DNA of 64,000 bases from an uncultured Actinomycetes bacterium (GTDB lineage Bacteria; Actinomycetota; Thermoleophilia; RBG-16-64-13). The notes under the pieces were generated by a model. The model was not told where the DNA came from, ran no database searches, and worked only from the letters and a program-made list of their open reading frames with translations. Positions 1-64,000 of this stretch are shown here, one piece after another. The translations under genes were made by a program, and so were the position numbers. How positions within the stretch are numbered: position 1 is the stretch's first letter; every line of letters begins with the position of its first letter. The DNA lies in contig CAVPLM010000005.1 in the NCBI GenBank assembly GCA_963706025.1, positions 704,001 to 768,000 of the forward strand, given 5' to 3'.

Positions 1-466
1 CCGGGATCCCGAAGAAGCCCTGCAACTGTCCGGCATGGAGGTCCATGGTGAGTACCCGGTCCACTCCCGCGGCTTCGATCATGTCGGCCACGAGGCGCGC
101 GGTGATCGGCTCCCGAGGACAGCTCTTCTTATCCTGGCGGGAGTATCCCATCCAGGGAACGACCGCAGTGACCCGGTGCGCAGACGCCAATCGAGCCGCC
201 TGGGCCATGATGAGGAGCTCCATGAGGTTCTCGTTGACCGGACGGCAGGTCGGTTGGACGATGAATACATCGGCGCCGCGGACGCTCTCGCTGTATTTGA
301 CGTAGATCTCGCCGTCGGCGAAGGTCCTGATATCGACCCGGCCCAGCTCGATGCCCAGTTTTTCGGCTATCTTGTGACCGAGTTCAGGGTTGCCCCGCCC
401 GGAGAACACCATCAACGAACGCTCGGGGGTTATCCGCGTGCAGCGACGCGGCTCCCAATCTCCCAT
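1..466 (-). CDS. prs: Ribose-phosphate pyrophosphokinase (3' end runs off the window)
   Basis: Manual minus-strand translation MGDWEPRR...RSLMVFSGRGNPELGHKIAEK; AGGAGG RBS upstream of ATG 466; directly downstream of glmU. Confidence 0.93.
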   Translation of the reverse strand, partial: MGDWEPRRCTRITPERSLMVFSGRGNPELGHKIAEKLGIELGRVDIRTFADGEIYVKYSESVRGADVFIVQPTCRPVNENLMELLIMAQAARLASAHRVTAVVPWMGYSRQDKKSCPREPITARLVADMIEAAGVDRVLTMDLHAGQLQGFFGIP

Positions 467-510
467 GCCCGGCTCCTCCTCGCTCTCACGTATCTTCACC
501 TAGTACGGTA

Positions 511-1311
511 TCACCCATCGACGTGGCGTGTCTCCCCCAGTCTCGAGGCCCCGTCGAGCTTGAAGCGCAGCCTCATGAGGGTCTCAGCTTCGGCAAGCTC
601 CGCCCGGGAGTTCACCCCCAGCACCAGAGAGGGGTCGGCGACCGTGCTCGCCGATACCGGCTCGCCCCGTTCTCGCAGCCCGGCGATCACGTCGGTCAGG
701 TAGATCTCGCCCTGATCGTTGTCGGCCCCTACCTGCTCCAGGATCTCCAAGGCGAGCGGCACGGGGAGCACGTACATGCCGGAGTTGATCTCGTGGACGG
801 CCAACTCCTCCGGACCGGCGTCCCGGTGCTCGACGATCCGCGAGACACTCCCGTCGGCGGCGCGTATGACCCGCCCGTAGCCCGTGGGGTCGTCGAGCAT
901 GGTCGTAAGGACAGTGGCAGCCGCGCCGGAAGCCTCGTGGTCGCGCACCAGGGAACGCAGGGCCTCCCCTGTCACCAGCGGCGTATCACCCGGGACCACC
1001 AGGTTCGGACCCGGCAGCAGGTGATGGGCGGCCGCGAGCAAGGCGTGGCCGGTGCCCAGTTGCCTCTCTTGGAGCGCGACCACGCAGCCGGCCGGCAGGC
1101 AGGGGACAACTTGGTCGTATCCGTGCCCGAGGACCACGACCACGCGGGGAGCGCCCGCTTCGGCGCCGAGCTCAGCCACTGCCGCAAGGACGTGCAGCAG
1201 CATGGGCCGTCCGCACACGGGGTGCAGCACCTTGGGAAGCTCCGACTTCATGCGCGTACCCTGGCCGGCGGCCAGTACGACGACGCTGGCGATATGAGAG
1301 CTCGAGACCAG
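511..1311 (-). CDS. glmU: UDP-N-acetylglucosamine pyrophosphorylase, GlmU N-terminal domain only
   Basis: In-frame VVVLAAGQGTRMKSELPKVLH upstream of the track start; QLGTGHA, GYGRVIR, EINSG, EIYLTD, GVNSR motifs; start codon uncertain (CTG at 1311). Confidence 0.88.
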   Translation of the reverse strand: MVSSSHIASVVVLAAGQGTRMKSELPKVLHPVCGRPMLLHVLAAVAELGAEAGAPRVVVVLGHGYDQVVPCLPAGCVVALQERQLGTGHALLAAAHHLLPGPNLVVPGDTPLVTGEALRSLVRDHEASGAAATVLTTMLDDPTGYGRVIRAADGSVSRIVEHRDAGPEELAVHEINSGMYVLPVPLALEILEQVGADNDQGEIYLTDVIAGLRERGEPVSASTVADPSLVLGVNSRAELAEAETLMRLRFKLDGASRLGETRHVDG

Positions 1312-1348
1312 TTTGCACCCCTACGGAGCCACGGACGACGAAGGGAAG

Positions 1349-1420
1349 CTGGGGCGGCAGGATTCGAACCTACGCATCACGGGACCAAAACCCGTTGCCT
1401 TACCACTTGGCCACGCCCCA
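1349..1420 (-). tRNA. tRNA-Gln(TTG), CCA not encoded
   Basis: TGGGGCG/CGCCCCA acceptor stem, anticodon loop TTTTGGT, GGTTCGAATCC T-arm. Confidence 0.96.
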
Positions 1421-1462
1421 CCGCTTTCCGGATGCGGGGGCAGATGCCCCGCGAGCGCACGG

Positions 1463-1492
1463 AGTATAGGTCAGCCGTCGGAGGGGTGTCAA
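1463..1492 (-). promoter_or_regulatory. Housekeeping sigma-70 promoter for tRNA-Gln-glmU-prs
   Basis: TTGACA-N18-TATACT on the minus strand. Confidence 0.75.
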
Positions 1493-2487
1493 GACAGAGG
1501 AGCCCCACAAGCCAGGCGCGCCCGATACCCGCGCAGGCGTAGGCGGACGGCTACTTCTTCCGCCTCCTGGGGCGACCGACACAGGCCAAGAAGCGTCGGA
1601 CCCGAGCCGCTCATCACCGCCCCGAGGGCTCCTTCCTCGACCAGCGCGTCCCTGTCCTCGCTCAGCCCGGGGAGCAGGCGGAAGCTGGCCCTCTGAAGGT
1701 CGTTCTCGAGCAGCTCGGCGATGGCGGGCACTGCCTCATCCGACTCCAGCCGACCTTCGGCCCACCGCGCAGCGAGGGCGCGCCAGCGCGCCTCGTGCGC
1801 CCTCGCGCGCTCGTGGAACCCAGCGCCACCTCCGGCGACAGACCCCGGCCCGCCGCCGGCGACCAACCCCGGCTGCTCCGCGGCGCCCAACCCCGGCTGC
1901 TCCGCGGCGATCCGGTCAAATTCCTTGTACACCGCTGCCGTCGACAACTGCGCCTCATGCAAGACGAGAACAAGCGGCAATGGAGGAAGCCCTATCGGCT
2001 CGAGCAGGTCACCGATGCCCGTCGCGAACGAGGGCTCCGGCCGCAAGAAGAAAGGGACATCCGCCCCCACGCCGCGGGCCAGCATCCGAAGCTCGTGCTC
2101 TCCAAGCACGGGCCCCCCGGCCGCGGCGATCGCCTGCGCCCCCGCTCTCAGGGCAGCAGCGGCATCAGAGCTACCTCCGCCGAGCCCCGCGCCGGCGGGG
2201 ATCCCCTTGGTGATGCCGACCCGCCCGTCGATGACCCAGCCGGTGGCTCTTTCCAGAGAGCGCAGTGCCCGCGCGGCCAGATTATCCTCCCCGGACGCTA
2301 CTTCGCACTCCACCCGTAGGACTCCGCGGCCTTCTCGCGACCTTCGGGCTACCAGTTCGAACTCTAGACCGTCGAATACGTCGATAGGCACGAAGACCGA
2401 GAACAGCTCGTGATAGCCGTCGGCCCTCACCGGTCCTATGAGCAGGCTCAGGTTGACCTTGGCGGGAGCCTTCGTCTCAAGGCGCAC
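1489..2487 (-). CDS. ispE: 4-diphosphocytidyl-2-C-methyl-D-erythritol kinase
   Basis: APAKVNL, GYHEL, IPAGAGLGGGSSDAA, GADVPFF, NDL, MSGSGPT motifs. Confidence 0.95.
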   Translation of the reverse strand: MRLETKAPAKVNLSLLIGPVRADGYHELFSVFVPIDVFDGLEFELVARRSREGRGVLRVECEVASGEDNLAARALRSLERATGWVIDGRVGITKGIPAGAGLGGGSSDAAAALRAGAQAIAAAGGPVLGEHELRMLARGVGADVPFFLRPEPSFATGIGDLLEPIGLPPLPLVLVLHEAQLSTAAVYKEFDRIAAEQPGLGAAEQPGLVAGGGPGSVAGGGAGFHERARAHEARWRALAARWAEGRLESDEAVPAIAELLENDLQRASFRLLPGLSEDRDALVEEGALGAVMSGSGPTLLGLCRSPQEAEEVAVRLRLRGYRARLACGAPLS

Positions 2488-2499
2488 GGTGCTCTTCTT

Positions 2500-2610
2500 T
2501 CATCTGGATGTCACCAGGGACAAGGGCTCATCCCCGTCCCCGCACCCCGAGATCCCCAGCAGGCTGGTGGCCAGAAAAGCCATGAGAAAGGATTTGACGA
2601 GATGTTGCAT
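2500..2610 (-). CDS. Putative 36-aa lipoprotein (not in ORF track)
   Basis: GAGGGAG RBS; MQHLVKSFLMAFLATSLLGISGC-GDGDEPLSLVTSR with a signal peptide and lipobox-like ISGC. Confidence 0.5.
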   Translation of the reverse strand: MQHLVKSFLMAFLATSLLGISGCGDGDEPLSLVTSR

Positions 2611-2658
2611 CGATCGACTCCCTCGCATCCTCAGTCCGTGCAACCCGACACTCGAGCC

Positions 2659-3039
2659 CTAGTCTTCCTCCATCCAGTATTCAACGAACTCACTCGCCCG
2701 TCCGTCTGGCGCTAGGGCGACCAGCCAGAGATTGTGGTACACCTCGGGCGCGCTGCGTTCGACAGAACCTCCTTCGGGATAGCGGGTGACGCCGCGAACC
2801 ACGTAGAGGTCGCCCTCCTGGGCGATCAACTCATAGTCGAACGTCCACGGGACCTTCGAGTCCCCCGCTCCGATCCACCAGGCGACAATGTCGTCCCTCC
2901 CCCGGTGGGCGTCCCGGAAGGGCTCCGTGTAGTAGCGGGCATCATCGGTGAACAAGCGGGCGATGTGACTCGGGTCGTCGGTTCTCCAGGCGACTTGATA
3001 GAGTTCCAGCCACTCATCGATCCGGACGTCGTCGATCAT
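2659..3039 (-). CDS. SnoaL/NTF2-like protein
   Basis: YQVAWRTDD..LFTDDARY..GRDDI..YHNLWLV..GRASEFVEYW pattern; GGAGGAG RBS. Confidence 0.85.
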   Translation of the reverse strand: MIDDVRIDEWLELYQVAWRTDDPSHIARLFTDDARYYTEPFRDAHRGRDDIVAWWIGAGDSKVPWTFDYELIAQEGDLYVVRGVTRYPEGGSVERSAPEVYHNLWLVALAPDGRASEFVEYWMEED

Positions 3040-3099
3040 GCGATCTCCTCCTCCGCGCTCAGCGCTCTCTCGCCCTACGGTGTCGGCCTCGCCGATGCC

Positions 3100-3798
3100 T
3101 CAATTCCCCTGGTTGAGCCAGCCCATCATCGCTTCTCGGGATATGAGCGGCCGACTCACTGCTTCGAGGGTGTCGGGGCTCATCACCCCTCTTTCCGCCA
3201 GCTCCCGGCCGGCCCGCTGTGCCGCCTCAAGAACGGCCGCGCCATCGGGGGTCACTTCCCCCTGCGGTTTGAGCAGGGACACATGAGGTCGGAGCACGGC
3301 CCCGGCGAACTCCACACCCGCGTTTTGCGCCAACTCTTCTACGATGCGTAACACCGTGCCGAAGTTCTCCTTCTCCCACCATCCGCTTGTGGAGACGAGA
3401 CCGATCCGCTGGATGAGGACGTCCTTGCGGAACCGAGCGCGCGTGCGCCCCTCGCGAGTCTCCAATACTGGATCCAGCAGCGGACAGAGCCGGTTGATGA
3501 AGTTCTGCATATCCCCCGGCAGAGGGACATAGACGGGGGTGGCCAGGATGAGGATGTCCGCTTCTTTCAGCACTGGATACAGCGCCTCCATATCGTCCTT
3601 GTGAACACACCTTCCCGGTGTGTGCTCCCAGCAACGCATCTCCCCGCAATCACACGGTCTGACTTTGAGCCTGCTCGCGTAGAACAGGTCGACGTCGCAC
3701 CCCGCATCCGCCATCCCCTGAAGAAACGGGGTGAGAATCAGTGCGGTGTCCCCTTTGTCCATCCGGGGACTGCCATTGATGGCGACCACTCTGGCCAT
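3100..3798 (-). CDS. Flavodoxin-like NADPH-dependent FMN reductase / iron-sulfur flavoprotein
   Basis: INGSPR, CxCxxxxC..C cluster, DDM, ATPVY, FINRL. Confidence 0.88.
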   Translation of the reverse strand: MARVVAINGSPRMDKGDTALILTPFLQGMADAGCDVDLFYASRLKVRPCDCGEMRCWEHTPGRCVHKDDMEALYPVLKEADILILATPVYVPLPGDMQNFINRLCPLLDPVLETREGRTRARFRKDVLIQRIGLVSTSGWWEKENFGTVLRIVEELAQNAGVEFAGAVLRPHVSLLKPQGEVTPDGAAVLEAAQRAGRELAERGVMSPDTLEAVSRPLISREAMMGWLNQGN

Positions 3799-3938
3799 TC
3801 CAGCCTCCTCGTGGGTCTGCGTACCGATTCCCCCCGACGCAGCGACTTCGTCGCGGCTCGTCGTTATCTATCCTACAACCAAAGATGCACATTCCCTTGA
3901 TGGATCCTGGACATTATGGTGAAGACCCCGCGGGCGCT

Positions 3939-3967
3939 GTGATATCATTGTGACTGCTTGATATCAC
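3939..3967. promoter_or_regulatory. Putative vapBC autoregulatory operator
   Basis: GTGATATCA-N11-TGATATCAC inverted repeat ~20 nt upstream of the antitoxin start. Confidence 0.6.
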
Positions 3968-3988
3968 CAATCGGAAACGGCGGGCAAC

Positions 3989-4234
3989 GTGATGATCCGG
4001 ACCATCATCAGCATGAGCGAAGAAGACAAAGCCTGGCTTGACCGACGCGCCCACGAGGAAGGCCTGACGATGACCGAGATCGTGCGCCGATCGGTCCACC
4101 TCTACCGGGAGGCCGTCGATCCGGGCGATTCCGAGTTCCTCCTTGTGCTCGAGCGGACTCGAGAAATGTGGAAAGGCGTCGATGGCCTTCAATACCAGCG
4201 ACAACTGAGAGACGAATGGGACATCCGAACTTGA
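3989..4234 (+). CDS. vapB: CopG/ribbon-helix-helix antitoxin (VapB-like)
   Basis: RTIISMSEEDKAWLDRRA..TMTEIVRRSV; C-terminal DGLQYQRQLRDEW; overlaps the PIN gene. Confidence 0.82.
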   Translation: MMIRTIISMSEEDKAWLDRRAHEEGLTMTEIVRRSVHLYREAVDPGDSEFLLVLERTREMWKGVDGLQYQRQLRDEWDIRT

Positions 4235-4599
4235 CTCTTCTCGTCGATTCGGTCATCTTCATCGACCACCTCGCCGGCCTGCCTCAGGCCACTGAGTTCC
4301 TCCAGCGCAACCGCCACAAGGTCTCGGTATCGGCGATCACCCGGGCGGAGGTCCTGGCTGGGTTTGACCCGACCGACAGTGAGTTGCCCGGGCGGTTGCT
4401 TGATTTCTTCCCCACTCTGAGCATCGACCGGGACACTGCCGACGCAGCCGCGGCGCTCAGACGCAGCCATGGGCTCAAGCTGCCCGACGCGTTCCAAGCG
4501 GCGCTTGCGCTCCAGCATCATCTGAAGCTCGTGACACGCGACACTCGCCACTTCCGACCCGAAAGGCTCCCATTCGTATTCGTGCCGTATTCCGTCTGA
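4216..4599 (+). CDS. vapC: PIN-domain toxin VapC
   Basis: LLVDSVIFIDHL, SAITRAEVLAG, LKLPDA, LVTRDTRHF; start ATG 4216 or TTG 4231. Confidence 0.9.
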   Translation: MGHPNLTLLVDSVIFIDHLAGLPQATEFLQRNRHKVSVSAITRAEVLAGFDPTDSELPGRLLDFFPTLSIDRDTADAAAALRRSHGLKLPDAFQAALALQHHLKLVTRDTRHFRPERLPFVFVPYSV

Positions 4600-4679
4600 C
4601 TGCCACCCTCGGGCGCCGGGTAATGAAGCAGCCCAGGTAACGATGAGCCGCGTTTGAGGGAGTTCGATCACGCTGGATC

Positions 4680-5588
4680 TCAGCTCCGCCTGCCTCTCCC
4701 GGATTCCCCCCGCTCCCCCTGCACCCCGAGCCGCTTCGCCAATGCGACAAACTGCTCCGGCGCCAGCCTCTCCGCGCGAACGTCCGCGGGGAGACCGAGC
4801 CCCGTGACCGCCTCGAGCGCCCGCTCCCGTGACAGACCCAGCCCCCCGGCCAGCGCGTTGACCAGGGTCTTGCGCCGTTGCCCGAAGGCCGCCTGGATGA
4901 CCATCCGTAACTGCCCCGAGTCGCTCGGTGGCAGCTGCGCCTGGGATAGCCGATCGAGAACCACCAGGCTCGAGTCCACGTGCGGCTGCGGATAGAAGAT
5001 GGATCGCGCGAGTGGGCGCACGCGCACGATCCGGGCGTACAGTTGGACCCACACGGAAAGCACACCATAGGCCTTGGTCCCGGGGATGGCGGCCATGCGT
5101 TCGGCCACCTCTCGCTGGACCATCACGCAGTAGCGACGTATGGTCGGCAACCGCCGCAGAGACTCGATAATGAACGGACCGGCCACCGAGTACGGGAGAT
5201 TGCTCGCGCATAGGGTGGGACGTGGCTCCAGGTGTTCCAGAGACGCCTTGAGGACGTCCTCGAAGTGCAGGCTGACCTTGGGATCATCCCGCAGAGTGGC
5301 GGTGAGCGGCGCCTCCAGACTCCGGTCAACCTCGAACGCGTGCACGTGCCTCGCCACTCCGGCCAACGCGCTGGTGAGCACCCCAAGCCCGGCGCCGATC
5401 TCCAGGACCACGTCGTCAACGCCACATTCCAGTTGGCGGAGGATCACACCGAGGATGTTGTCATCGATGAGGAAGTTCTGTCCCAGATCCCGCTTCGGGG
5501 TGATGCCGAACTCGGTCAGCCGGGCCAGCGAAACCTGGCGCAGGCCGGAGGCCGCGGGTGAGCCATCGGCCTGGCCGGCGCTCCCCAC
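4680..5588 (-). CDS. rsmA: 16S rRNA adenine dimethyltransferase
   Basis: LGQNFLID, VLEIGAGLG, SNLPYSV, MVQREVAER, AFGQRRKTL. Confidence 0.96.
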   Translation of the reverse strand: MGSAGQADGSPAASGLRQVSLARLTEFGITPKRDLGQNFLIDDNILGVILRQLECGVDDVVLEIGAGLGVLTSALAGVARHVHAFEVDRSLEAPLTATLRDDPKVSLHFEDVLKASLEHLEPRPTLCASNLPYSVAGPFIIESLRRLPTIRRYCVMVQREVAERMAAIPGTKAYGVLSVWVQLYARIVRVRPLARSIFYPQPHVDSSLVVLDRLSQAQLPPSDSGQLRMVIQAAFGQRRKTLVNALAGGLGLSRERALEAVTGLGLPADVRAERLAPEQFVALAKRLGVQGERGESGRGRRS

Positions 5589-5624
5589 TCTTCGGGTGAC
5601 GGTGTTTGGGCGACCCCGCCGCGT

Positions 5625-6416
5625 TCATCGGGCGCTCCCGAGCTGGCTCCCGAGCTGTCTCGCCAACCGCGGGAACGCTGCGTGGGCGTTTGCATCGATC
5701 TGAATCGCAAGCTCGTTCACCGCGACCCCCCGCAGGTCGGCCACGAACTCATATACCTTCGCCACCAGCGCCGGCCGGTTGGGTCGGCCGCGCAGGGGCA
5801 TGGGCGTGAGCCAGGGTGCGTCCGTCTCGAGCAGGAGAAGGGGCGCAGGCACGGCCTGGGCGGCAGCCTGGAGGTCGACCGCGTTCTTGTAGGTGACGTT
5901 GCCGGCGAAGCTGATGTAGTAACCACGCTCGACCACCTCCTCGAGACGGTCCGGCAACGAGAAGCAGTGGAGGATCACGGTCAACCCCGGAGCGTGCTCC
6001 GCCAGCACCGAAAGCGTGAGATCCGCCGCGTCCCGAGTGTGGATGACCACCGGCAGGTCGGCCCGCCGGGCCAAATCGAGCTGGCGGATGAACACGTCCT
6101 CCTGGACTTCGTGCGGCCAGTTGTCGTGATAGAAATCGAGGCCCGTCTCCCCCACCGCCACGACCCGGGGATGAGCGGTGAGTTCCTCGATAGCGGCCAT
6201 GTGCTCGTCGGTAGCGTGACCCGCCTCTTGGGGGTGGAACCCGACGGTAGCGAAGACCTCCGGGCACTGCTCAGCGAGCCGCACCGACCAGCGCGATCGG
6301 ACCAGGTCGATGCCCGCTTGGATGATGAGGCCGACCCCGGCTTCGCGGGCGTCGGCGACCAGGCCGGTAGCGTCCGCATGGCAGTGATCGAGGTGGGTGT
6401 GCGAGTCGATGAACAT
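5625..6416 (-). CDS. tatD: TatD family DNase
   Basis: MFIDSHTHL, GFHP, VGETGLD, IHTR, HCFS, ETDAP; start corrected to ATG 6416. Confidence 0.95.
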   Translation of the reverse strand: MFIDSHTHLDHCHADATGLVADAREAGVGLIIQAGIDLVRSRWSVRLAEQCPEVFATVGFHPQEAGHATDEHMAAIEELTAHPRVVAVGETGLDFYHDNWPHEVQEDVFIRQLDLARRADLPVVIHTRDAADLTLSVLAEHAPGLTVILHCFSLPDRLEEVVERGYYISFAGNVTYKNAVDLQAAAQAVPAPLLLLETDAPWLTPMPLRGRPNRPALVAKVYEFVADLRGVAVNELAIQIDANAHAAFPRLARQLGSQLGSAR

Positions 6417-6475
6417 GGTGGCGGCCGCGTTGCCCCGGTGGGACTGACGTGGTCGGTCGGCGCGCGGCGCGCCGG

Positions 6476-8089
6476 TCAGTCCTCGATGCGGGGGAACAGT
6501 GGCAAGCCGGCGACGAGCGTTAGACCACCGGGCAAGAGGCCCCAGCCGGCTTGATCCCAGGCGGGTGGCTGAGCGGACGGACCGTCGGGATCCATACCGA
6601 GCCGTTGCCTGATAGCCGCCGCCGTTTCTGGGACGAACGGATGCAGCAGGACCGAGAGCAGACGGAGGCCTTCGGCCAGGTCCCACAGAGCGGCATCGAG
6701 CTCGGCGGCCGCGCCCGCCCCGGCCCGGGCCGCGCCGTCGCCGTCCCCCGGCGTGCCGGCGGTGGCGTCGGTGCCGGAGGCGCGCTCCGCCGCCGCCTCC
6801 TTAGCCAGTTTCCACGGGGCCTGCTCTTCCACGTAACGGTTGAGCCGGCGCACGAAGACCCATATGGTCTCCAGGGCCGCGCTCAGGTCCATCTCTTCCA
6901 GTTGCACCCGGGCTGTCTCCGCTGTTCCGGCAGCCTGGGCGGCCAGCGGCGAATCGCTCGGGAGACGGCCGGGGGGCGGCGCCGGGACGGCGCCGCCCCG
7001 GTACTTGCCGATCATCGACGTGGTCCGCGACACGAGATTGCCCAGCTCATTGGCCAATTCGGCGTTGTACCGGGCTTTGAACCCCTCTTCGCTCACCATG
7101 CCGTCCTGGCCGAAGCTCACCTCGCGCAGGCAGTAGAACCGGAACGGGTCGGCCCCGTATTGCTCGATGAGTGGGAAGGGGTCCATCACGTTCCCCCGGG
7201 TCTTGGACATCTTCTCCCCGCCCAGCTTGAGATATCCATGTATGAACAGATGTTCCGGTAGTTCATATCCGGCCGACATCAGGAGCGCCGGCCAGATGAT
7301 GGCGTGGAACTTGAGGATATCCTGGGCCATCAAGTGGTAGGTCGCCGGCCAGAAACGGACAAGATCTTCACCGGGAGCAAAGTGCAGCGCGCTCATGTAG
7401 CTGATGAGCGCGTCGATCCACACGTAGATCACCTGCGAGGGATCCCAGGGGACGGTGATACCCCACTTGAGGGTCGCCCGGGAGATGGATATGTCTTCCA
7501 GGCCCTGCTCGATGAACGAGAGCGCCTCGTTGTAGCGGTGCCGGGGACGGATCCAGTCGGGATGGCGCGTGTAGTGATGGACAAGCCGGTCCTGATAGGC
7601 CGAGAGCCGGAAGAAGTAGTTCTGCTCCTCCATGCGTGCCGGGGCCGTGCCGTGGTCGGGGCAGAGGCCTTCCACCAGGTTCTCTTCGGTGTAGTACGCC
7701 TCGCATGCAGAGCAGTAGAGACCGGCATACGAACTGGTGTAGATATCGCCGTTGTCGTAGCAGCGCTGGACAAAATCTTGTACGAATCTCTCGTGCTCCG
7801 GGTCGGTGGTCCGTATGAGGAAGTCGATCGTGGCGTTCACCTGCTGGGCGACTTCCCGGAACTTGATTACGATCTCGTCGGCATGCTCCTTGGGAGTCAG
7901 GCCCCGGGCGAGTGCAGCCTGCTCGATCTTGCTGCCGTGCTCGTCGGTGCCGGTGAGGAAGTAGACGTCGTCACCCACCTGTCGATGGAAGCGCACAGCC
8001 ACGTCGGCGGCCGTGGTGGTGTAGGCGTGCCCGATGTGCGGCACGTCGTTGACGTAGTAGATGGGAGTGGTGATATAGAACCGGCCCAT
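6476..8089 (-). CDS. metG: Methionine--tRNA ligase
   Basis: YITTPIYYVN, HIGH, GTDEHG, KMSKT. Confidence 0.97.
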   Translation of the reverse strand: MGRFYITTPIYYVNDVPHIGHAYTTTAADVAVRFHRQVGDDVYFLTGTDEHGSKIEQAALARGLTPKEHADEIVIKFREVAQQVNATIDFLIRTTDPEHERFVQDFVQRCYDNGDIYTSSYAGLYCSACEAYYTEENLVEGLCPDHGTAPARMEEQNYFFRLSAYQDRLVHHYTRHPDWIRPRHRYNEALSFIEQGLEDISISRATLKWGITVPWDPSQVIYVWIDALISYMSALHFAPGEDLVRFWPATYHLMAQDILKFHAIIWPALLMSAGYELPEHLFIHGYLKLGGEKMSKTRGNVMDPFPLIEQYGADPFRFYCLREVSFGQDGMVSEEGFKARYNAELANELGNLVSRTTSMIGKYRGGAVPAPPPGRLPSDSPLAAQAAGTAETARVQLEEMDLSAALETIWVFVRRLNRYVEEQAPWKLAKEAAAERASGTDATAGTPGDGDGAARAGAGAAAELDAALWDLAEGLRLLSVLLHPFVPETAAAIRQRLGMDPDGPSAQPPAWDQAGWGLLPGGLTLVAGLPLFPRIED

Positions 8090-8208
8090 GGCCGGGCTAT
8101 TCTAACAGATGGCCTTTCAGCGCCCCCGGTCGCGGTGCCGTACCCGGCGCGGCTCCCGGCGGTCTGACTCGGCGCCGGCGCGGTCCGGCATCCGACCGCC
8201 CGCCGCGC

Positions 8209-9096
8209 CTATCCCCGCTCTTTGGCCTTCAAGGCCAGCGCGTAGGCCTGTTTGACCGACAGCCCGGTCAGATCGGCGACGATCCTGGCCGCCGGCTTGG
8301 TGCCCACCCCCGAATCCATCAGCTCGGCGAGAGCCTTGTACGCCCGTGCCTCCACCTCAGACAAGGCGCTCTGGTTGCTGCCAGCGCCGCGCGCGTCTTG
8401 CCCGGGAGCGCTCCGGCCCCTCGTCCCGGTGCCGCCGGAAGCCTCTAGCACCAGGACCACCTCGCCGCGCACCAGTTCTTCCAGCCCGGCAAGCACCTCT
8501 ACCGCCGTGCCGCGAACGACCTCTTCGTGCAGTTTGGTGATTTCTCGGCACACCGCCAGGCGGCGATCGGGCCAGCGCTCACCGATGGCCGCCAGGGAGG
8601 CACGAAGCCGCCGTGGTGACTCGAAGGCCACCAGGGCGGTCCCTGTCCCCTCGAAGACCTCCAGTTGCGCCAGCAGCTTCGTCTTGCCGCGGGCAAGAAA
8701 ACCTATGAAGGCAAAACGATCGGCGGGCAGTGCCGAGAGTACGAGCGCCGTCGATATGGACGACGGCCCCGGGAGCACCGTCAAGGGGATGGCCTCGGCA
8801 GCGCAGGCCCTCACCAGGCTGAAGCCGGGGTCCGACAGCCCGGGCATGCCGGCGTCAGAGACCAGGGCCACGTCCCTGCCTTCGCGGAGCAGCGGAAGCA
8901 GCGCCTGCAGGCGCTGCTCTTCGTTGTGGTCGTGGAAGCTCACCAGCCGGCCGGCGTCGACGCCGTGGCGCGCAAGCAGGATCCGGGTCCGCCGGGTGTC
9001 CTCGCAGGCGATCACATCTGCCCGCCCCAGTACGTCAAGGACGCGCAGGGTTATGTCCTGAAGGTTGCCGATAGGTGTAGGGCAGATGTACAACAT
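8209..9096 (-). CDS. rsmI: 16S rRNA C1402 2'-O-methyltransferase
   Basis: MLYICPTPIGNLQDIT, CEDTRRT, SDAGMPGLSDPG, FESPRR, REITKLHEE. Confidence 0.95.
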   Translation of the reverse strand: MLYICPTPIGNLQDITLRVLDVLGRADVIACEDTRRTRILLARHGVDAGRLVSFHDHNEEQRLQALLPLLREGRDVALVSDAGMPGLSDPGFSLVRACAAEAIPLTVLPGPSSISTALVLSALPADRFAFIGFLARGKTKLLAQLEVFEGTGTALVAFESPRRLRASLAAIGERWPDRRLAVCREITKLHEEVVRGTAVEVLAGLEELVRGEVVLVLEASGGTGTRGRSAPGQDARGAGSNQSALSEVEARAYKALAELMDSGVGTKPAARIVADLTGLSVKQAYALALKAKERG

Positions 9097-9127
9097 CGCA
9101 TCGGTGCGGCGCGCGCGGGGCCGGCTG

Positions 9128-10087
9128 CTACCCCAGGACTTCCCAGGCCGCCAACCCGCCACCGACGAGACCGGCTTTGTTCCCCAGCTTGGCCGCAGCG
9201 ACCTGCACGCGGTCCCTACCCGGCGGCAAGGCATTCTCACGCACGAACGCGCGGGCAGGGGATATCAGCAACTCACCCAGTTCCCCCACGCCTCCCCCGA
9301 CCACGATCATCTCGGGGTCGAAGATGTGCGTCAGGCCTACGAGACCGATGCCCAGCCATCCGGCAAGCTCATGCACCACTCCCAACGCTCCCGCGTCGCC
9401 CAACCGAGCGAGACGGCTAACTCGCGCCCCGTCAGCCGACCCTGTTCCGCAAGCTCGCGAAGAGCGCCGGTGGGATCCGTTGCGTCATCTTTGGCCCGGA
9501 CTTCGGCAAACCGCTCCAGCGCCGACCCGGAAGCGTACATCTCCAGACAACCTCTGTTCCCGCAGCGACAGGGCAGACCATCGGCCTGGACGACGACGTG
9601 TCCGAGCTCGCCGGCCCCGCCGCTCGCTCCTCGATAGAGCCGGCCGTCCAGGAAAAGGGCCCCACCGACGCCCGGTGCCCAGGGTCAGCATGACCACGTG
9701 CTGCAACCCGGCGGCCGCGCCGGCCACGGCTTCGCCCAGTACCGCGGCGTTGGCGTCGTTCTCGAGGACCACGGGGATGCCGAGGGACTCCTCGAGAATC
9801 CCGGCGAGTGGCACATCCTCGAGCGGAAGGTTCGGAGACGACAGGACGACGCCGTGCGCATGGTCGACGGTCCCGGCGCAGGCGAGGCCGATCGCTTCAG
9901 GTTGGAAGTCGGCGAAGTCCGCCAACGCCCGGCGCAGCGTGCTTTCGAGACCGCCGATGAAAGCCGCCGTCCCCACTGCCTGGCTGGAATCGAAAAGCGG
10001 CGGTGCGAGCTGCAATCCGGCCCGGTCCACCGGACCGACCGCGACTTTCGTCCCGCCGACGTCCACGCCAAGCACCGAGCTCATCAT
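9128..10087 (-). CDS. ROK family glucokinase (split by ~2 indels)
   Basis: GVDVGGTK, ENDANAA, LTLGTG and DPEMIVVGGGV..NKAGLVG in successive frames. Confidence 0.88.
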
Positions 10088-10359
10088 GTCTCCTCCTCCG
10101 GCATGCTCACGTCCTCTGTCGCGTCCTCTGATGGCTCCAGAGCCGCACGTGCCTCTTCCAGATCGCCCGGACGCACCAGGATATCCTGCTGTCCGCACCC
10201 ATCCACCGTCAGGCCGTAGACGACCGAAAGCGCGTCATGCCGGACCATGGCTTCGATCCCCGCGCTGCGCAACTTGGCCACGATTATCTCGGCCTCCACC
10301 GGATCATAGACCGTGGTCAACAAGACAGGCAAACCCGCCTCAGAGTCCGAGATCATCAC
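10084..10359 (-). CDS. DUF2007-like putative signal-transducing protein
   Basis: EAEIIVAKLRSAGIEA..ILVRPGDLEEARAAL pattern; overlaps neighbouring genes. Confidence 0.75.
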   Translation of the reverse strand: MMISDSEAGLPVLLTTVYDPVEAEIIVAKLRSAGIEAMVRHDALSVVYGLTVDGCGQQDILVRPGDLEEARAALEPSEDATEDVSMPEEET

Positions 10360-10894
10360 TCACCTCCTTCATAGCCTCCAGACCGATGGCGAGGAATTCC
10401 TCCAGGTCTATGCCCAGCTCCGTGCAGGTCATGATGTCCTCCCTGCGGGCTCCCTTTGCAAAAGAGGGCTCCTTGAATCGTTTCTTCAGGCTCTTCAGCT
10501 CCACCAGTTCGAGCCGCTTCTCAGGTCTGATGAGGGCCGCCGCCGTCACCAAACCGGTGAGGGGATCGCAGGCGAAAAGCGCCCGGTCCATGCGGCTCTC
10601 TATGCCCGATCCGTTCGCGGAATTGTGAGCGGCGATCGCGTGCAGCACGGCCTCGTCGTCGAGACCTTCCTCGCGCAGCCACTTCACGGTGAGAACGCCG
10701 TGGATCTCCATGGAATCGGCGGTCTCCTCAGCATCCAGATCGTGGAGCAGCCCGGCCAGGCGCCACGATGCCTCGTCCTCCCCCAGTCGCCGTGCGAGCG
10801 CCCCCATTATCGCCTCGGCAGCCAGCATGTGCTTGACCATGTTCTCGTTCCGGACGTGCTCCCGCACTATCCGGAGCGCCTCCTCTCTGTTCAC
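10340..10894 (-). CDS. HDIG/HD-domain hydrolase
   Basis: REEAL..KHMLAAEAIM, GLLHDLD, IAAH, ACDPLTG, LKKRFKEPSFAKG; start GTG 10894. Confidence 0.9.
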   Translation of the reverse strand: MNREEALRIVREHVRNENMVKHMLAAEAIMGALARRLGEDEASWRLAGLLHDLDAEETADSMEIHGVLTVKWLREEGLDDEAVLHAIAAHNSANGSGIESRMDRALFACDPLTGLVTAAALIRPEKRLELVELKSLKKRFKEPSFAKGARREDIMTCTELGIDLEEFLAIGLEAMKEVSDDLGL

Positions 10895-11403
10895 CGTCCC
10901 TCCGTCTGCCACAGAACCGTGGCCATTCGGGTAGCCCTTCTCACATCGTCCGCAGACCAACTGCTCCGCCCCAGAGCCGCCAGCTGCTCCCATTCCTGGG
11001 CCGAGGCCCAGCGCCACTCACTTGCCCCCTCCGGTTCCAGATGGAGGCGGTCGGTATCGCCTACGGGGCGGCAGGCCATGCTGACCGCCAGCAGGCGCTC
11101 GCCCTTATACATGGTCAGAAGCGCATAGCACGGGCCGCCCACCCGCACCTCCAGCCCGGTCTCCTCGGCGACCTCGCGCGCCACTGCCCCCGCCAGGTCT
11201 TCGTCTTCTTCCATCCGGCCCCCAGGCGGGTCCCAGGCGTCCACAGGGTGTTCTCGATGGAGAAGGAGCCACGTGCCGCCCCCGGCCCTGTCGCCGCCCA
11301 GAGCGCCGCCGCCCGCGTGCTCGTCTTCTCGACCGATCAGGCCCACCACCGCCACCCGTACGTACGGCGCCCGGGGATCGCCGGCGGGCCCATTGCCTCT
11401 CAT
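10891..11403 (-). CDS. NUDIX hydrolase
   Basis: Nudix box PGGRMEEDEDLAGAVAREVAEETGL. Confidence 0.9.
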   Translation of the reverse strand: MRGNGPAGDPRAPYVRVAVVGLIGREDEHAGGGALGGDRAGGGTWLLLHREHPVDAWDPPGGRMEEDEDLAGAVAREVAEETGLEVRVGGPCYALLTMYKGERLLAVSMACRPVGDTDRLHLEPEGASEWRWASAQEWEQLAALGRSSWSADDVRRATRMATVLWQTEGR

Positions 11404-12468
11404 GTACTCTTGGCCGCCGAGGCGAGCGTGGACAGGAGCCGCACCGCTTCCTCAGCCGCGATCCGGACCTGTCCGGCACTCACATCGAGATGCGTCACGA
11501 AACGCACCCGCGTCGGCGCAGCCACTCCGCACCATACGCCCCGCTCTCTGAGCGCCGCTACCACCCTCTCGGCAGTCGCACCCAGGGCACTGACGTCGGC
11601 GATGACGATGTTGGTCTGCACGGGGTGGACGATCTCTAGCCCCGGCACTTCCCGGAGGAGGTCGGCCAGGACCCGCGCCTTCTCGTGGTCTTCCACCAAA
11701 CGGTCGATGTTGTGTTCCAGAGCGTACAGAGCGCCCGCAGCCAGGATGCCGGCCTGCCGCATGGCTCCGCCGTAGCGCTTGCGATTGTTGCGCGCTTCCT
11801 CCACGAACTCGACCGACCCGGCTAGAGCGGAGCCCACCGGAGCCCCAAGCCCTTTGGAGAAACACACCGACACGGAATCAGCTGCGGCCGCATAGTCTCG
11901 GAGCGGGACCCCCGAGGCCTTGTGAGCGTTCCAGATGCGGGCTCCGTCAAGATGGACGCCGAATCCCCCGCTTCCGGGCCAACTGGGCGACCGCCTGCAT
12001 GGCCTCTAGCGGCCAGACGGTCCCGCCGCAGCGGTTGTGGGTGTTCTCCATCTCCACCGCGCCCGTACGGGCGAAATGCTCCCCCGGCGGTCGGATCGCC
12101 CGCTCCACCGCAACGGGGTCGAGGATGCCGAGCTCCCCCGGCAGCGGCCGCAGTTGCAGGCCCGAAAGGGCCGCAGCCGAACCACCCTCGTAGTGGAGCA
12201 CGTGGGCATCCTCGTGCACGATGACTTCGTCGCCCGCGCGGGTCAGCGTACGCAGACAGAGTTGGTTGCTCATCGTCCCAGAGGGCACGAAGAGGGCGGC
12301 TTCCTTGCCCAGCATCCCCGCCACCAGTTCCTGGAGACGATTGATGGTCGGGTCCTCGCGGTAGACGTCGTCCCCCACCGGAGCCTCGGCCATGGCCCGG
12401 CGCATGCCGGGACTTGGCCTGGTGACGGTGTCGCTGCGGAGATCGACCGGTTCGACGATGGGCGGCAT
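11400..12468 (-). CDS. ltaE: Low-specificity L-threonine aldolase (frameshift near 11960)
   Basis: [27 protein letters not shown], then [11 protein letters not shown] and [12 protein letters not shown] in the next frame. Confidence 0.92.
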
Positions 12469-12477
12469 CTCCCCTCC

Positions 12478-14776
12478 CTAACGAGGTGTAGAGTCCGGCA
12501 ATCCGCCGTCCACGGGGATCGTGGCCCCGGTGGTGGGGGTCTGGCGGGTGGCGAAGAAGAGCACCGCGTTCGCCACGTGGGCGGCAGTCACCTGAGTCTT
12601 GAGCAGATTCCTGCTCTGATAGTAGGCTTCGAGGCCGGCCTCATCCAAACCCCGCGCCTTCATACGGTCGGGGCCGACCTCCGCCCACAGGCCGGACTTG
12701 CAGGTGCCGCATGCGAACACAGCATCGGGCGAGACCATGTTCACCCGCACGTCGTCTCCGGCCAACTCCAAGCTGGCGATGCGGGCCAATTGATGAGCCG
12801 CTGCCTTGGTGGAGCTGTACGCACCGAAACTGGCCCCCGGGGAGAAGACGTTCTTGGTGGAGACGAGCACGATGTCGCCCCCGGTCTTCTGGCGCCGGAA
12901 CAGCCGAGCCGCCTCGGCCAGCACCAGCAAGGTGCCCTCCACGTTGACCCGTTCGAGCTTGCGATAATGCTCGAGATCCAGTTCGGTGAGCGGGGCCACC
13001 ATGGCGATGCCGGCGTTGGCGATCACCAGATCGATGCCGCCCCAGGTGCGACACACCTGGGCGAAGGCGGCCGACACGGAGGCCACGTCGGTCACATCGA
13101 GGGGGACGCCTATGATCTTGCCTGCGAAATCGGCCTCCATGTCACGGATCAGGGTGTCCAGGGAGGCGCCGGGCAGATCGGTGGCGGCTACCAGACAACC
13201 CACTTCGAGAAGACCCCGGCAGATACCGGTCCCGATGGCTCCGGCCGCCCCGGTGATCAAGGCTACGTGTCCGCGAAGAGCGACCGCACCGTCGCCGCTC
13301 GAGGCGGCCGCGGGAGAGCTCGACGCGGCCACCATCCCGCTCGACGCGGCCGCCATCCCGCTCGAGACAGCCCTCGGGGCGTACGAGCCCAACTTCGCGT
13401 GCTGGAGGGTGCGGTATTCCATGCGGAAGAGCTCGTCCTCGGGCAGCCCCTGATAGGGACCTCCGATGCCGGACGTCTCGGCAACGAGGGTCTTCACGCG
13501 CAGAGTGTGCTCGGTTATGTCTCCGACGATGGCGGACTCGCGCAGGTCCGGTCCGGCGCACAGTGCGCCCAGGCCGGGGATGAGGACCACCCGCGGCCGG
13601 GGGTCGAAAGGCTCGACGCCCGGCGGCATGTCTTGGGCGTGGCGTTCGAGGTAGGCCGTGTAGCCGTCGCAGTAGTCATCGACCGCCGATTCAAGCTGCT
13701 CGTGAAGCCGGAGCGGGTCGTCGTAAGCCAGTCCCTCCACCCACAAAGGCAGCGCCTTGGTGCGGATCAAGTGATCGGTGGTGAGCGCCGGGCTGACCAG
13801 CGCCTCGCGCGCCCCCGGTGCGGCCAGAGCAGCCAACACCTCGGGTCCGGTGAGCGCCCGCAGCACCACCCGCTGATAGGGGCGGTCGCAGTCGCCGGTG
13901 CGAGCGGCGAGCAGCCCGCGCACTACAGGCGCCACCGCGGCCAGTCGCTCGTCGGCCGCTGCGGCCCCGGCCGGTCCCGCGTCGGCAGCCGACGCGGCGG
14001 CCACCGGCGTAGCGGCAGCGGGTCCGGAGGCGACGCCGGCCGTCCCCGTGGCCGCCGTCTCTGTGGCCACCGGCCGGCGCGCCGCTCGGTGTCCTTCGAG
14101 GAACCGCTCCGCCCGTGACACCAACTCGATCATCGCCTCATACGACTCTCGGGCCGACTCCCCCCAGGTGGCGATGCCATGATACGCCCAGATCATCCCT
14201 CGAGCCGACGGATCGAGCCTCCAGGGCTGCAGCCGCCGCCAGGGCCAACTTGAAGCCTGGGGTGACGTAGGGCAGCACGATCACCTCGTCCCCCAGAGCC
14301 TGCCTGGCCACGGCCTCGCCATCCGGCCGGTTGGTGAGCGCCAGGATATGGTCGGCGTGTGTGTGATCGACGAAGGTCGCCGGAAGGAACGCGTGCACCA
14401 GAGCCTCGATCGAGGGAGTGAGGCTATCCGCCCGCAGCAGATGGGTCCGGAGTTGGTCGACCATCGCCCCATCATCCAGTTCGGTCAGCGGGCGCAGTCG
14501 ACGAAGATAATCGAGCTCGAGGCCACTGTGATCGCCCGGCTCCATGGAGGCCATGTCCACCCCGGAGGCCTTCACGAAGATGGCGTCTACCAGCTCGCCG
14601 AGGATGTTCTTCCAGGGGGCTTTGACCGAGGAGTTGCCGCCACCGTGAAGCACCAGCGCCGGTTCGGCCCCTAGTAGCCGGCTGGAGTACGTGCGAAAAG
14701 CGAGGGGCTCACCCCACTCAGCGCCGTAACGGGTCACGAACCCGGCGGCTTCCTCGTCCGACCACCTCGACTGCAT
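12478..14776 (-). CDS. Bifunctional class II aldolase / short-chain dehydrogenase (RhaD-SDR type; frameshift near 14200)
   Basis: LVLHGGGNSSVK, PSIEALVH, DHTHAD; SDR ITGAAGAIG, NAGIA, YSSTK. Confidence 0.9.
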
Positions 14777-14815
14777 GAACAGCCACCCCTGCTCTCGAAC
14801 TATCCCGCCCCTGTA

Positions 14816-15608
14816 CTACCCCGTCGATTCACCGCGCATAGCAGACAGCATGAATCCGGCGTTCGCGGCCGCCGCCTTCCCGTCGAACACGGCGCTGCCG
14901 GTAACAACGATGTCCGCACCCGAAGCCGCCAGGAGAGCGATGTTGTCTCGAGTAACGCCGCCGTCGACGCAAACCAGGATCTCTCTGCCTCTCGCGGCGA
15001 TCAGCTCCTTGACCTTTGCGACACGTGCATAGATCGTCGGGAGAAGGCGTCTGCCCACTCCATCCCGGGTCTACCGCCAGAAGGACGACCAAGTCGACCT
15101 CGTCCAACAGGGGCGCGGCCAGCCACTCCAGAGGAGTGCCCGGATTGAGAGCCAGGCCTCTGACCAGTCCCCGACCGGGTCCGGAGGCATGCTCCATCGA
15201 CCCGAGGTGCTGCAGCACCCGGTGGATGTGGATCGCCGACTCCACCTGGACCGTGATGATGTCGGCCCCCGCGGCCACATACGCGGCCAGCTTATCGAGG
15301 GGCTCGTCTATCATCAGATGAACATCCTTGAGAAGCGACGTATGCAGGCCCTTGATGTACGGTGGGCCGACGGTCATGGCAGGGCAGAAGCAGCCGTCCA
15401 TAACGTCCACGTGAACTATGCCCACGCCGGCCTGCTCGAGGAGCGCGAGCTCATCCCCCAGGTGCATGAGGTCGGCGGTGAGAGTGCCCACACTGATGGT
15501 GGGACACAGCGACCGCAAACGCTCCAGGGTGCCGGCTGCCGCTGCGGCCGCCGGGCTCCCCGCTGTGGGGTCGCCCGCCAAGGACCCGTTTGTCTGAACG
15601 CCGCCCAC
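14816..15608 (-). CDS. Ribulose-phosphate 3-epimerase family protein (LsrE-like; frameshift near 15050)
   Basis: HVDVMDG.F, DVHLMI, ALNPGTP, VDGGV, DIVVTGSAVF. Confidence 0.88.
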
Positions 15609-15615
15609 CCTGCTT

Positions 15616-16500
15616 CTACTTCTTCTCGTTCTTCAAAGTCTGGAAGAGCTCGTAGGCCTCCTCGGGTTTCATGAACTCGTGCACGACCTTGCTCACCGCC
15701 TGGATCATGGCCACCGGAGCATCGGACTGGAAGATGTTCCGACCCATGTCGACCCCCAACGCCCCTTCGCTCACCGCCTTGTAGGCCATGGTGAGGGCGT
15801 CCAGCTCGGGCAGTTTCTTGCCGCCTGCCATCACGACGGGCACCGGGCAGGACGCGGTCACGGTCTCGAAATCCTCTTCGATGTAGTAGGTCTTGACGAA
15901 ATTGGCTCCCAGCTCGGCGGCCATCCGGCAGGCCAGCCGGAAATAGCGGGCATCGCGGACCATGTCCTTGCCCACGGCGGTCACGCCCAGGACCGGGATG
16001 CCGTACCGGTAGCCCATGTCGACCAAACGGGTCATGTTGTGGATGGATTGGGTCTCGTACTCCCCGCCGATGAAGACCTGCACCGCCACGGCGGACACGT
16101 TCATGCGCACCGCGTCCTCCATGTCCACCGCCAGTTGCTCGTTGGAGAGCTCGCGGAGGATGCTGGGACCTCCGCTGGCGCGCATCACCACCCCTCGTTC
16201 GTAGGTCGGAGGGACGATGGAACGAAGGATGCCGCGGGTGAGCATCAGAGCGTCGGCGTATGGGGCGAGAGGAAGGATGCTGACGTCCACCCGCTCGAGC
16301 CCCGAAGTGGGGCCCTGGAAGTAGCCGTGATCGATGGCCAGCATGACCGTGCGGCCGGATTCGGCGCGGAATATGCGGGCCAACCGACTCTGCATGCCCC
16401 AGTCGAGGGAGGTGGAGCCCTTCAGGAAGAAGGCCTCTTGCCGTTGCGGTATGTCGAGATAATAGTTCTTGGATTCCTTGAGGCTGTCGATATCTGGCAT
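15616..16500 (-). CDS. lsrF: LsrF-type thiolase / class I aldolase fold
   Basis: [61 protein letters not shown]. Confidence 0.93.
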
Positions 16501-16684
16501 GGATCGTTCTCCACATCGGCCGGCATGGAACGGACCAACAGATTCTAGCAGAGGGCGAACCACCGCCCGACTGTTTGGGAAGACCCCGTCCTCCTGCCAT
16601 AATGGCGCGAGACCACAGGACGTGACGGCAGGAAATGACGCGAGGACGCATGAAAGCAAGCGATCTCGGGAACGGCACTCAGCG

Positions 16685-17476
16685 ATGAGCGCCGTCAGTC
16701 ACATCAGATGTCGTGAGTGCCGGACTCCGAACGAGCCCGGAGCCTTGTTCTGCGGCCGTTGCGGCGCTTCTCTTACCGGCTCGATCCACGGCGGGGCCCG
16801 ACGCCGAGGCGGGCGTGTGACGGCCGCCGGCGTGGCGATGGGGTTTGCTCTTTTCCTCATACTGCTGGCGACCACGTTCATCCTGGGCTTCATCGTCTAT
16901 CGGGCGCTCGCGTTGGGCGAGACCGTCGACCCTTATGCCGGTCGATCCGGGACGACCGCCTCTATCGTCGCGGACGCTTCCGATAACCCCGGCGGCGCCG
17001 GCTCTGGCGGCTCCTCCTCCGCGCCTACCGCCACGGCCATCCGAGCGCCGGCCGCCTCCGCTTCCTCGGTGCTGAAAGCGACCACCAGCAGCAACTTCCG
17101 CCCTCCGAACCTACTCGATGACGACCTCACCACGGCGTGGATCGAAGGCGAGGAGGGGCCGGGGTCAGGCGAATGGGCGCGCTTCGACTTCTTCCAACCG
17201 GTTGTCCTCGACCGCCTCGAGATCGCCAACGGCTACCAGAAGGACGACGATCGCTTCTTCAGCCATGCGCGCGTCAAGTCCCTGAAGGTGGAGTACTCGA
17301 ACGGCGCCACCCAGTTGGTGGAGTTGCTGGACAGCAAGGATCTTCAGTCAGTCACCACGGCACGCAGAGCCACCGAGTGGATCAAGCTGACCATCGTCTC
17401 CGTCTATCCGGATTACGAGTGGGAGGACGCAGCCCTCTCCGAGGTGCGCGTATACGCATTGCCGGACGAGCAGTAG
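16685..17476 (+). CDS. Zinc-ribbon / single-TM / extracellular discoidin-like (galactose-binding-fold) protein
   Basis: CxxC..FCxxCG, hydrophobic helix, S/G linker, [32 protein letters not shown]. Confidence 0.78.
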
Positions 17477-18759
17477 GGGAGCGCCGCCCCCCGGCGCACC
17501 GCCTCCTTTCCGTATTTTTCCCGGATGGTATCCAGCTTGAGATCGAGCTCCCTGAGCAACGGCAGCTCCTGGTCGAAAAGGTCGTCCTGCCAGGCGCGCG
17601 GCACCAGGTTGCTGAGCCCCACTCCCACCAACCGCAGGTGATAGCGCCTGCGGCGCCCCGTGCCGGAAGAGGGCCAGCACTTCTTTGAAGAACGCCTCGT
17701 CCACATCCAGAGGCCGGGACAAGGTGTGGGAACAGGTGTGGGTGACGAAGTCCGAATAGCGGATCTTGACCGTCACCGTGCGGGCCTCCAGACGCTGGCG
17801 GCGCAGGCGGCGACAGACATCCTCGGTGAGCGCGACCAGCGTCGACTCGAGCAGGCTCACATCGGAGACGTCCTCTTCGAAGGTGTGCTCCCGGGAGATG
17901 GACTTCACCTCTTCGTTGGGAGTCACCCGGCGCAGGTCTTCGCCCCGGGCCCGGTGAGCGAGCAGTTCCCCCCACTCGCCGAAAGAAAGACGAAGCAGGT
18001 GCGGTGGCACCCGGGCCAGATCGCCCACGGTAGTCACGCCCCGGTCGCGTAGCTGTTCCAGGAGCGCCGGACCCACTCCCGGCAGTCGCTCCACGGGTAG
18101 AGGCGCCAGGAATTCCGCCTCCGTTCCCGGCGGGACCACGGTGAAACCGGCCGGCTTGTGATGGTCGGAGGCTACTTTGGCCACCAGCTTGTTCGTGGCC
18201 AGCCCTACGGAGATGCTCAGATGGAGCTCGTCCACCACCCGCCGCTGGATGAGCCGGGCCGTCCGCACCGGCGGCCCGAACAGCCGCTCGGTGCCGGTGA
18301 GATCGAGATAGGCCTCGTCCAGGCTCATCTGCTCCACCAGAGGCGAGTAGCCCTCCAGCATGGCCATCAGACGGCGGGAGTAGTCGAGGTAGAGCCGGTG
18401 ATGCCCGGTGAGATACACCCCATGGGGACAGAGACGCCTGGCAGTGCGGAGAGGCATGGCCGAATGTATGCCGTACCGCCGGGCCACGTAGTTGGCGGTG
18501 GAGACCACTCCCCGTTCCCCACCGCCGACGATGACCGGCTTGCCCCGCAGGGAAGGATCCCGATTCTCCTCCACCGCGGCGAAGAAGGCGTCGAAGTCGA
18601 GATGGGCTATCACCCGATGAGCGGCGTGCGGCCGGGCGATGGTGCCGGAAGCAGGCCGGGCGCCGGCCCCGGCGCCGCCGGGGCCGCGGCGGGTTTGGCG
18701 CCGCACCCTTCCCCGATGATGCCGGCGCCGGACTCAGTGGATGTGGTCCGTCCTTCCAT
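17413..18759 (-). CDS. dinB: DNA polymerase IV (frameshifts near the 5' end and near 17650)
   Basis: HLDFDAFFAAVE, STANYVAR, SLDEAYLD, KVASD..KPAG, VKIRYSDF, LRLVGVG. Confidence 0.93.
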
Positions 18760-18767
18760 GGGACTGT

Positions 18768-18796
18768 AGGATAACCGAACATATGTTCGTTGGCAA
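18768..18796 (-). promoter_or_regulatory. dinB promoter with Gram-positive LexA (SOS) box
   Basis: TTGCCA-N17-TATCCT; perfect palindrome CGAACATATGTTCG (18776-18789) in the spacer. Confidence 0.88.
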
Positions 18797-18846
18797 GGGG
18801 CATCGATCGGTCCGGCGGCCTTCATCGACCTCGGAGGCTTCGCCCG

Positions 18847-20742
18847 TTACCGAAGCAACAGGTAATAGAGCAGTACGCAGACCTCGCCTCTAGTGGCAGA
18901 ACCCATGAAGGCATAGCTCTGTCCCATGCCCACGATCCCGTCGAGAAGACCAGCATAAGCAGCCTTCCTGGCGTTCCGATAGTGCTCAGGGGTAGAGAAG
19001 CTGCCCTCAGTGAACGGCGCAACGTAGCCGTTGGGCGGCTCGATGAGATTGGCCGCGCGGCTGACCATTGTGATGAGTTGCTCTCGGGTTATGTTGGAGG
19101 TTGGGGCGAAGGTGGTCGCCGTCTTGCCCATGGTGATGCCGCTTGCCGCGCACACGGCCACATACTTGGAAGGGTAGAACGGATCGGTACCCACCTGCGC
19201 ATCAACATCGACGAAGGGGCAGATTTCATTCCCGGTCACGGTAAGGCCAAGGGTCTTCACGATCATCTTGGCGAACTGTTGGCGGGTCACAGGGTCGCCC
19301 GGGCCGAAGTTACCGTTGGTGTAGCCGTTGATGATGCGGCGGGAGGCCAGATCCATGATGGCGTTGTAGTAGGGGTGGGTGGAGGGGACGTCGGGGAAGC
19401 CAGCGACGGCCTTGGTGGTGAAGCTCCAGCTGTACATCCCGGGCAGGGGCAGGCCGTTGTCCGCCGTGACGTCGGTGCTCAGGCCGGCCGTGTAGACGGT
19501 GCCGGGCTGCAGGTCACCGGTAGGGTCGAGGGTGGCCGTGCGAGAGGCTGCGTCGTAAGTCACAGTGGCCGCCACCGGCTCGGCCGTCGCGGCCGCTCCC
19601 CACGGTCCGCCGGCGCGCAGCCCCAGCGTCGCCGGCGACGCCCGCAGGGTGAACGTGGCCACACTGATGCTCGAGGCGTCCATGTCGCGACTGAAGGCCG
19701 CGGTCACGCTGGTCGTCACAGCGACATCGGTGGCACCGTCAGCGGGTGAGTTGTTCTGCACGGTGGGCCAGCTGGGCGTCCCGCCGGCCGTGTGGAACAA
19801 GGCCCGGTAGGGACCGTCCATGGGGTTGTAGACCGCGTCGGTCACAGCAGCATCAACCACAAGCTGGTAGTCGGTGTTGGGTGAGAGGGTCACTAGGGGC
19901 TGGATGGTGACGCGGTGGGTGACGGGATCGTAGGTATTGAGGGCCGGGATCCGCGAGCCGCCGAGTTTGCGAACGAAGACCATGAAGGGGCCCATATTCC
20001 CCGAATCCATCTCCTCGCTGAACGTCACCGTCGGAACGACTTTCACGGATACGTCGACAGCACCAGGCGTTGGGTCGCTGGCGACGACCGTGGGCGCCAA
20101 CGGCGGACTAAGGCTGGTCGGCACGTTCAGGTGAACCAAGGGCGGATCGACGGTGCCACCCGCCTCCCAGCTGGCGCCGCCGGCATTCTTCGCCGGGTCC
20201 TCGGGGTCGGCGGCATCGGTCAGGCCGGCCACGAAGTCCAACTGGAAGTCGCCGGACTTGCCGTGGGTATCGATGTAGATCGTTACCGTGGTGGGCGTCT
20301 CGGCCTCCGTGGTGATGACGTCGCTGAACCCCGCCCACCAGCGGTAGCCGGCCTTGGGCCCGCCGTGGGTGGCGTCGACCGGCGCCGCTTCCCAGGTCGC
20401 GCCGAAGTAGTCTGCGATGGGGTGCGAAGAGTGGATCCGATGCTGACCCGTCTGGCTGCCCTGGGGTTGATACTTCGCGAAGTCGACCTCCCACTCCACG
20501 GGCATGCGGATGGCCAGCACGGCGCGCTGGTCTTCGGCGGCCGCAAGTGCCATTGCAGCACGCATCTGGGGTCCAGGCCAGACGGTCAAGGTCAGTGGAT
20601 AGCTGGGTCCGGCTTCGAACCCACCAGGTGGCAGCCCAAGGGTGTAGTTCACTAATCCGTAGCAGCCGCCGGTCACTAGCGCCGTGATTCCCAAAACCAC
20701 AAGGAGCGCAAGCCACCTGTAGCGCGACATGAGATAGCGCAT
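18847..20742 (-). CDS. Surface (lipo)protein with two Ig-like (Big_5) domains and C-terminal SLH domains
   Basis: Signal ..LVTGGC; two P..GA.DV..V.FS..MD..L.P..Y repeats; FPDVPSTHPYY..INGY..FGPGDPVTRQQFAKMI. Confidence 0.85.
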   Translation of the reverse strand: MRYLMSRYRWLALLVVLGITALVTGGCYGLVNYTLGLPPGGFEAGPSYPLTLTVWPGPQMRAAMALAAAEDQRAVLAIRMPVEWEVDFAKYQPQGSQTGQHRIHSSHPIADYFGATWEAAPVDATHGGPKAGYRWWAGFSDVITTEAETPTTVTIYIDTHGKSGDFQLDFVAGLTDAADPEDPAKNAGGASWEAGGTVDPPLVHLNVPTSLSPPLAPTVVASDPTPGAVDVSVKVVPTVTFSEEMDSGNMGPFMVFVRKLGGSRIPALNTYDPVTHRVTIQPLVTLSPNTDYQLVVDAAVTDAVYNPMDGPYRALFHTAGGTPSWPTVQNNSPADGATDVAVTTSVTAAFSRDMDASSISVATFTLRASPATLGLRAGGPWGAAATAEPVAATVTYDAASRTATLDPTGDLQPGTVYTAGLSTDVTADNGLPLPGMYSWSFTTKAVAGFPDVPSTHPYYNAIMDLASRRIINGYTNGNFGPGDPVTRQQFAKMIVKTLGLTVTGNEICPFVDVDAQVGTDPFYPSKYVAVCAASGITMGKTATTFAPTSNITREQLITMVSRAANLIEPPNGYVAPFTEGSFSTPEHYRNARKAAYAGLLDGIVGMGQSYAFMGSATRGEVCVLLYYLLLR

Positions 20743-20891
20743 GTCTTTCCCTCCCGAGACCCGAACCGGCCCTCTCGTCGTCGCCCACCGGCACGCCTGG
20801 CGGTCGTGGCCCACCAACACTCGTAGCGGTCGCGACGCCGGGATCAGTGAAGTTGCTTCAGTCTATCACCCATGTCTGGGTCGTAGGCAGA

Positions 20892-21487
20892 CTAGTCTCC
20901 GCCCCGCAAGCCTTCCAGACCCTCTCTAAGCAGCCAGGGCACCATCAGCAATGCGGCCACCGGGTCGGCCCACCACCAGCCTGCGGCTGCGTTTAGCGTC
21001 AGACCGAGAAGAAGGGTGAGCGACAGATAGGCGCAGGCCAGGGTCTCCCTGGCTCGGCCCGCAGCGCGCCACTGCCCAGGCCGGCGGCCGTCCGCAGCTT
21101 GGCCCAGCCGAGAAGGGGCATGACCACAAGCGAAGCCGCCGCCAGAGCGATTCCCGCCAGGCTGCTCGCCGGGTGGTCGCCCGATACCAGGGTCACGACA
21201 GCCTGGACGCTCACATAGGCGGCCAGAGCGAGGAAGGTCAGCCCCACGAAGCGGTGGGCCCGCCGCTCGGCCGTCTCGATGCGCCCCGGGTCGTCCGACC
21301 TGCTCTCGACCCGCAGCCGCCACAACAGCACCGCTGCCGCCGCGCACTCGATGACACTGTCCAGCCCAAAGCCCAGGAGAGCGATGCTGCCGGCTTCCGT
21401 ACCCGCCCAGACGGCGACGACGGCCTCGATGACGTTGTAGGCGAGGGTGGCGCCTACCAGCCACAGGGCGCGTCGAACCAGCGTCAC
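20892..21487 (-). CDS. Cation-efflux (CDF-like) transmembrane protein (frameshift near 21050)
   Basis: [31 protein letters not shown]. Confidence 0.85.
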
Positions 21488-21488
21488 C

Positions 21489-22853
21489 TCAGTCGATCTC
21501 TCCGGCCAGGGCCTCGTAGCCGGGGCGTCCCATGAGGGCGTACGTGGCCTGCTTGCTCAGTTCCACTCCAGGCTGGTCGAAAGCGTCGACGTCGTACAGT
21601 TCGCCGGCGATCGCGGTCGCCATCTCCAGCAGGTAGATCAGGGCCCCCATCGAGAAGGCATCCACCCGCGGCAGCGTGATGGTCAGAGAGGGCCTGCCCT
21701 TCTGGGCCAACGCCCACGCTGTGGACCTCTGCTCGGCCCACAGCAACTCGGCCAGAGTGTGGCCGCCCAGGTAGGCCAGTGCCTCCTCCTCGGGACCCGG
21801 AGCGGGGATGGGCACGGTCTCGGCAAACTCCCCCACCCCCAGGAAAGTGATCACCTTGTCGTCCGGTCCCTCCGCGTAGAGCTGCAGCTGGGAGTGCTGG
21901 TCGGTTACGCCCAGCGCCTTGACGGGCAGAGGGCCCACGTTGACCTGGCGTCCCTGCCGGTCGACCGCTTTGCCCAGGCTCTCCGCCCACAACTGCCGGT
22001 ACCAGTCGGACAGGTCACGCAGGCGGGCTGAGTAGGGCATCATCACGCTGACTCTGCGTCCCAGATGGGTGTCCTCTAGGTACTGGACGCCGGCGAACGT
22101 GCAGGCCGGGTTGTCCCACCCCCCGGTGGCCCCGATCCACTGGGCCATATCCCGGGCCCCCGCGAGAAGCGCGCCCACGTCCATCCCGGTAAGCGCGGCC
22201 GGGAGCAATCCCACCGCGCTCAAGACTGAGAACCGCCCCCCCACACCGGGCGGCAGGTCGAACATGGGCACCCCCGAGGCGGCCCCGATCTTGCGCAGCA
22301 CACCGCCGGTCGGATCGGTGGTGAACACCAGATGGTCTTTGACCGCCGCCCCGCCCACAGCGGCCTCTAGACGCTCCCGGACCACCAGATAGCCCGCCAT
22401 CGACTCTCCCGTGGTCCCCGACTTGGAGATGACGTTTACCAGGGTCCGGCTGAGATCCAGACGACCGAGCACCGCCGCCGTCTCGTCGGGGTCGACGTTG
22501 TCGAGCACGTAGAGACGAGGCCTCTGACCGCGTTCGGCAGGGCTGAGCTCGTTGTAGTGGAAGGGTAGAAGGGCGGTGGCCAAGGCGGTGGTGCCCAGCG
22601 CCGATCCGCCGATACCGATGACGAGCAGGGAGTCGTACCTGCCTCGCCTTTCGTCCGCGAACGCCAGAAAGCCGGACGGGTCTCGGCGAGGGAGGTCCAT
22701 CCAGCCCAGCATCCCGGTCCCGGCGTTCTGGAGCAGCACCTTGCGGGCCTGCTGCAGGCGGGGCCGCAGTTCTTCCAGCATGGGGGGCGTCAGCCCCCGT
22801 TCTTGGCCCGGCCCGGCCATGCAACGCTCGATATCCAGCGACAGTCTGTCCAC
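21489..22853 (-). CDS. pgi: Glucose-6-phosphate isomerase
   Basis: IGIGGSALG, SKSGTT, GGRFSVLS, QLWAESLGK, DQHSQLQ, FDQPGVE. Confidence 0.96.
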   Translation of the reverse strand: MDRLSLDIERCMAGPGQERGLTPPMLEELRPRLQQARKVLLQNAGTGMLGWMDLPRRDPSGFLAFADERRGRYDSLLVIGIGGSALGTTALATALLPFHYNELSPAERGQRPRLYVLDNVDPDETAAVLGRLDLSRTLVNVISKSGTTGESMAGYLVVRERLEAAVGGAAVKDHLVFTTDPTGGVLRKIGAASGVPMFDLPPGVGGRFSVLSAVGLLPAALTGMDVGALLAGARDMAQWIGATGGWDNPACTFAGVQYLEDTHLGRRVSVMMPYSARLRDLSDWYRQLWAESLGKAVDRQGRQVNVGPLPVKALGVTDQHSQLQLYAEGPDDKVITFLGVGEFAETVPIPAPGPEEEALAYLGGHTLAELLWAEQRSTAWALAQKGRPSLTITLPRVDAFSMGALIYLLEMATAIAGELYDVDAFDQPGVELSKQATYALMGRPGYEALAGEID

Positions 22854-24128
22854 GACGTCTCCCCTTCTGCTCGGTCGTCTACTTCAGCCCCGTCGCGCTC
22901 CGCATCGCGAAGCGCCTCCTCCCAGCACCGCCAGATCTCCTCGTCGTAGCGCGTCTTCAGACTCGCCCAGTCGAAGCGGGACACCCACGTCCTCTGCCAG
23001 TCCTCCGACCAGGCCCGCGGCCGAGCCAACGCCCTGGCAAGAGCGGCTACCAGCTCACCTTCCCCGTAGAGCACGTCTTCATGCGCTTCAGCGGGGATCA
23101 TCTCCGGGTAGCTGAGTCGGCGGGGCAGGACCGGCCGGCACCCACAATACATGGCTTCCACCACCGCTATCCCGAAGAACTCGTGGACGGCCGTGGAGAC
23201 CACCACGTCGGACGCCCAGAGAAGAGCGGCGTAGTCAGTGGTCCGCGTCACTCTCCCCCACTGCACGATCTCGTCCGCCAGCTCTCGTCTGGCCCGCAAG
23301 AACTCGGCCGTCGGCGTGCCCTGGTTAGGCCCGGCCATCGCCAGCCGGAAGCGGACCCCGGAAGCCTTCAATTCGTACAGGGCGGCGAACAGGTCGGCCG
23401 GAGCCTTGTCGTACTCCCAGCGCTGGTTCCAGAGGATGAGGGGCCCGGCACCGGGATCGCCCCACCGCCCGGCGGCCGCCTGCGACAGGCGCCGCTGACC
23501 GGTGTCGGTCGAAGCGGCGCAGATCGCACCCCACGGGCAGGACGCGCGACTTCGCCTCCACCTGTTCAACGACCCAGTCGGGGATCTCGTCCGGCATCGC
23601 CTGCAGGAGTTCCGCGCAGGCCCGCAGGAAGTCCCGTCGGTGAAACTCGCTGTTGAAGAGCACCGTGTGGGCCGCCGCCGCGGACGTGAGGTTCTTGAAG
23701 CCGTAGCCCAGGTCGCGCTCCACCCCTGGTGGCAAAGGATAGGTGAGCTGATTCTCGTGGAAGTAAACGATCGCCGGCGCGCGGGCCACTCGAGGCCCAA
23801 CGGCTGACAGGAATACCGGCAGGTCGAGCATGTCCGAGGTGAAGAGGACGTCGGGGCCGCCGACACGCACGCCGCCATCAAGCGGACCGGCGTCCGGTGG
23901 ACCGGCGCCGGGCGACTCGAACGCGGATCCCCGATTACCCCCCTCGCTCACCCGGCGGGCCAGAGATAGAGCCCCCCCGTGCATCCGCCACTTCCAGTGG
24001 CGTCCAGGGAGGGTGAACAGCGTGAGGTGGTGCGCGGAATGCCGTGCCAGCCCCTCCAGGAAGTACTTGTGAGAGCCTCCGAAGTAGGGCTCGACCGCCC
24101 AGACCTTGAGTCTTGATTGTCGGTTCAC
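22790..24128 (-). CDS. DUF3524/GTDC1-like GT-B glycosyltransferase (frameshift near 23490)
   Basis: EPYFGGSH, LPGRHWKWRMHGG, YFHENQLTYP, FNSEFH, WNQRWEYDKAP, HEFFGIAVVEA. Confidence 0.87.
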
Positions 24129-24311
24129 AGCGCCGTCTCGTCTCCCGTCTGTCTTCGTCGGGCTCCAGCCGCCGCTCAGCCACAGGTCTCCCTCCACCCC
24201 GGGACCCCCCCGGCGGGGGATCCCTCCAGGGATCTCTGGCGGCTCTTGCACTGATTCTATATGCTGGCCCGGCCGGGGCACAGTGAACGCCGAGCAAGGG
24301 AGACGGGGACA

Positions 24312-25263
24312 ATGGTGAGGGAGATCGGCGGGCAGCGGCCGGCACGCCGCAAGCTGTCCCCTCTCATCGGGGCCCAGATCTCCACCGCCGGCGGCTTCGC
24401 GCCGGTCCCGGAGCGCGCGGTCGCGATCGGGGCCGAGGTGGTACAGGTCTTCTCCTCCAATCCTCGGACCTGGCACTCGCGTCCCCACTCTCCCGAGGAG
24501 ATCGCCGCCCTCACCGCCGGCTTGAAGCGGAACGGCCTGCCTCTGTTCCTTCATACGATCTATCTGCTCAACCTCGCCTCTCCGGACGAGGAGCTGCGCC
24601 GCCGCTCCGGCCAGGCGCTGTCCGAGGCGCTTGTTGTGGGTGCGCTTACGGCCGCGGCCGGGGTGGTCACCCATGTCGGCTCCCACCGAGGCGACGGTTT
24701 TGCGGCCGCCTTGCCGCGCGTCCGCGCGACAGTGCTGGCGGCCATCGACCGCGCCCAGGAGTCCCTATCGACGCAGGGCTACGAGCGGGCTCTCCCCCGG
24801 CTGCTTCTCGAGAACGGTGCCGGCTCGGGAGATACCGTGGGCGGTCAGTCTGGAGGAGTTGGCCGCGCTTCTGGAGACGCTTCCGTCGTCGTGCGGTCTC
24901 TGTCTCGATACTGCGCATCTCTTCGCGGCCGGCCATCCCGTGCACACCGGGGCGGGGCTGCAGGATCTGGTGGACCGGCTCCGCGACGACCGACTCCTGG
25001 ACCGGCTTGCCCTGATCCATCTCAACGATTCCAAGACGCCGTTCGCCTCGGGCCGCGACCAGCACGAGAACCCCGGTGAGGGCTACATCGGCAAGACCGG
25101 GCTGGCCCGGGTGGTCCGGCACCCGGCGTTCGCCTCCATCCCGTTCGTGCTGGAGGTGCCGGGCGAGAAGGGCCACGGACCGGACGCCGTCAACGTAGCC
25201 CGGGTGAAGCTAATGCGGCAGGGGGCGGGAGGCCGACCGAAACGGCCTGCTCTCGGCGCATGA
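24312..25263 (+). CDS. nfo: Endonuclease IV (frameshift near 24845)
   Basis: QVFSSNPR, HTIYLLNLAS, HVGS, LLENGAG, CLDTAH, HLNDSK, DQHE. Confidence 0.92.
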
Positions 25264-26113
25264 CGTCGAGCAACGCCAGCGTGACCGCGCCCGGCCTGCC
25301 GTCGCCCACGACGTACGGGCCGATCCGGACGGCCGGCTGGATGTCCCTGGTGGTAGACGATGTGAACACCTCACACCCGATGTTGGCAGCCGAGCCGTTC
25401 GGGACCGCGCTCACTTCCTCGAGGGTGAAGGGCCGCTCTTCGACCAGGTAGCCCAAGCGACGAGCGATCTCGAGCACGTGTTTGCGGGTGATTCCCGCCA
25501 GAATGCGATTGTCCAGAGGATGAGTGCGGATCGTGCCTCCCAGCACGGCAAAGACATTGGATGATCCCCCTTCGCGCACCACTCCCTCGGGACTCAGGAA
25601 GAGAGCCTCATGCGCCCCGGCCTCCCGAGCCGCTTCCTTGGCCAGTACCGAGGCCAGCAGGTTGGTGGACTTGATATCGCAGCGGGCCCAACGCTGGTCC
25701 TCCACAGGGTGGAGGATCGCTCCCGCCAGGATCTCGGAGACCCCGGGAGCGCGCTTGGTCCTCACATAGGCGAGTACGGTGGGATGCGGAGGATCGGGGA
25801 ACACGAATTCCCGCGGCGCCGGTCCGCGGGTCACCTGGACATACACGATGCCATCTGTCACTCCTGAACGCCTCACCAGATCGGGAAGAACCTGTTCGGG
25901 TGCATGGCCCTCCAGAGCCCCGAGGAGTCTCACGGCTTCGAGACTGCGGAGCAGCCGCTCAAGGTGGTCTTCGAGCCATATGAGCCGGCCGTTCATGACC
26001 TTGATCACCTCGTACACCCCGTCACCAAGCTGGAAGCCGCGGTCCTCCACGCCTATCCGACCTTCGGAGAGCGGCGTGAACCTGCCGTTCAAATAGAGCA
26101 TCTCATCGTCCAT
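25190..26113 (-). CDS. dat: D-amino-acid aminotransferase (class IV PLP)
   Basis: EDRGFQLGDGVYEV, YVQVTRG, RWARCDIKSTNLL, EGGSSN, ILAGITR. Confidence 0.88.
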   Translation of the reverse strand: MDDEMLYLNGRFTPLSEGRIGVEDRGFQLGDGVYEVIKVMNGRLIWLEDHLERLLRSLEAVRLLGALEGHAPEQVLPDLVRRSGVTDGIVYVQVTRGPAPREFVFPDPPHPTVLAYVRTKRAPGVSEILAGAILHPVEDQRWARCDIKSTNLLASVLAKEAAREAGAHEALFLSPEGVVREGGSSNVFAVLGGTIRTHPLDNRILAGITRKHVLEIARRLGYLVEERPFTLEEVSAVPNGSAANIGCEVFTSSTTRDIQPAVRIGPYVVGDGRPGAVTLALLDVMRREQAVSVGLPPPAALASPGLR

Positions 26114-26130
26114 CTGCTACCCTCACGTGC

Positions 26131-26610
26131 ATGATCGAGTACCGTCTAGCCTCCCACGGGGATACCTCTCAACTCCTCCCGCTCCTGGCTGAGATCATGG
26201 AGGATCATGGGGTATCGCCTCCCTCGACCGAGCGCCTCGAGGCCACCATCGAGACCGTATTGTCCTCCTCCGGTCATTCGCTTCTGGTGGCCGAATCCGA
26301 TGGCCGCCTGATAGGCATGTGCGCCCTCATCTTCTCTTACAGCACCTGGTCGAGTTCACTGGTGTGTGAGCTTCAAGACGTCGTGGTCACGGAAGCCTAC
26401 CGCCGGGAGCACGTGGGCCGGGATCTCGTGAGTGCGGCCGAATCTCTCGCCCGGGCGCGCGGCTGCAGCCGGCTCTTCCTCTTGGCCGAGGCCTGGAACC
26501 TTCAGGCCCACGCTTTCTACCGCAGTCTGGGACTGGCGGAGAAGACCTGCCTCTACTTCGAGCGCGCCCTTAGCGACCAGGAACCCGACCAGACAGGCGC
26601 CCTACCTTAG
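26131..26610 (+). CDS. GNAT acetyltransferase
   Basis: YSTW..LQDVVVTEAYRREHVGR..N..AHAFYRSLG. Confidence 0.85.
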   Translation: MIEYRLASHGDTSQLLPLLAEIMEDHGVSPPSTERLEATIETVLSSSGHSLLVAESDGRLIGMCALIFSYSTWSSSLVCELQDVVVTEAYRREHVGRDLVSAAESLARARGCSRLFLLAEAWNLQAHAFYRSLGLAEKTCLYFERALSDQEPDQTGALP

Positions 26611-27961
26611 GAACGGTGGGACCTCCAACTCATCGCCGGGACCGGTTGGTTCGCGCGGTTCTTGGCGAGAATCCTCCGAGGGGACAGGCTCGGAGGCGAC
26701 AGACTCGGGGGCGACACGCGGTGGCGTGGCCACACCGTAGGGATGATCGTGCCTCGTGGCGCTGACCACCTGCTCGGTCAGGACCTCTTCGCTGGTCGCG
26801 TCGAACCCGGCGGCGACCACCGTCACCCAGAGCGTGTCACCCAGAGCCTCATCCACGACTGCGCCGAAGATGATGTTGGCTTCAGGATCGGCAGCCACGT
26901 TGACGATCTCCGCCACCTCGTTGACCTCGTGCAGCGACAGGTCCTTTCCCCCGCTGATGTTCAGCAGTATTCCCCGCGCGCCCTCGATAGACGTCTCCAG
27001 CAAAGAGGAGTTGATCGCCATCTCCGCCGCTTTCTGAGCGCGCTGCTCGCCTCGGGCCCGGCCGATCCCCATGTGGGCCGTCCCCGCCCCGGTCATGATC
27101 GTGCGCACGTCGGCCGAGATCGAGGTTGATCAGCCCCGGCACGGTGACCAGGTCGCAGATGCCCTGCACGCCCTGGCGAAGCACGTCGTCGGCCAACCGC
27201 AAGGCCGCCACCATCGAGGTGCCCCTGTCGGCGACCTCGAGGAGCTTGTCGTTCGGGACCACGATGACCGTGTCGGCCTTCGACCGCAGGACGCGCACGC
27301 CCTCGAGAGCCTGCAGACCCCGACGCTTGCCCTCGAAGACGAAGGGCCGTGACACCACCCCGATGGTGAGCGCTCCCAGAGACTTCGCTATCTCGGCCAC
27401 CACCGGCGCGGCACCGGTGCCGGTGCCGCCCCCTTCCCCGGCCGTTATGAACACCATGTCGCTGCCCTTGAGCACAGCCTTGATCTCGTCGTAGGCGGCA
27501 GCGGCTGCTTCCCGTCCGACCTTAGGGTCGGAGCCTCCTCCCAGACCCTTGGTCAACTCCCGACCGATGCGCAACTTGTGGTCGGCCTCGCACATGTTGA
27601 GTGCCTGAGCATCGGTGTTGATGGCGATGAATTCCACCCCTTCGAGCCCGGCCTCGAGCATGCGATTGATGGCGTTGGTGCCCGCGCCCCCTACCCCAAC
27701 CACTCGAATGACAGCGGGAAAGCTGCGTGACGGCTGGATCAGGGTCCGTCGGCCTGCCGCCGGGTGGCTCGGCATGTCCCATGGGCTATCGACGGCTTGA
27801 GAATCCGTGCTCTCGGCACCGGTCTGATCCTCGGGCTGAGCTGCGACCTCAGCTTGGTCGTCAGTGGCGGCGGGGACTTCCTCGTCACCGGGCTTGCCCG
27901 CCTCCGTCGCCCTGAAGAGAGAGCTGAGGCCGCTGTCCTTCATGCTAGATCTTTTTTCCAT
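26602..27961 (-). CDS. ftsZ: Cell division protein FtsZ with ~80-aa N-terminal extension (single-base insertion near 27115)
   Basis: [36 protein letters not shown] across the indel, ANIIFGA, C-terminal ELEVPPFLR. Confidence 0.95.
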
Positions 27962-28703
27962 TGAGCACCTCTCTCGCAAGCTGGCGATACGCCTGGGCTG
28001 CCTTGCTGCCGGGCGCGTACTTGAGCACCGACTCCCCTTTGACCGGCGCCTCCGCGAACCTGATCGTCTTCGCGATGGTGGTCTCGAACACAAGATCGCC
28101 GAAGCTGTTCCTGAGCACCTCGACGGCCTCCCGCCCATGCACCGTCCGAGAATCGTACATAGTGGCCACGATCCCGGCAATATGGACCTCGGGGTTGAGA
28201 TTATCCCGGACCAGCTCAAGAGTCCGCTCCAACTGGGCCAGACCCCGCAACGACAGGTACTCGCATTGTACGGGAACGATCACGCCGTCGGCGGCGGTGA
28301 GCGCGTTGACGGTGAGCAAACCCAGAGAAGGAGGAGTGTCGATCATTATGTAGTCATAGCGATCGCCCACTTGGAGCAAGGCTTTGCTCAGCATCCTCTC
28401 CCTACCGATAAGCGAGCTGAGCGAGATCTCGGCCGCGGCCAGATCGATGCTCGACACCGCCACGTCAACCTCCCGGTGGACAAGCACCTCCTCGATGCTC
28501 ACCCCGTTGACCAGCACGTCGAACATGCTGGGTCGGGCGTCGTTGGGATTCAACCCCAAACTCATGGTCAGGTTGCCTTGGGGATCCATATCCACCGTGA
28601 GCACCCGGTATCCCAACTCCTGGAACGCCACGCCCAGATTGAGAGTGGTCGTGGTCTTTGCCACGCCGCCCTTCTGGTTCGCAAAGGCTACGACTTTGGC
28701 CAA
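27945..28703 (-). CDS. parA: ParA/Soj-family ATPase
   Basis: Deviant Walker A NQKGGVAKTTT, DMDPQGN, DTPPSLG, PVQCEY, EAP. Confidence 0.93.
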   Translation of the reverse strand: MAKVVAFANQKGGVAKTTTTLNLGVAFQELGYRVLTVDMDPQGNLTMSLGLNPNDARPSMFDVLVNGVSIEEVLVHREVDVAVSSIDLAAAEISLSSLIGRERMLSKALLQVGDRYDYIMIDTPPSLGLLTVNALTAADGVIVPVQCEYLSLRGLAQLERTLELVRDNLNPEVHIAGIVATMYDSRTVHGREAVEVLRNSFGDLVFETTIAKTIRFAEAPVKGESVLKYAPGSKAAQAYRQLAREVLNGKKI

Positions 28704-28724
28704 ATACCGCTCCCTTTGGTCTGG

Positions 28725-28890
28725 GAACTCGTTTCAGAATGAAGTCTCGGCCGCCTCATTCCGCGCTGGGCGGAGCGATCCATTTGTCCTTCAGTCGCGC
28801 CCGTAGCGCTGCTACGACCGCTCCCTCTAGTCCTCGCCTCACTCGCGCCGATCGCACCCTGTCGGCAAAGCGTCATTCCGAAACGAGCTC
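28725..28890 (-). ncRNA. Putative structured RNA (6S-like rod or 5' leader of parA-ftsZ)
   Basis: 18-bp closing stem (28890-28873 with 28742-28725) fully paired on the minus strand using two G-U pairs; inner GCGAUC/GAUCGC stem; central CGUAGC-AGC-GCUACG hairpin. Confidence 0.5.
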
Positions 28891-29036
28891 TAATAGCGAT
28901 TGCCTAGGTCTACTATGATTACCTTTTCGAGAGAGTTTCGAAAGAGAGCCTCGGAATCCTCCGTGCAAGAGCCGGCAGACGAGAACGAGCCGCCCCGATA
29001 TGCACCGTCACCTTGACTACTTCTTCGAACGAACGG

Positions 29037-30530
29037 CTAGCGCGCGACCGTCTCCAAACCCGATTTGAGGAAGCCCGAGGTCACCGATACGGGCGGCGCG
29101 TGTGAATCGGAGAAGTCCTTGAGCTCACGCAAGAAATCACGGTTCTCGCGCACGTGTTCCCAGGCACGGCTGATCAGGTATCCCTGCAACTGATGCTTGT
29201 GGTACATGGGGGCTTTGGGCCTGATGCTCAGGACGCGCCGCCCTTTGTAGAAACGCTTGTGAGCCTGAAGCAGTATCTCCTGCAACTCGAACGGGGTCAT
29301 CTGCTTGGGCCAGAACACCACGTGATGCCCATCGTAGAGGCTCCAGTTCTTGGTGAAGATGCGGCCTTCAGCCTCGAACTGAGCGGTCTGCCGAGTGCCC
29401 GGCAGGGGAGTCAAGGCCAGGAACTGAACGCTGTTGAGACCGTGCTGAGTGGCAAAGTCCGCCGTCTGTTGAAGTGATTCCGCGGTGTCGGAGTCGGCTC
29501 CGCACACGAACATGCCATGCGTCTTGATGCCTCTTTGCGCCAGTGCCTCCAGCCCACCGGCCATGTCGTCGATACTGGACTCCTTGTGGTACTCCTTGAG
29601 GGTAGCCGGATTGATGGATTCAAGCCCCAGATAGACGATCCGGCAGCCCGCACTCCAGAGCAGGTCCAGCAATTCCCGATCGACCTTGCCGTCTTTGTAC
29701 ACGGAATCGACCCGGATCTGAGCGAAGAACTCCACTTCCGCCTTCTCCCGGATCATCTGCGTCAGCAGTTCTTTGCCCCGCCGTTTGCTGATGAAGAAGT
29801 TGTCGTCGTAGAAGAAGAGCTTCTCCGGTTTCATCCGCTTGATCTGCCTGACGACCTCGGCCGGCTCGACTGTGCGCACCCGGCGGCCGAACATGAGGAC
29901 GACCGAGCAGAACTCACATCCGAACGGGCAACCGCGCGAGGCCAGGATGGGCGTGGGCTGCACCTGCTCGCCCCCCACCACCAGACTAATATCCGGCCAG
30001 GGTAGGTCGGTGAGGGAAGTGAGGAGAGGCCGGGAAGGGTTGTGTACGACCTGGCCGTGCTTGTCCCGATAGGTGAGACCCAGGATGGCCTCCAGCGACC
30101 CGCGGCCCTGGAGGTAGTCGACCAGCTCGACCAGGGCCCCTTCCCCTTCGTTGCGGATCACGTAGTCGCAGAAATCCATGGCCTCGTCGGCCAAGAAGGT
30201 CACGTGAGGCCCGCCCATGATCACCGGGACTCCCGCATCTCGCACCCGCTGCGCGTAGCGATAGGCGCGGACGGCCGTAGAAGTGGTGGTCGAGATTCCG
30301 ACCAGGTCCGAGGATAGGACGTCGTCCCAATCGACCTCGCTAAGGCTCTCCGCATAGATGCGCACCTGGTGGCCGCGCTGGGTCATCATGGCGCCCAGCA
30401 GCGGCAGACCCAGCCGGAGCTGCTTCACGAAACTGTATACATGGAAGCCGGGAGCGGCAGGTTCGATGAAGGTGATGCGCACGCCAACCTCGCAAATACT
30501 CGATTCATCGCGCGGGAAATATGGTAGCAC
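29037..30530 (-). CDS. B12-binding-domain radical SAM protein
   Basis: GGPHVT, SRGCPFGCEFC, DDNF, GLES, LTPLPGT. Confidence 0.92.
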   Translation of the reverse strand: MLPYFPRDESSICEVGVRITFIEPAAPGFHVYSFVKQLRLGLPLLGAMMTQRGHQVRIYAESLSEVDWDDVLSSDLVGISTTTSTAVRAYRYAQRVRDAGVPVIMGGPHVTFLADEAMDFCDYVIRNEGEGALVELVDYLQGRGSLEAILGLTYRDKHGQVVHNPSRPLLTSLTDLPWPDISLVVGGEQVQPTPILASRGCPFGCEFCSVVLMFGRRVRTVEPAEVVRQIKRMKPEKLFFYDDNFFISKRRGKELLTQMIREKAEVEFFAQIRVDSVYKDGKVDRELLDLLWSAGCRIVYLGLESINPATLKEYHKESSIDDMAGGLEALAQRGIKTHGMFVCGADSDTAESLQQTADFATQHGLNSVQFLALTPLPGTRQTAQFEAEGRIFTKNWSLYDGHHVVFWPKQMTPFELQEILLQAHKRFYKGRRVLSIRPKAPMYHKHQLQGYLISRAWEHVRENRDFLRELKDFSDSHAPPVSVTSGFLKSGLETVAR

Positions 30531-30579
30531 AAGCCTCCTGCCGCTCTTCCCCCGCCCCGCCTTGAGTCCCCCCCGACTT

Positions 30580-32016
30580 CTACTCTCTAGGACCCAGGGG
30601 GATCGTCACCTGGAACACCGTGGAGGGTCCTTCACCCACAAGCTCGACCCGGCCGCCAAGCACTGCGCAGATCTCACGGGCGAGTGCCAACCCCAGTCCG
30701 AACCCTTCGCTACGACGTCCCTCCTTACCGCGATAGAACCGGTCGAAGATACGAGCTCTCTCCTCTGCCTCCAGGGGCGGTCCTCCGTTCGAGACCTGGA
30801 TGACAAGATCGACTCCCTGCGTATGCAGGCGCACCGTAACGGGGTCGGCCCCTCCGTAGAGCACCGCGTTGCGCAGGAGATTGGCGACCACCTGACGCAG
30901 CATGTCGGGGTCGGTGACGACACCCGTCTCTCCGCCGGCCTCGATCGCGATGCGGCTCGGTTGGGCCAATCCGACGTTGACGAGACGATCCACCTCTTCT
31001 CGCACCAGAGCTTCCACCGAGAAGGCCGTGAAGGTCGGCTGGTACTCGCCAGAATCGTACCGGGACAGGGTGAGCAAAGCATCCACCAGGCGCTGGAGCC
31101 GGGACGATTCCCTGTAGATGGCGGCCGCCGAGCGCTGTTGCTGCTCCTGGGTGCCCGCCGTGCCATCGAGGAGGGCCTGCGCAAACCCCTGTATGGAAGT
31201 AAGCGGCGTGCGTAGCTCGTGAGCGGCAGAGCCCACAAAACCGCGAAGCGATTCCTCGCTGTGCTTGACCTCCCGGCGCATCGTCTCGAGGCTCGTGGCC
31301 AGTTCCTGGACCTCTCCCGGATAGTCGCCGGTCACGGGCTGATCGTAAGAGCCCGCGGCCATCGCCTGAGCGGCGGTCGAGAGCCTGCGAAGCGGCCGGG
31401 ACATCCAGGATCCCAACCCCAGACCGACCGCCACAGCCAGCGCGATGGCGATGACTCCGGAAACAAGCAGGACTCGGAAGAGATCTCGCCGGCCCGAGAA
31501 CGCGTCGACCACGGCCAGAGTCACCGCTGCTTGGCCTCGGGTTCCGTCGCTGAGTTGGATAGGAGCAGCCGCCAGAAGTATGTCGGTCCGCCTCCCGGCG
31601 GTATCTACAACCGATCTGACTCTGTCGGCACCCGCGCTTGAACCTCCTAGCGACTCCGCCTCCTCCCGCAGGCGATCCAGATTCGGACCCCTGGCGGGGG
31701 TCCTACCCACCTTCGCCGCTACCTCCGAGTCTCGGAAGACTACGATCCCCGCTCCGGTCGGCAGGCCCCGGAGATCGGAGCGCAAGAGAACGTTCAGCAC
31801 TCTCGCACCTATGAGGCCGCCCGGCAGGGACTCGTCCAGTCCTTCGACCTGCTCCGCCACCTGTACGGCTTGGTCGAGCAGTATCTCCTTCTGGCGATCG
31901 AGGATGTAGCCTCCGAGAAAGAAGTAGAAGACCAGACCCACCACCAACAGGGTGAAGACCGAGACTCCGGCCAACGCCAGGACCAGGCGCGCTCGGATGG
32001 AACGACCCCCGCTCAA
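30580..32016 (-). CDS. HAMP-domain sensor histidine kinase
   Basis: Two TM segments, AHELRTPLT, NLLRNA, FDRFYR, GFGLGL. Confidence 0.94.
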   Translation of the reverse strand: MSGGRSIRARLVLALAGVSVFTLLVVGLVFYFFLGGYILDRQKEILLDQAVQVAEQVEGLDESLPGGLIGARVLNVLLRSDLRGLPTGAGIVVFRDSEVAAKVGRTPARGPNLDRLREEAESLGGSSAGADRVRSVVDTAGRRTDILLAAAPIQLSDGTRGQAAVTLAVVDAFSGRRDLFRVLLVSGVIAIALAVAVGLGLGSWMSRPLRRLSTAAQAMAAGSYDQPVTGDYPGEVQELATSLETMRREVKHSEESLRGFVGSAAHELRTPLTSIQGFAQALLDGTAGTQEQQQRSAAAIYRESSRLQRLVDALLTLSRYDSGEYQPTFTAFSVEALVREEVDRLVNVGLAQPSRIAIEAGGETGVVTDPDMLRQVVANLLRNAVLYGGADPVTVRLHTQGVDLVIQVSNGGPPLEAEERARIFDRFYRGKEGRRSEGFGLGLALAREICAVLGGRVELVGEGPSTVFQVTIPLGPRE

Positions 32017-32744
32017 GGCGACGCTTCCGGATCGACTCTATATCCCAGGCCCCACACGGTCTGGATGATCCGGCCCCAGGGGCCCAGTTTCTTGCGCAGT
32101 TGGCCGATGTGGACGTCCACCGTACGTGCATCCCCATAGAAGCTGTAACCCCACACTTCCTCCAACAGCCGTTCCCGGGTCAAGGCCAGACCCCGATTCA
32201 GCAGCAGGTAGTGGAGCAGCTCGAATTCCTTCGGAGTCAGGTCCACGAGCTCGCCGTCGATGCGCACGGTCCGCTCCAGCGGTGATACTTCGACGCCTCC
32301 CAGGACCTGGTCGTGAGCGGAAAGGTCCGCCTGCGCCCCCACCCTACGCAGAACCGCTCTCGTCCGCGCGACCAGCTCTCCCGGGCTGAACGGTTTGACC
32401 ATGTAGTCATCCGCGCCCAGTTCGAGACCGAAGATCTTGTCCTGTTCCGCATCTCTCGCGGTGAGTATGATCACGGGCACCTGCGAAGACCGCCTTATGG
32501 CCTTCAATACCTCGAAACCAGATCGGTCCGGCAGCATGAGGTCGAGCACGACCAGAGCCGGGTCCCTCGCCCGTACTAGGTCGATGCCGGCATTGCCCAG
32601 GGCGGTGACGTGCACCACATAGCCCTCTCGGCTCAGATAGAGCTCGAGCAGCTCGGAGATCGAGGGGTCGTCCTCGACGACCACGACAACCGGCCCATTT
32701 GTCACTCCCTCGACCGAAACCACTCTGGGTCTTGCCCTCCTCAA
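32013..32744 (-). CDS. OmpR-family response regulator
   Basis: VEDD, LDLMLP, GADDYMVKPFS, LTPKEFELL, RTVDVHI. Confidence 0.95.
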   Translation of the reverse strand: MRRARPRVVSVEGVTNGPVVVVVEDDPSISELLELYLSREGYVVHVTALGNAGIDLVRARDPALVVLDLMLPDRSGFEVLKAIRRSSQVPVIILTARDAEQDKIFGLELGADDYMVKPFSPGELVARTRAVLRRVGAQADLSAHDQVLGGVEVSPLERTVRIDGELVDLTPKEFELLHYLLLNRGLALTRERLLEEVWGYSFYGDARTVDVHIGQLRKKLGPWGRIIQTVWGLGYRVDPEASP

Positions 32745-32843
32745 ACCCTCCTCGGGCCGGCACCTGCCTGCGGTTCTTGACGACCTAATACTTTGCCTCC
32801 CGCCGCCGGTTCCCTCCGTCTGATACGCGGCCGAATGCAGGCC

Positions 32844-32880
32844 GCCCTGGCAGCGGAGACCCAGTCTCCGCTGCCAGGGC
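32844..32880. terminator. Perfect 17-bp hairpin (terminator or mRNA stabiliser)
   Basis: GCCCTGGCAGCGGAGAC-CCA-GTCTCCGCTGCCAGGGC just downstream of the 32891 stop; no U-tract. Confidence 0.6.
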
Positions 32881-32890
32881 CGGGCCGGTC

Positions 32891-33317
32891 TTAGTTGATG
32901 CCCGACACGGCTCCCGCCGCTCCGGCCGCCTCGTCACCCGCGCCAAGATACTTGTTGGTCAGGTCGCGCAATTCCTTGAGAGTCGCCTTGAGTGCCTCTC
33001 GGGCCTCATTGAGGGCCTCGCGCTTGTCCTTGGCCGTCTCTACCAGCCGGTCGTACGCCGCCTGATCCTCAGGCGTCATCTTCTCCCGGACCAGTTGCAT
33101 CAGCGCCTTCTGGCGCTGGATCCATTGCTCCTTCTTCTCTTTCAGCGCTTCACGATCGAGCGGTCCCGGCTTGCCGGCAGCCGTCAAGACCGTTCGGTCG
33201 GCCGCAACGGCCTGACCGTCACCAGTCGCGGCCGCCAAAGCCACCGCTCCCACGCGACAGAAAGATGGCCAGCGCAAGAGCCAAAAGTAGCCACTGGCGT
33301 TTCCACAGGCGCTTCAT
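32891..33317 (-). CDS. Secreted helical protein, Spy/CpxP-like (frameshift near 33255)
   Basis: AAGGAGGTG RBS, MKRLWKRQWLLLALALAIFLS signal, then coiled-coil with MTPEDQAAY. Confidence 0.6.
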
Positions 33318-33374
33318 GACTCACACCTCCTTGCTCATCGAGACGGGGTTCTTGGACTCAGTGTCGCGCGATAA

Positions 33375-33390
33375 TGTGAGGGAACTGTGA
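33375..33390 (-). promoter_or_regulatory. OmpR-type direct-repeat operator
   Basis: TCACA-N6-TCACA (11-bp period) upstream of the secreted protein-RR-HK cluster. Confidence 0.5.
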
Positions 33391-33445
33391 AAGAATCCCG
33401 AAATATCCAACAAGACCACGAGGTTCGGGGCTGAATCAGACTACG

Positions 33446-34934
33446 ATGCGCTACGAGAGTCACAGTGATGACGAACGCCGTTTCATGCTCGGCGTACTAG
33501 GTCTCGAGTCCGTCGACGACCTCTTCGCTCTCATACCCCCACCGCTGCGGCGGACAGAGCTACGACTGGCGCCCGGGCTCAGCGAGCCGGAAGTGCGCGA
33601 GACCATGGAAGCCCTGGCCTCTGCCGACCGTCCGCCGGGTCCGACGTCGTTCCTGGGAGCAGGTTGCTACAGCCACTTCGTGCCTGCCGCCGTTCGTGCT
33701 CTGACGGGCCGCGGCGAGTTCGCCACGGCCTACACCCCCTATCAGGCGGAGGTCAGCCAGGGCACGCTCCAATACATCTTCGAGTTTCAGAGCTGCGTCT
33801 GCGAGCTCACGGGCATGGAGGTAGCCAACGCGTCCCTCTATGACGGACCCTCGGCGCTGGCCGAGGCCGCCTTCATGGCGTTGCGCCTCACTCGGAGGGA
33901 GGGGATACTGATCTCGTCCGGCGTCCACCCGGAGGCCGCTCAGGTGGTGGCCAGCTACGCCGCCGGCCCCGATCTCCCTATCTACGGATGGCCCCTGGAC
34001 CCACGCTCGGGAGCCACCGGCACCATCGATGGTCATCTACCGGCGGGCGGTCCAGGGGTCGAAGGTCTCGCAGGACTCCGTCGGGGCGGTGCTGGTGCAA
34101 CAGCCCAACGTGCTCGGAGTGGTCGAGGACCTGAAGCTGCTCGCGGAGGCCGCACACAGCCTCGGCGCCTTGCTGGTGGTCGCGGTCAACCCGGTGACGC
34201 TCGGGATCCTGGAACCGCCGGGCACGGCCGGGGCGGATATCGCGGTCGGCGACGTGCAGGTGTTCGGCAACGCCCCCACCTTCGGAGGTCCGTCCGCGGG
34301 CTTCCTGGCCTGCCGCGAGGCTTACACCCGGCAGATCCCAGGACGTCTGGTGGGTCAGACCCTCGATGAGGACGGGCAGACCTGCTACACCCTGACGCTG
34401 CAGGCCCGCGAGCAGCACATCCGCCGGGCCAAGGCCACCTCCAACATCTGCTCCAACCAGTCCCTGAACGCGCTCGCCGCCACCATACACCTGAGCCTGC
34501 TCGGGCCCCAGGGATTGCGCCGCCTGGGAGAGATCTGCCTGCAGCGCGCCCACCACCTCCAGGTCGAGCTTTGCTCCCTGCCTGGAGTGGAGCCTCTGAT
34601 GGACGGCCCGTTCTTCCACGAGTTCGCCTTGAAGCTCCCTTGCTCCGCCGATTGTTTCAGAACCGCCATGCGCGACCGAGGCGTCGATCCAGGCGTTCCT
34701 CTGAGTCGTCTGCTCGCCGCCCGTGCGCCCCTGGCCGGCGCCGCCGAGACCGGCGCCGCCGCGACCGGCGCCGCCCCAACCGACGGGGGTCCAGTGAGTC
34801 TGGGCCTGATCGACAACGCGCTTCTGGTCGCGGTGACCGAGTCCAACCCGCCTGAGGCCCTCGAACTGTATGTGGCCGCCGCTCGCGAGGTGCTCGCCCG
34901 ACTCGCCCCTTCCTCGAAGGACCGCCCTCAATGA
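33446..34934 (+). CDS. gcvPA: Glycine dehydrogenase subunit 1 (frameshift near 34040)
   Basis: FLGAGCYSH, YTPYQAEVSQG, NASLYDG, TLQAREQHIRRAKATSNICSNQ. Confidence 0.94.
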
Positions 34935-36481
34935 CGACCGGGCATCCGGAACCCCTCATCTTCGACAAGAGCGTTCCCGGTCACGGGGGGCTCGATCTTC
35001 CTTCCCCGGGGGTGCCGGCAGCCGACCTTTCTTCTCTCCTCCCGGGGGTACGTCTTCGCCACGACCCTCCCCGCTTGCCGGAAGTGGCCGAGCCTCAGGT
35101 GGTGCGGCACTACACGCGCCTTTCTCAGCTCAACCACTCGGTGGACACCGGCTTCTACCCTCTGGGGTCATGCACCATGAAGCACAACCCCAAACTGAAC
35201 GACGAGCTGGCGGCTCTGCCCGGCTTCGCCCGGCTGCACCCCTATCAGGCCGAAAGCGAGGTCCAGGGGATCCTTCGGTTGATGCACGAGCTGGAAAGAG
35301 CTCTGGTGGAAATCACGGGCATGCATCGGGCGACCCTGCAGCCCGCGGCCGGGGCTCAAGGGGAGCTCGCCGGGATCCTTATGATCAAAGCCTACCACCG
35401 CGACCACGGCGGCTCTCACCGAGATACCGTCATCGTCCCCGATTCCGCCCACGGCACCAATCTGGCCAGCGCTGCGATGGCCGGCTACCGAGTGGTGGAG
35501 ATCCCCAGCTCTCCCCAGGGCCTTATCGATCCCGCCGTGCTGCGCAGGAGCCTGTCTGACCGCACCGCCGCTTTGATGCTGACCAATCCCAACACTCTGG
35601 GACTGTTCGAGGAGGACATCCTCGAGATCTCAGGCCTGGCCCACGAGGCCGGCGCCCTCTGCTACTACGATGGGGCCAACCTCAACGCGATCATGGGCAA
35701 GGCCCGCCCGGGCGACATGGGCATGGACGTGGTCCATGTGAATCTGCACAAGACCTTCTCCACTCCCCACGGGGGCGGCGGCCCCGGCTCCGGTCCGGTT
35801 GCAGTCACCGCCCGGCTCGAACCCTACCTGCCGGTCCCGCTGGTGCGCATCTCCCCAGCCGACGAGGCCTATACCCTCGACTACCAACGTCCTCACAGCA
35901 TCGGCCGCATCAAGGGTTTCTACGGCAACGTCGGCGTCCTCATCCGGGCCTATGCCTACCTACTCCGGATGGGCGGGGACGGTCTCGCCCGAGCCAGTGA
36001 GGACGCGGTGCTCAGCGCGAACTACCTTCGTGTCCGACTGCGAGCCAGTTACCAGGTCCCTTACGACCGCATCTGCATGCACGAGTTCGTGCTCTCGGCC
36101 GCGGCCCAGGCAAGACGCGGCGGCACGGCCCGCGACATCGCCAAGCGCATCCTCGACTTCGGCATGCACGCACCCACCATCTATTTCCCCCTGATAGTGC
36201 CGGAAGCCCTCATGGTGGAACCGACCGAGACCGAAGACCTGAGGACTCTGGACACGTTCGTCGAGGTCATGGAACGCATCGACCGCGAGATAGACGAGGA
36301 TCCGGAGATAATCCGCCGGGCCCCGATCTCTACCCCGGTGCGCAGACCGGACGAGACGAGGGCCGCCCGGGAACCCATCCTGCGCTGGGTCCGTCGCGAA
36401 GATCAAGATCCAACTCCACCCCCACCGGCAACGCCTGGATTTGGCGCCGGTCGAGGTTTCGGGGATAATCAAGCGCCATGA
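34931..36481 (+). CDS. gcvPB: Glycine dehydrogenase subunit 2
   Basis: YPLGSCTMKHNP, AHGTN, NLHKTFSTPHGGGGPGSGP, EPTETE. Confidence 0.96.
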   Translation: MTTGHPEPLIFDKSVPGHGGLDLPSPGVPAADLSSLLPGVRLRHDPPRLPEVAEPQVVRHYTRLSQLNHSVDTGFYPLGSCTMKHNPKLNDELAALPGFARLHPYQAESEVQGILRLMHELERALVEITGMHRATLQPAAGAQGELAGILMIKAYHRDHGGSHRDTVIVPDSAHGTNLASAAMAGYRVVEIPSSPQGLIDPAVLRRSLSDRTAALMLTNPNTLGLFEEDILEISGLAHEAGALCYYDGANLNAIMGKARPGDMGMDVVHVNLHKTFSTPHGGGGPGSGPVAVTARLEPYLPVPLVRISPADEAYTLDYQRPHSIGRIKGFYGNVGVLIRAYAYLLRMGGDGLARASEDAVLSANYLRVRLRASYQVPYDRICMHEFVLSAAAQARRGGTARDIAKRILDFGMHAPTIYFPLIVPEALMVEPTETEDLRTLDTFVEVMERIDREIDEDPEIIRRAPISTPVRRPDETRAAREPILRWVRREDQDPTPPPPATPGFGAGRGFGDNQAP

Positions 36482-37609
36482 CGACGGCCATCGCGAGGAC
36501 TCAGCCACATAGTCGCCGCAGGTCCCGCCGACATCTATCGATGTCGATAGGCGTCGTGATCGCCCTGGCAGCGCTGGCGTATCTGCTCCTGCCTACTGCA
36601 CACGTCAACACCCGCAATCTGGTCCAGGTCAACGGCGTCACCTATGCGGTCCCTCCCACCGCCACGGCGTCCGGCCTCAGCGAGATCTCCGCCCTTCTCG
36701 CCCGACCCGGGTCGAGCTTGGACATCACCGGCGACGTGTTCGCACTGGCGCAGGGCGCTCCGGCCAAACGAAAGATCGACGATCTCCCTCTGGCCGGGGA
36801 CTCCGTTCTCACCGACGGGGCGCTCGTGGAAGTCCGCCACGGCGAGCACCGGCTCGAGACCATACGACAGAAGACTCAAGCCATGCCCTTCGAGACCGTT
36901 TACGAGGGCAGTGGGCCCATCGTCAGCCTAGTGCAGTCCGGCGCCTCCGGCAAGCGAGAGCTGTTCGTGGGGTCGTCCAGCGGCAAACAGGCGGCCGTGT
37001 TCCTGCTCTACCTCTCCCCAGAATGCCGTGGTCCAGCGCAGCAAGACCGCGAAACCCGGACAGAAGATGGCCGCACTGACCTTCGATGACGGCCCCGGCA
37101 CCTATACTCAGGCGGTGCTCGATGCGCTCGCGGCCAAGCACGTGCCGGCCACTTTCTTTGTTCTTGGGGGCGCCGCCGCGGGCAACAAGGCCATGATCAA
37201 GGCCATCAAGGCCGCCGGCCACGAGGTGGAGAACCACACCTGGAGCCACCCCGTTCTCACCGAAGTCAGCGCGGAAAGAGTGCGCAGCGAGATCTCCCGC
37301 ACCAATGCCGTGATCGGGGGCGGCCGCTTCCTGCGGCCGCCCTACGGGACCTACAACGCCGCCGTCGCGGCGCAGGCCCACGCGCTGGGGCTCCGAATCG
37401 CGCTGTGGACCGTCGACACCCTGGACTGGAAGCATCCAAGCGTCGAGTCGATCATGTCCTACGTGAAAGCCAAGACCAAGCCGGGGGCCATCATCTTGAT
37501 GCATGACGGCGGGAAGAATCGCTCACAGACTGTGGCGGCCATCCCGGTCATCGTCGACTGGCTCTTCGCCCGCGGTTACTCCCTGACCACGGTGGAGCAA
37601 CTGCTCTGA
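36478..37609 (+). CDS. Membrane-anchored polysaccharide/peptidoglycan deacetylase with G5-like region (frameshift near 37015)
   Basis: N-terminal TM; NodB motifs ALTFDDGP, NHTWSH, RPPYG, DW, ILMHDGG. Confidence 0.85.
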
Positions 37610-37649
37610 CGGGGTGGGGAGTCGCGCTGCTCGTCCGGTCCTCGTTCGT

Positions 37650-37674
37650 GTTTAGTATGTCGCCACGAGGGTAA
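37650..37674 (+). promoter_or_regulatory. SigB/SigF-type promoter
   Basis: GTTT-N15-GGGTAA ~35 nt upstream of the anti-anti-sigma gene. Confidence 0.6.
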
Positions 37675-37707
37675 TAGCGACACATCGACCGAAACCCGAT
37701 AGACCCG

Positions 37708-38067
37708 GTGACAATGGATGTAAGGGTGACCAGTCTCGAAGAGACGCCACTCGTCGAGGCTTGGGGAGACATAGACCACAATAGCTGCGGCTCCATCGAA
37801 GCAGTTCTCGACGGGGCTCTCGCGTCCGGTAGCGCCAATGTCCTTTTCGACCTGAGCCAGGTCACTTATATCGACAGCGGTGGGCTTTCTGTGCTGCTCT
37901 CCGCGGTGCGCTTGCTGCGCGATCGAGGCTGGCTGGGGGTCATCGGTCCCAACGCGAACGTGCGACGCCTTTTGGAGATCGTAGGGTTGCTGGTCGACCC
38001 CAACTTCCGGGTTTTTGAAGACAGAGAGACGGCTGCTGCAGCCCTTGCAGGACAGGTGACCGTCTGA
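37708..38067 (+). CDS. Anti-sigma factor antagonist (STAS, RsbV-like)
   Basis: GDID, DLSQVTYIDSGGL, VRRLLEIVGL. Confidence 0.9.
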   Translation: MTMDVRVTSLEETPLVEAWGDIDHNSCGSIEAVLDGALASGSANVLFDLSQVTYIDSGGLSVLLSAVRLLRDRGWLGVIGPNANVRRLLEIVGLLVDPNFRVFEDRETAAAALAGQVTV

Positions 38068-38528
38068 TGCCCCCTGACGACTCGAGGTCGATCGACGATC
38101 TGAGACCGCCAGGCGATCCCACGTTCCACCGGGTCATCCAAGTCGAGGCTCAGACCTCCCGCCTGGCGGACGTGAGACGGTTCGTGGAGGAGGTGGCGAG
38201 CGATGCCGCTCTCGATCTGGAGCGGATCTTCGACCTCAAAGTAGCCGTCTCCGAAGCCTGCGCCAATGTCGTGGAGCATGCCGGCTGCCACCCTCTGCCC
38301 TTGGAGGTCAGCGCCCGGCTGCACGCCAGGCGCCTCACTTTCATCGTCACCGACAACGGCCCATTCCGGGCGCTTTCGTCGGCCCGTGAGGAATGTCGCA
38401 GCAGGGGGCTGGGGATGCCGCTCATGGTGGCGCTCATGGACGAGGTCAGCTTTGCTCGCGCCCCCGGCGGTGGCACCACGGTAAGCCTGTCGGTGCTTCT
38501 CGACCGGGCTACGGCTCAACCCGCCTAA
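38067..38528 (+). CDS. Anti-sigma factor kinase (RsbW-like)
   Basis: AVSEACANVVEHA, VTDNG, GLGMPLM..LMDEV..GT. Confidence 0.9.
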   Translation: MPPDDSRSIDDLRPPGDPTFHRVIQVEAQTSRLADVRRFVEEVASDAALDLERIFDLKVAVSEACANVVEHAGCHPLPLEVSARLHARRLTFIVTDNGPFRALSSAREECRSRGLGMPLMVALMDEVSFARAPGGGTTVSLSVLLDRATAQPA

Positions 38529-38549
38529 GTCGGCGGCAGCCGCGAGGGC

Positions 38550-39617
38550 TTACCCGCTGCCGGCGAAGCGCACGTTCAACAAGTATCCCCCGGCTTGATC
38601 GCGGTCGACGAGACGTCCGATGACCGCGGCGGCCGAGGTGTCTCTGGCCGTCAGCGCCTGGACCGCTTCCGCCGTCCTCTCGGACGGCACCGCCAGGACG
38701 AGACCGCCGGACGTCTGGGCATCGGCGCACAGGAGCCTCTGCCAGGATTCCAGCCCCGGCTCGAAGCTGGTCCAGGGCTGCACGTACTCCAGGTTGCGCT
38801 TGGTCCCCCCGGGGATCACGCCTTGTCGCGCCAGTGTCTCCGCTTCAAAGAGCAAGGGTAACCGGTCGTACCAGACTTCCGCCGCCACCCCACTTGCCCG
38901 GCACAACTCACTGAGGTGGCCCAGGAGGCCGAAACCGGTGATATCCGTAAGCGCACGCGCACCACAGGCTCGGGCCACCTCGGCTGCATCGCGATTGAGC
39001 GCCGCCATGGTGGCGGTGGCGGCGGCGATGGCCTCTGCCGAAGCGTTTCCCTGCTTGATGGCGGTCGCGACTACTCCGGTGCCGAGCGGCTTGGTGAGCA
39101 CGAGGACGTCGCCGGGCCTGCCGGCTGCATTGGTCAATTCCTGTCCCGGCTTGATCAAGCCGGTGACGGCCAGCCCATATTTGGGCTCGGGGTCGTCGAT
39201 GGTGTGGCCACCGACGATGGTGGCCTCGGCGAGCCGGGCCGTCTCTGCCCCACCCTGCAGGATCCTCGCCAGGTACTCGAGCGGCAGGACGCCCGATGGG
39301 AAGCAGACGATATTGAGGGCAGTCAGAGGCCGACCACCCATCGCGTAGACGTCGGAGAAGGCGTTGGCGGCGGCGATGCGGCCGAAATCGTAGGGGTCGT
39401 CGACCACCGGTGTGAAGAAATCGACCGTCTGCACCAGGGCGATCTCATCAGTAAGGCGGTAGATGGCCGCATCATCCAGCGTGTCCGCCCCCACCAGAAG
39501 GGCGGGATCTTCCACCCGCGGCAGCATATCCATGACCTGCCCCAAGTCCTTGGGGCCCAGTTTGCAGGCTCAGCCTGAGCCGTGCGAGAGGGTGGTCAGC
39601 CTCGGGACCGCCTCCAT
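38550..39617 (-). CDS. selD: Selenophosphate synthetase, selenocysteine form (U16)
   Basis: MEAVPRLTTLSHGSG-TGA-ACKLGPKDL in frame with DDAAIY, QTVDFFTP, DVYAMGG, DITGFGLLGH, QTSGGL; AAGGAGGTG RBS. Confidence 0.96.
39539..39556 (-). promoter_or_regulatory. SECIS-like hairpin of selD
   Basis: GCCCCAA-GGAC-UUGGGGC starting 13 nt after the UGA (39570-39572). Confidence 0.75.
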
Positions 39618-39640
39618 CGACCATCACCTCCTTTCGTCCA

Positions 39641-39678
39641 CGCCGGTTTCAGCGTCGCGCCGGTCTCAGCGTCGCGCC
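39641..39678. repeat. 17-bp tandem repeat, ~2.2 copies
   Basis: CGCCGGT(T/C)TCAGCGTCG repeated in the selD upstream region. Confidence 0.8.
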
Positions 39679-39818
39679 GCTGTGCGGGTCGTCGCCCTGC
39701 GCATGTCACACCCATCTGTGCCTCACCTGTGCCGGCACGGGGAAACACTAGCAGACGACCGGTTCGCGGGCCAACCGCTCTGCCGGTGGACGGGCCCGCC
39801 GGCCGACAGGTCCGCAGC

Positions 39819-39867
39819 CGATCACCCCGCCGGGCGATCACCCCACCGGGCGATCAATCCGCCCGCG
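39819..39867. repeat. 16-bp tandem repeat, 3 copies (third degenerate)
   Basis: CGATCACCCC(G/A)CCGGG repeated. Confidence 0.75.
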
Positions 39868-39892
39868 CCCCTTCGCTGCACAACGTGTGCGA

Positions 39893-39926
39893 TTGACACC
39901 TGCATGCTCTTGCAATAGAGTTGCAA
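39893..39926 (+). promoter_or_regulatory. Promoter with overlapping Fur-family-like operator
   Basis: TTGACA-N17-TAGAGT; palindrome TTGCAA-TAGAG-TTGCAA (39910-39926) covers the -10. Confidence 0.72.
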
Positions 39927-39931
39927 TAACC

Positions 39932-40384
39932 ATGACTCATCATGCCACCCGCACCTTGCAGGAATTGGGCTACCGACTGACCCCCCAGCGCACGCTCGTG
40001 TGGGACGTGCTTCGCGAGCACGGAGCCCACATGAGCGCCGAAGATGTCTGCGTCAGAGTTCAGGAGCAGTTCCCCCACATCAACATGTCCACCGTATATC
40101 GCACCCTGGAGCTATTGGTGGACCTCGATCTGGTGAGAGAGACGCATCTCGGTCCCACCCGGCGCTTCTTCGAAGTGGAAGAAGAGATCCCTCACCATCA
40201 CCTGGTCTGCGAGGTATGCGGTCGGGTGACTCACGTGCACGACGAAGACCTGGGAGATCTGAGCGCCCTTCTGCTTCGCGAGCAGGACCACTCGGTCCGA
40301 GAAGTGACGGTGTTCGGCCTTTGCAGCACCTGCCGAATCGACGCGGAAGGAGGAAGCCGGTGCACATCCCCGACGGATTCGTAG
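39932..40384 (+). CDS. Fur-family regulator (Nur/Zur-like)
   Basis: YRLTPQR, STVYRTLELL, HHHLVCEVCG, GLCSTC. Confidence 0.92.
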   Translation: MTHHATRTLQELGYRLTPQRTLVWDVLREHGAHMSAEDVCVRVQEQFPHINMSTVYRTLELLVDLDLVRETHLGPTRRFFEVEEEIPHHHLVCEVCGRVTHVHDEDLGDLSALLLREQDHSVREVTVFGLCSTCRIDAEGGSRCTSPTDS

Positions 40385-41424
40385 ACATCCCCACGGCTGT
40401 GGCCACAGGGGTGGTTTCGCTGGGTACGGTGGCCTATGCAGTGCGCAAGACCAGCAAGGACCTCGGCGAGCGGACCATCCCCCTCATGGGCGTGACCGCA
40501 GCCTTCATCTTCGCCGCCCAGATGCTCAACTTCCCGGTGGCCGGGGGCACGAGCGGGCACTTCCTGGGGGCGATGCTTGCGGTCGCGCTCTTGGGGGTGT
40601 GGCCGGCCCCCATAGTGATGACCGTGGTCCTCGTGGTCCAAGCCCTGGGCATGGCAGACGGGGGTATCACGGCGCTGGGAGCCAACGTGTTCAACATGGG
40701 TGTGGTCGCGGTGTTCGTCGGCTACGGGGTCTTTGTTGGACTCAAGAAGATCCTCCCCCGCACCCTCCCCGGCTATCTGGTCTCGGTGGCCGTGGCCTCT
40801 TGGATCTCGGTGGTCGCGGCGTCGGCCGCCGCCTCTGCCGAGCTGGCCATCTCGGGAACCGTGCCGCTGGGCGTGGCTCTCCCCGCGATGGTCTCCGTGC
40901 ACATGGTCATCGCAATCGGTGAGGCCCTGATCACCACCGTGGTGGCAGCCGCGGTCCTTGCCACCCGCCCCGATCTGGTCAAGACCTTCGACCTGCCTCT
41001 CGAGACCGTCCGCCGCACCGCCGGACGGCCGGTCGCCCGTATGAGCGGAAGAGCCCGCTTCTGGTCGTTCGTCGCCGGTGCGGTGGTCGTTGCCGTCGCC
41101 TTAGCGGTGTTCGTCTCTCCGTTCGCTTCCGGCTCTCCAGACGGCCTGGAGAAGGTGGCGGCGGACAGGGGCTTCGAAACCGCGGCGGCCGAGGAACCGA
41201 CGTGGGGCCTCTCTCCGCTCGGCGACTACCAGCTCCCCGGAGTCGGCAACGAGAAGGTGGCCACGGCGATCGCCGGGTTGTTGGGCACGGTCGTCCTTTT
41301 CGCCCTTGTCGTCCTCGCGGGGCGCGCATTGAGCGGCCGTCGACTCACCCCGGCCGTGCAGCCTGCGGGAACGAACAGAGGTTCCGGCAACGCGCCGCCC
41401 CCTGATCCCTCCGGCAAGCCCTAG
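40360..41424 (+). CDS. cbiM: ECF Ni/Co S component CbiM/NikM fused to a PDGLE (NikN-like) domain
   Basis: MHIPDG N-terminus (GTG 40360), FAAQMLNFP, GTSGH, ADGG, ASGSPDGLEKVA. Confidence 0.9.
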   Translation: MHIPDGFVDIPTAVATGVVSLGTVAYAVRKTSKDLGERTIPLMGVTAAFIFAAQMLNFPVAGGTSGHFLGAMLAVALLGVWPAPIVMTVVLVVQALGMADGGITALGANVFNMGVVAVFVGYGVFVGLKKILPRTLPGYLVSVAVASWISVVAASAAASAELAISGTVPLGVALPAMVSVHMVIAIGEALITTVVAAAVLATRPDLVKTFDLPLETVRRTAGRPVARMSGRARFWSFVAGAVVVAVALAVFVSPFASGSPDGLEKVAADRGFETAAAEEPTWGLSPLGDYQLPGVGNEKVATAIAGLLGTVVLFALVVLAGRALSGRRLTPAVQPAGTNRGSGNAPPPDPSGKP

Positions 41425-41464
41425 GGCGTGCCCTCGCCGGATAGCCGGATAGGATGACCACAAG

Positions 41465-42243
41465 ATGGCGCTGACCGGGGTCGACTCCCTACTCACCGAG
41501 ACCCGCGCAGTGGCAAAGCCGGCTGCACCGGCTCGATGCACGGGCCAAGATCCTGGGATTCATCGGGTTCACGGTGGTGGTGGTCACGACGCCGGCTCTG
41601 CCCGTATGGCCCTTCGTGCTCTACGCCGGGATCCTGTTCTTCCTCATCGGCGTCTCGCGTCTCCCGCTCAAGCATGTGCTCGGGCGCGCCCTCGTGGTGC
41701 TCCCCTTCATCCTGGTCGTTGCCATCTTCTTGCCTTTCTTCCATCAGACCGGAGGCGGCGGCTACAGCCTGGGCGGCATGCGGGTGACCGGCGAAGGCCT
41801 GCTCGTTCTGTGGAACGTGGGAGCGAAAGCCGTCCTGGGCGCACTCAGCATGATCGTGCTCGGTTCGACCACCACTTTCGCCGAGATGGTCTCGGGTTTC
41901 GAGCGCTTGAAGACGCCCAAGATCTTCGTCCTCATCGTGAGTTTCATGTACCGGTACAGCTTCGTGTTCATCGAGGAACTGGGGCGCATGCGGCGCGCTA
42001 TGACTGCCCGCAACTACCGAGCACGTTGGCTATGGAACGTGCCCACCCTGGGCTACATGCTGAGCGCCCTTTTTCTGCGCAGCTACAGCCGCGGGGAGCG
42101 GGTGTACGTAGCCATGCTCAGCCGTGGCTACGAGGGTACGGTGAGACTGCTCGAGGGGAGCCGGTTCGGAGCGGTCGACGCCGTCTTCCTCGGCGGCCTC
42201 TCTGCTGGCCGTGGTCTCGATCCGCGCGCTCTCAGCGCTGTGA
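41465..42243 (+). CDS. cbiQ: ECF transmembrane component (frameshifts near 41520 and 42200)
   Basis: LHRLDARAK, MYRY, AMTAR, RSYSRGERVYVAMLSRGY. Confidence 0.88.
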
Positions 42244-43061
42244 AGAGCGCCCTGAGTCCGAAGCTGCAAAGCCTGACCGGCAGGCCGTTCCCCGAAGGAC
42301 AGCCGCCGGCCGTGGAGGCCGAAGACCTCCATTTCGCCTATCCAGACGGCACTGAGGTCTTGCGGGGGGTGGGATTCACCATCCGGCAGGGCGAGTCGGT
42401 GGCCATCATCGGCCCCAACGGGGCGGGCAAGACCACTCTCCTCCTCCACCTGAACGGTATCCTCCGCGGCACGGGAAGCCTCCGCATATTCGGCCTAGCC
42501 GTCGAGGACAAGAACCTGCGCGAGATACGCCGCAAGGTAGGCGTAGTCTTCCAGGATCCTGAGGACCAGCTGTTCCTCACCAGCGTGGCCCAGGATGTGG
42601 CGTTCGGACCGGCCAACATGGGCCTAGAGAAAGACGAGATCGCCCTCCGGGTCAAAGAGGCGCTCGCTGCGGTGGGCATGCAGGGGTATGCAGACCGTCC
42701 CGCCCACCATCTTTCGTTCGGCCAGAAGAAGCGTGTCGCCACCGCGACCGTCCTGGCCATGCGTCCGGAGATCCTTGTGCTGGACGAACCTTCGTCCAAC
42801 CTGGACCCCAAGTCCCGGCGTCAGCTCATTCGCATCCTGCAAGACCTGCCGGTCACCAAGATCATAGTCACCCACGACCTTCCGGTGGCCTACGAGCTGT
42901 GCGACCGGGCGCTGATCTTGGCGGAGGGGCGGATCATGGCCGATGGACCCACAGAAGACATACTGCTCGACAAGGCCCTCCTCGCGGCTCACGATCTGGA
43001 GCTGCCCTACGGTTTCGTCCCACCCCGGTTGTCAGCTCATGGGCTCCGTGGGCGGCTGTAG
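42240..43061 (+). CDS. cbiO: ECF ATPase
   Basis: GPNGAGKT, FQDPEDQLF, LSFGQKKR, LDEP, THD. Confidence 0.92.
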   Translation: MKSALSPKLQSLTGRPFPEGQPPAVEAEDLHFAYPDGTEVLRGVGFTIRQGESVAIIGPNGAGKTTLLLHLNGILRGTGSLRIFGLAVEDKNLREIRRKVGVVFQDPEDQLFLTSVAQDVAFGPANMGLEKDEIALRVKEALAAVGMQGYADRPAHHLSFGQKKRVATATVLAMRPEILVLDEPSSNLDPKSRRQLIRILQDLPVTKIIVTHDLPVAYELCDRALILAEGRIMADGPTEDILLDKALLAAHDLELPYGFVPPRLSAHGLRGRL

Positions 43062-43235
43062 GGGCATGACCAACCAGAGGATGATGTAGAGAAGGATCCC
43101 CACCCCAACCAGCAGGGTCAGGGCTATCCAGATGACCCGCACCAGGGTGGGGTCGACGTTGAAATACTCCGCCAGGCCTCCACAGACCCCGCCGAGTATC
43201 TTCTCGGTCCGGGACCGCTGCAAACGCTTCTCCAT
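43032..43235 (-). CDS. pspC: PspC domain protein
   Basis: RSRTEKILGGVCGGLAEYFNVDPTLVR..YIILWLVMP. Confidence 0.9.
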   Translation of the reverse strand: MEKRLQRSRTEKILGGVCGGLAEYFNVDPTLVRVIWIALTLLVGVGILLYIILWLVMPLQPPTEPMS

Positions 43236-43284
43236 GTGAGTCTCCTTTTCTAGCCCGTCCCACGCGCCTCCGCGTGCAGAACGG

Positions 43285-43488
43285 TCAGCGGTCGCCGCGG
43301 TCGGCGATCTGTTCGCGATACAGGTCGGTGTTGTACATCACGCATTCACTGTTCACGCAGTACCACACCCGGTAGGTGCTGCACTCGCCCGTCGAGCGAC
43401 TGACGCCTGTGCCGGTGCGCTCCGCTTCCTCGACCCGATCGGCGAGGGGCTTGCTGCAATTGATGCAGGTCTTGACCTCGTCTACCAC
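43285..43488 (-). CDS. Small Cys-containing putative zinc-ribbon protein (67 aa)
   Basis: AAGGGGAG RBS, GTG start, CINC...WYCVNSEC. Confidence 0.6.
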   Translation of the reverse strand: MVDEVKTCINCSKPLADRVEEAERTGTGVSRSTGECSTYRVWYCVNSECVMYNTDLYREQIADRGDR

Positions 43489-43514
43489 CTGACTCCCCTT
43501 CCCAGATAGCGTGT

Positions 43515-44114
43515 TTACCCTGTGCGCGTGCCCCGTGGCCGCCCCAACCGGCGACCGATGTCCTCGGCTACCGCTCGAGCCTCGGGGTGTTCCAGTATCT
43601 CGCCCTTGGCGTCCACGCCCGGGCACAGCAGATCGCCCGCCGGTGACACCTCCAGCATATGCCAGAAGGTGCGCATCACCAGGCGGCATCCGTCGAAGAC
43701 GTAGTCGAACGAAGTGCCGGAGCAACTCAGGAACGCCCCCAATCTCTCCGGGCGGCCCGGTTCGGTGATGGCTTGCTTCAGCACGTACTTGAGCGCCCAG
43801 AAAGGCTGGCAGCGGTCGATCACCATCTTGGGGACCGCCGGAATGCCCATGGAGTACACCGGGGCGGCCAGTACGATCGAATCGGCGTTCCGCAGTTGCG
43901 GATAGAGCAGATGCATGTCGTCCTTCTGTATGCATACGCCATCGCGCGAGCAGGCGTCGCAGGCCCGGCAGCCGTGAAGATCGAGGTCGCAGAGCCGGAA
44001 CTTGACCACTTCGGCGCCCTCGTCCGCGGCTGCGGCCAGGCACCAGTCGAGAAGGGTCTCAGTGTTCCCGTCACGACGGGCGCTACCCGCCAGACCGAGC
44101 ACGGTCATGGTCAC
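43515..44114 (-). CDS. Iron-sulfur flavoprotein (flavodoxin-like FMN reductase family)
   Basis: GSARRDGNT, CRACDAC..C..DDM, APVY, IDRCQ. Confidence 0.9.
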   Translation of the reverse strand: MTMTVLGLAGSARRDGNTETLLDWCLAAAADEGAEVVKFRLCDLDLHGCRACDACSRDGVCIQKDDMHLLYPQLRNADSIVLAAPVYSMGIPAVPKMVIDRCQPFWALKYVLKQAITEPGRPERLGAFLSCSGTSFDYVFDGCRLVMRTFWHMLEVSPAGDLLCPGVDAKGEILEHPEARAVAEDIGRRLGRPRGTRTG

Positions 44115-44119
44115 CTACT

Positions 44120-45328
44120 CTACTCCCCCGCCGTCTTGACTTTGCGGGCCACCTGCCGGCCCAATTCCACGCATGCTGCCAGCTCGTCCTCGCTGGGCCT
44201 GTACTTGACCTCGATCGGCTCCACCATGTCGAGGCCCATGGCCCTGAGTTCCGCATCGATCTGCTTCACGGCCCCTCCGGCCCACCCACAGGAGCCGTAG
44301 GCTCCGGAGATGCGCTTGCGCGGCCGAAGACCCCGGATGTAGGTGAGGAACTCCCCTACTGTCGGGAACATGTTGTTGTTGAGGGTAGGCGACCCCACCA
44401 GGAAAGCGCGGGACTCGAGGACCATCCGCGCCACCTCCGACCGGGGGTTGCTGCTGAGCCTCGCGACCACGCAGTCCACGCCCTCTTGAGCGACGCCGTC
44501 CGCGATGGCCATGGTCATCTGCTCGGTGGAGTGCCACATGGTGTCGTAGATCAGCGACACCCGCTCCGGCGCCTGGAAGTCGCTCCACCCCGCATAGGCC
44601 TCCACAATGCGAGCCACGTCCTCGGGCCGGCGCCATATGACCCCGTGGCTGGGGCCGATCGCCTCGATCTCCAGACCCAGCTCGCCGATCTTGGCCAGCA
44701 TCTTCTGGATCTGAGTGCCGAATGGCATGAGGATGTTGGCGTAGTACTTACTGGCCTCTTCCATGACCACGCTCAAGTCGACTTCGTCGGCGAAGCGCTT
44801 GGAGGTGGCCAAGTGCTGACCGAAGGCATCGTTCGGCAGAAGGGTCTTGGCCTGCTTCACGTAGGTGAACATGCTGTCCGGCCAGTGCAGCATGGGCGCC
44901 TCGATGAACTGCAGAGTATTGCGACCGAGGGAGACCTCGTCTCCGGTGCCGACCACCTGGATATTCCAACCATCCACGGTCGCGCCCCCGTAGTAGACGG
45001 CAAGCACGTCCTTGGCCCTTTTCGAACAGAAGATCCGCTCGGGGCTCAGCTGCTCCACCAGCCAGGGGATGGCCCCGGAGTGATCGGGCTCCACGTGGTT
45101 GATGATCAGGTAGTCGACTGGGCGGAGGCCGCAGCAGCCGCGCACGCGAGCCAGCACCTCCGGGCCGAAGCCCTCCCGGCATCCGTCGACCAGAGCCACC
45201 TTCTCGTCCAGGATCAGATACGCGTTATAGGTGGTCCCCCGGGGGGTCTCGTAGCCGTGGAAATCACGGACGTTCCAGTCGATGGCACCCGTCCACCATA
45301 TGTCGTCCTTCAGCAGATACCGCTCCAT
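44120..45328 (-). CDS. fprA: Flavodiiron protein (O2/NO reductase)
   Basis: GTTYNAYL, NHVEPDHSG, HWPDSM, NDAFGQH, flavodoxin YDTMWHST, GSPTLN. Confidence 0.95.
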   Translation of the reverse strand: MERYLLKDDIWWTGAIDWNVRDFHGYETPRGTTYNAYLILDEKVALVDGCREGFGPEVLARVRGCCGLRPVDYLIINHVEPDHSGAIPWLVEQLSPERIFCSKRAKDVLAVYYGGATVDGWNIQVVGTGDEVSLGRNTLQFIEAPMLHWPDSMFTYVKQAKTLLPNDAFGQHLATSKRFADEVDLSVVMEEASKYYANILMPFGTQIQKMLAKIGELGLEIEAIGPSHGVIWRRPEDVARIVEAYAGWSDFQAPERVSLIYDTMWHSTEQMTMAIADGVAQEGVDCVVARLSSNPRSEVARMVLESRAFLVGSPTLNNNMFPTVGEFLTYIRGLRPRKRISGAYGSCGWAGGAVKQIDAELRAMGLDMVEPIEVKYRPSEDELAACVELGRQVARKVKTAGE

Positions 45329-45336
45329 TCACGCTC

Positions 45337-45549
45337 CTACTCGGTCACGCCTTCGTCGCAATAGTAGCCTTTGGTCAGCCCATACTCGGGCCAGAGCGGA
45401 CAGTCGCCGCACGCGCAGCCCCGCCGGCGCACAGATCCGAGGCTCTTGCCCCTGGCGCAGTAGAAGTCCAGGTCGTCCTGGGGTTTTGAAGGGCACTCCC
45501 CGCAGATGCATTTCGCCATGTTCTCTTCTGTGTCCGGCACCTTGCCCAC
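45337..45549 (-). CDS. DUF2769-like small Cys-rich protein
   Basis: CICGECPS..FYCARGKS..GCACGDCP..YYC; GAGGAGG RBS. Confidence 0.8.
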   Translation of the reverse strand: MGKVPDTEENMAKCICGECPSKPQDDLDFYCARGKSLGSVRRRGCACGDCPLWPEYGLTKGYYCDEGVTE

Positions 45550-45664
45550 TATCGCCTCCTCTTCTCGAAGCCGCGGTCTAGTCTGGCCTGCCCGCTACGG
45601 CTCTTTCGTAAACCTTCCTGCACGTTTCGACCGGCGCCTTCGGCCGGCCGCAAACCTGGGACAT

Positions 45665-46651
45665 TCAAACTCGAAGTCGCCTGCCCAGGACAAGCTGGGC
45701 TCCGGTCGTCTCCAGGTCCAGGACCTCGATCTCGACAAAACCGGCCGCCGTAAGCCAATCACGGTACTGTTCCTCAGTCCAGACCCCACCCTCCTCGGTC
45801 GCCTGAAGCATGTTCACCGCGAACCGGGCCGCCCGAGGGCTCCGTCCCCACACGTGATCCTGGATGGCGATCGTCCCCCCAGGGAGAAGGATCGAAAAGA
45901 CCTCCTGGGTCACGCGCCCGTTCGTCACCGGGCCGTAGATGTGTAGGACGTTGCCCAGATACACCAGGTCGAACGGGCCGACGGGAAGGGATTGCGTGAA
46001 GTCCCCCCCCACCAGGGCGATATCACTCCCCTCGTCGCCCAGGAACTCGCGGGCAAGGGGGAGCACGTTCTCCCGGTCGAACAACGTGGCCCGCACCCCA
46101 CATCGGGAGAAGTGCCGGGCCACGTGGCCAACGGCGCCCCCCACATCCAGCATGGTGCGGGCCGGACCAGAGTAGGCCAGACACCTCTCGACTATCTCGT
46201 CGAGCACGGCCGGGTCGCGCTCCCCCATCGCCCCCACCAGGGTGCGGACGTCGCGTTGGGCAGGATCGCGAGGAAGAGGCCGCCCCGTGCGGATGACCTC
46301 GGGCAGCTCGAGCCAGCCCCGCAGCTTGTTCACCTGGTGCATCAGGCCGAACCGCTCCGATTCCGGACCCTCGTCCACAAGATGCGCTCTCCCCAGCGCC
46401 GATAACCGATAGAGGGCGCCCCCGTCGCCAGGGTCCTCCGGAGCGCCTCCGAGCCGCTCGACGACGCCCTCCCCCGCCAGAGCCTCGAGCACGATTCGAG
46501 TCGCCCGAGGATGTGCTTCCGCTCTCTGGGCCGCGGCCTCGGCCGTCAAAGCTTCGCCCGTCGCCAAGGCGTCGATCAGACCGGAGCGCAGGGCCCCAGC
46601 GAGCAACAGCAGCCGCTCCACCGCTGCTCCATCTACCAGCGAGTTCTTCAT
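45665..46651 (-). CDS. SAM-dependent O-methyltransferase (Methyltransf_2 type)
   Basis: N-terminal dimerisation region, MLDVGGAVG, GGDF, GNVLH, AAGF; ATG 46651 overlaps the upstream stop (ATGA). Confidence 0.88.
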   Translation of the reverse strand: MKNSLVDGAAVERLLLLAGALRSGLIDALATGEALTAEAAAQRAEAHPRATRIVLEALAGEGVVERLGGAPEDPGDGGALYRLSALGRAHLVDEGPESERFGLMHQVNKLRGWLELPEVIRTGRPLPRDPAQRDVRTLVGAMGERDPAVLDEIVERCLAYSGPARTMLDVGGAVGHVARHFSRCGVRATLFDRENVLPLAREFLGDEGSDIALVGGDFTQSLPVGPFDLVYLGNVLHIYGPVTNGRVTQEVFSILLPGGTIAIQDHVWGRSPRAARFAVNMLQATEEGGVWTEEQYRDWLTAAGFVEIEVLDLETTGAQLVLGRRLRV

Positions 46652-47868
46652 GACTTCTCCAAGGGGAAGCCGGCCGCCTTCCATTCGCCCACACCACCGG
46701 CAAAATCCCGCACGTTCGTGAAACCCAACTGTCGCAGCTTATCAGCTGCGATAGCGCTGGCTTCTCAGGTGAAGGCGTCGCAGTAGAGGACGATGGGCTC
46801 GTCCACCTTGAACCGCTGCCGGGCCTCGCGGGCCAGACCCCTGAAGTCCATCCACTCGGACCCGGGTAGATGCCCTGCCCGCCAGTGCTTCTCACCCAGC
46901 ACGTCGACAAGGCGGAAATGCTCCTGTCCATCCATCAATCCCCGAAGATCCTGGACCGTGATCGTACCGACGCTCGGTCGGCCGGCCTCGGGATCGTAGA
47001 AGACCATGTAGGCGGCGGCGCTGTAGTATCCGGCCTTTCGGAAGATGCGCCGCCGGCCGGGCTCAGCCGCATCGATAACCGCGGCCGGCCGGCTACCTTC
47101 TCTCCAAACAGCTTCGGTGCACCGGCCAAGCGCCCAGGCCAGGTCGTCCTCGCCTGTGTGCGCGACGGCCAGATCGAGTAGCTCGTGCGTCCCGTCTCCT
47201 CCGTCAAGCCGAGCGATCACGGCAACAGGATGCCCGTCCTGCAGCAGCGCCCAGCTGCGCCCCTGGCGGGCCAAGGTATCGAGTTCGGCGACGATCGAGG
47301 CCTGGTCGGCCTTCGAGTGGCTATGCGATCCGGGCTCGTGCTCGTGCTCACCGCCGGCACGTTCCAGCAACTCCCTAAGACCAGGCAGGTGCTCGGGGCC
47401 AAGCTCGACGACCACAACCCCCGCGGGAGCCTGTGCCGCGGCTTCGCCCGCGATCTCACCCGGCTCCTCGGGTAGCATGACCAAAGCAGCCGCCTCCACC
47501 TCGTTTCCCCTAGCCAGCAACGTGGCGTTTAGCCGGCAGTCGTCGGTGCGGACCAGGTAGGCGGTGGGACGCAGGCGCTCCCTGACCAGATCGAGCACGT
47601 CCTCGTAGCGGGTTTGGTGAGCGGCCGTCAGGTACAACTCGACCACAGTAATGTGCGTGTGCCCGCTATGCGGCCTCTCGACGGCCAAGACGTAGCCCAA
47701 GTCCTGCTGTGGCCCTTCGGCTCCGCCGGCCTCTTGGACCAAGTGAGCCGCCGCCTCCCGGCTCAAGCGAGAGTAGAACTCGGGTACGACCGCCAACGAA
47801 GATCCGCGCTGTCTCTCTTCGCGCAGGCTCGCGATCCGTTCTGGATCGACCTGAGTCAGCTCCATCAT
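46648..47868 (-). CDS. Selenoprotein: GNAT-like region + His-rich linker + rhodanese domain with CxxxxU (406 aa)
   Basis: The ORF track stops at TGA 46765-46767 inside the rhodanese fold; reading through gives YCDAFT-U-EASAIAADKLRQLGFTNVRDFAGGVGEWKAAGFPLEKS. Confidence 0.87.
46732..46751 (-). promoter_or_regulatory. SECIS-like hairpin of the rhodanese gene
   Basis: UCGCAGCU-GAUA-AGCUGCGA starting 13 nt after the UGA. Confidence 0.78.
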
Positions 47869-48007
47869 CTACTTCCCTGGCGGACGACGAACGAGAGCAT
47901 GGCCATCTCCTCGTTACCGATCGCCGCGGCGATCGGCGGGTGTTGCTGGACCACCCCGTGGACGAACGCGCTGGTCTTCCCTTTCCCGTAGCACTAGAAT
48001 CCCACGC

Positions 48008-48436
48008 ATGTGGGTGAGTGTACACGCCTTGTCCGGTCTGACGCTGGGGGCCTTGGCGCCGCTGGGAATGGTCCTGACGGTCGTTTGCGCTCTCGTGCTG
48101 CACCTGCTCCTGGACCTGGTGCCGCACTGGGACTATACGGGACACCGCCTCCGCACCTTGTGGGCGTTTCTGGATGTAGCCGTTTCGATCGCCGCGGTCG
48201 TGACGCTCGCCCTCGTTCTGGATCTGCCCGGCCGGGCCGTCGTGGCCGCTATCGTCTCCGCTCTCCCCGACCTCGACGTGTTCGATGCGGTCCTACCCGG
48301 TTCGAAGCATCGGCGTTGGTTTCCCAGTCACTGGCGAGGATTTCCTCATGGCAGGGCAAGTCCCCTGGTAGGCATCCTCCTGCAGGCGGTCGTCGCCCTG
48401 GGTGCTATCGTCATATTGGTCGTGTCGGCCGAGTGA
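48008..48436 (+). CDS. Hypothetical membrane protein (possible metal-dependent hydrolase)
   Basis: Hydrophobic; H..HLLLDLVPHWD..PDLD..H..H motifs; TAGAAT 7 nt before the ATG. Confidence 0.65.
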   Translation: MWVSVHALSGLTLGALAPLGMVLTVVCALVLHLLLDLVPHWDYTGHRLRTLWAFLDVAVSIAAVVTLALVLDLPGRAVVAAIVSALPDLDVFDAVLPGSKHRRWFPSHWRGFPHGRASPLVGILLQAVVALGAIVILVVSAE

Positions 48437-49903
<1,467 letters not shown>

Positions 49904-49968
49904 CCACCGAGTCCGAGGTGCCTTGGGAGGAGGTCGCCGGCCGGCCGTCGCGGCCGGCTGGGAGGAAC

Positions 49969-52944
49969 ATGTCCGAAGTGCCACAACCTATGAAACTCGA
50001 TTGGAGTCACGCCTACGACTTCCAGCACTTGATGGCCCGCCGGGTGGAGAACATCATCCTGGCGTCGAGCACGTACGACACTTTCATCCTCCAGGAAGAC
50101 GGGCAACTGGGTGAATTGATACTGGGCGAGTTCCTGGACCTGAATCTGCACCACACCACAGGGCTCACGCATGTGTCCAGCGGCACCGAGGCCATCGCCC
50201 TGGCCAAGGCGGAGACCCGGTTCAATCTGATCGTCAGCGCAGTGAACCTCGGCGACATGAACGCCGCCCAGTTGGCTCACGAGGCGCGGGAGGCAGGCCT
50301 CGATATCCCTGTGGTCATCCTGGCCTACGACGGCGGTGAGTTGGCGGAGTTCATGTCTCGATACGACACCTCGGAGATCGAGCGCATCTTCCTGTGGGAG
50401 GGCGACTCCCGCATCCTCCTCGCCATCACCAAGTACATCGAAGACAAGCTCAACGTGGCCTACGACACGGGAGTAGCCGGCGTCCAGGTCATCCTCCTCA
50501 TCGAGGACAACATCCGCTACTACTCCGCCTTCCTGCCCATGATCTACACAGAGATCATCCACCACTCGCAGAGCGTTATCGCCGAAGGTGTCAACACGGC
50601 CCACAAGATCCTGCGCATGCGGGCACGCTCCAAGATCCTCCTGTGTTCTACCTTCGAGGAGGCTTGGGAGCACTTCTCCGCCTATCAGGAGGACGTGCTG
50701 GGGGTGATATCGGACATCGAATTCCCCCAGGAAGGCAGGCTGAACCCCGAAGCAGGTATGGAGTTCGCCCGCCGTGTGAAGGGTGCCTGGAAGGACATCC
50801 CCGTCCTCCTCCAATCGAGCCGTCCCGAGAGCGAGACCCTGGCCCGAGAAGTGGGAGCCGATTTCCTACTCAAGGGCTCACCCACGCTTCTGGACGACCT
50901 CCGCCGGTTCATGGTCGACAACTTCTTCTTCGGTGACTTCATCTTCCAACTCCCCGACGGCACGCCGGTGGGACGGGCGAAGGACATGAAGAGCCTGCTG
51001 GAGATGCTGCGCAGCGTACCGACCGAGTCGATCACATACCATGCGGAGCGCAACGACTTCTCCCGGTGGCTGAAAGCACGCACGGAGTTCCACCTCGCGC
51101 ACCATCTCCGCCCACGCACCGCCGCCGACTACGACACGCTGGAGGGCCGCCGCCGCTATCTCATCGAGGAGATAGACGCCTACCGGCGCGAGCTCACCCG
51201 GGAATCGGTGACCGATTTCGATCCGACCACGTTCGACCCCGAGAACAGCTTCGCCCGCATCGGTGAGGGCTCCCTGGGCGGAAAGGCCCGAGCCCTAGCG
51301 TTCGTGCGCCACCTGCTACGCGATTTCGGCGTGATCGACCAGTTCCCGGGTATGCAGATCACCGTCCCCCCCTGCGTGGTGCTCGGCACGGACGTCTTCG
51401 ATCTCTTCCTCCAAGAGAACGACCTGCGCCCGTTTGCGATGGAGACCGATGACGACCTCGCGATCGAGGAGCGCTTCCTGGGGGCCTCGTTTCCCGCGGA
51501 GGTGGAGAAGAAGCTGGCAGCGTTCCTCGATCTGGTCCACTACCCTCTGGCGGTGCGCTCGTCCAGCCTGCTCGAGGACTCTCAGTATCAGCCCTTGGCC
51601 GGCGTTTACGACACGTATATGCTCCCCAATAACCACCCGCACCGCGCGGTCCGTCTCTACCAGCTGATAAGAGCGGTCAAACGCGTCTTCGCTTCGACCT
51701 TCCTCACCTACGCCAAGAACTACTTCAAGGTCACCCCGTACCGTTTGGAAGAAGAGAAGATGGCGGTGATCATCCAGAAGGTCGTGGGCGCGCACCACGG
51801 GGGCCGTTTCTACCCCTCGTTCGCCGGAGTAGCACGATCCTACAACTTCTACCCCTCCCCTCCCCTCGCGGCAGCGGACGGTGTGGTCACAATGGCACTG
51901 GGCCTCGGCCGCACCGTCGTCGACGGCGGCCGCGCCCTGTCTTTCTGCCCGAGTTACCCCCAAAACCTGATGCACTTCTCCACGGTCGAAGACATGCTTG
52001 CCAACTCACAGCGGGATTTCATCGCCCTTGAGCTTGACGGCCAAAGTGACGAGACCACGGAACGCCACCACCCTCTGGCCACCGCTGAGACCGACGGCAC
52101 CCTGGGGCCGGTGGCGTCCACCTACTCACCCGAGAACGATACCGTGTACGATGGCATCTCCCGGCCAGGCATCCGCTTGGTGAGCTTCGCCCCCATCCTC
52201 AAGCAGCGCAGCCTCCCCCTTCCCGCGGCACTCGACCGGCTGATGGAGCTGGGACGTTGGGGGATGAACACCGAAGTAGAGATGGAGTTCGCTGTAGAAC
52301 TGTCTCGATCGGCGGAAACGCCCATCGATTTCGGTTTCTTGCAGATGCGCCCCATGGCTCTATCCCGGGAGCTGGAGGAACTGGATACCGAGAACGTCGA
52401 CCCGGTTCAGGTGCTCGTACGTTCGAGTAGCGTGCTCGGCAACGGCAAGCTTACGCACGTCAGGGACTTGCTGGTGGTCGATCACGCCCGCTTCGACAGA
52501 GCCAGGAGTCTAGAGATCGCTACGGAGGTCGCCCGTTTCAACGCGGAGTTGGTCGCCGGGGGCATCCCCTACATCTTGATAGGACTGGGCCGCTGGGGAT
52601 CGGCCGATCCCTGGTTGGGCATCCCTGTTACCTGGGAGCAGATCTCCGGCGCCCGCGTGATCGTGGAATCCGGCCTGAAGGACATCAAGGTCACGCCTTC
52701 ACAGGGCAGTCACTTCTTCCAGAACCTGACTTCGTTCAGGGTCGGCTACTTCACCGTCAACCCCGAGACTGGGGAAGGATCGCTCGACTGGGACTGGCTG
52801 GAGGCCCAACCCTCCCACCAAGAGGCAGCGTTCGTGCGGCATCTCCGCTTCTCCCACCCCCTGGTGGTCAAGATCGACGGGAAGCATCAGCGCGGGGTGA
52901 TCCTGAAGCCGGGCGCCGGCCTGGGCGAGGCCGGTCAGGCCTAG
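49969..52944 (+). CDS. Receiver-like domains + PEP synthase/PPDK N-terminal (ATP-grasp) domain protein
   Basis: ILLIED, VISDI; [37 protein letters not shown]; C-terminal SQGSHFFQN. Confidence 0.85.
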
Positions 52945-54115
52945 TCGGCCGCGCGCAACGTGGCATACGGGTTGACGGCTCCTCCTCCTCCGGGGTGGAT
53001 CTCGAAGTGCAGATGGTAGCAACCGTGGGCGTTCCCGGTGCAGCCCACCCACCCGATGGTCTGTCCCGCGCCCACCGAGACCCCGGAGTGGATGCCGGAA
53101 GCGATGCCGTCCAGGTGGGCGTAGTAGTAGCTGGAGCCGTTCTTGCCCCGCAGCCAGATGGTGATCCCTCCCAGACCGCTATTGCTCGGATTGGTACGGA
53201 GGATGGTCCCGCTGACGCAAGCTACCACCGGCGTGCCATGCGGCGCCATGATGTCGGTGCCCCTGTGCGAGCGCCCGCCCGAGCGAGCGGCGCCCCAGGT
53301 GTTCGTGAAGCTGTGCGGCCCATCCACGGGGAACACGAAGGAACCTGACTGGACGACCCCACCGCCCGGGTTCTTCTTGGCCGCCTTGGCCGCCGCCGCG
53401 GCTGCCGCCTTGGCTCTGGCCGCGGCCTCGGCCGCTTTGCGCGCCGCCTCTTTCAGTGCTGCCACCTGGTTCTTCAGGCGTCTGTACTCCACCGCCGAGG
53501 CCTTCATCTTCTCGTTCATCTCGGCCTGGAGCGTCTGAAGCTCTTCCACCTGGGCGGTCTGAGCCTGCTTCTTCTCAGCGAGCTCGGCCCGGCGCGCCTC
53601 AGACTCCTTCAAGTGGCTCCTGATCTCGTCGAAGAGCTCCTGGTCGTCGTCCGCCACTTTCCCGAGCATGGAGAAGCGCTGCAGTATGGAGCCGAGATCC
53701 GAATCCGAGAACAGGACTTCCAGGTAGTCCGGGGTCGCCGAGTTGCCGTTCTTGTAAAGATCGACCAGACGGTGGCCAGCTGCGCTTGAGCGATCCCTAG
53801 ATCCTTCTCCGAACGAGCGATGTCGTTCTCGATCTCCGCGATGGCATCGTCGATAGCGGCCAGGCGGACTTCTGCCTTGTTGTATTTCACGGCCAGTTCG
53901 TCAAGGGAGGCCTGCAGCTTGTTCAGCTTCGCGCTGGCCTCTCTCAACTCGGCCTGTTTCTGCGAGAGCGTCGAGCCAAGGGCAGGAGAGAGCAAAGGCG
54001 ATACGAGGAGGAAGACGAGCGTCGTGAAGGCGAGCATCATAAAGGCAAGGAGGCACGGGGAGACCCATCTCGTGGCCTGCCGTGTGTGCGCTTCCGGTGT
54101 CCGGAAAGTGCTCAT
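52941..54115 (-). CDS. Coiled-coil M23 peptidase (frameshift near 53770)
   Basis: TM/signal, long coiled coil, HRGTD, YAHL, HLHFE. Confidence 0.88.
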
Positions 54116-54188
54116 ACGGCCACGTATTGTATCAAAAGATGATTGATCGGCCCGCAAACGCCCCCAACTCCGACCGGCGGCGCCCCGG

Positions 54189-54983
54189 TCACAGCCGGAC
54201 CGGGATGCCCTGGCGCGCCATGTGTTCCTTGGCCTCGTGGATGGTGAACTCCCCGTAGTGGAATATGGAGGCCGCCAGGACGGCATCGGCCTTTCCATCC
54301 CGGATAACCTCCACCAGATGATCGAGAGTCCCAGCTCCCCCGCTGGCGATGACCGGCACGTTGACGGCCTCGGCCACCGCCCGGGTAAGTTCCAGATCGT
54401 AGCCGTCCTTGGTCCCGTCTCGGTCCATGGACGTAAGTAGGATCTCCCCGGCGCCCAGTGCCACGGCCCGGCCGGCCCATTCCACCACGTCCAACCCGGT
54501 GGGCACGCGCCCGCCGTTGACATACGCCTCCCAGCGGAGTGGCGCCGCCGGGTGGGACGCCGGGCGCCCCCCGGGGCCTCCGATCCGCTTCGCGTCTATG
54601 GCAATCACCACGCATTGCGATCCGAACCGGCGCGCGCACGCCGTGATGAGCGCCGGATCACGGATCGCTGCGGAATTCAGCGACACCTTGTCGGCACCGG
54701 CCCCCAGCAGTTGCCGTACATCGTCTTCTCCGCTGATGCCGCCCCCGATGGTGAAGGGTATGAAGAGCTCTTCAGCGCAATGACGAGCCAGTTCCACGAT
54801 CGTGTCGCGCTTCTCGTGTGACGCCGTGATATCCAGGAAGACCACTTCGTCCGCGCCCTCGCGGTCGTAACGCGAGGCCAGCTCTACCGGATCACCGGCA
54901 TCGCGGATGTCGACGAAATTGGTGCCCTTGACCACCCGGCCTTTGTCGACGTCCAGACAAGGGATGATGCGCTTGAGCAGCAT
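54189..54983 (-). CDS. hisF: Imidazole glycerol phosphate synthase cyclase subunit
   Basis: [28 protein letters not shown]. Confidence 0.97.
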
Positions 54984-55810
54984 CAGTGGCTGCTCACGGA
55001 ATCGCCGCCCGGGTACGGGCTTCCGTTCGCCGGGCCGCCGGCCCCGGCACCGTCCCGGGGGCGCGCCGCGCCCACCTCGCGCCCCGCGTCCAACACCGCC
55101 AGAGCCTCCGCAACGGTGAACCGCCCCTCATAGAGCGCCCGGCCGGCGATCACGCCCGTCACGCCCAGCGGCTCCAGCGCCACGAGAGCCTGCAGATCGT
55201 GGAGGCTGGTGACTCCGCCCGAGGCGATGATCTCCAGCCCGCTGTTCAGAGCCAACTCCCGGATGCCCTCCAGGTTCACGCTCTGCATCATGCCGTCCCG
55301 GCTGATGTCGGTGTACAAGATCTCGAGCACACCCGTCGCCTCCAAGCGGCGCGCCAGATCCAGGGCGAGGATCTGACTCCTTTCTTGCCAGCCCCTGGTC
55401 TTGACGAAGCCGTCTTCGGCATCCACGGCCACCACCACCCGTGCCGGCCCCAGCAGGGTCAGCGCCCGTTCAAGGAAAGCTTCGTCCTCCACGGCACTCG
55501 TGCCGATGACCGCCTTGGCCACCCGGCTCCCGGCGATCAAGTCCAAAGCCGCCTCGGTGCGGATGCCTCCCCCGGTCTCCACAGGAATCGGCACCGCCTC
55601 GGCGATCGCTCGTACCAGATCGAAGTTGCGCGGCGTCCCTTCTCGGGCTCCGTCGAGATCGACCACATGCAGATAGCGGGCTCCTTCACTCATCCAATGC
55701 TCGGCCATGGCAACAGGATCGTCCCCAAACACCGTCTCGTCGGCGAAGTCGCCCCGCCGGAGACGGACGCACCGTCCGCCCTGAATGTCGATAGCCGGGA
55801 TGAGTCGCAT
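54983..55810 (-). CDS. hisA: ProFAR isomerase
   Basis: [33 protein letters not shown]. Confidence 0.95.
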
Positions 55811-56464
55811 CAGTCGTGCACCAGTCCCGCCCGCCGGGCAAAGTTGCGGTAGAAGCGCAAACCTAGAGTGCTCGATTTCTCCGGATGGAATTGCACGGCC
55901 GCCACGTTGTCCACCTCGATGGCCGAAGCGAAGGTAACACCGCCGTAGTCGGTCATAGCCTAGCACGTCCGAAGGCGAGCGCGGCACCACGGCGTAGCCG
56001 TGAACGAAGTAGAAGGCCGATCCATCGGGGATCCCGTCCAGGAGATCGGAGCAGGTGCAGGCTTCCACCTGGTTCCAGCCGATGTGAGGCACCTTGACCG
56101 TCGGCGGTAGCGCGCGTACGTCGCCGCGCACCAGCCCCAGCCCCGAAACCCCCGGGTCCTCCTCGCTGCTCTCGAAGAGCAGTTGCAGGCCCAGACAAAC
56201 CCCCAAAAACGGCACCCCGGCCTCGATCCGCTCCAACAATGGCTCGACCAGCCCCTTCTCTTCCAACTGCTCCATGGCGGCGCCGAAGGCGCCCACACCA
56301 GGCAGTACCAGACCGGCGGCGTCCGCCATCCCGCGGGGATCGTGCCCCACGATGGCGGTCACGCCCACGTGTTCGAACGCCTTCTGTACCGAGCGGAGGT
56401 TTCCCGAGCCGTAGTCGACGATGTAGAGGGACCGAGCTCCACCACCGAGTCCGAAGCCGCTCAC
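55810..56464 (-). CDS. hisH: Imidazole glycerol phosphate synthase glutaminase subunit (frameshift near 55960)
   Basis: [29 protein letters not shown]; QFHPEKS in the shifted frame ending at TGA 55810. Confidence 0.93.
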
Positions 56465-57084
56465 AAGACCCCTTTGGTGGAGGGGACGCCGGTGGCCCGC
56501 GGGTCGAGGGAGACCGCCTGCCGCAGCGCTTTGGCGAAGGCTTTGAACACCGCCTCGATGGTGTGGTGCGCGTCGCCCCCGGACAATACACGCACGTGCA
56601 TGGTCATGCGCGAGTTGTTGGCGACCGCCCGGAAGAACTCCGCGACCAGGCTGCTGTCGAACCCGGCGATGCTCTCCGCGACCGGACCGCCGTCATACGC
56701 GAAGTAGGGGCGTCCGCTCAGATCCAGTGCGACCAGAACCAGGGCCTCGTCCATGGGCACGACCATGTTCCCGTACCGGTAGATCCCTTTCTTGTCACCG
56801 ACCGCTTCGGCCAGAGCCAGGCCGAGACAGATGCCCACATCCTCCACGGTGTGGTGACCGCCGGTCTGCAGATCGCCGCTGGCCTCCACGGTGAGGTCGA
56901 ACAGACCGTGACCGGCGACGAGCTCCAGCATGTGATCGAAGAATCCCAGACCCGTGCTGATAGTCGCCTTGCCCGAACCGTCGAGGCCGAGCTTGACTTG
57001 AACATTGGTCTCCCGGGTCCTCCGTTCGATAGTAGCCACCCGTTGAGCCGTATCGAGGGGTAGTGTGGAGCTATCGGGCTGCAC
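56461..57084 (-). CDS. hisB: Imidazoleglycerol-phosphate dehydratase
   Basis: RRTRET, FFDHML, HHTVED, PMDEAL, HHTIEA, PSTKGVL; GGAGG before GTG 57084. Confidence 0.96.
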   Translation of the reverse strand: MQPDSSTLPLDTAQRVATIERRTRETNVQVKLGLDGSGKATISTGLGFFDHMLELVAGHGLFDLTVEASGDLQTGGHHTVEDVGICLGLALAEAVGDKKGIYRYGNMVVPMDEALVLVALDLSGRPYFAYDGGPVAESIAGFDSSLVAEFFRAVANNSRMTMHVRVLSGGDAHHTIEAVFKAFAKALRQAVSLDPRATGVPSTKGVL

Positions 57085-57270
57085 TGTCGCCTCCGTGGTC
57101 AGATCGGGGTAGACTCCGGTCAAATCCTGGTGGCCGCTGTCTTCGCCGAGCACGTTTCTCGGCTGCGAAGCGACTCCAGGAGGATAGCATAGGGGTGGTG
57201 CCGGCTGCCCCCACGAGGCGGTGTACGCCGCCACGCAGTGCGGGCGCGGCGCCGCTGGTGGCCGCTCTCG

Positions 57271-58627
57271 CTAGTCTGTGTGGGCCGCCCGGAGCTCAGC
57301 CGATAGACGGTGGAACGGGAAGCCTTCGCTGTTGGCCAGCTTGGCCAGAAGCGGGGGCAGGGTCGTGACGGCCTTCGGCAGACATCTCCACCACGGAGGA
57401 CTTGCGCAGGAAGGTGGCCACCGATAGCGGAGAGGAGAAACGGGCCGTCCCACCGGTGGGGAGCACGTGGTTGCTGCCCGCGATGTAGTCGCCAAAGGCG
57501 GTGGGAGTGAGGTGACCGACGAAGATCCCCCCTGCCGACCTCACCCGGGGCAAGAAAGCCCCGCGCGTCGGCAAGTTGTATCTCTAGGTGTTCGGGGGCG
57601 AAGGCGTTGACCATCGCGGTCGCGAGATCCAAGAAGTCCTCCCCGATAGCCGGGTAGAACGCCGCAGAGCCGCCTTTCATCGCGCCCGGCCGGCCCAACA
57701 GCGTATCCGTTGCCCCAGTCCGCGTCGCCGGTGCGGTCGTCGCTGCCGCCGGATACCGGCAGGCGTAGGCGCTCGAGGGCTTCGGCCACCTCCAGACAGA
57801 GACACTCCGAATCTGCCATCAACACCGCCTGCGCCCCGCTCCGTGCTCCTCCTGGGCGAGCATGTCCGCCGCGATCCAGACCGCGCGAGCGGTCTGGTCG
57901 GCCACCACCAGTACCTCGCTCGGGCCGGCCAGGTTGTCGATACCCACGGCCCCATAGACCTGGCGTTTGGCCTCCATGACGTAGGCGTTGCCGGGCCCGC
58001 AGATCGACGTCCACCCGGGGTATCGTCTGGGTGCCGTAGGCCATGGCCGCAATGGCCTGAGCGCCTCCTGCCCGGAACACCCGCTCCACGCCCATGAGCC
58101 GAGCCGCGGCCAGGACCGATGAGGTTGACGCTCCCGTCCCGGCCCGGCGGAGTGCAGATGACGAGCTCATTCACCCCGGCCACGAGCGCCGGAACAGCGT
58201 TCATGATCACCGTAGACGCATACGAACCGAGGCCGCCCGGCACGTACAGGCCCGCGCGCTCGACCGGCAGGTGGCGGATGCCGAGCTTCTGCCCTTGGGC
58301 CCCTTCCTCCTCCCAATCCGGCGTCAACTCGTGCTTGTGGAAGAAGGTGCAGTTGTCGCGGGCGGTCTCCAGTGCGGCAATCACCTGCGGGTCCATCGCC
58401 TGATAGGCGGCCTCGAGATCGCCCGCCGTCACGGCCAGTGCCGAGGCGCTCGCCCCTTCCCAGTCGAACCGAGTCGTGGCCTCGACCACGGCGGCATCGC
58501 CACGCGCTCGAACATCGGCGACCAGGCCGGCCACGCCTGCTGCGACCTCCCGGCCGGCCGACTCCGGCGGTCGCAGAACCGCCACCTCGTCGGGTAGGGA
58601 GACACTCGTGAGCGCTGTGATTCTCAT
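57271..58627 (-). CDS. hisD: Histidinol dehydrogenase (several indels)
   Basis: [46 protein letters not shown] across frames. Confidence 0.92.
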
Positions 58628-58716
58628 GGTGGGACTCCGGGTCCTCAGAATGCCGGGTCAAACACCCGGTCCAGGATACCGCACCAGGGGCGAGCAAAGG
58701 CGCGATCTGGCCGGCC

Positions 58717-59819
58717 CTAGGACTCCTCTTCGTGGAGAATTCGCAGGCCCTCGAAACGGAGGGTGATACGAACTGGAGCGCCCTCACTCAGGTCGAGTTC
58801 CTGGTAGAAGTAGCTGGCGCCCCTTGCCTCCAGCTCGTGACCGTTGTCGAGGCGCAGCCGGATGACCCGCATGTCGGCGACGTCTTTCACACTCACGATC
58901 CTCGCGTCCAGTTGGTTGACTGCCAGACCACCCAGCACGGGCCGGTCAGGGTAGAGCAGCTTGACGTCCTCCGGAGCGACATAGATCGGGACGAGCTCGC
59001 CCGGGGAGCATAGCTGAGCGGGCGCGTACAGCTCCAGACCCTCCCAGTCGAGAACGACGCGGTCGGCGGTCGCGCTTGCTACACGTGCGTGGAAGATGTT
59101 ACGGATCCCGAGAACCTCGGCCGCACTCATGCTGGAGGGCCGGCGGAAGACTTCCCCCACCGCCCCACTTGCTCGAGCTCTCCATCTCGCAGCACCGCGA
59201 GCCGGTCCCCAAGAGCGAAGGCGTCTTCCAAGTTATGGGTGACGCAGATGACGATAAGGTGCCGTTCGAGCTGGAGCGCCCGCAGCTCCGTTCGCAGCCT
59301 TTCCCGAAGCCCGGGGTCGAGCGCGGAGAAAGGCTCGTCGAGTAGCAGGACTTCAGGGTCTCTGGCCAGAGCCCGCGCTATGGCCACCCTCTGCTGCTGA
59401 CCCCCGGATAGCTGATGCGGGAAACGGTCGGCCAACTGAGCGAGGCCCATCTGGTCGACAAGGTCACGGCGCGCTCCCGAGCCCGCTCGGATCGCGGCCA
59501 AGGGATAGCGGACATTGCCCAGGACCGTCAAATGGGGGAAGAGAGCGTAGTTCTGAAAGACATAGCCGACCCCGCGCCTGCGGGCGGGCATGTTCACGTG
59601 TTCTCCCCCGGTTCTCCGTCGGAACAAGACCTCGTCATCCAGGATGATCTCGCCTTGGTCCGGCGTCACGAGACCGGCTATCGACTCCAGGGTCATGGAC
59701 TTGCCGGCCCCGGACGGGCCGAAAAGGACGAGTACCTCTTCGCGCACCTCCAGACTCAGGTCGAGAGTGAAGGAGGGAAGCCGCCGATGGATGTCGACGG
59801 TAAGCCGGCGTTCGTTCAT
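58717..59819 (-). CDS. modC: Molybdate ABC ATPase (frameshift near 59160)
   Basis: GPSGAGKS, FQNYALFPH, LSGGQQQR, LDEPFSALD, TOBE-like tail. Confidence 0.88.
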
Positions 59820-60463
59820 TTGTTTCTGGCGGAATCGAGACGCCCGATGATGATGAAGCTGACCAGGCCCATCCCGGTGAGAAGAGCCACGACCAGGTTC
59901 GCGACGCCGTACTGCTGGTTCTGAACGGCGTCGTAGACGAACAGGGGCAGGGTCTGGGTGCTGCCGGGGATGTTGCCCGCCACCATGAGGGTCGCCCCGA
60001 ACTCCCCCAGTGCGCGAGCCGCCGAAAGGACCGTCCCGGCGATCAGCCCACGCCGGGCGAGCGGGAGAGTGACCCGTAAGAAGACCGCCGCCTCCGAGGA
60101 GCCCAGGGTGCGGGCCGCGTTCTCGAGCACCGGATCGACCCCCCGGATAGCGGTGCGCGCAGCCTGGACCATCAGAGGAAGAGCCACGACTGCCGAGGCG
60201 AAGACAGCGGCGACCCAGGTGAAGACGATGTTCACTCCAAACAGTCCTTCGACCGGTCCGCCGTCTCCGAAGAAGCGGAGCAGGTAGTAGCCCACGACAC
60301 TCGGCGGAAGTACCAGAGGGAGCATCAGGACGGCTTCGAACACGTGTATCCCGGGGAAACGGACCCGCGCCAGCAACAGTCCCGCCGCTGTCCCGACGAT
60401 CACGACCATCAGGGTGGCGACGACCGTCACTTGAATCGAGATGAGGAACGCCTGCCAGCCCAC
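59816..60463 (-). CDS. modB: Molybdate ABC permease
   Basis: LPLVLPPSVVGY, AARTLG, RALGEFGAT..GNIPG.TQTLP. Confidence 0.92.
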   Translation of the reverse strand: MGWQAFLISIQVTVVATLMVVIVGTAAGLLLARVRFPGIHVFEAVLMLPLVLPPSVVGYYLLRFFGDGGPVEGLFGVNIVFTWVAAVFASAVVALPLMVQAARTAIRGVDPVLENAARTLGSSEAAVFLRVTLPLARRGLIAGTVLSAARALGEFGATLMVAGNIPGSTQTLPLFVYDAVQNQQYGVANLVVALLTGMGLVSFIIIGRLDSARNK

Positions 60464-60464
60464 A

Positions 60465-61293
60465 CTAGCCTCCTCCGGGAGCACGAACCCGTATTTCTGC
60501 AGGATCTCGCGTCCCACCTCGCCGGTGAGAAACGCGACGAACTGCTCCGCCTCGCTCTGATGGGTGCTGCTGGCGATGATGGCGAGAGCCTGGTTGATGG
60601 GCTGGTGGAGGTCCTCGGGAACCAGCGCGTAGGTTCCGCCGGCTCTGACTACCAGCGACAGGGCCACGAGTCCTACATCCACGTTGCCGGTCTCGGCGAA
60701 CTGGAAGGCCTGACGCACGTTCTCCGCCGGCACGAGCTTCGACTGAAGCTGATCCCACAGTCCAGCCGACTCGAGGGCCTCGCGGGCCGCTTTGCCGTAG
60801 GGAGCGTGGTCGGGGTTCGCTATGGAGATACGCGCCACGTCGGGACCGGCAAGGTCCTCCAGAGTCCTCACGCGTCAGCTGGCTTCCCTCTCGCGTCCAC
60901 ATGACCAGTCGCCCGCGCCCATAGATCCGGGACGACCCGGGACGAGGAGAGCCTTTCTCTGTCGAGTTGGTCGATCGCCGCCGTGCTTGCGGCCAAGAAG
61001 ACGTCGACCTCGGGCTCCGGCAGCGATCTGCTCCATCAACTGGCCGGTCGATCCGAGGTTGGTCTTCAGAGCAGCCCGCTGTCTTCCTCGAACAGGGGCG
61101 TGAGTTCCGCCAAGACCGGGGACAGGTCGGCGGCGGCGGAAACCACGAGCTCGACAGGTTCGGCGCCGGCGCTCGATTGTCCGCCGTCAGCCGTCGCCGC
61201 GCCGCCACACGAGGCCACGAGGACGGCGGCTACCGCGACGACTCCGGCCAGCAAGAGAAGCGACCTCAGCCCAACCCGGTCCAGAGCAGTCAT
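60465..61293 (-). CDS. modA: Molybdate-binding lipoprotein (several indels)
   Basis: Lipobox VASC, SAAADL, IANPDHAPYGKAA, ENVRQA. Confidence 0.88.
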
Positions 61294-61325
61294 TCTCGTG
61301 ATGTCCTCCTTCCCGTTCGCATGTG

Positions 61326-61347
61326 GTTATCCGATGACAAGTATAAC
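61326..61347. promoter_or_regulatory. ModE-like operator upstream of modA
   Basis: GTTAT-N12-ATAAC palindrome ~35 nt upstream of the modA start. Confidence 0.5.
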
Positions 61348-61476
61348 GGGTGGGGAATCGTGAGAACAGGCGAACAATTGGAGGCTGCGCCCAAGGCGAA
61401 CTGTCGGACTTCGCCGAATGACCGGCCCCGTTCGGAGCTAACGGCCGGCCCGCGCGGCGCCGGGCCGCCCGAGCAG

Positions 61477-64000
61477 CTAGCGTGCCTCCGGACCTCCCGG
61501 CGGATCCTGAGGCTCGATGAGAGTGAGGAGGGAGGACTGCTGTGGGTCTTTGGCCAGGAAACGGCGGATCCATTCCTGGCCGCCGGGGGAGGTGACGATC
61601 TCACCGAAGGCTTCGGCGTCGTGAGCGAGTCCCTGCCGAAACCCATGCTCGAAGCCGTAGGCCATAGCTTCGAGGGCGGCGCGGCCGGCAGCCCTGCGCG
61701 CGGCCGCCAGCTCGGTGGCCTCGGTCGAGTCCGGAACGGGCGCGGACAGCAGGGTCTGTACGTCGGACCGAGCCAGCAGTGAGGCCAATTCGCCCGCCCG
61801 GCGCCGCCCTTCGGCATCCCAGTCGCGGCGCGCGATCGCGCGCGCGCCGCCGGTCAGATCGAGGGCGACACTGTAGGCACGCCGGATAGCCGTGGCCGCC
61901 GGGTACACCTCATCCACCAGACCTGCCTGCCTCGCCGTCTCGGCGTCGATGGGCTCACCGTTCACGCAGAGGTCTGCCGCGAGGGCGGGTCCCACCAGCC
62001 GGGGGAGCCGCTGCATTCCGCCGTAGCCCGGGAATATGCCGAGCTTCACCTCCGGCTGTCCAAAGCGCGCGCTCTCGGTGGCTATACGGTAGTGAGCAGA
62101 CATGGCGAGCTCGTTCCCTCCGCCCAGCGCAAACCCGTCGACGACGGCCACCACCGGCACCGGCAGCTCTTCCAGCTCACGAAACACTCGGTTGACCTTG
62201 GCCGCCAACCCGGCCACCACCTTCGCGGAAGCATCGACGAACCCCGTCACGTCCGCGCCGGCCACGAAGGAGCGGCCATGACCGGTCAGAACGATCGCGG
62301 CGATGCGCGTACCCTCCAGACCTCCGTGCTCACGAAGCTCCCGCACCAGACCGTCGAGCTCCTCGACGAGCCCCTCGTTGAGCGCGTTGAGAGCCTCCGG
62401 GCGCGTCAGCGTGACCAGAGCGACCTCCCCGATGAGGCTCACGTCGAGATAGCGGCCGGCGGCGGGGTTTGCCTCGCGGAGCAGGTACCCGAAATAGGCC
62501 CTTACGTAGTCAGCCAGAGGGCGGTCGACCCGGTCGGCCTGCACAAGGGCGACGCCCTTGGACCTCCTCATGGTGCCGTCGAGCATCCGCTGCTGGATAA
62601 GAGGCAGCTCGGGAAGACCTACCACCTCCAGGTCCTCCTCCTCCATCATCATGCGGCCGTTGGCCAACAGTCGCACCACCTCCGCGGCCTGTGCCGCCCC
62701 GATACATGTGCGATCCGCTGATGGTGAGGTCGTAGCCGCCCCGGACCACCACGTGACCGCAGGGAAACACATCTTTCTCGTCGAAGTCGCGGGCAAGGAA
62801 CGTACTGTACTGGAGCGTGCTCCGGCCTGATTGGTCGAACACCACGTCAGGACTCCTCCGTGTCCCCCACACCTGCCAGAGCGCCTTGCCCAGCGCCTGC
62901 GCGTGGACGGAGGTAGCCGGATGTGTATTCCGGGTTGGGTCGCCCTTCGGGCAGGAGGGGGTCGGGCATGTCCGCGGGGAGGGTGAAGACATCGCTGTCA
63001 AGGACATTCGTCTCCGCCACGCCCAAAGCCCGGATGGCAGCCACACCCTCACCCTCGCGACTCTCTGAGGCCAGCACCACGACGTCCGCGCTTCGGCGAA
63101 GCAGAGCTTCCACCGCCGCTCGAGCGCCTTCGCCCGCGCCCCACACCAGGGCGCGGCGACCCGGCGGAAAGCCTATCTCCGCGAGGACGGTGGCAGGCGC
63201 CGACCTTCGGAACATCACCTGTTTCTGGCGCATCCACACCCAGCGGGCATCCATGACGTACCGGCAGCCGTCGTAGAAGAAGGTCTGCTTGTACTCCCCT
63301 TTCACACCCTGGCCCGTAGCCCCGAAGAAGGCGAGTGTTCCTCCCGGTCGCAGGCAGGAGACGAGAAGTGGGAAGTTGGTGCCGCCGGTGTGCTCGAAAA
63401 CCTTGTCCACGGGGCCGCCGGCCGCCGCGAAGACCGCTTGGCGGAACGGCTCGGTGCGCGCCTGCCACGCCTCTGGGTCTTCGCCGGCGGGAAGCACGCC
63501 GAACACCTCGCGCGGCATGGTACGCCGGTCCACATACGCGTCCACCAGCCCCCGATCGACAAGCGACTGCATGAGCTCCGGATTGGAGCCCACGAGGACG
63601 ACCCGGGCGCCGAGCGCCTTACCCAGTTGGGCACCCGCATAGCTCGTGCCTTTGCCTCCCCCCATGACAAGAAGAGACTCCCCGGGCTGGACGTTCAAGC
63701 GTTCCACCACGGCCCGGTACGCCGTCCCGTAGGTGAGGATCAGCGGAGCCAGACGGATGGGCGTCTGGCCCTCGAGCTCCGGCGGCACGGGGATCGCCCG
63801 CTCCTCCTCGATGACGGCGAACTGCGCGTTGAAGCCATCGTGCGTCTCGTAGCCGCGGATGTTGAAGCCCGTCCAACTGTCCAAGATCACGGCCTGGCCC
63901 AGTTTCAGCCCGCGCACGGCCGGTCCGGCGTCGACCACGAGGCCGACGGCGTCACTTCCCGGGATGTGCAGCCTGGCCGGGTCGCCTCTCCCGAACGGCG
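61477..64000 (-). CDS. MDR/crotonyl-CoA-reductase-like domain followed by an enoyl-CoA hydratase domain (5' end off window; indels near 62900 and 62710)
   Basis: HIPGSDA, GYET..G, LTYGTAYRA, VFEHTG..F; then ALNAL, FVAGAD, GGGNELA, FGQPEVKLG. Confidence 0.8.

Follow-up and report, generated by a model that had tools for sequence, protein, structure and literature searches.

An uncultured soil or sediment actinobacterium of the class Thermoleophilia possesses two ftsZ genes, a dcw copy and a second copy, ftsZ2, which is linked to an orphan parA gene (parA2). The best explanation, to which we assign a probability of roughly 0.6, is that parA2-ftsZ2 is a translationally coupled module of the Thermoleophilia, in which a catalytically equipped FtsZ2 replaces a small DNA-binding adaptor and docks on ParA2 through a conserved N-terminal peptide. 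The presence of a docking-type peptide on FtsZ2 suggests that a ParA motor may handle the FtsZ filament directly. A sequence-only reading of this DNA had already proposed FtsZ as the partner of ParA in a minimal two-gene division system. Synteny, selection on the peptide and a homologous tail on the adaptor argue for the partnership, but the term minimal two-gene system was overstated because FtsZ2, alongside a canonical ftsZ in the dcw cluster, is not the sole FtsZ of the cell.

The parA2-ftsZ2 locus and its interrupted reading frame

The window, by which is meant the whole stretch of 64,000 nucleotides that was analysed, carries parA2 on its minus strand (27945..28703), with a TTG start and a TAG stop codon at 27947-27945. 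The gene encodes a 252-aa ParA/Soj-type ATPase whose P-loop, NQKGGVAKTT, is a deviant Walker A motif of the form KGGxxK[ST]. The ATG of ftsZ2 (27961-27959, minus strand) sits 17 nt inside parA2, in agreement with the overlap described in the sequence-only reading, and all 24 family loci keep this start at -17. Four nucleotides before the ATG, within the R-E-V codons of parA2, the Shine-Dalgarno-like stretch GAGAGGTG (27966..27973, minus strand) can be read from the DNA and would presumably work as the ribosome-binding site of ftsZ2; E245 of ParA2 is invariant and V246 is conserved in at least 90% of sequences (n = 49). Two other candidate starts, an ATG at 27943 just after the parA2 stop and an internal ATG at about 27777, were rejected, as neither is conserved in relatives.

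At 22 nt upstream of the parA2 start lies a MITE-like repeat of 166 nt with 18-nt terminal inverted repeats (28725..28890), which has 55 matches in the genome; contig depth around it is 20 to 30 times higher in public runs because the repeat sits there. Rfam and tRNA scans of the region 28500-29200 were empty, and a sigma-70 promoter scan of 26400-29150 yielded 0 sites, a result that is uninformative since the host is a GC-rich actinobacterium.

The first 19 codons of ftsZ2 (27905..27961, the first 17 nt overlapping parA2) encode the conserved N-terminal peptide, and codons 20-70 (27752..27904) an acidic, variable linker, predicted to be disordered, whose 51 residues include 13 D+E versus 1 K+R; both had been pointed out from the sequence. 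The pre-core motif and the GTPase domain with its GGGTGTG follow (27110..27751, minus strand). The frame opened by the ATG at 27961 includes the GTPase domain (27110-27961; Tubulin, 157 bits); it departs from FtsZ in the T7 loop and ends at 26882. A different frame (26605-27111) holds the FtsZ_C domain (119 bits) together with the ELEVPPFLR tail, the whole 3' part, with the C-terminal linker, covering 26602..27111 on the minus strand and ending in a stop codon at 26602-26604. There is one domain in each half of ftsZ2, and both exceed their Pfam cut-offs (33 for Tubulin, 27 for FtsZ_C). An extra G (C on the plus strand) at 27114..27115 shifts the frame within the T7 loop N-L-D-L-[A]-D-V, between its two Asp residues, and ftsZ2 has no uninterrupted reading frame in the window. 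The sequence-only reading had treated ftsZ as one open gene with its motifs intact; the gene is broken by the extra base, and while GGGTGTG is present, the ELEVPPFLR tail sits in another frame.

Where the window reads CTCGATCTCGGCCGAC, nine of nine relatives compared read CTsGAyCTsGCCGAy (L-D-L-A-D), and public contigs from four of four runs, contributed by four studies, are missing one letter at 27114-27119 relative to the window; a 452-nt public contig, for example, shows 4 mismatches and a single gap at the extra base. Because the extra base is missing from relatives and from public contigs, the most probable origin of the frameshift is an error in the assembly, not biology. A real pseudogene, with a base that is genuine in the strain and a module that is decaying, perhaps along with the insertion of the repeat before parA2, appears quite improbable. 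It takes the frameshift as given in the window, and it draws some strength from the absence of the 166-nt repeat upstream of parA2 in same-genus relatives and from the fact that none of the public runs, with a best share of words of 0.69, is established as the source sample; but the base is missing from the contigs of all these runs, including the one with so few mismatches, and both halves of ftsZ2 are otherwise full-length, with high-scoring domains. Frameshifts also seem to affect other genes of the window, among them an endonuclease IV-like gene whose two parts lie at 24261-25079 and 24631-25263, and similar breaks in parA2 or ftsZ2 are found in other assemblies of the family (L009, L018, L022, L025; P0026), as would be expected because indel-prone assemblies produce them.

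The second FtsZ and its N-terminal peptide

The sequence-only reading had advised a search for a second ftsZ in the dcw cluster, and such a gene exists: the canonical ftsZ (362 aa; G000:C5:143077-144165) lies 590 kb from ftsZ2, within the order murE-murF-mraY-murD-ftsW-murG-murC-murB-ftsQ-ftsZ-pgeF-ylmE-sepF-proC-divIVA. Since the canonical gene resides in a full dcw cluster, the copy in the window is a paralogue, FtsZ2. As had also been claimed, ftsZ2 has no dcw genes around it and no adjacent parB, none being found among the 50 window ORFs scanned against Pfam (7 + 43); the one ParB_N match that the genome contains is beside ParA1 on contig C3. In an FtsZ tree, a quick FastTree run on a quick MAFFT alignment, 36 of 36 canonical FtsZ sequences form a clade that excludes 25 FtsZ2. 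The paralogue retains the features of FtsZ: GGGTGTG is kept, the T7 motif NxDxxD reads NLDLAD or NLDFAD in orthologues, an intact orthologue that is 90% identical scores 407 bits on the FtsZ equivalog TIGR00065 (cut-off 295), and the C-terminal tail is kept in most FtsZ2 orthologues.

Of the 25 family genomes, 24 have the combination of gene pair, overlap and peptide, with parA directly upstream of FtsZ2 at all 24 family loci. The combination was likewise recovered in 16 of 16 genomes from six other families of Thermoleophilia, and all 16 carry a dcw-linked ftsZ as well. Conservation of the peptide and of parA-ftsZ synteny, which the earlier reading had singled out for checking, therefore extends across the class. 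The overlap could be scored at 86 of 110 loci, the other 24 being unscorable; parA runs 4-29 nt past the start of ftsZ2 at 85 of the 86 and 47 nt past it at the remaining one. In the other actinobacterial classes sampled, the parA2-ftsZ2 pair with peptide was not found, and 134 of 140 genomes from outside the Thermoleophilia have a single FtsZ match. A search of openly accessible articles found, among the matches listed, no account of a ParA-FtsZ pair in Thermoleophilia.

The peptide was found in 110 loci, across which the stretch before the FtsZ core ranges from 45 to 191 residues. In an alignment of 48 sequences (A1), M1, L15 and F16 are invariant and R4, S6, L12 and T19 reach a conservation of at least 90%; the invariant L15 and F16 are hydrophobic, and R4 is the sole basic residue conserved at that level, a pattern that counts against the docking explanation. 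When compared with 19 relatives, codons G11, L12, L15, F16 and R17 show 32 synonymous and 3 non-synonymous differences, and codons 21-25 show 12 synonymous and 65 non-synonymous differences. These counts indicate purifying selection on the peptide at the protein level, beyond the overlap with parA. When residues 1-40 of FtsZ2 were searched in proteins of 248-790 aa, 42 of 44 matches had FtsZ domains, the remaining two being the truncated gene call of the window itself and another frameshifted FtsZ2. The AlphaFold model of the intact orthologue consists of an FtsZ core with a free N-terminal arm of low confidence (residues 1-84; pLDDT <50 at residues 19-84), in which a short helix is predicted at residues 13-17 and the peptide is left undocked on the core.

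One might view the peptide as a membrane-targeting amphipathic helix by which FtsZ2 tethers itself without FtsA, with parA2 being merely co-expressed. Such a role has been suggested in the literature for Atribacter laminatus, which is reported to have two ftsZ genes, one conventional and one whose product carries an N-terminal extension (Katayama et al. 2020, PMC7736352). Within the dcw cluster of the present genome, ftsZ directly follows ftsQ with no ftsA between them and sepF downstream, and the peptide, in addition to its predicted short helix, is moderately amphipathic (peak hydrophobic moment 0.51). The hydrophobic face, however, consists of three residues only (L12, L15 and F16), and the helix window lacks a net positive charge; R4, S6, G11, R17 and T19 are conserved more strictly than amphipathicity alone would demand, and the overlap of stop and start codons with parA is retained at all scored loci. 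Moreover, the same peptide occurs on the small protein discussed below, which has a probable DNA-binding ribbon-helix-helix domain and no evident need for an anchor. A membrane helix is thus a decidedly unlikely explanation, and docking on ParA2 is preferred.

The small adaptor of related ParA proteins

ParA2 scores 202 bits on the Pfam model AAA_31 and 93 bits on CbiA, and the solved structures nearest to it are ParA/Soj proteins. On the ParA_partition equivalog NF041546 it reaches 118.8 bits, below the cut-off of 180, and its identity to the parB-linked ParA1 of its own genome is 44%. In a ParA tree, obtained by the same quick procedure as the FtsZ tree, ParA2 (19 of 19) is separate from ParA1 and is sister to a clade of adaptor-linked and ScpA-linked orphan ParAs with a support of 0.995, the monophyly of ParA2 itself having weak support (0.565). 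The best matches of ParA2 outside the Thermoleophilia are 50-58% identical to it, above the value for ParA1, and the next gene after these relatives, which come from other actinobacterial classes, usually has its start codon overlapping their stop and encodes a protein of 114-131 aa that starts with MxRRASLPGADELFRxT.

The alignment (hhalign) of the FtsZ2 peptide with the tail of this small adaptor begins at residue 1 of both and extends over 22 columns (P 6.2e-5, probability 65%), and the two appear to be homologous, a conclusion based on about 20 residues and the stated probability. The sequence-only reading had called the peptide ParB-like; there is a weak resemblance to ParB tips (hhalign P 0.011, probability 3.8%), and a ParB tip was rejected as the source of the peptide on these values. 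By this measure the peptide is far closer to the adaptor tail than to the tip of the organism's own ParB, which starts MAKRPALGRGLAALL.

All 23 adaptor genes found in published genomes adjoin the best ParA2-like match. In a sample of the phylum the adaptor was found in 26 of 101 genomes (23 of 98 once three unpublished ones are set aside), and with this as a positive control it was found in none of 41 Thermoleophilia genomes; adaptor and FtsZ2 are mutually exclusive in the genomes sampled. Given the homology of the tails and the position of the adaptor beside the nearest relatives of ParA2, FtsZ2 would therefore occupy the slot of the adaptor, with the ParA-facing tail having been kept.

The C-terminal part of the adaptor is probably a ribbon-helix-helix domain, so that the protein would be laid out like a type Ib partition adaptor. 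Its model has a pLDDT of 88-95, and ribbon-helix-helix proteins predominate among the closest structural matches, at low Z scores of 5.3 at most: TraM (5.3), ParD2 (4.5) and PutA (4.3), followed by NikR (4.2), the ParB of pCXC100 (4.2), omega (3.9) and ParG (3.9). A Foldseek search of the model against the PDB returned nothing at E up to 0.001. In a protein atlas the nearest named clusters, at 0.81-0.84, are Antitox_RHH and CB_ParB_C (the latter in 45% of members), values below the trusted level that serve as leads only. The adaptor family itself numbers 7924 or more clusters at 90% identity, none of which has a name. When adaptor residues 1-40 were looked for in longer proteins, none of 46 candidates matched at E up to 10, which is weak evidence that the peptide has no additional fusion partners.

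The distribution of the tail also bears on whether the peptide might bind another divisome protein, be it FtsZ1, SepF or, as an autoinhibitory element, the core of FtsZ2, with ParA2 having a different partner. At four loci (L115, L125, L135, L145) FtsZ2 is missing the C-terminal PSFLR-type tail and retains the N-terminal peptide, which might therefore serve as its principal handle for protein-protein contacts. Such a target is nonetheless very unlikely, as the homologous peptide is found on a non-FtsZ protein whose sole constant companion is a ParA2-like gene, and AlphaFold leaves the peptide, in an arm of low confidence, undocked on the FtsZ2 core.

Proposed mechanism and comparison with known systems

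How might such a docking module work? ParA/MinD ATPases are reported to be activated by short basic N-terminal stretches of their partners, grafted on diverse domains (PMC7993993). In the proposed scheme the nucleoid would carry ParA2-ATP dimers, and each FtsZ2 polymer would expose the N-terminal peptide many times over, on arms that are long and disordered. By docking on ParA2 the peptide would stimulate ATP hydrolysis, as do the N-terminal activating tails of other ParA/MinD partners, and the ParA2 pattern could determine where along the chromosome FtsZ2 assemblies are placed or cleared. FtsZ2 might then bias the site of the ordinary FtsZ1/SepF ring by way of its core and C-terminal tail. 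Gene neighbourhood by itself does not prove an interaction between ParA2 and FtsZ2, and we infer the binding of the peptide to ParA2, the activation of the ATPase, DNA binding by ParA2 and the effect on division. A complex prediction with two ParA2, two ATP and FtsZ2 residues 1-45, which used custom alignments and no controls, gave scores of 0.20 and 0.24 (mark 0.32) and counts neither way on binding. A further step, put forward tentatively and at somewhat less than even odds, is that the FtsZ filament would be both cargo and activator of a ParA diffusion-ratchet with no adaptor, which would position part of the cytokinetic machinery on the nucleoid, the DNA-binding domain of a chromosomal type-Ib-like adaptor having been swapped for FtsZ while the ParA-facing tail was kept.

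The same structural and genomic evidence would also accommodate an inhibitory logic of the MipZ or nucleoid occlusion type, whereby nucleoid ParA2 captures FtsZ2 by its tail and, instead of transporting it as cargo, prevents both FtsZ2 and ring assembly from occupying the chromosome. ParA2 does exceed the cut-off of the Pfam MipZ model (46.5 versus 20.7 bits), and a Min system was not found in this 92%-complete genome, with no MinC_C match and no MinD above the cut-off of 212.9, the best score of 65.9 bits being that of ParA2 itself. But the MipZ match is far weaker than that to AAA_31, and where relatives have the adaptor, it is a partner of the cargo type that bears the homologous tail. These observations fit either outcome, and inhibition is considered unlikely next to a cargo-type role for FtsZ2.

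It has long been asked how the division ring is placed in Actinobacteria in the absence of Min or Noc, and the one candidate we know of, the orphan ParA PldP, has no known partner. If the diffusion-ratchet reading is true, the small adaptor would turn out to be the partner that has been missing for the orphan ParA lineage across many other Actinobacteria, and the whole lineage, PldP-like proteins included, would serve division-site or chromosome-linked positioning. One whole class would offer a ParA-FtsZ pair that is natural, wired together genetically and equipped with a defined handle of 20 residues, and its sister classes the same handle on a small DNA-binding-type protein, so that ring placement in Actinobacteria would become open to direct experiment. 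The module would also be a clean example of modular ParA activators, in which a basic tail can be set on any interaction domain.

Several known systems share some of these features. PldP (Cg1610) and Rv1708 of the Corynebacterineae are, like ParA2, orphan ParAs without ParB, and ScpA-linked ParAs (L214, L215), which on the strength of the parA-scpA arrangement of Rv1708 may be PldP orthologues, lie in the clade that is sister to ParA2; PldP has no known partner and does not involve a second FtsZ. MipZ of Caulobacter is a ParA-like ATPase that acts directly on FtsZ, but it is ParB-dependent and inhibits the sole FtsZ of the cell. Two FtsZ proteins of the Atribacter kind were counted in 9 of 6751 type strains; in the portion of that paper available, the extension is read as a membrane helix, and neither a linkage to ParA nor the Thermoleophilia are mentioned (PMC7736352). 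With chromosomal ParABS the module shares the overlapping order of parA and then its partner, and a partner that begins with M-x-K-R followed by G-L-x-x-L, but it has no ParB domain or parS, and ParA2 is well removed from ParA1.

In the PomXYZ system of Myxococcus xanthus a nucleoid-bound ParA-like ATPase sets the division site and is activated by the 22-residue basic N-terminal peptide of a polymer-forming partner (PMC7993993). The likeness is one of working principle only, and the activator there is PomX or PomY with FtsZ recruited secondarily, whereas in parA2-ftsZ2 the peptide is on the FtsZ paralogue itself. In the type Ib partition pairs, such as ParF-ParG of TP228, ParA-ParB of pCXC100 (classified as type Ib in PMC3074162) and delta-omega of pSM19035, the ATPase is a small ParA of the Walker type, and its partner is a centromere-binding protein of the ribbon-helix-helix kind with a flexible tail at the N-terminus; ParG is described as an activator with a basic N-terminal stretch (PMC7993993). 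As in these pairs, parA2 is followed by a partner whose N-terminal tail would face the ATPase. Unlike them, parA2-ftsZ2 is chromosomal and class-wide, with a centromere site not expected, and a whole FtsZ stands in place of the DNA-binding domain.

The parA2-ftsZ2 pair of the window and its broken frame

The orphan ParA-type gene of the window, parA2 (27945-28703, minus strand), encodes a 252-aa ATPase with a TTG start and a TAG stop at 27947-27945; its deviant Walker A motif reads NQKGGVAKTT, and Pfam matches are to AAA_31 (202 bits) and CbiA (93 bits). The N-terminally extended ftsZ gene on the same strand, ftsZ2, starts at ATG 27961, 17 nt within parA2; the overlap itself had been noted in the sequence-only reading. 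That reading also described an ftsZ without dcw genes around it or an adjacent parB, and indeed no dcw or parB gene was found among the 50 window ORFs scanned against Pfam; the genes nearby encode a GNAT acetyltransferase, a class IV aminotransferase, a B12-binding radical SAM enzyme and a two-component pair. The candidate ribosome-binding word of ftsZ2, read from the sequence as the Shine-Dalgarno-like GAGAGGTG (27966-27973, minus strand), falls within conserved R-E-V codons of the ParA2 C-terminus, so that nucleotide constraint may explain part of the conservation there. The parA2 start is preceded, at a distance of 22 nt, by a 166-nt MITE-like repeat (28725-28890) with 18-nt terminal inverted repeats. 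Rfam and tRNA scans gave no match for it; the genome holds 55 matches, five of which, not counting the repeat itself, align at 93-95% over about 165 nt. Same-genus relatives lack it ahead of parA2, and one other member of the family (L018/L094) has a related element flanking the operon.

The first 19 residues of FtsZ2 include four K+R and two D+E, the linker after them has 51 residues with 13 D+E and one K+R, and the GTPase core, preceded by a 24-residue pre-core motif, carries GGGTGTG. Thus the N-terminal peptide, acidic linker and GTPase motif of the earlier description stand, but the gene is not one open frame. From ATG 27961 the frame encodes a Tubulin/FtsZ GTPase domain (157 bits), departs from FtsZ sequence within the T7 loop and runs to a stop at 26882; a different frame (26605-27111, minus strand) holds the FtsZ_C domain (119 bits) and the C-terminal tail. 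At the break the window reads CTCGATCTCGGCCGAC, where 9/9 relatives compared have the equivalent of CTC GAC CTG GCC GAC (L-D-L-A-D), which points to one extra G at 27114/27115.

The break may mark a true strain-specific pseudogene. However, one letter at 27114-27119 is absent from the covering Logan contigs in 4/4 runs from four studies (for example, one of 452 nt with 4 mismatches and this single gap, and one of 610 nt with 15 mismatches and one gap), these being sediment and freshwater metagenomes for which the best share of words is 0.69 and which are therefore possibly not the source sample. Other window genes are also split or truncated: an endonuclease IV-like gene lies over two frames (24261-25079 and 24631-25263), two overlapping frames share a glycosyltransferase (22790-24686), GcvP is partial (34029-34934, the match beginning at profile position 189), and histidinol dehydrogenase is short (57677-58627, covering only profile positions 7-152 of 411), all of which suggests an indel-prone assembly. 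Breaks in parA2 or ftsZ2 recur in other assemblies of the window's family (L009, L018, L022, L025, P0026). Because of the public contigs, the other split genes and the breaks in family assemblies, the frameshift is most likely an assembly error and not biology.

A class-wide second ftsZ with a conserved N-terminal peptide

Two FtsZ GTPase matches occur in the genome (3.66 Mb, 30 contigs, 92% complete, 7% contaminated). The search for a second ftsZ in the dcw cluster did find one, a canonical gene of 362 aa (FtsZ1; G000:C5:143077-144165, or L003 12077-13165), which makes the gene of the window a paralogue, FtsZ2. This cluster runs murE-murF-mraY-murD-ftsW-murG-murC-murB-ftsQ-ftsZ-pgeF-ylmE-sepF-proC-divIVA, an actinobacterial dcw layout, with no ftsA between ftsQ and ftsZ. 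One canonical rsmG-parA1-parB locus lies on contig C3; its ParA1 shares 44% identity with ParA2, and the genome's ParB begins MAKRPALGRGLAALLGEG. MinC was not found in this 92%-complete genome, and MinD gave no match above the cut-off.

At least two FtsZ matches occur in 40 of the 41 sampled Thermoleophilia genomes, the window's own included, the exception being 76% complete. The proposed synteny is conserved in relatives: parA lies directly upstream of FtsZ2 in 24/24 loci of the window's own family, and in 16/16 genomes from six other Thermoleophilia families one ftsZ follows ftsQ and/or murB and the other, bearing the N-terminal motif, directly follows a ParA2 homologue (61-70% identity). 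The motif is present on FtsZ2 in 110 loci (among L004-L145); in the 86 of these where the parA stop could be placed, it overlaps the ftsZ2 start by 4-29 nt in 85 and by 47 nt in one. Elsewhere in the phylum exactly one FtsZ match was found in 134/140 sampled genomes (127/133 without seven unpublished ones), the exceptions being one genome with none, one fragmented genome with three and four of one family with two. These four (G083, G124, G137, G163; L150-L157) carry a same-strand tandem ftsZ pair about 1.5 kb apart, a duplication independent of the ParA-coupled one.

In a quick FastTree analysis of 61 FtsZ cores, without outgroups from other phyla, all 36 canonical sequences (18 Thermoleophilia FtsZ1, 14 from other classes and four of the tandem family) group in a single clade, with none of the 25 FtsZ2 inside it. 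On average FtsZ1 shares 68% identity with other classes and 63% with FtsZ2, and the comparison supports FtsZ2 as an old, divergent paralogue. A ParA tree of 45 sequences, equally quick and without such outgroups, places 11 ParA1 in one clade and 19 ParA2 in another (support 0.565), the latter sister to a clade (support 0.995) of adaptor-linked, ScpA-linked and two other orphan ParAs; membership of ParA2 in an orphan ParA lineage is thus supported. The ScpA-linked ParAs may, judging by gene order, be orthologues of PldP, the orphan ParA of Corynebacterium.

The start codon at -17 (ATG or GTG) is retained in all 24 family loci and later ATGs are not, which argues against a downstream true start. 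Several of these loci have an Ile or Leu codon in place of the ATG that immediately follows the parA stop, and the internal ATG is likewise not retained. The peptide is conserved across the 110 loci as well: all of 48 non-redundant FtsZ2 peptides have M1, L15 and F16, and at least 90% have R4, S6, L12 and T19, lineage variants being MARKRASMREGPLAELFRATEAAQRQ in Gaiellaceae and, further, MADRPSMKDGLSELFRRT, MGRRASMKEGALSNLFQPTE and VKKQSMREGPLADLFRST. Over the codons of G11, L12, L15, F16 and R17, beyond the parA overlap, 19 relatives differ by 32 synonymous and 3 non-synonymous changes, as against 12 and 65 over ftsZ2 codons 21-25. From these comparisons we infer that the peptide is translated and under selection.

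Both the sequence and the length of the linker vary, and 45 to 191 residues precede the core. The peptide may bind some other partner than ParA2, or may autoinhibit. In the AlphaFold2 model of an intact, 90%-identical orthologue the FtsZ core is confident (pLDDT 84-98), residues 13-17 form a helix of low confidence, residues 19-84 fall below pLDDT 50, and the peptide does not dock on the core. In Gaiellaceae FtsZ2 (e.g. L056-L077) the long Pro/Glu-rich linker holds two more conserved islands, TVEHVP(S/T/E)WE and LEPLPEPPPRLHR(V/A)P, which may be further docking motifs. Four loci (L115, L125, L135 and L145, in G025, G030, G035 and G040) have lost the C-terminal PSFLR-type tail of FtsZ2 but retain its N-terminal peptide and the overlap with parA.

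A small adaptor beside related ParA proteins

The best ParA2 matches outside Thermoleophilia, at 50-58% identity, are closer to ParA2 than is its own ParA1. Twenty of their loci were inspected, three from unpublished genomes having been excluded, and at first reading 12 showed a downstream ORF of 114-131 aa, here called the adaptor, which starts M/V-x-R-R-A-S-L-P-G-A-D-E-L-F-R-x-T, mostly within parA, with an overlap of 4, 17 or 32 nt. The downstream gene is ScpA in two of the 20 and, judging from motifs recognised by eye, presumably nucleoside phosphorylase-like in one; at L216 the order is parA, the small adaptor gene, scpA. A profile of 11 of these small proteins detects the adaptor family in 26/101 genomes of the phylum sample (23/98 published). 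By coordinates it adjoins the best ParA2-like gene in all 23 published genomes, among them five of the eight inspected loci without an adaptor ORF at first reading. The same profile found it in 0/41 Thermoleophilia genomes, and adaptor and FtsZ2 are mutually exclusive in the genomes sampled. The family, for which there is no Pfam or NCBIfam model, comprises at least 7924 clusters at 90% identity, those listed being named 'hypothetical protein', two evident misnomers aside; one member is from Egicoccus halophilus.

The FtsZ2 peptide profile aligns with the adaptor N-terminus from residue 1 of both over 22 columns (hhalign, P 6.2e-5, probability 65%), with M1, R4, S6, the L-F-R triplet and T in common; against the ParB tips of Thermoleophilia it reaches P 0.011 and a probability of 3.8%. 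The suggestion that FtsZ is itself the ParA partner is partly supported, with corrections: FtsZ2 is not the cell's only FtsZ, its peptide is closer to the adaptor tail than to the ParB tip, and the gene is frameshifted in this assembly.

The C-terminal 60 residues of the adaptor are predicted (pLDDT 88-95) to form an extended segment and two long helices. Foldseek returned nothing for this model at E up to 0.001 (first row, pCXC100 ParB, E 2.2), and the top of an exhaustive structural aligner's list consists mostly of ribbon-helix-helix proteins: TraM (Z 5.3, rmsd 2.3, 53 aligned), ParD2 (4.5), CopA (4.4), PutA (4.3), NikR and pCXC100 ParB (both 4.2), omega and ParG (both 3.9). These Z values are low, which is expected because a domain of about 50 residues needs a dimer to form the sheet, and a ribbon-helix-helix fold is probable.

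A proposed mechanism and its known counterparts

The peptide may alternatively be a membrane helix, as has been suggested for the N-terminally extended FtsZ, one of two, in Atribacter (PMC7736352). It is moderately amphipathic (0.51), but such a helix would have a hydrophobic face of three residues and no net positive charge, and a homologous peptide also heads a probable DNA-binding protein. The same study, by Katayama et al., counts 9 of 6751 type strains with both a typical and an N-terminally extended FtsZ (PMC7736352). No published description of a ParA-FtsZ pair in Thermoleophilia was found in the literature covered, which leaves subscription journals and supplements outside. The parA2-ftsZ2 pair is real and class-wide, and represents an undescribed variant of a ParA/partner system, with an FtsZ paralogue as partner.

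From the build of FtsZ2 and its occupation of the adaptor's gene slot a mechanism can be proposed. ParA2-ATP dimers would coat the nucleoid, and FtsZ2 polymers, through their tails, would be both multivalent activator and cargo of ParA2; the resulting ParA2 pattern would centre FtsZ2 over the chromosome or clear it from there, and FtsZ2 would bias FtsZ1/SepF ring assembly through its core and conserved C-terminal tail. We put the probability of this whole sequence at about 0.6. The outcome may be positive placement (Pom-like) or exclusion (MipZ-like or occlusion-like), as the sequence fits both. Some colour is lent to a link between ParA2 and division by PldP, whose mutant is described as forming minicells and cells of variable length, and which has no known partner (PMC3989709).

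Among the partners of ParA/MinD ATPases, ParB, MinE, ParG, PomX and probably McdB and TlpT are described as activating through a short basic N-terminal stretch, and the authors of the PomX study conclude that an activator results when a stretch of this kind is 'grafted onto an interaction domain' (PMC7993993). FtsZ2, with its basic conserved tip, long disordered arm and polymerising domain, resembles these activators, and it holds, with the same overlap, the gene slot that beside the sister ParAs is taken by an adaptor composed of a tail and a probable DNA-binding domain.

Follow-up and report, generated by a model that had tools for sequence, protein, structure and literature searches.

Several rhodaneses that contain selenocysteine (Sec) have been described. 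The accessible text of a 2026 review (PMC13188914) lists five forms, namely UxxS, UxxG, CxU (NF041203), a second UxxG form and TsoB with UxxxxU (NF045694), and these resemble the protein described here in having a rhodanese domain with Sec in or beside the active-site loop. C-terminal rhodanese domains attached to a catalytic partner, with a Cys at the corresponding position, are found in persulfide dioxygenase-rhodanese fusions (3tp9, 5ve3), a CoA-disulfide reductase-rhodanese (3ict) and an NADH-dependent persulfide reductase (3ntd), and two consecutive GNAT folds are found in 3iwg of Colwellia (function unknown), MshD (1ozp, 2c27), the clavulanate-pathway proteins 2wpw/2wpx, VipF and MAB_4324. 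In the window (the whole 64-kb stretch of DNA that was analysed) we identified a gene that very probably encodes a true selenoprotein in which a tandem GNAT and a rhodanese are combined (Table 1). The best explanation of the locus as a whole comprises Sec decoding, this architecture and a role in redox chemistry or the defence against oxidative stress, and we put its probability at about 0.65.

Table 1. Position of the selenoprotein gene, its parts and the associated genes in the window
Feature	Position	Strand	Basis or remark
Selenoprotein CDS, 406 residues, complete	46648..47868	-	includes true stop TGA 46648-46650; orthologues read through likewise
GNAT-like domain 1, residues 1-133	47470..47868	-	beta1-alpha1-alpha2-beta2-4-alpha3-beta5-alpha4-beta6 in model; 3iwg similarity
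GNAT-like domain 2, residues 151-293	46990..47418	-	AlphaFold2 model, Foldseek and structure alignment
His-rich insertion, residues 173-187	47308..47352	-	disordered, variable among orthologues (alignment A2)
Rhodanese domain, residues 298-406, C363-x4-U368-x2-S loop	46651..46977	-	PF00581; 3tp9_A similarity
C363 codon, canonical rhodanese catalytic Cys position	46780..46782	-	aligned with the Cys in the rhodanese domains of 3tp9 and others
UGA codon, U368 (Sec)	46765..46767	-	TGA/TGT/TGC count in orthologues and aligned Cys homologues
SECIS-like hairpin, 8-bp stem UCGCAGCU/AGCUGCGA, GAUA loop	46732..46751	-	starts 13 nt after UGA
Family-2 O-methyltransferase	45665..46651	-	PF00891 and Dimerisation domain; start overlaps selenoprotein stop (ATGA)
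Cys-rich DUF2769 protein, 70 aa	45337..45549	-	PF10967, 48.5 bits
Flavodiiron protein, ODP/metallo-beta-lactamase and flavodoxin domains	44120..45328	-	Pfam
Conserved 252-aa protein, last gene of the cluster	43285..44043	-	no Pfam or NCBIfam match
selD	38550..39617	-	

The open reading frame as it would usually be annotated (46765..47868, minus strand) encodes 367 residues and ends with ...VLYCDAFT followed by TGA. Read as U, this TGA is followed by 38 further codons (EASAIAADKLRQLGFTNVRDFAGGVGEWKAAGFPLEKS) and a second TGA, which overlaps the ATG (46649-46651) of the next gene. The first-pass annotation had placed the in-frame TGA in the active-site loop of a rhodanese, had assigned the completion of the fold to the 38 codons behind it and had noted the overlap with the next gene; all of this was borne out by the read-through translation, in which the loop reads YC363-DAFT-U368-EAS, with the Cys five residues upstream of U368, and the Pfam rhodanese match crosses the TGA.

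The codon at position 368 was compared in 61 distinct orthologous DNA segments and found to be TGA in 57, TGT in three and TGC in one, a distribution that chance cannot explain. At the protein level, five of the 89 matches with E <= 5e-61 span 99-100% of the query, all five with Cys at this position (the full-length Cys homologues being P0011, P0013, P0025, P0032 and P0081), and those of the remaining matches that were inspected in alignment A1 terminate at the TGA. The look at homologues that had been proposed in the first-pass annotation thus revealed both Cys and TGA at position 368, with the downstream frame kept. In the codons after the TGA the amino acids are conserved and the synonymous sites vary (e.g. 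six different codons for Leu +13 and four for Gly +14), and C363 is nearly invariant (alignment A2), orthologue L063 reading YS. Contigs from three DNA runs, belonging to three studies, span the UGA site, and the table shown for them contains no differing letter at this site. Contigs from an RNA library (one metatranscriptome run) cover 46853-47102 and 47704-47939 at a depth of about 2, with the UGA outside the covered parts.

These data bear directly on the alternative of a genuine stop codon, a sequencing error or a pseudogene lesion at this position, with a 367-residue product whose rhodanese is truncated and inactive. Public gene calls agree with such a product in that most protein matches cover 90% of the query, i.e. 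end at the TGA. However, the 57 distinct genome and metagenome sequences and the contigs of the three studies share this TGA, purifying selection acts on the 38 codons behind it, four sequences have a Cys codon in its place, and the hairpin that follows is under synonymous-site constraint (see below); truncation would also cost the rhodanese fold its last helix-strand-helix. All of this makes the alternative extremely improbable. We conclude from the comparison of sequences that the TGA is almost certainly decoded as Sec in a conserved 406-residue protein, and that current annotation systematically shortens this protein at the TGA.

The genome to which the window belongs contains the genes required for Sec decoding: a tRNA-Sec (79.1 bits; called SeC with anticodon tca by ARAGORN), SelA (449.7 bits), SelB (wing 3, 65.8 bits) and a Sec-containing SelD (TIGR00476, 394 bits). 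The search for selA, selB and selC on which the first-pass annotation had made its proposal depend was thus positive for all three, and the selenoprotein claim itself is upheld by the Sec/Cys pairs, the conserved downstream frame, a hairpin constraint limited to Sec forms and the presence of tRNA-Sec, selA and selB. The SelA/SelB/tRNA-Sec system very probably decodes the TGA at position 368, with the hairpin 13 nt downstream acting as the SECIS element. bSECISearch looks for a stem-loop that closely follows the UGA, has its apical loop some 16-37 nt away and carries a G as the first nucleotide of that loop. The hairpin agrees with this description in all three respects, its loop beginning at +22 from the UGA with the G of GAUA, and the predicted folding energy of the 71-nt stretch is -26.5 kcal/mol (z = -2.67; 2/200 shuffles as stable). 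As the first-pass annotation had stated, an 8-bp stem with a G-first tetraloop starts at the same distance from the UGA as the hairpin in selD of the window (SHGSG-U-ACK), where a 7-bp stem with a GGAC loop starts 13 nt after the UGA. UGA-N13-stem-GAUA provides annotators with a concrete SECIS pattern, the N13 spacing of which recurs in the genome's own selD.

Codon usage within the hairpin is strongly restricted. The Asp codon is GAT and the Arg codon CGA in 57/57 Sec forms, against a background of 29% of 1311 Asp codons and 12% of 2020 Arg codons, and Ala +7 is encoded by GCT in 47/57 Sec forms (background 12.5% of 2642 Ala codons). The same codons are relaxed in the four Cys forms (GAC in 3/4, AGG in 2/4), and the synonymous sites after the TGA that lie outside the hairpin vary freely. 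RNAalifold recovered seven of the stem pairs and four additional outer pairs from the 57 Sec-form segments; because compensatory covariation was absent (0/11 of these pairs changed on both sides), the support for the hairpin comes from synonymous-site invariance among related sequences. A search of Rfam with positions 46600-46850 yielded no match at E <= 10.

The C-terminal part of the protein is a clear rhodanese domain. Residues 305-399 match Pfam PF00581 over positions 2-102 of the 102-position profile (47.1 bits, cut-off 22.2), the fold can be superposed on that of 3tp9_A with a Z of 17.2 and an rmsd of 1.6 over 104 residues (32% identity over 104 residues), and in the sequence alignment C363 takes the place of the loop Cys in 3tp9 and 6mxv. 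Catalytic sulfurtransferases have a rhodanese active-site loop of six residues. The loop described here deviates from that length, since HMMER places a two-residue insertion in it (lyCdaftCeaS versus vyCr--tggrS of 3tp9). The protein thus differs from 3tp9, 5ve3, 3ict and 3ntd in that its loop is two residues longer and contains Sec, and in that the partner of the rhodanese is a pair of pseudo-GNAT domains instead of a metallo-beta-lactamase or a flavoprotein. When residues 296-406 were used to search for shorter proteins, 10 matches were obtained from just 16 candidates tested, and the best seven of these (61-86% identity) look like fragments of members of the same family.

Similarity to the described Sec-rhodaneses is local. 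The U-E-A-S stretch fits form 1 of the review (UxxS, WP_010941598.1), to which it is likened by motif alone, and the U-x4-U spacing of TsoB, as given in the accessible part of the same source (PMC13188914), equals the C-x4-U spacing found here, whereas in the LYCAU form Sec follows two residues after Cys, compared to five in the present protein. No NCBIfam model reaches its cut-off with the protein (rhodanese_LYCAU, NF041203, 40.4 versus 115 bits; seleno_TsoB, NF045694, 29.9 versus 805 bits). In the review text as accessible (PMC13188914) the words GNAT, acetyltransferase and CxxxxU are absent, and none of the Sec-rhodanese forms listed there is described with GNAT domains, in line with the remark in the first-pass annotation that the architecture was not recognizable from characterized selenoproteins. 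Judging from the titles and abstracts retrieved, literature searches on selenoproteins of Gaiellales/Thermoleophilia or on Sec-containing rhodanese-GNAT proteins yielded nothing on the family, and supplements of selenoproteome surveys could list it. The proteins thus constitute a well-supported selenoprotein family, the tandem pseudo-GNAT plus rhodanese architecture and extended C-x4-U loop of which lie outside NCBIfam and outside the list in the accessible review text (PMC13188914).

The N-terminal part could be assigned on the basis of structure. The AlphaFold2 model (mean pLDDT 89.6) shows two GNAT-like domains, and residues 2-293 match the tandem GNAT 3iwg_A with a Z of 23.0 and an rmsd of 3.5 over 257 residues (Foldseek E 1.1e-13), and also MshD (1ozp, Z 16.3; 2c27, Z 15.9). 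In comparison with these and the other tandem GNATs, identity is 10-15%, both a Pfam acetyltransferase match and a CoA motif are lacking, and a rhodanese is fused. A Pfam search at E <= 0.1 found no acetyltransferase family in the protein, PF00581 being the sole match. The pyrophosphate of acetyl-CoA is bound in GNAT proteins by a Q/R-x-x-G-x-G/A motif between beta4 and alpha3, and this motif was not found in the corresponding loops, LTAAHQTRYED in domain 1 and AHTGEDDLA in domain 2. At the start of alpha3 of domain 1, the usual CoA-pyrophosphate site, R87, E89 and D90 are conserved, two of which are acidic, and in the same domain H67, H70, H72, T74, E77, D109, C111 and E125 are invariant or nearly so (alignment A2). 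The first-pass annotation had described two degenerate GNAT folds that lack an acetyl-CoA motif, which agrees with the model, the matches with 3iwg and MshD and the Pfam result, and a His-rich linker. The linker is present (GEHEHEPGSHSHS at residues 173-185), but it is not a conserved feature because its length and sequence vary and it is disordered, residues 175-187 (pLDDT <50) being the sole low-confidence part of the model. A phmmer search with the N-terminal module against 1.84 billion representative proteins returned 20 relatives at E <= 0.001, the best of which (e.g. P0008 and P0064) were already among the protein matches of the family, and neighbours in the ESM Atlas were mostly unnamed clusters of 'hypothetical protein' (nearest 0.95), a few of them with PF00583 in 19-99% of the members, which we take as leads.

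The selenoprotein gene leads what is, judged by gene order, a conserved operon with genes for an O-methyltransferase, a DUF2769 protein and a flavodiiron protein. The O-methyltransferase gene is located downstream on the same strand in 50/53 distinct loci with a flank of >=1.1 kb, at <=10 nt from the selenoprotein gene in 23/61 distinct loci, and its product, with MfnG (7ux6, E 1.7e-19) as the nearest solved relative, has a conserved SAM motif (DVGGAVGH) and a conserved H237. Among 19 distinct loci with a flank of >=3.5 kb, the flavodiiron gene was found in 17, the gene for the 252-aa protein in 13 and the DUF2769 gene in nine; the flavodiiron protein scores 390 bits with NCBIfam flavorubredoxin-type models, under their cut-offs. 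In a deep subclade a glutaredoxin gene lies directly downstream (UxxC, and CxxC in L020, L021 and L077), so the deeper branches of the operon carry a second Sec/Cys protein, and in G014 and G008 the neighbourhood includes rubrerythrin, Pyr_redox_2/Rubredoxin_C, FMN_red and Fur-family genes. Within the 64-kb window Sec-glutaredoxin and rubrerythrin were not found, and a search with one query for glutaredoxin(U) in the genome itself (92% complete) was negative.

We tentatively propose, at somewhat less than even odds, that the protein is a redox or sulfane-sulfur enzyme acting through C363 and U368 in an oxidative-stress operon of anaerobes, and that its role lies in redox or stress defence. This functional reading is based on the neighbourhood in one family of related, non-independent genomes. 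C363 and U368 would form a redox-active thiol/selenol pair, through a transient selenenylsulfide or through a Cys-persulfide attacked by the selenolate, and could act on an oxidised species of sulfur, selenium or oxygen by reduction or transfer. The cleft of domain 1, with its strictly conserved cluster of His, Glu, Asp and Cys, may be where the tandem pseudo-GNAT binds the substrate or a metal, and the selenoprotein may act together with the translationally coupled O-methyltransferase. The operon otherwise looks like one for the defence of anaerobes against oxygen, peroxide and nitric oxide, with the flavodiiron protein and, in deeper branches, Sec-glutaredoxin and rubrerythrin; in those branches the glutaredoxin could re-reduce the C-U pair, and genes resembling NADH:rubredoxin oxidoreductase and FMN reductase, located further downstream, would belong to the same putative system.

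The same genes could also point to small-molecule biosynthesis, in which the GNAT module, the rhodanese and the O-methyltransferase would make or modify a protective low-molecular-weight thiol or selenol and Sec would be the nucleophile of an atom transfer and no redox centre. The resemblance of the GNAT module to the mycothiol synthase MshD, that of the rhodanese to those of the ergothioneine enzyme EanB (6kvy, Z 14.3), the small-molecule type of the closely coupled methyltransferase with its conserved SAM motif and His, and the polar cluster in domain 1, which could be a substrate site, are all in line with this. Nevertheless, such fold matches are generic for the GNAT and rhodanese superfamilies, both GNAT domains lack the acetyl-CoA motif and a Pfam acetyltransferase match, two acidic residues are conserved at the usual CoA-pyrophosphate site, and the operon contains no further biosynthetic genes, its other conserved genes being related to electron transfer and detoxification. 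We therefore consider biosynthesis unlikely. A further reading, and a decidedly speculative one, is that a repurposed tandem GNAT, in which a His3/Glu/Asp/Cys site has replaced the acetyl-CoA site, presents a metal or small molecule to the Cys-x4-Sec loop and, with the O-methyltransferase, produces or regenerates a methylated protectant that contains sulfur or selenium and helps anaerobic Gaiellales-like actinobacteria to defend themselves against oxygen. This would be a new class of selenoenzyme and, if true, its chemistry would have no characterized counterpart.

The position of selD, which suits a role in selenium handling just as well as the redox role, raises another option, namely that the rhodanese loop carries perselenide or selenotrisulfide to SelD, or detoxifies selenide together with the methyltransferase. 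Rhodanese can bind selenium in vitro, and in 15/19 related genomes that carry the gene a Sec-form selD follows it at 2.3-18 kb on its contig and strand, directly after the cluster in G007 (L034) and at 2.3 kb from the gene end in G024. This synteny may simply be inherited, because all genomes compared belong to one family. Moreover, the interval between cluster and selD differs among genomes (in the window it encodes a Fur-family regulator and a CbiMQO transporter, whereas G014 has GyrI-like and other genes there), selD is divergently paired with the Fur gene and not with the selenoprotein operon, and the Cys-form genome G004 retains selD and selA, so that the protein is not obviously tied to Sec use. 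A role in selenium trafficking is thus very unlikely.

As far as searched, the proteins occur only within uncultured Gaiellales/Thermoleophilia, in a single group at the rank of family, which connects a conserved selenium-dependent operon to an abundant sediment and soil lineage of actinobacteria that is uncultured. In a quick IQ-TREE phylogeny, in which 45 rows are labelled 'SEC' (17 confirmed from the DNA and 28 deduced from a protein end at the position of the TGA), Cys rows occur at four places, each among Sec rows, and at least three of these are forced by well-supported branches. On this tree Sec is ancestral within the family, and Cys would have arisen at least three times. The independent replacements, at least three in number, form a natural series for studying Sec retention. 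Among the Cys forms, L052 still retains the hairpin sequence.

The 406-residue product of the gene under study is a real selenoprotein, systematically mis-annotated and of a new family-level type. When the in-frame TGA is read as U, the frame runs on for 38 codons to a second TGA, which shares ATGA with the ATG of the next gene, and the full product carries a Cys at position 363 and U at position 368. Residues 305-399 align with positions 2-102 of the 102-position Pfam Rhodanese profile (47.1 bits, cut-off 22.2), so that the rhodanese domain is complete only with read-through of the TGA. Sequence and Pfam match thus agree with the first-pass annotation on the TGA in the rhodanese loop, the 38 codons that complete the fold and the ATGA overlap. 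A full set of selA, selB and selC, for which a genome search had been proposed, is present in the own assembly (3.66 Mb in 30 contigs, 92% complete): tRNA-Sec (79.1 bits, gathering score 47; called tRNA-SeC with anticodon tca by ARAGORN), SelA (449.7 bits) and the winged-helix domain 3 of SelB (65.8 bits) are all encoded on another contig (C3), apart from the selenoprotein gene and selD. SelD (394 bits on TIGR00476) is itself a selenoprotein, which ORF calling cuts short at 331 aa.

Evidence for decoding of the TGA also comes from the homologues. A word-based protein search returned 98 proteins, 89 of them with E <= 5e-61; the query is covered to 99-100% by only five of these 89 (P0011, P0013, P0025, P0032 and P0081), each with Cys opposite U368. 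The shorter proteins that were aligned (P0003, P0015, P0026, P0035 and P0087) end in ...FT, exactly at the TGA. When 41 related genomes were searched in all six frames, a full-length match interrupted by one TGA turned up in most members of the same family, and one without internal stop in genome G004. Related genomes, GTDB species representatives and metagenome contigs together yielded 79 loci with the loop motif; among 61 distinct 150-nt segments, codon 368 is TGA in 57, TGT in three and TGC in one, so both TGA and Cys codons occur at this position. Beyond the TGA, codons change freely at synonymous sites but keep their amino acids (six codons are used for Leu +13 and four each for Gly +14, Thr +16 and Val +18), which indicates translation of this stretch and purifying selection on it. 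Positions 46765-46767 are covered by contigs from three DNA runs, each of a different study and one possibly the source sample, with no differing letter, and hence no TGC or TGT, among the matches listed. The recurrence of the TGA in orthologues, the conserved downstream frame and the coverage by three runs therefore exclude both a base-call error and a private nonsense mutation. In several MAG assemblies (loci L026, L027/L045, L029, L041, L046 and L049) the orthologue is split over frames or lacks a usable start, as a result of either assembly frameshift errors or decay of the copy.

Residues 298-406 superpose on 3tp9_A (Z 17.2, rmsd 1.6, 32% identity) and on GlpE (1gmx, Z 15.7), and in HMMER alignments C363 pairs with the loop cysteine of solved rhodanese structures, the loop of the selenoprotein being two residues longer (lyCdaftCeaS versus vyCr--tggrS). 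U368 thus lies in the same active-site loop, five positions beyond the canonical Cys and immediately ahead of a helix that starts around residue 370. C363 is nearly invariant, and one orthologue, L063, reads YS.

The hairpin with a G-first tetraloop that had been noted 13 nt after the UGA has the claimed 8-bp stem, and that of selD (7 bp, GGAC loop; SHGSG-U-ACK) indeed starts at the same distance from its own UGA. The 71-nt stretch that contains the hairpin has a folding energy of -26.5 kcal/mol (z = -2.67), and two of 200 shuffles were as stable. Synonymous positions of the stem and loop codons are frozen across the 57 Sec forms: Asp +8 is GAT in 57/57 (29% of 1311 Asp codons in the same-gene background), Lys +9 AAG in 57/57 (75% of 405 Lys codons), Leu +10 CTG in 55/57 (42% of 2205), Arg +11 CGA in 57/57 (12% of 2020) and Ala +7 GCT in 47/57 (12.5% of 2642), with the limitation that the orthologous sequences behind these statistics are mutually related. 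In the four Cys forms the peptide is the same, AADKLR, but its codons have drifted (GAC in 3/4, AGG in 2/4, AAA in 1/4 and CTC in 1/4). That the hairpin codons are frozen whereas their neighbours in the same alignment vary freely is the main support for reading the hairpin as a SECIS element. RNAalifold recovered the stem from the 57 Sec-form segments, with compensatory double changes in none of its 11 pairs, and no Rfam match was found over the hairpin stretch. One Cys form (L052, TGC) still has the complete hairpin sequence, apparently a fossil SECIS, which suggests a recent Sec-to-Cys change.

In a rapidly computed maximum-likelihood tree with 50 family members (45 labelled Sec, 17 of these verified in DNA and 28 inferred from truncation), the five Cys proteins fall at four places, at least three of them forced by branches with SH-aLRT >= 95. 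Because every Cys placement sits among Sec proteins, Sec is likely the ancestral state and Cys a repeated replacement. The Cys-form genome G004 has retained a Sec-containing selD as well as selA, so the Sec trait had not been lost before the switch to Cys.

The AlphaFold2 model (50-row alignment; mean pLDDT 89.6, pTM 0.77) shows GNAT topology at residues 1-133 and again at 151-293. Foldseek ranked the tandem GNAT 3iwg first among PDB entries (E 1.1e-13) and then other tandem GNATs, namely 2wpw, 7q3a, VipF and MshD; in VIA-align, 3iwg_A superposes on model residues 2-293 (Z 23.0, rmsd 3.5, 257 residues) and MshD (1ozp) with Z 16.3. No Pfam acetyltransferase family matches at E up to 0.1. The beta4-alpha3 loop of GNATs carries the motif Q/R-x-x-G-x-G/A; the corresponding loops here read LTAAHQTRYED and AHTGEDDLA, which bears out the proposal of two degenerate GNAT folds. 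The His-rich linker proposed between them exists as an insertion, the only region with pLDDT < 50 (residues 175-187), but it differs in length and composition between sequences, and deeper branches of the 50-sequence alignment lack it. In domain 1 the invariant or nearly invariant polar residues (H67, H70, H72, T74, E77, R87, E89, D90, D109, C111 and E125 in 50 sequences) map to beta3-beta4, the start of alpha3 and the beta5-alpha4 turn, and, judged by this secondary-structure position, would surround the usual GNAT cleft. Relatives of the N-terminal module are very scarce: phmmer, run in full against 1.84 billion representative proteins, gave 20 (E <= 0.001), the best of which, e.g. P0008 and P0064, are also in the list of the selenoprotein family. 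A new selenoenzyme chemistry on a repurposed GNAT scaffold seems quite unlikely.

Sec-containing rhodanese-like proteins are an established kind, of which a 2022 review gave three forms and a 2026 review (PMC13188914) five (UxxS, UxxG, CxU, UxxG and UxxxxU). The CxU form differs in the position of Sec, TsoB has only the spacing in common with our protein, and none of the five forms, going by their descriptions in the available text of the review, has a GNAT-like module; the words GNAT, acetyltransferase and CxxxxU are absent from that text. Titles and abstracts yielded nothing on the family, which supplements might list. As no NCBIfam model reaches its cut-off either, the initial impression of an architecture unlike that of characterised selenoproteins holds as far as these sources go. 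Within its GTDB family, 19 of 24 genomes have a match (E <= 1e-20); across six other families of the class, none of 16 genomes does (best 4.7e-11, rhodanese domain only). Named records with the gene are MAGs labelled Gaiellales, Thermoleophilia or Actinomycetota.

Features of the selenoprotein locus, its neighbourhood and orthologous loci (window positions unless a locus is named; fractions are loci with the neighbour)
Feature	Position	Strand	Details
ORF up to the in-frame TGA	46765..47868	-	367 codons, ending ...VLYCDAFT-TGA
Final TGA	46648-46650	-	
Hairpin	46751..46732	-	perfect 8 bp, GAUA loop, 13 nt after UGA
Hairpin in Cys form	L052:4108-4173	+	GCGGCTGATAAGCTGCGA
selD	38550-39617	-	UGA 39570-39572; MEAVPRLTTLSHGSG-U-ACKLG; TIGR00476
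Fur-family regulator, then CbiM/CbiQ/CbiO-type (nickel or cobalt ECF) transporter	39887-40384 and 40000-43061	+	
Family-2 O-methyltransferase			PF00891 + dimerisation domain; 50/53 (>= 1.1 kb), 19/19 (>= 3.5 kb)
Flavodiiron protein			ODP + flavodoxin domains; 17/19 (>= 3.5 kb)
DUF2769 protein, 70 aa	45337-45549	-	PF10967, 48.5 bits; 9/19 (>= 3.5 kb)
252-aa protein			no Pfam or NCBIfam match; 13/19 (>= 3.5 kb)
Glutaredoxin	L047:5147-5455	+	PF00462, in-frame TGA

A conserved same-strand cluster starts with the selenoprotein gene, whose neighbours were counted in distinct loci with at least 1.1 kb (n=53) or at least 3.5 kb (n=19) downstream. The nearest solved relative of the O-methyltransferase is MfnG (E 1.7e-19), with SAM motif and His conserved. 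In a deep-branching subclade the selenoprotein is directly followed by a glutaredoxin of about 100 residues (PF00462, 42.7 bits) with its own in-frame TGA in SPT-U-xDC, replaced by Cys in L020, L021 and L077, and by sequence this is a second Sec/Cys-pair selenoprotein of the operon. A glutaredoxin occupies the same position as in L047 in L018, L019, L022, L028, L043, L044, L048, L072, L073, L076, L080, L083, L084 and L091; none was found in the window or, with that one query, in the own genome. The subclade also has a rubrerythrin (PF02915) after the methyltransferase. In the related genomes G014 and G008 the neighbourhood continues with an NADH:rubredoxin-oxidoreductase-like protein, FMN reductases and an HTH regulator, and then a Fur-family regulator with a CbiMQO transporter and selD. 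Rubrerythrin, flavodiiron protein and NROR form the classic oxygen/peroxide defence set of anaerobes.

Sec decoding, the fold and the conserved operon are established by the data. As to function, the favoured reading is that C363 and U368 would form a thiol/selenol pair for redox or sulfane-sulfur chemistry, with substrate or metal bound by the two pseudo-GNAT domains. The coupled methyltransferase would be the protein's partner within a putative stress-defence operon, and in the deep branches the Sec-glutaredoxin could re-reduce the C363/U368 pair.

The order of the Fur gene, CbiMQO and selD is the same in the window as in G014 and G008, and Fur and selD are divergent in all three (L094 and L092, respectively, in the latter two). 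In 15 of 19 related genomes with the selenoprotein gene, selD shares its contig and strand and lies 2.3-18 kb downstream of it. This might point to a role in selenium trafficking, which we consider very unlikely; biosynthesis of a small thiol or selenol by a logic analogous to that of MshD/EanB is unlikely. For either alternative the synteny is weak evidence, since all of these genomes belong to one family.

In the Cys form of G004 (L042) the methyltransferase, DUF2769 and 252-aa protein are present, and no flavodiiron protein match was found within 4 kb downstream. The DUF2769 protein has two CxCxxC-type cysteine clusters and its gene directly precedes that of the flavodiiron protein; as a guess, it may be a small metal-binding electron carrier in place of rubredoxin.
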